Assembly: GCA_046757245.1 (NCBI GenBank)
Contig: JBHHXX010000069.1
Location: 1-10,156 of the forward strand
Direction of reading: 5' to 3'
Length of the DNA: 10,156 nucleotides
DNA from: Candidatus Geothermarchaeales archaeon
Lineage (GTDB): Archaea; Thermoproteota; Nitrososphaeria; Geothermarchaeales; JAUWBL01
This document shows positions 1-10,156 of the stretch, piece after piece. Position 1 is the stretch's first letter. Each line of letters starts with the position of its first letter. A model generated the notes under the pieces. It saw nothing but the letters and a program-made list of their open reading frames with translations. It made no database searches and had not been told where the DNA came from. The position numbers and the translations under genes are program-made.

Positions 1-420
1 GAGAAGAAAAGGAGGAAACTCGCGATCATAGCCCACGGGGGCACGATAGACCGACTGTACCCAGTCTTCATACTGGCGAGCGCGGCCACGGCCATGGACA
101 TGGAGGTCCACGCCTACTTCACCTTCTGGGGCCTAAACACGCTCAGGAGGGGCGCCATGGACGAGGCGGGCCTACCAGCCACCCACAAGCCCATGGAGGG
201 ACAGCTCAGAGAAAGGCTGGCTGAGATGAGGTATCCCACACCCCACGAGATGCTCAAGAGGCTCAAGGCCTCGGGGCTCCTCAAGATCTACGCCTGCACA
301 CCCACGATGGAGATGTTCGGGGTGAAGAGGGAGGACCTCATACCCGAGGTCGACGAGGTCGCGGGAGCCGCAGCCTTCCTAGACATCGCATCGGACGCGG
401 ACATAACGCTCTTCATCTGA
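1..420 (+). CDS. DsrE/DsrF-like (DsrE2-type, peroxiredoxin-like) family protein, 5' truncated by window edge
   Basis: The ORF called from ATG 94 is open in frame back to base 1 (EKKRRKLAIIAHGGTIDRLYPVFILASAATAMDMEVHAYFTFWGLNTLRRG...). The N-terminal beta-strand/glycine loop, 'ATAMDMEVHAYFTFWGLN', and 'LKIYACTPTMEMFGV' with its conserved Cys resemble DsrE2-like proteins. Stop TGA at 418-420. Confidence 0.75.
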   Translation, partial: EKKRRKLAIIAHGGTIDRLYPVFILASAATAMDMEVHAYFTFWGLNTLRRGAMDEAGLPATHKPMEGQLRERLAEMRYPTPHEMLKRLKASGLLKIYACTPTMEMFGVKREDLIPEVDEVAGAAAFLDIASDADITLFI

Positions 421-543
421 ACCACCCCCCTTGTTTTTTGATCAAAAATCCCCCATGGAAACCGCTTTACGCACGCTTATTCTTGAGAACTTCAAATAGG
501 CTTAATAACCCCACAAACCGAAAAAGCTTGGAGCCTGATCGCC

Positions 544-1206
544 TTGAAGACAAAAAGGCCTAGCAAAGAGGTTGTAGAGGCGCTGAGGAGATTCCCCACA
601 AGCCTCCTCTCCGACGTCCTCGACCAGATGGGCGTCGAGGGCACCATCACCCACATACTACCCATCTCCACCAACGTGAAGATCGCCGGACCCGCCCTAA
701 CCGTCAGATCCATCGCGGGAGACCTAGGCACAGCGGACATCAAAGAGTTGGGCGTGGGCAGGATCCTCGACGAGGCGCACCCCGGCGACGTCATCGTCTT
801 CGACCTGGGAGGTCGAAGCCACGCCTCAACCTGGGGCGAACTGGCCTCCCTCGCGGCAAAGGTCAAGGGCATTGAGGGCGTCGTCATCGATGGCGCCTGT
901 AGGGACGTGGACGAGATCAGAGAGGAGGGATTCCCTGTTTTCACGCGGTCGGTGGTCCCGAGGAGCGGGAAGACTCGAGTCAAGATGCTGGACATCAACG
1001 TACCGATCCAGTGCGGCGAGGTCATGGTTCGACCAGGCGACATCATCGTAGGCGATGGAACGGGCGTCGTCGCCATCCCCCCGGACAGGGCTGAGGAGGC
1101 CGTCAAGATCGCGGAGCGCCTCGAGGAGATCGAGGAGAGGGAGAGGGAGGAGCTGCTCAAGGGGCGATCCTTCAGCGAGATCATGAGGAAGTATCGCCAC
1201 TTCTAG
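544..1206 (+). CDS. RraA-like family protein (dimethylmenaquinone methyltransferase-like / 4-hydroxy-4-methyl-2-oxoglutarate aldolase fold)
   Basis: 220 aa ORF with family hallmarks: 'TSLLSDVLDQMG', 'GPALTVRS', 'GDVIVFD..G', 'ASTWGELASLAAKVKGIEGVVIDGACRDVDEI', 'VRPGDIIVGDGTGVVAIP'. TTG start preceded by GGAG. Confidence 0.85.
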   Translation: MKTKRPSKEVVEALRRFPTSLLSDVLDQMGVEGTITHILPISTNVKIAGPALTVRSIAGDLGTADIKELGVGRILDEAHPGDVIVFDLGGRSHASTWGELASLAAKVKGIEGVVIDGACRDVDEIREEGFPVFTRSVVPRSGKTRVKMLDINVPIQCGEVMVRPGDIIVGDGTGVVAIPPDRAEEAVKIAERLEEIEEREREELLKGRSFSEIMRKYRHF

Positions 1207-1335
1207 CGTAGCGCGGGGGCGAAACTCCACGAGTGTCCGAAGCCACGAGATAAATCATCGGAAAAGCCTGCCATATCTCGGGGTTGAATTGGGAATTGCG
1301 TAGAGAAAAAGGGTCTTAAGGAGCGATCTTACAAC

Positions 1336-1345
1336 CTTTATATAT
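1336..1345 (+). promoter_or_regulatory. Archaeal TATA box of alba
   Basis: 'cctttatatatacacg', centred about 30-40 nt upstream of GTG 1371/ATG 1380. Short or absent leader expected. Confidence 0.6.
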
Positions 1346-1370
1346 ACACGGGTTTACTCATGCTGTAGGA

Positions 1371-1748
1371 GTGTCCCACATGAGCGAGGAAGAGAAAACG
1401 GCTGAAGAAGAAGCAGTCGAAGAAGAAGTAGTCGAAGAGGTCGAGGAAGTCGAGAAGAAGGCGAAGAAGGTGAGGGAAAAGAAGGAGGCAAACGTCATCT
1501 TCGTGGGGAAGAAGCCCGTGATGAGCTACACCCTGGCGGCGCTTCTCCAATTCAACGCGGGATCCGACGAGGTGGTCCTGAAGGCTAGGGGGATGTCGAT
1601 CTCGAAGGCCGTGGACGTGGCGGAGGTCATCAAGAGGAGGCTCCTCGAGGACAGGGTGGAGGTCAAAGACATAAAGATAGACACGGAGATCCTCGGGGAG
1701 GACATGAGGAACGTCTCAACCATGGAGATAATCCTAGCCAAGAAGTAG
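1371..1748 (+). CDS. albA: DNA/RNA-binding chromatin protein Alba with acidic N-terminal extension (start GTG 1371 or ATG 1380)
   Basis: '[52 protein letters not shown]...[10 protein letters not shown]' is a clear Alba domain. A TATA box (tttatatata, about 1336-1345) lies about 25-30 nt before the start. Confidence 0.93.
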
Positions 1749-1967
1749 CCCCACCTCGAGACATCAGCCCCATTGGACGCCTATCAACGCTGTGCCAAAG
1801 AGCAGCTTAGACACAATCGGAATATGAGGCGATCGAGGACGGCGATCTCAGAGGCATAAGACCACAAACATTTATTCACCTTATTCAGTTCGTCTCAGAT
1901 CAGGAGGTGACTAACGGGTTTTTTAGGCACTTGAGCGACCCCTCCGAGAAGGCCGGTTGGACGATTC

Positions 1968-3131
1968 CTACTCAATGATGGAGTGATAGTAGTGTAGGAT
2001 ATACTCAGGTAGGAAGAGACCCCTTTCGCTCAACCTCTCGATCAGCTTGACGGGGAGGGGGCTGAGGATAAAGGCAGCCCTCATGTAGAACCTCCGCGGA
2101 TGACCGGGCTCCACCTCCTCATCCAGAACTATGCTGTAGTTCGAGTTTTTGACTAAGGGTGTGTCATGGTTTCCGACGATCGAGAGCACGATCCCATTCT
2201 CCCTCCTGAAGTCGCTGCACCACCTCAGAACCGAACCCGTCACGCCGGAGTATGAGATTAAAATCTCGAAGTCGCCCGGCCTCGGACGGGGGGTGTTTTC
2301 ACCCCTCGCTTTGTAGACGTGGTCGCCCAAGGGGGTTTTGACGTGAGCCAGCCTTATGACCGACATCTTCGCCACCTCGTCACTGGTGCCCCTGCCCCCG
2401 AGGAAGACATCGTTGTGTCTCTCCAAGATGTTGATGGCCGAGGTGTAGACCTCTGATTCCACAACTTCATCGAGTCTCGCACCCATCTTCGGGAACTCCT
2501 CTTCCAGCAGTTCGAGGATCGTGTCAGCCGACCCATCCTTATACAGGGTTTCAGCCATCATGTGGATGAGGGATAGACCGCCTAGCTCAAAGACGTCCCC
2601 CATGATCCCGGTCTTCCTATACTCGTTGGACACCTCCCTCATCTTCCGCCCCCTCAGCTTGATCACGTGCCCGTGTTTCCTCACGATGCGGGCCATCGGA
2701 GAGTTGGGGTTAGACGTTATCAAACCCATGCTGAACTTCTCGCTGTTCGTTGCCTCGATGTATTGGTCCAGTCCCTTACAGACCTCCATCGGATCCTCAG
2801 ATCTACCGCCCCCAGAGTTGAGTAGGAGAAAGATCTTGTTATACCTCTTCTCCAGCTCGGGCGCGGCGTCCAGCATGCCGCTCCCCGGAAAACCAGGGTC
2901 TTCGGGGCTTATGATGATCTTCGAGTTCCTCTTCATCTTCGCCATCTGACTCGTCCCTATGGTTGCTGAGCACAGGGATCTCCCCGAGCCGTAGGTTATG
3001 ATGCAGTCGGAGAGCCTCAACTCCTCGTAGAGCCTTGAGAGGACCTTACGATTGACGGAGAGGACGTTGTCCTTAATCTCATTGATATAATCTATGTCGC
3101 TAATCTTCCCCCTCATTGCCCCCACACCCAC
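1968..3131 (-). CDS. Tandem SIS (sugar isomerase) domain protein, possible phosphosugar isomerase/6-phospho-3-hexuloisomerase-like (start GTG 3131 or ATG 3116)
   Basis: Two SIS-like units: 'DCIITYGSGRSLCSATIG...KIFLLLNSGGGRSEDPMEV...GLITSNPNSPMARIVRKHGHVIKL' and 'DVFLGGRGTSDEVAKMSVIRLAHV...FEILISYSGVTGSVLRWC...GIVLSIVGNHDTPLVKNSNYSIVL'. Confidence 0.75.
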   Translation of the reverse strand: MGVGAMRGKISDIDYINEIKDNVLSVNRKVLSRLYEELRLSDCIITYGSGRSLCSATIGTSQMAKMKRNSKIIISPEDPGFPGSGMLDAAPELEKRYNKIFLLLNSGGGRSEDPMEVCKGLDQYIEATNSEKFSMGLITSNPNSPMARIVRKHGHVIKLRGRKMREVSNEYRKTGIMGDVFELGGLSLIHMMAETLYKDGSADTILELLEEEFPKMGARLDEVVESEVYTSAINILERHNDVFLGGRGTSDEVAKMSVIRLAHVKTPLGDHVYKARGENTPRPRPGDFEILISYSGVTGSVLRWCSDFRRENGIVLSIVGNHDTPLVKNSNYSIVLDEEVEPGHPRRFYMRAAFILSPLPVKLIERLSERGLFLPEYILHYYHSIIE

Positions 3132-3253
3132 ATAAAGGGTTAAACTTAAATTTTTAAACCTTCAACCAAAAAGCCGCAGAAAAACTTCGACTTTCCCTTC
3201 CACGAAAAAAACCACCGAAAACGATCGGGGATTAAGCATAAGTCGCAACAGCA

Positions 3254-3261
3254 CCTTTATT
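3254..3261 (+). promoter_or_regulatory. Putative TATA box of the metallopeptidase gene
   Basis: 'cacctttattttttt', about 25 nt upstream of GTG 3283. This matches the leaderless-like spacing of other genes in the window. Confidence 0.45.
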
Positions 3262-3278
3262 TTTTTCCATTGGGTTGA

Positions 3279-4589
3279 ATTTGTGGGGGTGTCTCGACAA
3301 CGTCCACCGCTGAAAGCACATGGTTTTGGACCGGGCACAAGACTTATGCAGGGGGAATCATCGTCCTTGCCGCCGTCTTAATCATAGCCGTTCTCATCAG
3401 CGGGTCCCTCCAAAGGCAAACACCCGAGGTTGAAGGGGAGTATGAGAGACTCGTTGAGCAGCTCCTCGACGAGGTTAAGCCAGCCCTGGAGAGGGTTAGG
3501 GGCCTTCCACTGCCCGAGCAGTTTGAGTTAGAAGTCGTTACAGCGGATTGGGTGAGGGAGAAGTGGGGTCGGGAGCACTTTGAATCGATCTCTGAGGAGG
3601 TGGAGATCGACGAGAGGATCTTTAGGTCCCTCTTCCTGATCCCAGAGGGCTTCGCCCTAATGGATGCCTACGTCGACATCTCAAGCTGGACGATGGCCGG
3701 GGTCTTAGACACAAAGCTCTATGTGGTCAAAGACTACTTCAACCCTAGGGTGCTCAAGGCCAGAGAGACCCTAGCCCACGAACTCACCCACATGATGCAG
3801 ACCAGCAGCTTCGATGCCCCTGAGACGGAGACATTCGACGAGAAGCAGGCTTGGTCCGCTCTCATCGAGGGGGACGCCGACTTCACAGCGGGCGTCTATG
3901 TTAAGACCGAGATTAAGACCTCGATGGGGCATAGCCTAAACCATGCCGTCGCGGGAGCGATAGCCCCAGAGGTCGGAGGCTCAAGGGGCGAGGACGTGGC
4001 GTCCGTCAGCAAGCTGAGGCTGTTTCCCTATAACTATGGGGAGGGTTTTGTGAGAGCGCTTTTCTCCAAGGGTGAATGGAACATGGTGAACGAGGCCTAC
4101 CTAAAACCGCCCTCCACCACCGAGCAGATCATGCACCCAGCCAAGTATCTCGATGGAGAGGGGGCTTTGGAGGTGGTGACGCCCCCACTGAATTCTACAG
4201 GTTGGAGCCTCAAAAGGGTTGACAGGATGGGGGAGCACTTCATCTTCGTCATGCTGAGCAACTGGTTGCCCGAAGCCTCAGCCAGCGTGGCGGCTGGGGG
4301 TTGGGGCGGGGACAGTTTAACATACTATGAGAGGGACGGAGATTGGCTCCTCCTATGGGGGGTCGCCTGGGACTCCGACGTAGATGCCTCTGAATTCTAT
4401 AACGCTTTTCTCGAGATGCTGTCGATGGTTGAGGGGGAAGACTCGAGGCTCGATGGGGCTCGGCTTTGGATAGTCGACTGGGGATATGTGATCATAACTA
4501 TGCGGGATGGAGAGACGCTCATAGTGGGTTCAACAGACAGGGAGGCGTTGTTGAACGTCCACGGGGCCGAGGTGGGCTTCACCAAGTAA
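3279..4589 (+). CDS. Membrane-anchored HExxH zinc metallopeptidase-like protein. ORF called from GTG 3552, but the open frame begins at 3279
   Basis: 'LAHELTHMMQ' (HExxH), followed by 'ALIEGDADFTAGVYV' as a candidate downstream Glu ligand. Translating upstream of GTG 3552 gives '...TGHKTYAGGIIVLAAVLIIAVLISGSLQRQTPEVEGEYERLVEQLLDEVKPALERVRGLPLPEQFELEVVTADW', which is a TM segment plus coding-like sequence with no stop until TGA 3276-3278. Confidence 0.7.
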   Translation: MCGGVSTTSTAESTWFWTGHKTYAGGIIVLAAVLIIAVLISGSLQRQTPEVEGEYERLVEQLLDEVKPALERVRGLPLPEQFELEVVTADWVREKWGREHFESISEEVEIDERIFRSLFLIPEGFALMDAYVDISSWTMAGVLDTKLYVVKDYFNPRVLKARETLAHELTHMMQTSSFDAPETETFDEKQAWSALIEGDADFTAGVYVKTEIKTSMGHSLNHAVAGAIAPEVGGSRGEDVASVSKLRLFPYNYGEGFVRALFSKGEWNMVNEAYLKPPSTTEQIMHPAKYLDGEGALEVVTPPLNSTGWSLKRVDRMGEHFIFVMLSNWLPEASASVAAGGWGGDSLTYYERDGDWLLLWGVAWDSDVDASEFYNAFLEMLSMVEGEDSRLDGARLWIVDWGYVIITMRDGETLIVGSTDREALLNVHGAEVGFTK

Positions 4590-4800
4590 ATCTCGCCTCG
4601 AATAGACATCTAAAGCGTATTAGCCATCCTGGAGGGATAAAAGCTGTGAAAGAGGTCGATAGCCGATGAAAAACGAGGATTAGCTCTCAGAGCAGAGGTC
4701 TAAATACCCTTCCCAAGCCTTTCGAGCAGAGAAATTCAAAACGTAGAGGCTATAGATGGCTGCTCATCTTAGGACGCGACTTTACCAACGTTAATTAAGG

Positions 4801-4810
4801 CTTTTATTAT
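4801..4810 (+). promoter_or_regulatory. Putative TATA box of 5S rRNA gene
   Basis: 'ttaattaaggcttttattatgg', centred about 25 nt before the 5S 5' end at about 4830. Confidence 0.5.
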
Positions 4811-4829
4811 GGTGTAGGCCATCTTTGAT

Positions 4830-4985
4830 TGGTGGTTGGCCATAGGATGCGGGGTACACCAGATTCCCATTCCGAAAATCGAGATGGTTGGACCCATCTC
4901 GGTCGGGTGCTCTGAAGTTAAGCCGCGTCACGCCGGGAAGTAGTAAGGTGCGGGAGCCCTTGTGAACACCCGGTGCCAACCACCA
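4830..4985 (+). rRNA. 5S ribosomal RNA, with about 34-nt insertion
   Basis: Helix I GGTGGTTGG(4831-4839)/CCAACCACC(4976-4984). Loop A 'CCATAG'. Helix II GATGCGG(4846-4852)/CCGCGTC(4923-4929). Loop C 'CCCATTCCGAA' and 'TCTGAAGTTAAG' conserved motifs. Helix V-side CGCCGGG(4931-4937)/CCCGGTG(4969-4975). TATA-like 'cttttattat' about 25 nt upstream of the 5' end. Confidence 0.9.
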
Positions 4986-5008
4986 TCAGCATCCTGAGGT
5001 AACAGAAG

Positions 5009-6124
5009 GTGTTCAACGAGGTACTACAGGTCCCAGGTAGAGGGGAGGGGAGTATACTCTATTTCATCCTGCTCTACCTACCCTTCATCTTCTTCATGTT
5101 CTACGGTCAGAGGTTCCAGATGCAGATGGCCCTCTTAGAGATAGGTGGGATCCTGAAGCAGCTGGAGAGGATGAAGGACTTCGCCAAGAGAGAGACTCTC
5201 GACACGTTCAAGAGAGAGGGATGCGATGAAAAGACCGCTGAAGAGAGCTTGGGCCTGATCCTTAACTCCTTCACGATCCTCCCGACGTCCATGGACCCGG
5301 TTGGGGTCGTCAGCAAGGTGGAGCACATATTGAACATCAGAGACGCAAAACTCCTGAAACAGGTAAAGAACACCATCCCCAACGCCGATGAGGCAACAGC
5401 TAGGAACGTGGAGAACCTCGTGGAGGCCACGGCAGCCTTGGACCAGATCTACAGGATCATAAGACACTTCTACCTCCTCGGGAAGAAGATGGGAAACCTA
5501 TACGCGGTCATTCAGCTCCAGATGCTGGCCCCCATGATCATAAACTATGCGAAAGCCTTCGTCAGCGCTGTCTATGCATTCAAACGCGGAATCCCCGTCG
5601 GCGACGGGATAGGCGCACTTGTGGCCGCTAAGATGATCAAGGGCGCGGAGACCGAGGTGATCGCCAAGGACACCATAACCGCCAAGATAGACTTTGAGAA
5701 CAGGAAGGCCTTCGTCGTCAAGGCTCTTGGCCCGGGTGGAAACGTGGGAAAGCCCGGGGAAGCGATAAGAAAGATCGTGGAGATAAATAAAAAGGATATA
5801 AAGCTCATCGTCATGATCGACGCAGCCCTGAAGCTGGAGGGTGAGAAGATCGGGGAGGTGGCCGAGGGCGTCGGAGCGGCCATCGGGGGAATAGGCGTGG
5901 AGAAGTTTAAAATCGAGAAGGAGGCCTCAAGGTATAAGATACCGCTTCACGCCGTCATCATAAAGGAGTCCATTACGGATGCGATCTCCGTGATGAAGAA
6001 GGAAATCTACAACTCCCTGGACGAGGTCCTAAATAGGATTAAAAGGATAGTCCTCGAGAACACCAAGGAGGGTGAGGGGGTCATCATCACGGGGGTCGGT
6101 AACACCGCCGGGATAGCACAGTGA
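5009..6124 (+). CDS. Archaeal DUF1512-like membrane-associated protein of unknown function
   Basis: 371 aa ORF. N-terminal hydrophobic segment 'SILYFILLYLPFIFFMFYGQRFQMQMALLEI', then a long soluble region with 'IIRHFYLLGKKMGNLYAVIQLQMLAPMI' and 'NKKDIKLIVMIDAALKLEGEKIGEVAEGVGAAIGG' that resembles the archaeal DUF1512 family (recalled, not searched). GTG start preceded by 'GAGGT' at 4996-5000. Confidence 0.7.
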   Translation: MFNEVLQVPGRGEGSILYFILLYLPFIFFMFYGQRFQMQMALLEIGGILKQLERMKDFAKRETLDTFKREGCDEKTAEESLGLILNSFTILPTSMDPVGVVSKVEHILNIRDAKLLKQVKNTIPNADEATARNVENLVEATAALDQIYRIIRHFYLLGKKMGNLYAVIQLQMLAPMIINYAKAFVSAVYAFKRGIPVGDGIGALVAAKMIKGAETEVIAKDTITAKIDFENRKAFVVKALGPGGNVGKPGEAIRKIVEINKKDIKLIVMIDAALKLEGEKIGEVAEGVGAAIGGIGVEKFKIEKEASRYKIPLHAVIIKESITDAISVMKKEIYNSLDEVLNRIKRIVLENTKEGEGVIITGVGNTAGIAQ

Positions 6125-6130
6125 GAAGAG

Positions 6131-6427
6131 ATGAACTGGTATCTGCAGATTGACGGTTTTGGAGACGAATCCTTCCTCTACCTCTTCGTCGCGCTGATAG
6201 CGATATTCGTCGTCATGCAACTATTTGACTCCATGAAGAAGAGGAGGCAGTTCTCCATTGAGAGACCCCTCACGAGGACTGAACTCACATGCCCCTCCTG
6301 CGATTTGCGGGAGGTGAGGGAGTACCGAGACAAGGACCACGTGTTGAAGAAAACCGATGAGAAGTGCAAGAAATGTGAAGGTAACCTCATCATCAGCAGC
6401 ATCTACGCCATCCCCGCGAAAAAGTAG
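6131..6427 (+). CDS. Small one-TM protein with C-terminal zinc-ribbon-like CxxC...CxxC domain
   Basis: 98 aa ORF beginning 6 nt after the previous stop. 'ESFLYLFVALIAIFVVMQLFDSMKKRR' is a TM helix, followed by 'CPSC...KCKKC'. Confidence 0.75.
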   Translation: MNWYLQIDGFGDESFLYLFVALIAIFVVMQLFDSMKKRRQFSIERPLTRTELTCPSCDLREVREYRDKDHVLKKTDEKCKKCEGNLIISSIYAIPAKK

Positions 6428-6720
6428 AATTACTTTCATTAGTCATTATCACGGGAAGCGGATCGTCACAAGCTATTCCTCGTCTCCTCAGCCCACTTCT
6501 CGCCTAGTCTTATCGGAGATGATTCTAAGGGGTCTCAACTCATTTTACTGTGAATATTTTTAGATGTTTTTTCTTCACCCTAAATGCTACGGAACTCCTC
6601 ATTCCTCCCCAAAAAAGTGAACCGTGTAGATTCCAAGCGGAGACCATGGAAAGCGTCATCGATCTGCAACCTATGTTAACGATGTGCCCGGGCATCTAGA
6701 CTTTCCCTGCGTTGAGCATC

Positions 6721-7626
6721 CTATTCTGTGAGGATGAGGGGCCCCTCCTCTCGGACCACGACGGTGTGCTCGAATTGGGCCACGGGCTTCCCCGACTTCT
6801 CCACGAGGATGGGGTAGGCGTGGAGGATGCCCCCTTTCCTCATGACCTCCAAGACTTCGAGGAGTCTGGGCATGGGCATCAGGTCTCTGAGCCACCTGGG
6901 GGAGAAGGGGAGCCTGTCATACCTCTTGACTATGTGGTCGTAGAGATTGGCCTGATCCCTGTCTCCAGGTCTCTTCAACTTGACGATCTGGAAGATTTGG
7001 TGTTTATCCGTGTCAACAACTTCACCATGGGCGTTGGGGAAGGTGAGGAAGGGCTCCACGGCGTAGATCTCATCGGCCTTCATCTTGGGGGTGAAGGGGC
7101 GGCCCACGTTAGGGATAGCCTTACCGCCGTGGAGGCTATACTCTGATATCAGGTGCCCCGAGAGGTTCCGAATGGTCTTATAGTTCCTCGCCTTCGCCAC
7201 AGCCTCGATCACACCCCCGATCCTCCCCGTCTTCTCCCCGGGGCGCATGAGTTTGATGGCCTCCTCCAAGACGAATTTGTTGACCTCAACGATGCTCCTA
7301 AACTCCGGTGAGAGAGGCACGGTGGTGGCGGTGTCCACGATACATCCATCGATCCTAACGCCGACGTCGACCTTCACCAGACCCTCCTCGGGGAGGGTGC
7401 CCTCTTCCCGCGTCAGGGGTGAGAAGTGCGCCGTGACCTCGTTCACTCCCACGTTGCAGGGGAAGGCGGGTATCCCACCCTTCCCCTCGATGAAGCCCTC
7501 TACCTTCTCACAGAGGTCATAGTAGGAGAGGTTTTTTTGGGATCTTAAGAGGGATTCGGCGTAGCCTATGGTCTGAGCGGCTATCCTCCCAGCCCTCAGG
7601 TATCGCTGAAGCCTCTGGTCATCCAT
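6721..7626 (-). CDS. map: Methionine aminopeptidase, type II
   Basis: 'GGIPAFPCNVGVNEVTAHFSP', 'VKVDVGVRIDGCIVDTATTV', 'NLSGHLISEYSLHGGKAIPN', 'IYAVEPFLT' and 'QFEHTVVV' preserve the metal-ligand and active-site motifs of archaeal/eukaryotic MetAP2. Confidence 0.95.
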   Translation of the reverse strand: MDDQRLQRYLRAGRIAAQTIGYAESLLRSQKNLSYYDLCEKVEGFIEGKGGIPAFPCNVGVNEVTAHFSPLTREEGTLPEEGLVKVDVGVRIDGCIVDTATTVPLSPEFRSIVEVNKFVLEEAIKLMRPGEKTGRIGGVIEAVAKARNYKTIRNLSGHLISEYSLHGGKAIPNVGRPFTPKMKADEIYAVEPFLTFPNAHGEVVDTDKHQIFQIVKLKRPGDRDQANLYDHIVKRYDRLPFSPRWLRDLMPMPRLLEVLEVMRKGGILHAYPILVEKSGKPVAQFEHTVVVREEGPLILTE

Positions 7627-7656
7627 GGCCTACACCTAAGCTCAACGCCCAACCCA

Positions 7657-7666
7657 TCTTATATGA
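7657..7666 (-). promoter_or_regulatory. Putative TATA box of map
   Basis: Minus strand 'catcatataagatgg', about 25-35 nt upstream of ATG 7626. Confidence 0.45.
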
Positions 7667-7807
7667 TGGTGAGTTTCGGCTATAAGGACTTAGCGATGAA
7701 GCGTCCTAAGAGCCTCCTAAATGTGGTAGGTGAAAAGGGGCTAATTTTCCGTGAAAATCTCTCCAACGATTAACGGAGGGGGACAGTGGGGATAGGCTAC
7801 GTAGGCG

Positions 7808-8770
7808 CTAGGTGATGAAGCGCTCATCGGTGAAGTATCTGTCCCCGCTGTCGGGCAGGACCGTGACGACATTCTTCCCCCTCCCCAGCTTCCTCGCCTC
7901 GTTTAAGGCCGCGAAGACGTTCGCCCCCGAGGACATGCCAGCGAACAACCCCTCCTCCCTCGAAAGCCTATAGGCCATCTCCCTCGCCTCCTCATTGGTA
8001 ACCTTGACAACCTCGTCGACGATGTTCGTCTCCAATATCTGTGATATGATCCCATCCGTTATTCCGGGTATAACCCTCCTCTCCCTCGAGAGGATCTCCT
8101 CAAACCCCTCCCATTCGGCGGGCTCGACGGCGATGATCCTCACATCGGGCACCTCCCGCCTCAACACCTCGGCGACGCCCAGCAGGGTTCCACCCGTGCC
8201 CACCGCCGCCACAAAGGCGTCGACCCTACCGTCGGTCTGCTCCAAAATCTCCCTGCCCGTATCGTTGTGAGCCGCCACGTTGCCCGGGCTGCTGAACTGA
8301 CGGGCCCACCAGACCCTTGGGTCACTCTCCTCCACCTCCCTACACTTCACCCTGCCGGGCACCTCAACCCTTGCCCCGTGGACGCCAGCCTTGCGAGCGA
8401 CCTCCGTCTCGACCAAGGGCACAGTCTCGACCTCTGAGCCGTAGCGGCTCATGACCCTCAACTTCTCCGGGGACCAAACCGTCTCCGGATAATATAGCCT
8501 CATCTTGTATCCTTTCACAGCTGCCACTAACGACAGTGCGATGGCTGTGTTGCCGGAGCTCGACTCCACTATGGTGTCGCCTGGCTTTAATTGGCCGGAT
8601 TTCTCAGCGTCCTCGATCATGCGGAGAGCTATCCTATCCTTCAGGCTTCCACTGGGGTTGAGGTATTCCAGCTTCGCCAAGACATTGGCCTCTATACCCT
8701 CTGTCACCCTGTTCAGCCTCACCATCGGCGTGTTGCCTATGAGCTCGAGAACACTATCGTGGACTCTCAT
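7808..8770 (-). CDS. Cysteine synthase / PLP-dependent beta-substituting enzyme (CysK/CysM/CBS family)
   Basis: 'VLELIGNTPMVRLNRV', 'LEYLNPSGSLKDRIALRMI' (PLP Lys), 'SSSGNTAIALSLVAA', 'FVAAVGTGGTLLGVAEVLR', 'GMSSGANVFAAL', 'VTVLPDSGDRYFTDERF'. Confidence 0.93.
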   Translation of the reverse strand: MRVHDSVLELIGNTPMVRLNRVTEGIEANVLAKLEYLNPSGSLKDRIALRMIEDAEKSGQLKPGDTIVESSSGNTAIALSLVAAVKGYKMRLYYPETVWSPEKLRVMSRYGSEVETVPLVETEVARKAGVHGARVEVPGRVKCREVEESDPRVWWARQFSSPGNVAAHNDTGREILEQTDGRVDAFVAAVGTGGTLLGVAEVLRREVPDVRIIAVEPAEWEGFEEILSRERRVIPGITDGIISQILETNIVDEVVKVTNEEAREMAYRLSREEGLFAGMSSGANVFAALNEARKLGRGKNVVTVLPDSGDRYFTDERFIT

Positions 8771-8904
8771 TTCATCATCATTAGGAGAAAAACACCCATT
8801 TAAACTTTGGGGGCGTCAAGGTCAGCGTCTCCACACGAGATTTTCTTGACGGGGCGGTTCGAGCTAAAACGGATGCCCACACTTGCACACTACCCACATA
8901 ACTT

Positions 8905-9102
8905 GTGTTAAGCACTCACGATCCCATTGGAGGCGAAGGCCTTGAGTCCTTCCACAGGAATCTGGGGGAAATAGACGAGGCTGAAGAGTTCAAGGTGGAG
9001 TTCAGCGTCTATCTGCTCAGGAGGTTCGGCATGCGCAGAGAGGATGACATCGTCTCGGACAATCGTGGATGCGAAGTGCTGCGCGAGATCCTGAAGGACT
9101 AG
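8905..9102 (+). CDS. Small hypothetical ORF (65 aa)
   Basis: GTG start. Codon usage resembles neighbouring real genes (AGG, GAG, CTC, TTC rich): '...EFKVEFSVYLLRRFGMRREDDIVSDNRGCEVLREILKD'. No recognised family, and an antisense ORF overlaps it. Confidence 0.35.
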   Translation: MLSTHDPIGGEGLESFHRNLGEIDEAEEFKVEFSVYLLRRFGMRREDDIVSDNRGCEVLREILKD

Positions 9103-9149
9103 ACTCAACGATAACATAGAAGAATCGGTTTAACGCGCCCCTAATTCTC

Positions 9150-9156
9150 TTAAATA
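9150..9156 (+). promoter_or_regulatory. Putative TATA box of the alkyltransferase gene
   Basis: 'ttctcttaaatatcgc', centred about 26 nt upstream of GTG 9179. Confidence 0.5.
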
Positions 9157-9178
9157 TCGCAGCGGCGGTAGATGGGGA

Positions 9179-9805
9179 TTGTGGGTAGAGATGTTTCGCC
9201 TCAAAGGCGGATCGAGGGATGAACCAGCGGGGAAGAGTTCGAGTGTCAAGGTCATCACCGTCCGAGTGGACAACATCGAGTTCGCCTATCTGATCGAGGA
9301 TGAGAAAGTCGTGGAAATCTTCCGCTTTCACGACTTCAACGACCTCCATAGAGCCCTCGAGGATCGAGGCGTCGATATACAAGGGCTGAGGATAAACGAG
9401 GATGAGGGATGGATTCTCACCCTCAACCGCTTCACCCGAGGGGTCTTCTCCGGAAGACCGGCGTCACCCCCACCCCACGCCCTGAGGGGCGTCACCCCCT
9501 TCCAGAGGAGGGTCTTGGAACTCACTAGGCTCATACCCCCGGGCCGCTTCACCACCTATGGCGAGCTCGGTAAACCCTTCTCTCCACGCCACGGGCGCGC
9601 GGTGGGTCAGGTCATGGCGATGAATCCCCTCCCCTTCATCATCCCCTGCCACAGGGTTCTAGCGTCAAACCTCAGGCTTGGAGGGTTTGGCTTGGGGTTG
9701 GAGGTCAAGAGGGGACTTCTTAGGGCTGAGAAGGGTGCCTCGCGGCGCGTTCCGCGTAATCTACCCTTCAAAACCTACTCGGTTGAAATATTGCCGTATC
9801 TCTAG
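9179..9805 (+). CDS. ogt: Methylated-DNA--[protein]-cysteine S-methyltransferase (O6-alkylguanine-DNA alkyltransferase); start GTG 9179 or ATG 9191
   Basis: 'TPFQRRVLELTRLIPPGRFTTYGELGKPFSPRHGRAVGQVMAMNPLPFIIPCHRVLASNLRLGGFGLGLEVKRGLLRAE' contains the PCHRV active site and RAVGQ...NP motif. The N-terminal region is divergent. Confidence 0.93.
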   Translation: MWVEMFRLKGGSRDEPAGKSSSVKVITVRVDNIEFAYLIEDEKVVEIFRFHDFNDLHRALEDRGVDIQGLRINEDEGWILTLNRFTRGVFSGRPASPPPHALRGVTPFQRRVLELTRLIPPGRFTTYGELGKPFSPRHGRAVGQVMAMNPLPFIIPCHRVLASNLRLGGFGLGLEVKRGLLRAEKGASRRVPRNLPFKTYSVEILPYL

Positions 9806-9963
9806 GTAACCAAGGGTAACTCAATCCACGTCAAAGCCGTCTAGAAACGCCTCTAAATCGTAAAGGGTACAACGCTTAACCTATGGATTCTCAATTTGAG
9901 GTAGTGGTGGCTAGGATACCTTAGAGATTTGATTTAGCTAAAAAATTCTACGGTGAAAATCGT

Positions 9964-10155
9964 TTAGGCTATTTCAGCCTCATCGCAGATCTTTGAGGGT
10001 GCCTTGTATCCGCTTAACCACTCCGCAACCTCGGCGTGGCAACCCTGGGCCATGATCTCCTTAAACCTATCGAGGCGCTCCGTGGAGGAGGCTTAGCCGC
10101 AGAGATCCTCCTTCGTTATGAGGCCCAGCTCCAAGCATTCCTCAACGGTGTTCAT
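9964..10155 (-). other. Possible small ORF interrupted by an in-frame TAA (or the C-terminus of a gene running out of the window)
   Basis: Minus-strand translation from ATG 10155: MNTVEECLELGLITKEDLCG*ASSTERLDRFKEIMAQGCHAEVAEWLSGYKAPSKICDEAEIA*. The internal TAA is at 10095-10093 and the second stop at 9966-9964. Confidence 0.25.
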
Positions 10156-10156
10156 C

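Follow-up and report, generated by a model that had tools for sequence, protein, structure and literature searches.

We believe that 33 nt at positions 4877 to 4909 of the window, by which we mean the whole 10,156-nt stretch of DNA analysed here, are probably a short archaeal bulge-helix-bulge (BHB) intron inside a 5S rRNA gene. The splicing mechanism is already known; what is new is the host gene, 5S rRNA. BHB introns of archaea, some with homing endonucleases and some without, have been described for tRNA, 16S, 23S and a few mRNAs, and the rRNAs that reviews and surveys name as hosts of archaeal introns are SSU and LSU. In CPR bacteria, one survey met with an insertion in no 5S gene. The searchable literature treats 5S genes as free of intervening sequences and makes no mention of a 5S intron, and it yielded no earlier report of an archaeal one; its coverage has gaps, and the negative is therefore no more than an absence of evidence. 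The preliminary description of this DNA took the insert for a retained expansion segment and named excision as the alternative. The BHB motif at the ends of the insert makes that alternative the reading we now favour.

The 5S rRNA gene of the window and its insert

The Rfam 5S model RF00001 matches positions 4832 to 4984 on the forward strand over its full length (model positions 1-120 of 120), with 73 bits against a gathering threshold of 38 and an E-value of 2.6e-14. This bears out the earlier claim that the window holds a genuine 5S rRNA gene. The same Infernal alignment puts 36 nt in loop C, against 3 in the model, and so finds the loop C insert that the preliminary description had expected of it. 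The interrupted gene is 153 nt long (4832-4984, forward strand), and both its exons were delimited by alignment with intron-less relatives. Exon 1 (4832-4876) contains the 5' strand of helix I, loop A, the 5' strands of helices II and III, and loop C as far as CCGAA. Exon 2 (4910-4984) contains the 3' strand of helix III, helices II, V and IV, and the 3' strand of helix I. A TATA-box-like sequence, TTTTATTA, can be read at 4802-4809, its centre about 26 nt ahead of the first 5S base, and an A/T-rich box stands at the same distance upstream of the 5S gene in the nearest relative, L001, and in the intron-less relatives.

The genes around the 5S in the window are archaeal. They encode a DsrE-like protein, an RraA-like protein, Alba, a SIS-domain protein, DUF1512, a methionine aminopeptidase (MetAP), a PALP enzyme and an MGMT-domain protein, and Rfam and tRNA searches of the window returned no tRNA and no Rfam family besides 5S. 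The DUF1512 gene (5009-6124) begins 24 nt past the end of the 5S. A 5S gene lies directly upstream of DUF1512 in all close loci, where the relatives' ordinary 5S is 119-120 nt long, and the order 5S, DUF1512, small ORF, MetAP is kept in relatives. This conserved order makes the window 5S the ortholog of the relatives' ordinary 5S gene.

Alignment with five syntenic relatives places the insert, AAUCGAGAUGGUUGGACCCAUCUCGGUCGGGUG, between CCGAA and CUCUGAAG; it is absent from all five (L002, L003/4, L005, L008 and L011). Its site falls between E. coli A46 and C47 (46/47), at the junction of loop C and helix III, and the preliminary description was correct in placing a hairpin-forming insert there. 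The length it gave was 34 nt. The insert stands but the length does not, since the relatives' CCGAA-C-UCUGAAG shows C4910 to be a core base. The hairpin, too, pairs as had been described, CGAGATGG at 4880-4887 with CCATCTCG at 4894-4901 around a 6-nt loop (4888-4893), except that A4878-U4903 and U4879.G4902 lengthen the 8-bp stem to 10 bp. This helix (4878-4887 with 4894-4903, the whole hairpin spanning 4878-4903) is indicated by folding, by the motif scan and by the covariation given below. Folded alone, the insert reaches -14.5 kcal/mol (z -2.9), a stability equalled in 2 of 200 shuffles.

The nearest relative, L001 (GCA_011771765.1, "Nitrososphaeria archaeon"), whose DUF1512 is 83 % identical to that of the window, has a 5S of 154 nt whose 35-nt insert lies at the identical site. 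L006, a separate metagenome contig, carries the same 5S sequence. The window and L001 are identical at 110 of 120 exon positions and at 26 of 35 in the intron. The conserved parts of the insert are its ends, AAUCG and CUCG(G/A)UCGGG(U/A)G, which form the BHB core and the basal stem; the distal hairpin is the least conserved part. The hairpin of L001 alone folds at -8.3 kcal/mol (z -0.26) and is no stabler than shuffles. In the five relatives without the insert (DUF1512 54-63 % identical) the 5S is an uninterrupted 119-120 nt, and the junction reads CCCAUUCCGAACUCUGAAG, or CCCAUUUCGAACUCGGAAG in L011. In L008 a separate observation concerns a tRNA: ARAGORN calls none, or an implausible one with -i, and a manual scan suggests a tRNA-Leu(UAG) with a 14-nt D-loop intron.

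It is extremely unlikely that the copy is non-functional or an artefact, that is, a pseudogene disrupted by an insertion or an error of assembly. The window is a 10-kb MAG contig, and the genome may have further 5S copies elsewhere, which would favour this reading. Against it, the Logan assembly of run SRR29324587 (L007) contains a 5S identical to that of the window, which is an assembler-independent check and not independent data, as L007 may share the MAG's reads. A second species has the homologous insert in two separate assemblies (L001 and L006), and this disposes of the assembly artefact that the preliminary description had named as grounds for refutation. Exon conservation between the window and L001 is 92 %, and helix II shows a compensatory change from G-C to A-U. 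The synteny and the TATA-like box are conserved, and the Rfam score, 73 bits against 81-87 in the intron-less relatives, is well above the threshold. We therefore reject both artefact and pseudogene on conservation, synteny and separate assemblies.

Predicted splice sites at the insert borders

The layout of the BHB that we use was derived from the arithmetic of the tRNA 37/38 position and the definitions of h and h' in PMC7714728. Each strand consists of a 4-nt central helix followed by a 3-nt bulge, and the cut comes after the second nucleotide of the bulge. In the window the exon strand of the central helix H, UCCG at 4871-4874, pairs at 4/4 positions with the intron strand CGGG at 4904-4907, a pairing also present in the minimum-free-energy fold. 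The three nucleotides that separate H from the hairpin are the 5' bulge AA|A (4875-4877), with the predicted 5' splice site at 4876/4877. The motif scan finds the equivalent of the 3' bulge in UG|C (4908-4910), with the predicted 3' splice site at 4909/4910, where the closing exon helix has 0 bp and the site lies opposite a 7-nt stretch of loop C. Cuts at these two places would leave a product of 120 nt with the junction UCCGAA|CUCUGA; CCGAA|CUCUGAAG matches the intron-less relatives there, and the joined exons fold into the three-arm 5S shape. The border motif is the strongest of its type across the whole gene, in the window as in L001.

The same geometry is found in the other introns at this site, which are described in the next section. 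H pairs at 4/4 positions in L001, in L058 and in L092-95, and at 3/4 in L040 and L100 (CGGU). The intron-side closing helix h', 10 bp long in the window, has 6-12 bp elsewhere (6 in L001, 9 in L040 and L100, 12 in L092-95), and the predicted product of L001 is 119 nt. The exon-side helix h, which a strict hBHBh' motif has with at least 2 bp, shows 0 contiguous bp in 6/6 introns. Since this helix is missing, the motif belongs to the relaxed HBh' class. Relaxed HBh' and hBH motifs are cleaved by the (alpha-beta)2 endonucleases of TACK archaea (PMC3239211, PMC7714728). When the bulge was instead set 5' of the central helix on each strand, the scan of the window gave no motif that restores the 5S.

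We can now say how removal would work. In the pre-5S the exon UCCG and the intron CGGG would form the 4-bp central helix, the hairpin would close the intron-side bulge, and the 3' site would face loop C with no closing helix, as a relaxed HBh' motif. The tRNA-splicing endonuclease, of the broad-specificity (alpha-beta)2 type in TACK archaea, would cut after 4876 and after 4909. RtcB ligase would join the exons into a canonical 120-nt 5S and would probably circularise the intron. We infer both the excision and the ligation from the form of these borders. The host is presumed to have RtcB and an (alpha-beta)2 endonuclease, with the broad specificity of that type, because of its taxonomy (TACK; PMC7714728).

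A related possibility is that the insert is cut out and the exons are never rejoined, which would leave a 5S in two pieces held together by helices I-III. The same cleavage motif at the borders would serve here equally well, and fragmented rRNAs produced by excision of intervening sequences are known in bacteria. The pieces, though, would be 45 and 75 nt, bridged by those three helices only, and the sequence offers nothing against ligation. RtcB normally joins the products of archaeal BHB cleavage (PMC4496867), and we regard a two-piece 5S as very unlikely.

A positive control for the cut rule is available close by, in the multi-intron tRNA-Trp gene that adjoins the 5S in many Bathyarchaeia loci. 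The borders of its 43/44 intron are known from the intron-less allele of L022. Under the rule used for the 5S, the canonical ACCCGU|AGGUCGUCGG ranks first of all motifs in L057, L079 and L040 and is one of the leading motifs in L025 and L062. These tRNA-Trp 43/44 introns have the same H-bulge-h' layout as the 5S insert and are likewise without the outer helix, and the alternative geometry gives no canonical motif on them. The canonical 37/38 intron of tRNA-Trp was tried as a control as well and rejected as a poor one, its box C/D-like guide sequences pairing with the exons.

Chance seldom produces such borders. In 200,000 trials with shuffled inserts, an H of 4 bp together with an h' of 3 bp or more exactly at the junction appeared in 0.17-0.26 %, the figure for the window's insert being about 0.26 %. 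Covariation was assessed on junction mini-constructs of the six distinct introns, a small sample with a structure derived from the same sequences, in which pairing holds in 91.7 % of cells; shuffles give 77.3 +/- 2.8 (0/500 reach the observed value) and slid controls 32-51 %. Three of the H pairs are invariant, so that CGG is found in 6/6 introns; the fourth position has G in four of them, making a U.G pair, and U in the other two, making a U-U opposition. The preliminary description had proposed looking for compensatory changes in the stem among relatives. Between the window and L001 RNAalifold shows no more than one-sided changes within the insert, and it is uninformative alone as there are only two distinct sequences of the window type, but across the six introns 9/10 h' pairs have changed on both sides.

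Other occupants of the same 5S site

Relatives of the DUF1512 gene were sought in species-representative genomes and 80 loci were kept, mostly from Bathyarchaeia, with a readable loop C in 58. Loop C is uninterrupted in 56 of the 58, the exceptions being L058 and L040. In L058, from the hot-spring Bathyarchaeia MAG DRTY-6_201901_bins_51, the 5S is 159 nt long (Rfam 62 bits), with 39 extra nt, AGUUGGAGGCAUCUGUAAAUGAUUGCCUCCUGCCGGGAG, at the same junction, CCGAA|CUCGGAAG. In L040, Bathyarchaeota isolate Kmv02, exon 1 ends in CCGAA (462), a 414-nt insert follows, and exon 2 runs from CUCGGAAGUUAAACC at 877. A separate scan with the pattern CCCATNCCGAAN{10,40}CTCNGAAGTTAAGC gave 0 matches in genome contigs and only L006 in metagenome contigs. 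That pattern is too strict at exon 2, where Bathyarchaeia carry GTTAAAC, and hence missed L058; a looser pattern for 5S inserts is CCGAA N{10,40} C[TA]C[GT]GAAGTTAA.

The insert of L040 is nearly all one 131-aa ORF (481-876). Its product matches Pfam LAGLIDADG_3 (PF14528) with 43.6 bits, against a cut-off of 22.5, and has the motif YLRGFADGEGG; its best PDB matches, which are weak, are to I-DmoI. The protein database contains 27 relatives of this predicted endonuclease, 43-100 % identical to it and all with PF14528, and the four that were looked up all lie in or beside 5S genes. P0138 (L092-95, from four samples) belongs to a 412-nt intron and P0123 (L100) to a 414-nt intron, both at the same 5S site. 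P0142 (L096-98) lies 45 nt from an uninterrupted 5S and is divergent to it, and P0147 (L099) lies 12 nt upstream of a 137-nt 5S that has 17 extra nt at a different position.

In Bathyarchaeia, at least three lineages besides that of L058 have inserts of 412-414 nt that encode a predicted LAGLIDADG homing endonuclease, and six distinct introns share one site: 33 nt in the window, 35 in L001, 39 in L058, 414 in both L040 and L100, and 412 in L092-95. The ORF fills the long introns, its stop codon at or past the 3' splice site, and the predicted enzymes are 131-136 aa long with one LAGLIDADG motif. A group I intron was considered and rejected. Rfam gave no such match in the window at the gathering threshold or in L092 and L100 at E <= 0.01, and the long inserts have no room for one, as the ORF leaves about 18 nt non-coding.

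The point of insertion is the centre of TTCCGAA|CTCGGAA in the intron-less alleles of Bathyarchaeia, where the two halves of the palindrome match at 6/7 positions; in the Geothermarchaeales-type TTCCGAA|CTCTGAA they match at 5/7. A homodimeric LAGLIDADG enzyme with a single motif would be expected to recognise such a pseudo-palindromic site. These proteins are apparently a compact homing-endonuclease family dedicated to loop C.

The L058 intron retains an L040-type 5' end through the AUG (GAGGCAUCUG.AAAUG) together with the 3' stem. Because it keeps these L040-type ends, the L058 intron is, on their likeness, an ORF-deleted derivative of an L040-type intron. The intron of the window, which has no ORF, is most likely what remains of a mobile intron or a relative of one, and we infer that it descends from one that bore an endonuclease. 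Our search found no endonuclease-bearing intron in the window's own clade. The likeness between the window type and the Bathyarchaeia type is limited to the BHB core and could be convergent.

A similar situation is known from the 16S genes of Thermoproteales. There, one conserved site is occupied by an endonuclease-encoding intron or by a hairpin intron of <50 nt that keeps the BHB, with a patchy distribution (Jay & Inskeep 2015, PMC4496867). It is because the 5S pattern matches this one, a long endonuclease intron or a short BHB hairpin distributed patchily, that we read the insert as an intron. Like the 16S mini-introns, it is an ORF-less hairpin of 30-40 nt with a BHB core, at a highly conserved rRNA site and patchily distributed in Thermoproteota hosts, and its locus holds a LAGLIDADG-encoding intron in other lineages. 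It differs from them in that the host gene is 5S and not 16S or 23S, in that its motif is without the exon-side helix, and in that splicing here is predicted. Non-canonical tRNA introns of TACK archaea (PMC3239211) share the relaxed HBh' or hBH motif and presumably the same enzyme; the substrate here, unlike theirs, is an rRNA. The long 5S introns (L040, L100 and L092-95) resemble the LAGLIDADG introns of archaeal rRNA genes in having BHB ends and a LAGLIDADG ORF. The 23S intron of Desulfurococcus mobilis encodes I-DmoI; next to that type the 5S endonuclease, of 131-136 aa and with one motif, is far smaller, and the intron of the window has no ORF at all. With ORF-less and endonuclease-bearing occupants at one site in several Thermoproteota lineages, the 5S becomes a new host gene for such elements. 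It also offers a small, well-defined substrate for relaxed BHB recognition outside tRNA.

Retained expansion segments and 5S annotation

The preliminary description had the 33 nt staying in the mature 5S, as a hairpin projecting from the top of the central protuberance, between loop C and helix III. There are good reasons to take this seriously. Stepanov & Fox catalogued 89 expanded prokaryotic 5S rRNAs, in RefSeq genomes only, and describe them in Halobacteriales and several bacterial orders, with inserts that are usually helical (PMC7812874). The gene of the window is in its normal syntenic position, has a promoter-like box and is probably the sole 5S copy, which would mean that the insert is tolerated. 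Folding of the full 153-nt RNA, at -68.3 kcal/mol (z -4.2), leaves the 5S arms undisturbed. The BHB motif is relaxed and without an exon-side helix, and the endonuclease-bearing form was not found among the window's close relatives.

We nevertheless consider retention unlikely. The H helix, the 3-nt bulges and the hairpin fit the splice geometry to the nucleotide, and the predicted cuts restore the canonical 5S exactly. The conserved 3' CGGG(U/A)G of the insert pairs with the conserved UCCG of loop C, whereas the expansion segments described in PMC7812874 pair internally and show no noticeable complementarity to the core. The distal hairpin, which would be the part added to the ribosome, is the least conserved part of the insert. 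Endonuclease-coding inserts of 412-414 nt at the same site, the homing-endonuclease introns of the Bathyarchaeia, are hard to picture in a ribosome. PMC7812874 describes uL5 as blocking the bacterial site 42-43, which lies nearby.

There is also an intermediate case, in which the mini-intron is wholly or partly left in place and ribosomes carry a 5S with an extra loop C hairpin. We think this rather improbable. If removal has been lost or is partial, an expansion segment would have been born from a decayed mobile BHB intron; if it is partial, splicing efficiency would set a heterogeneity of the 5S.

The preliminary description was correct that large 5S insertions are rare and that the classic one, of Halococcus, lies at another site. 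That insertion is of 108 nt at 104.1-105 (PMC7812874, PMC7530397), and in PMC7812874 all archaeal expanded 5S rRNAs are from Halobacteriales and share this single site. The Halococcus morrhuae type is like the gene of the window in being an archaeal 5S gene with a structured insertion, and its whole 5S pool is of the expanded type (PMC7812874, PMC7530397). It differs in lying on the side of helix V and the junction and not in loop C, in its Halobacteriales hosts and in its retention in the ribosome, which has been seen by cryo-EM; as far as they are described, its borders have no BHB. The bacterial sites named in the text of PMC7812874 are 29-30, 34-37, 42-43, 52-53, 57-58, 66-68, 68-70, 89.1-93 and 96-98. 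Site 46/47 is not among the insertion sites named there, of 17 described in all. The expansions of Thermoanaerobacterales and Halanaerobiales (loop C 34-37 and the helix III bulge 52-53; PMC7812874) resemble the insert of the window in being helix-forming and in the same region, and differ in their bacterial hosts and in their positions. To our knowledge, bacteria have no BHB splicing.

These introns matter for annotation as well. It had been suggested that 5S callers or length filters might miss the gene, which is not so for the copy in the window, found by Infernal with Rfam at 73 bits, but is true of the 412-414-nt versions: 5S genes split by these inserts go undetected by Rfam. Short forms inflate the length of the 5S and long forms hide it from Rfam/Infernal, so 5S-based criteria for MAG completeness are affected. 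When an archaeal 5S gene is oversized, a check for splice motifs should come before its insert is named an expansion segment.

The endonuclease reading frame and its relatives beside 5S genes

The 5S-intron endonuclease ORF occupies the whole of the long 5S introns (L040 and L100, 414 nt; L092-95, 412 nt). In L040 (874-876) and L100 (1394-1396) its stop codon is the final three bases of the intron and overlaps the 3' bulge. The gene call for L092-95 extends 12 nt into exon 2 (L092:1394-1405), where the UAA within GAAGUUAA ends it. The ORF thus fills the intron and ends at or past its 3' border, so the 3' strands of the inner helix (h') and the central helix (H) are coding.

Relatives of this endonuclease are also found outside 5S genes. 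L096, one such locus, has an uninterrupted 112-nt 5S gene on the minus strand (845-956) and a free-standing ORF on the plus strand (1001-1411) that is 62 % identical to the endonuclease; the two are divergent and 45 nt apart, with the uS5 and uL18 genes adjoining. L097 and L098 share the divergent arrangement. The homolog in these three loci may be a free-standing homing endonuclease that adjoins its own target.

Another relative, 43 % identical (L099:1001-1441), ends 12 nt upstream of a 137-nt 5S gene (L099:1453-1589; Rfam 40.6 bits). This gene carries 17 additional nt, ACUCGAAAGAGGGGGAG, placed 3' of CCCAG (about E. coli 51/52). The insert has a BHB-like arrangement: ACCC/GGGG with 3/4 paired, AG|A, the hairpin CUC-GAAA-GAG and a further AG|A. 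Its position may be a second intron site in 5S.

The 5S gene of the window and its neighbors

Loop C of the window's 5S has one extra U (4864-4865), reading GAUUCCCAU versus GAUCCCAU in the sister species L001 and GAACCCAU in other relatives, and therefore the predicted spliced product is 120 nt, not 119. Across Nitrososphaeria and Bathyarchaeia (window 4985-6124; all DUF1512 loci, L001-L091), the gene immediately downstream of 5S, on the same strand, is that of DUF1512. The spacer in the window is 24 nt, without a T-run. Co-transcription of the pair, or a functional link between them, is possible.

A 345-aa ORF with a HELTH (HExxH-like) motif (window 3552-4589) gave no match in a Pfam scan; its homologs are DUF8575 in precomputed tables. 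The Alba-domain protein (window 1371-1748) has a glutamate/lysine-rich N-terminal extension of 40 residues.

tRNA genes and an additional 5S copy

Genes for tRNA-Trp(CCA), 150-225 nt long with 2-3 introns each, lie on the strand opposite 5S in L022 (611-761), L025 (620-791), L040 (103-326) and about 20 other loci. One of the introns has box C/D-like elements (UGAUGA ... CUGA) and segments complementary to the anticodon arm. One of the genes (L092:677-848) is mislabelled, being matched by Rfam as a weak tmRNA (26 bits, below threshold).

L008, a relative with an uninterrupted 5S, has a 99-nt tRNA (1148-1246; Rfam 48 bits) that reads as tRNA-Leu(UAG), with the CCA end encoded and a D-loop longer by about 14 nt. 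The extra nucleotides are probably a non-canonical intron; their BHB fit is weak (3/4, helices of 2 bp).

Bathyarchaeota BA2 (L071) has two 5S genes 460 nt apart, one of 111 nt (399-509; 62 bits) and one of 120 nt (971-1090; 75 bits).
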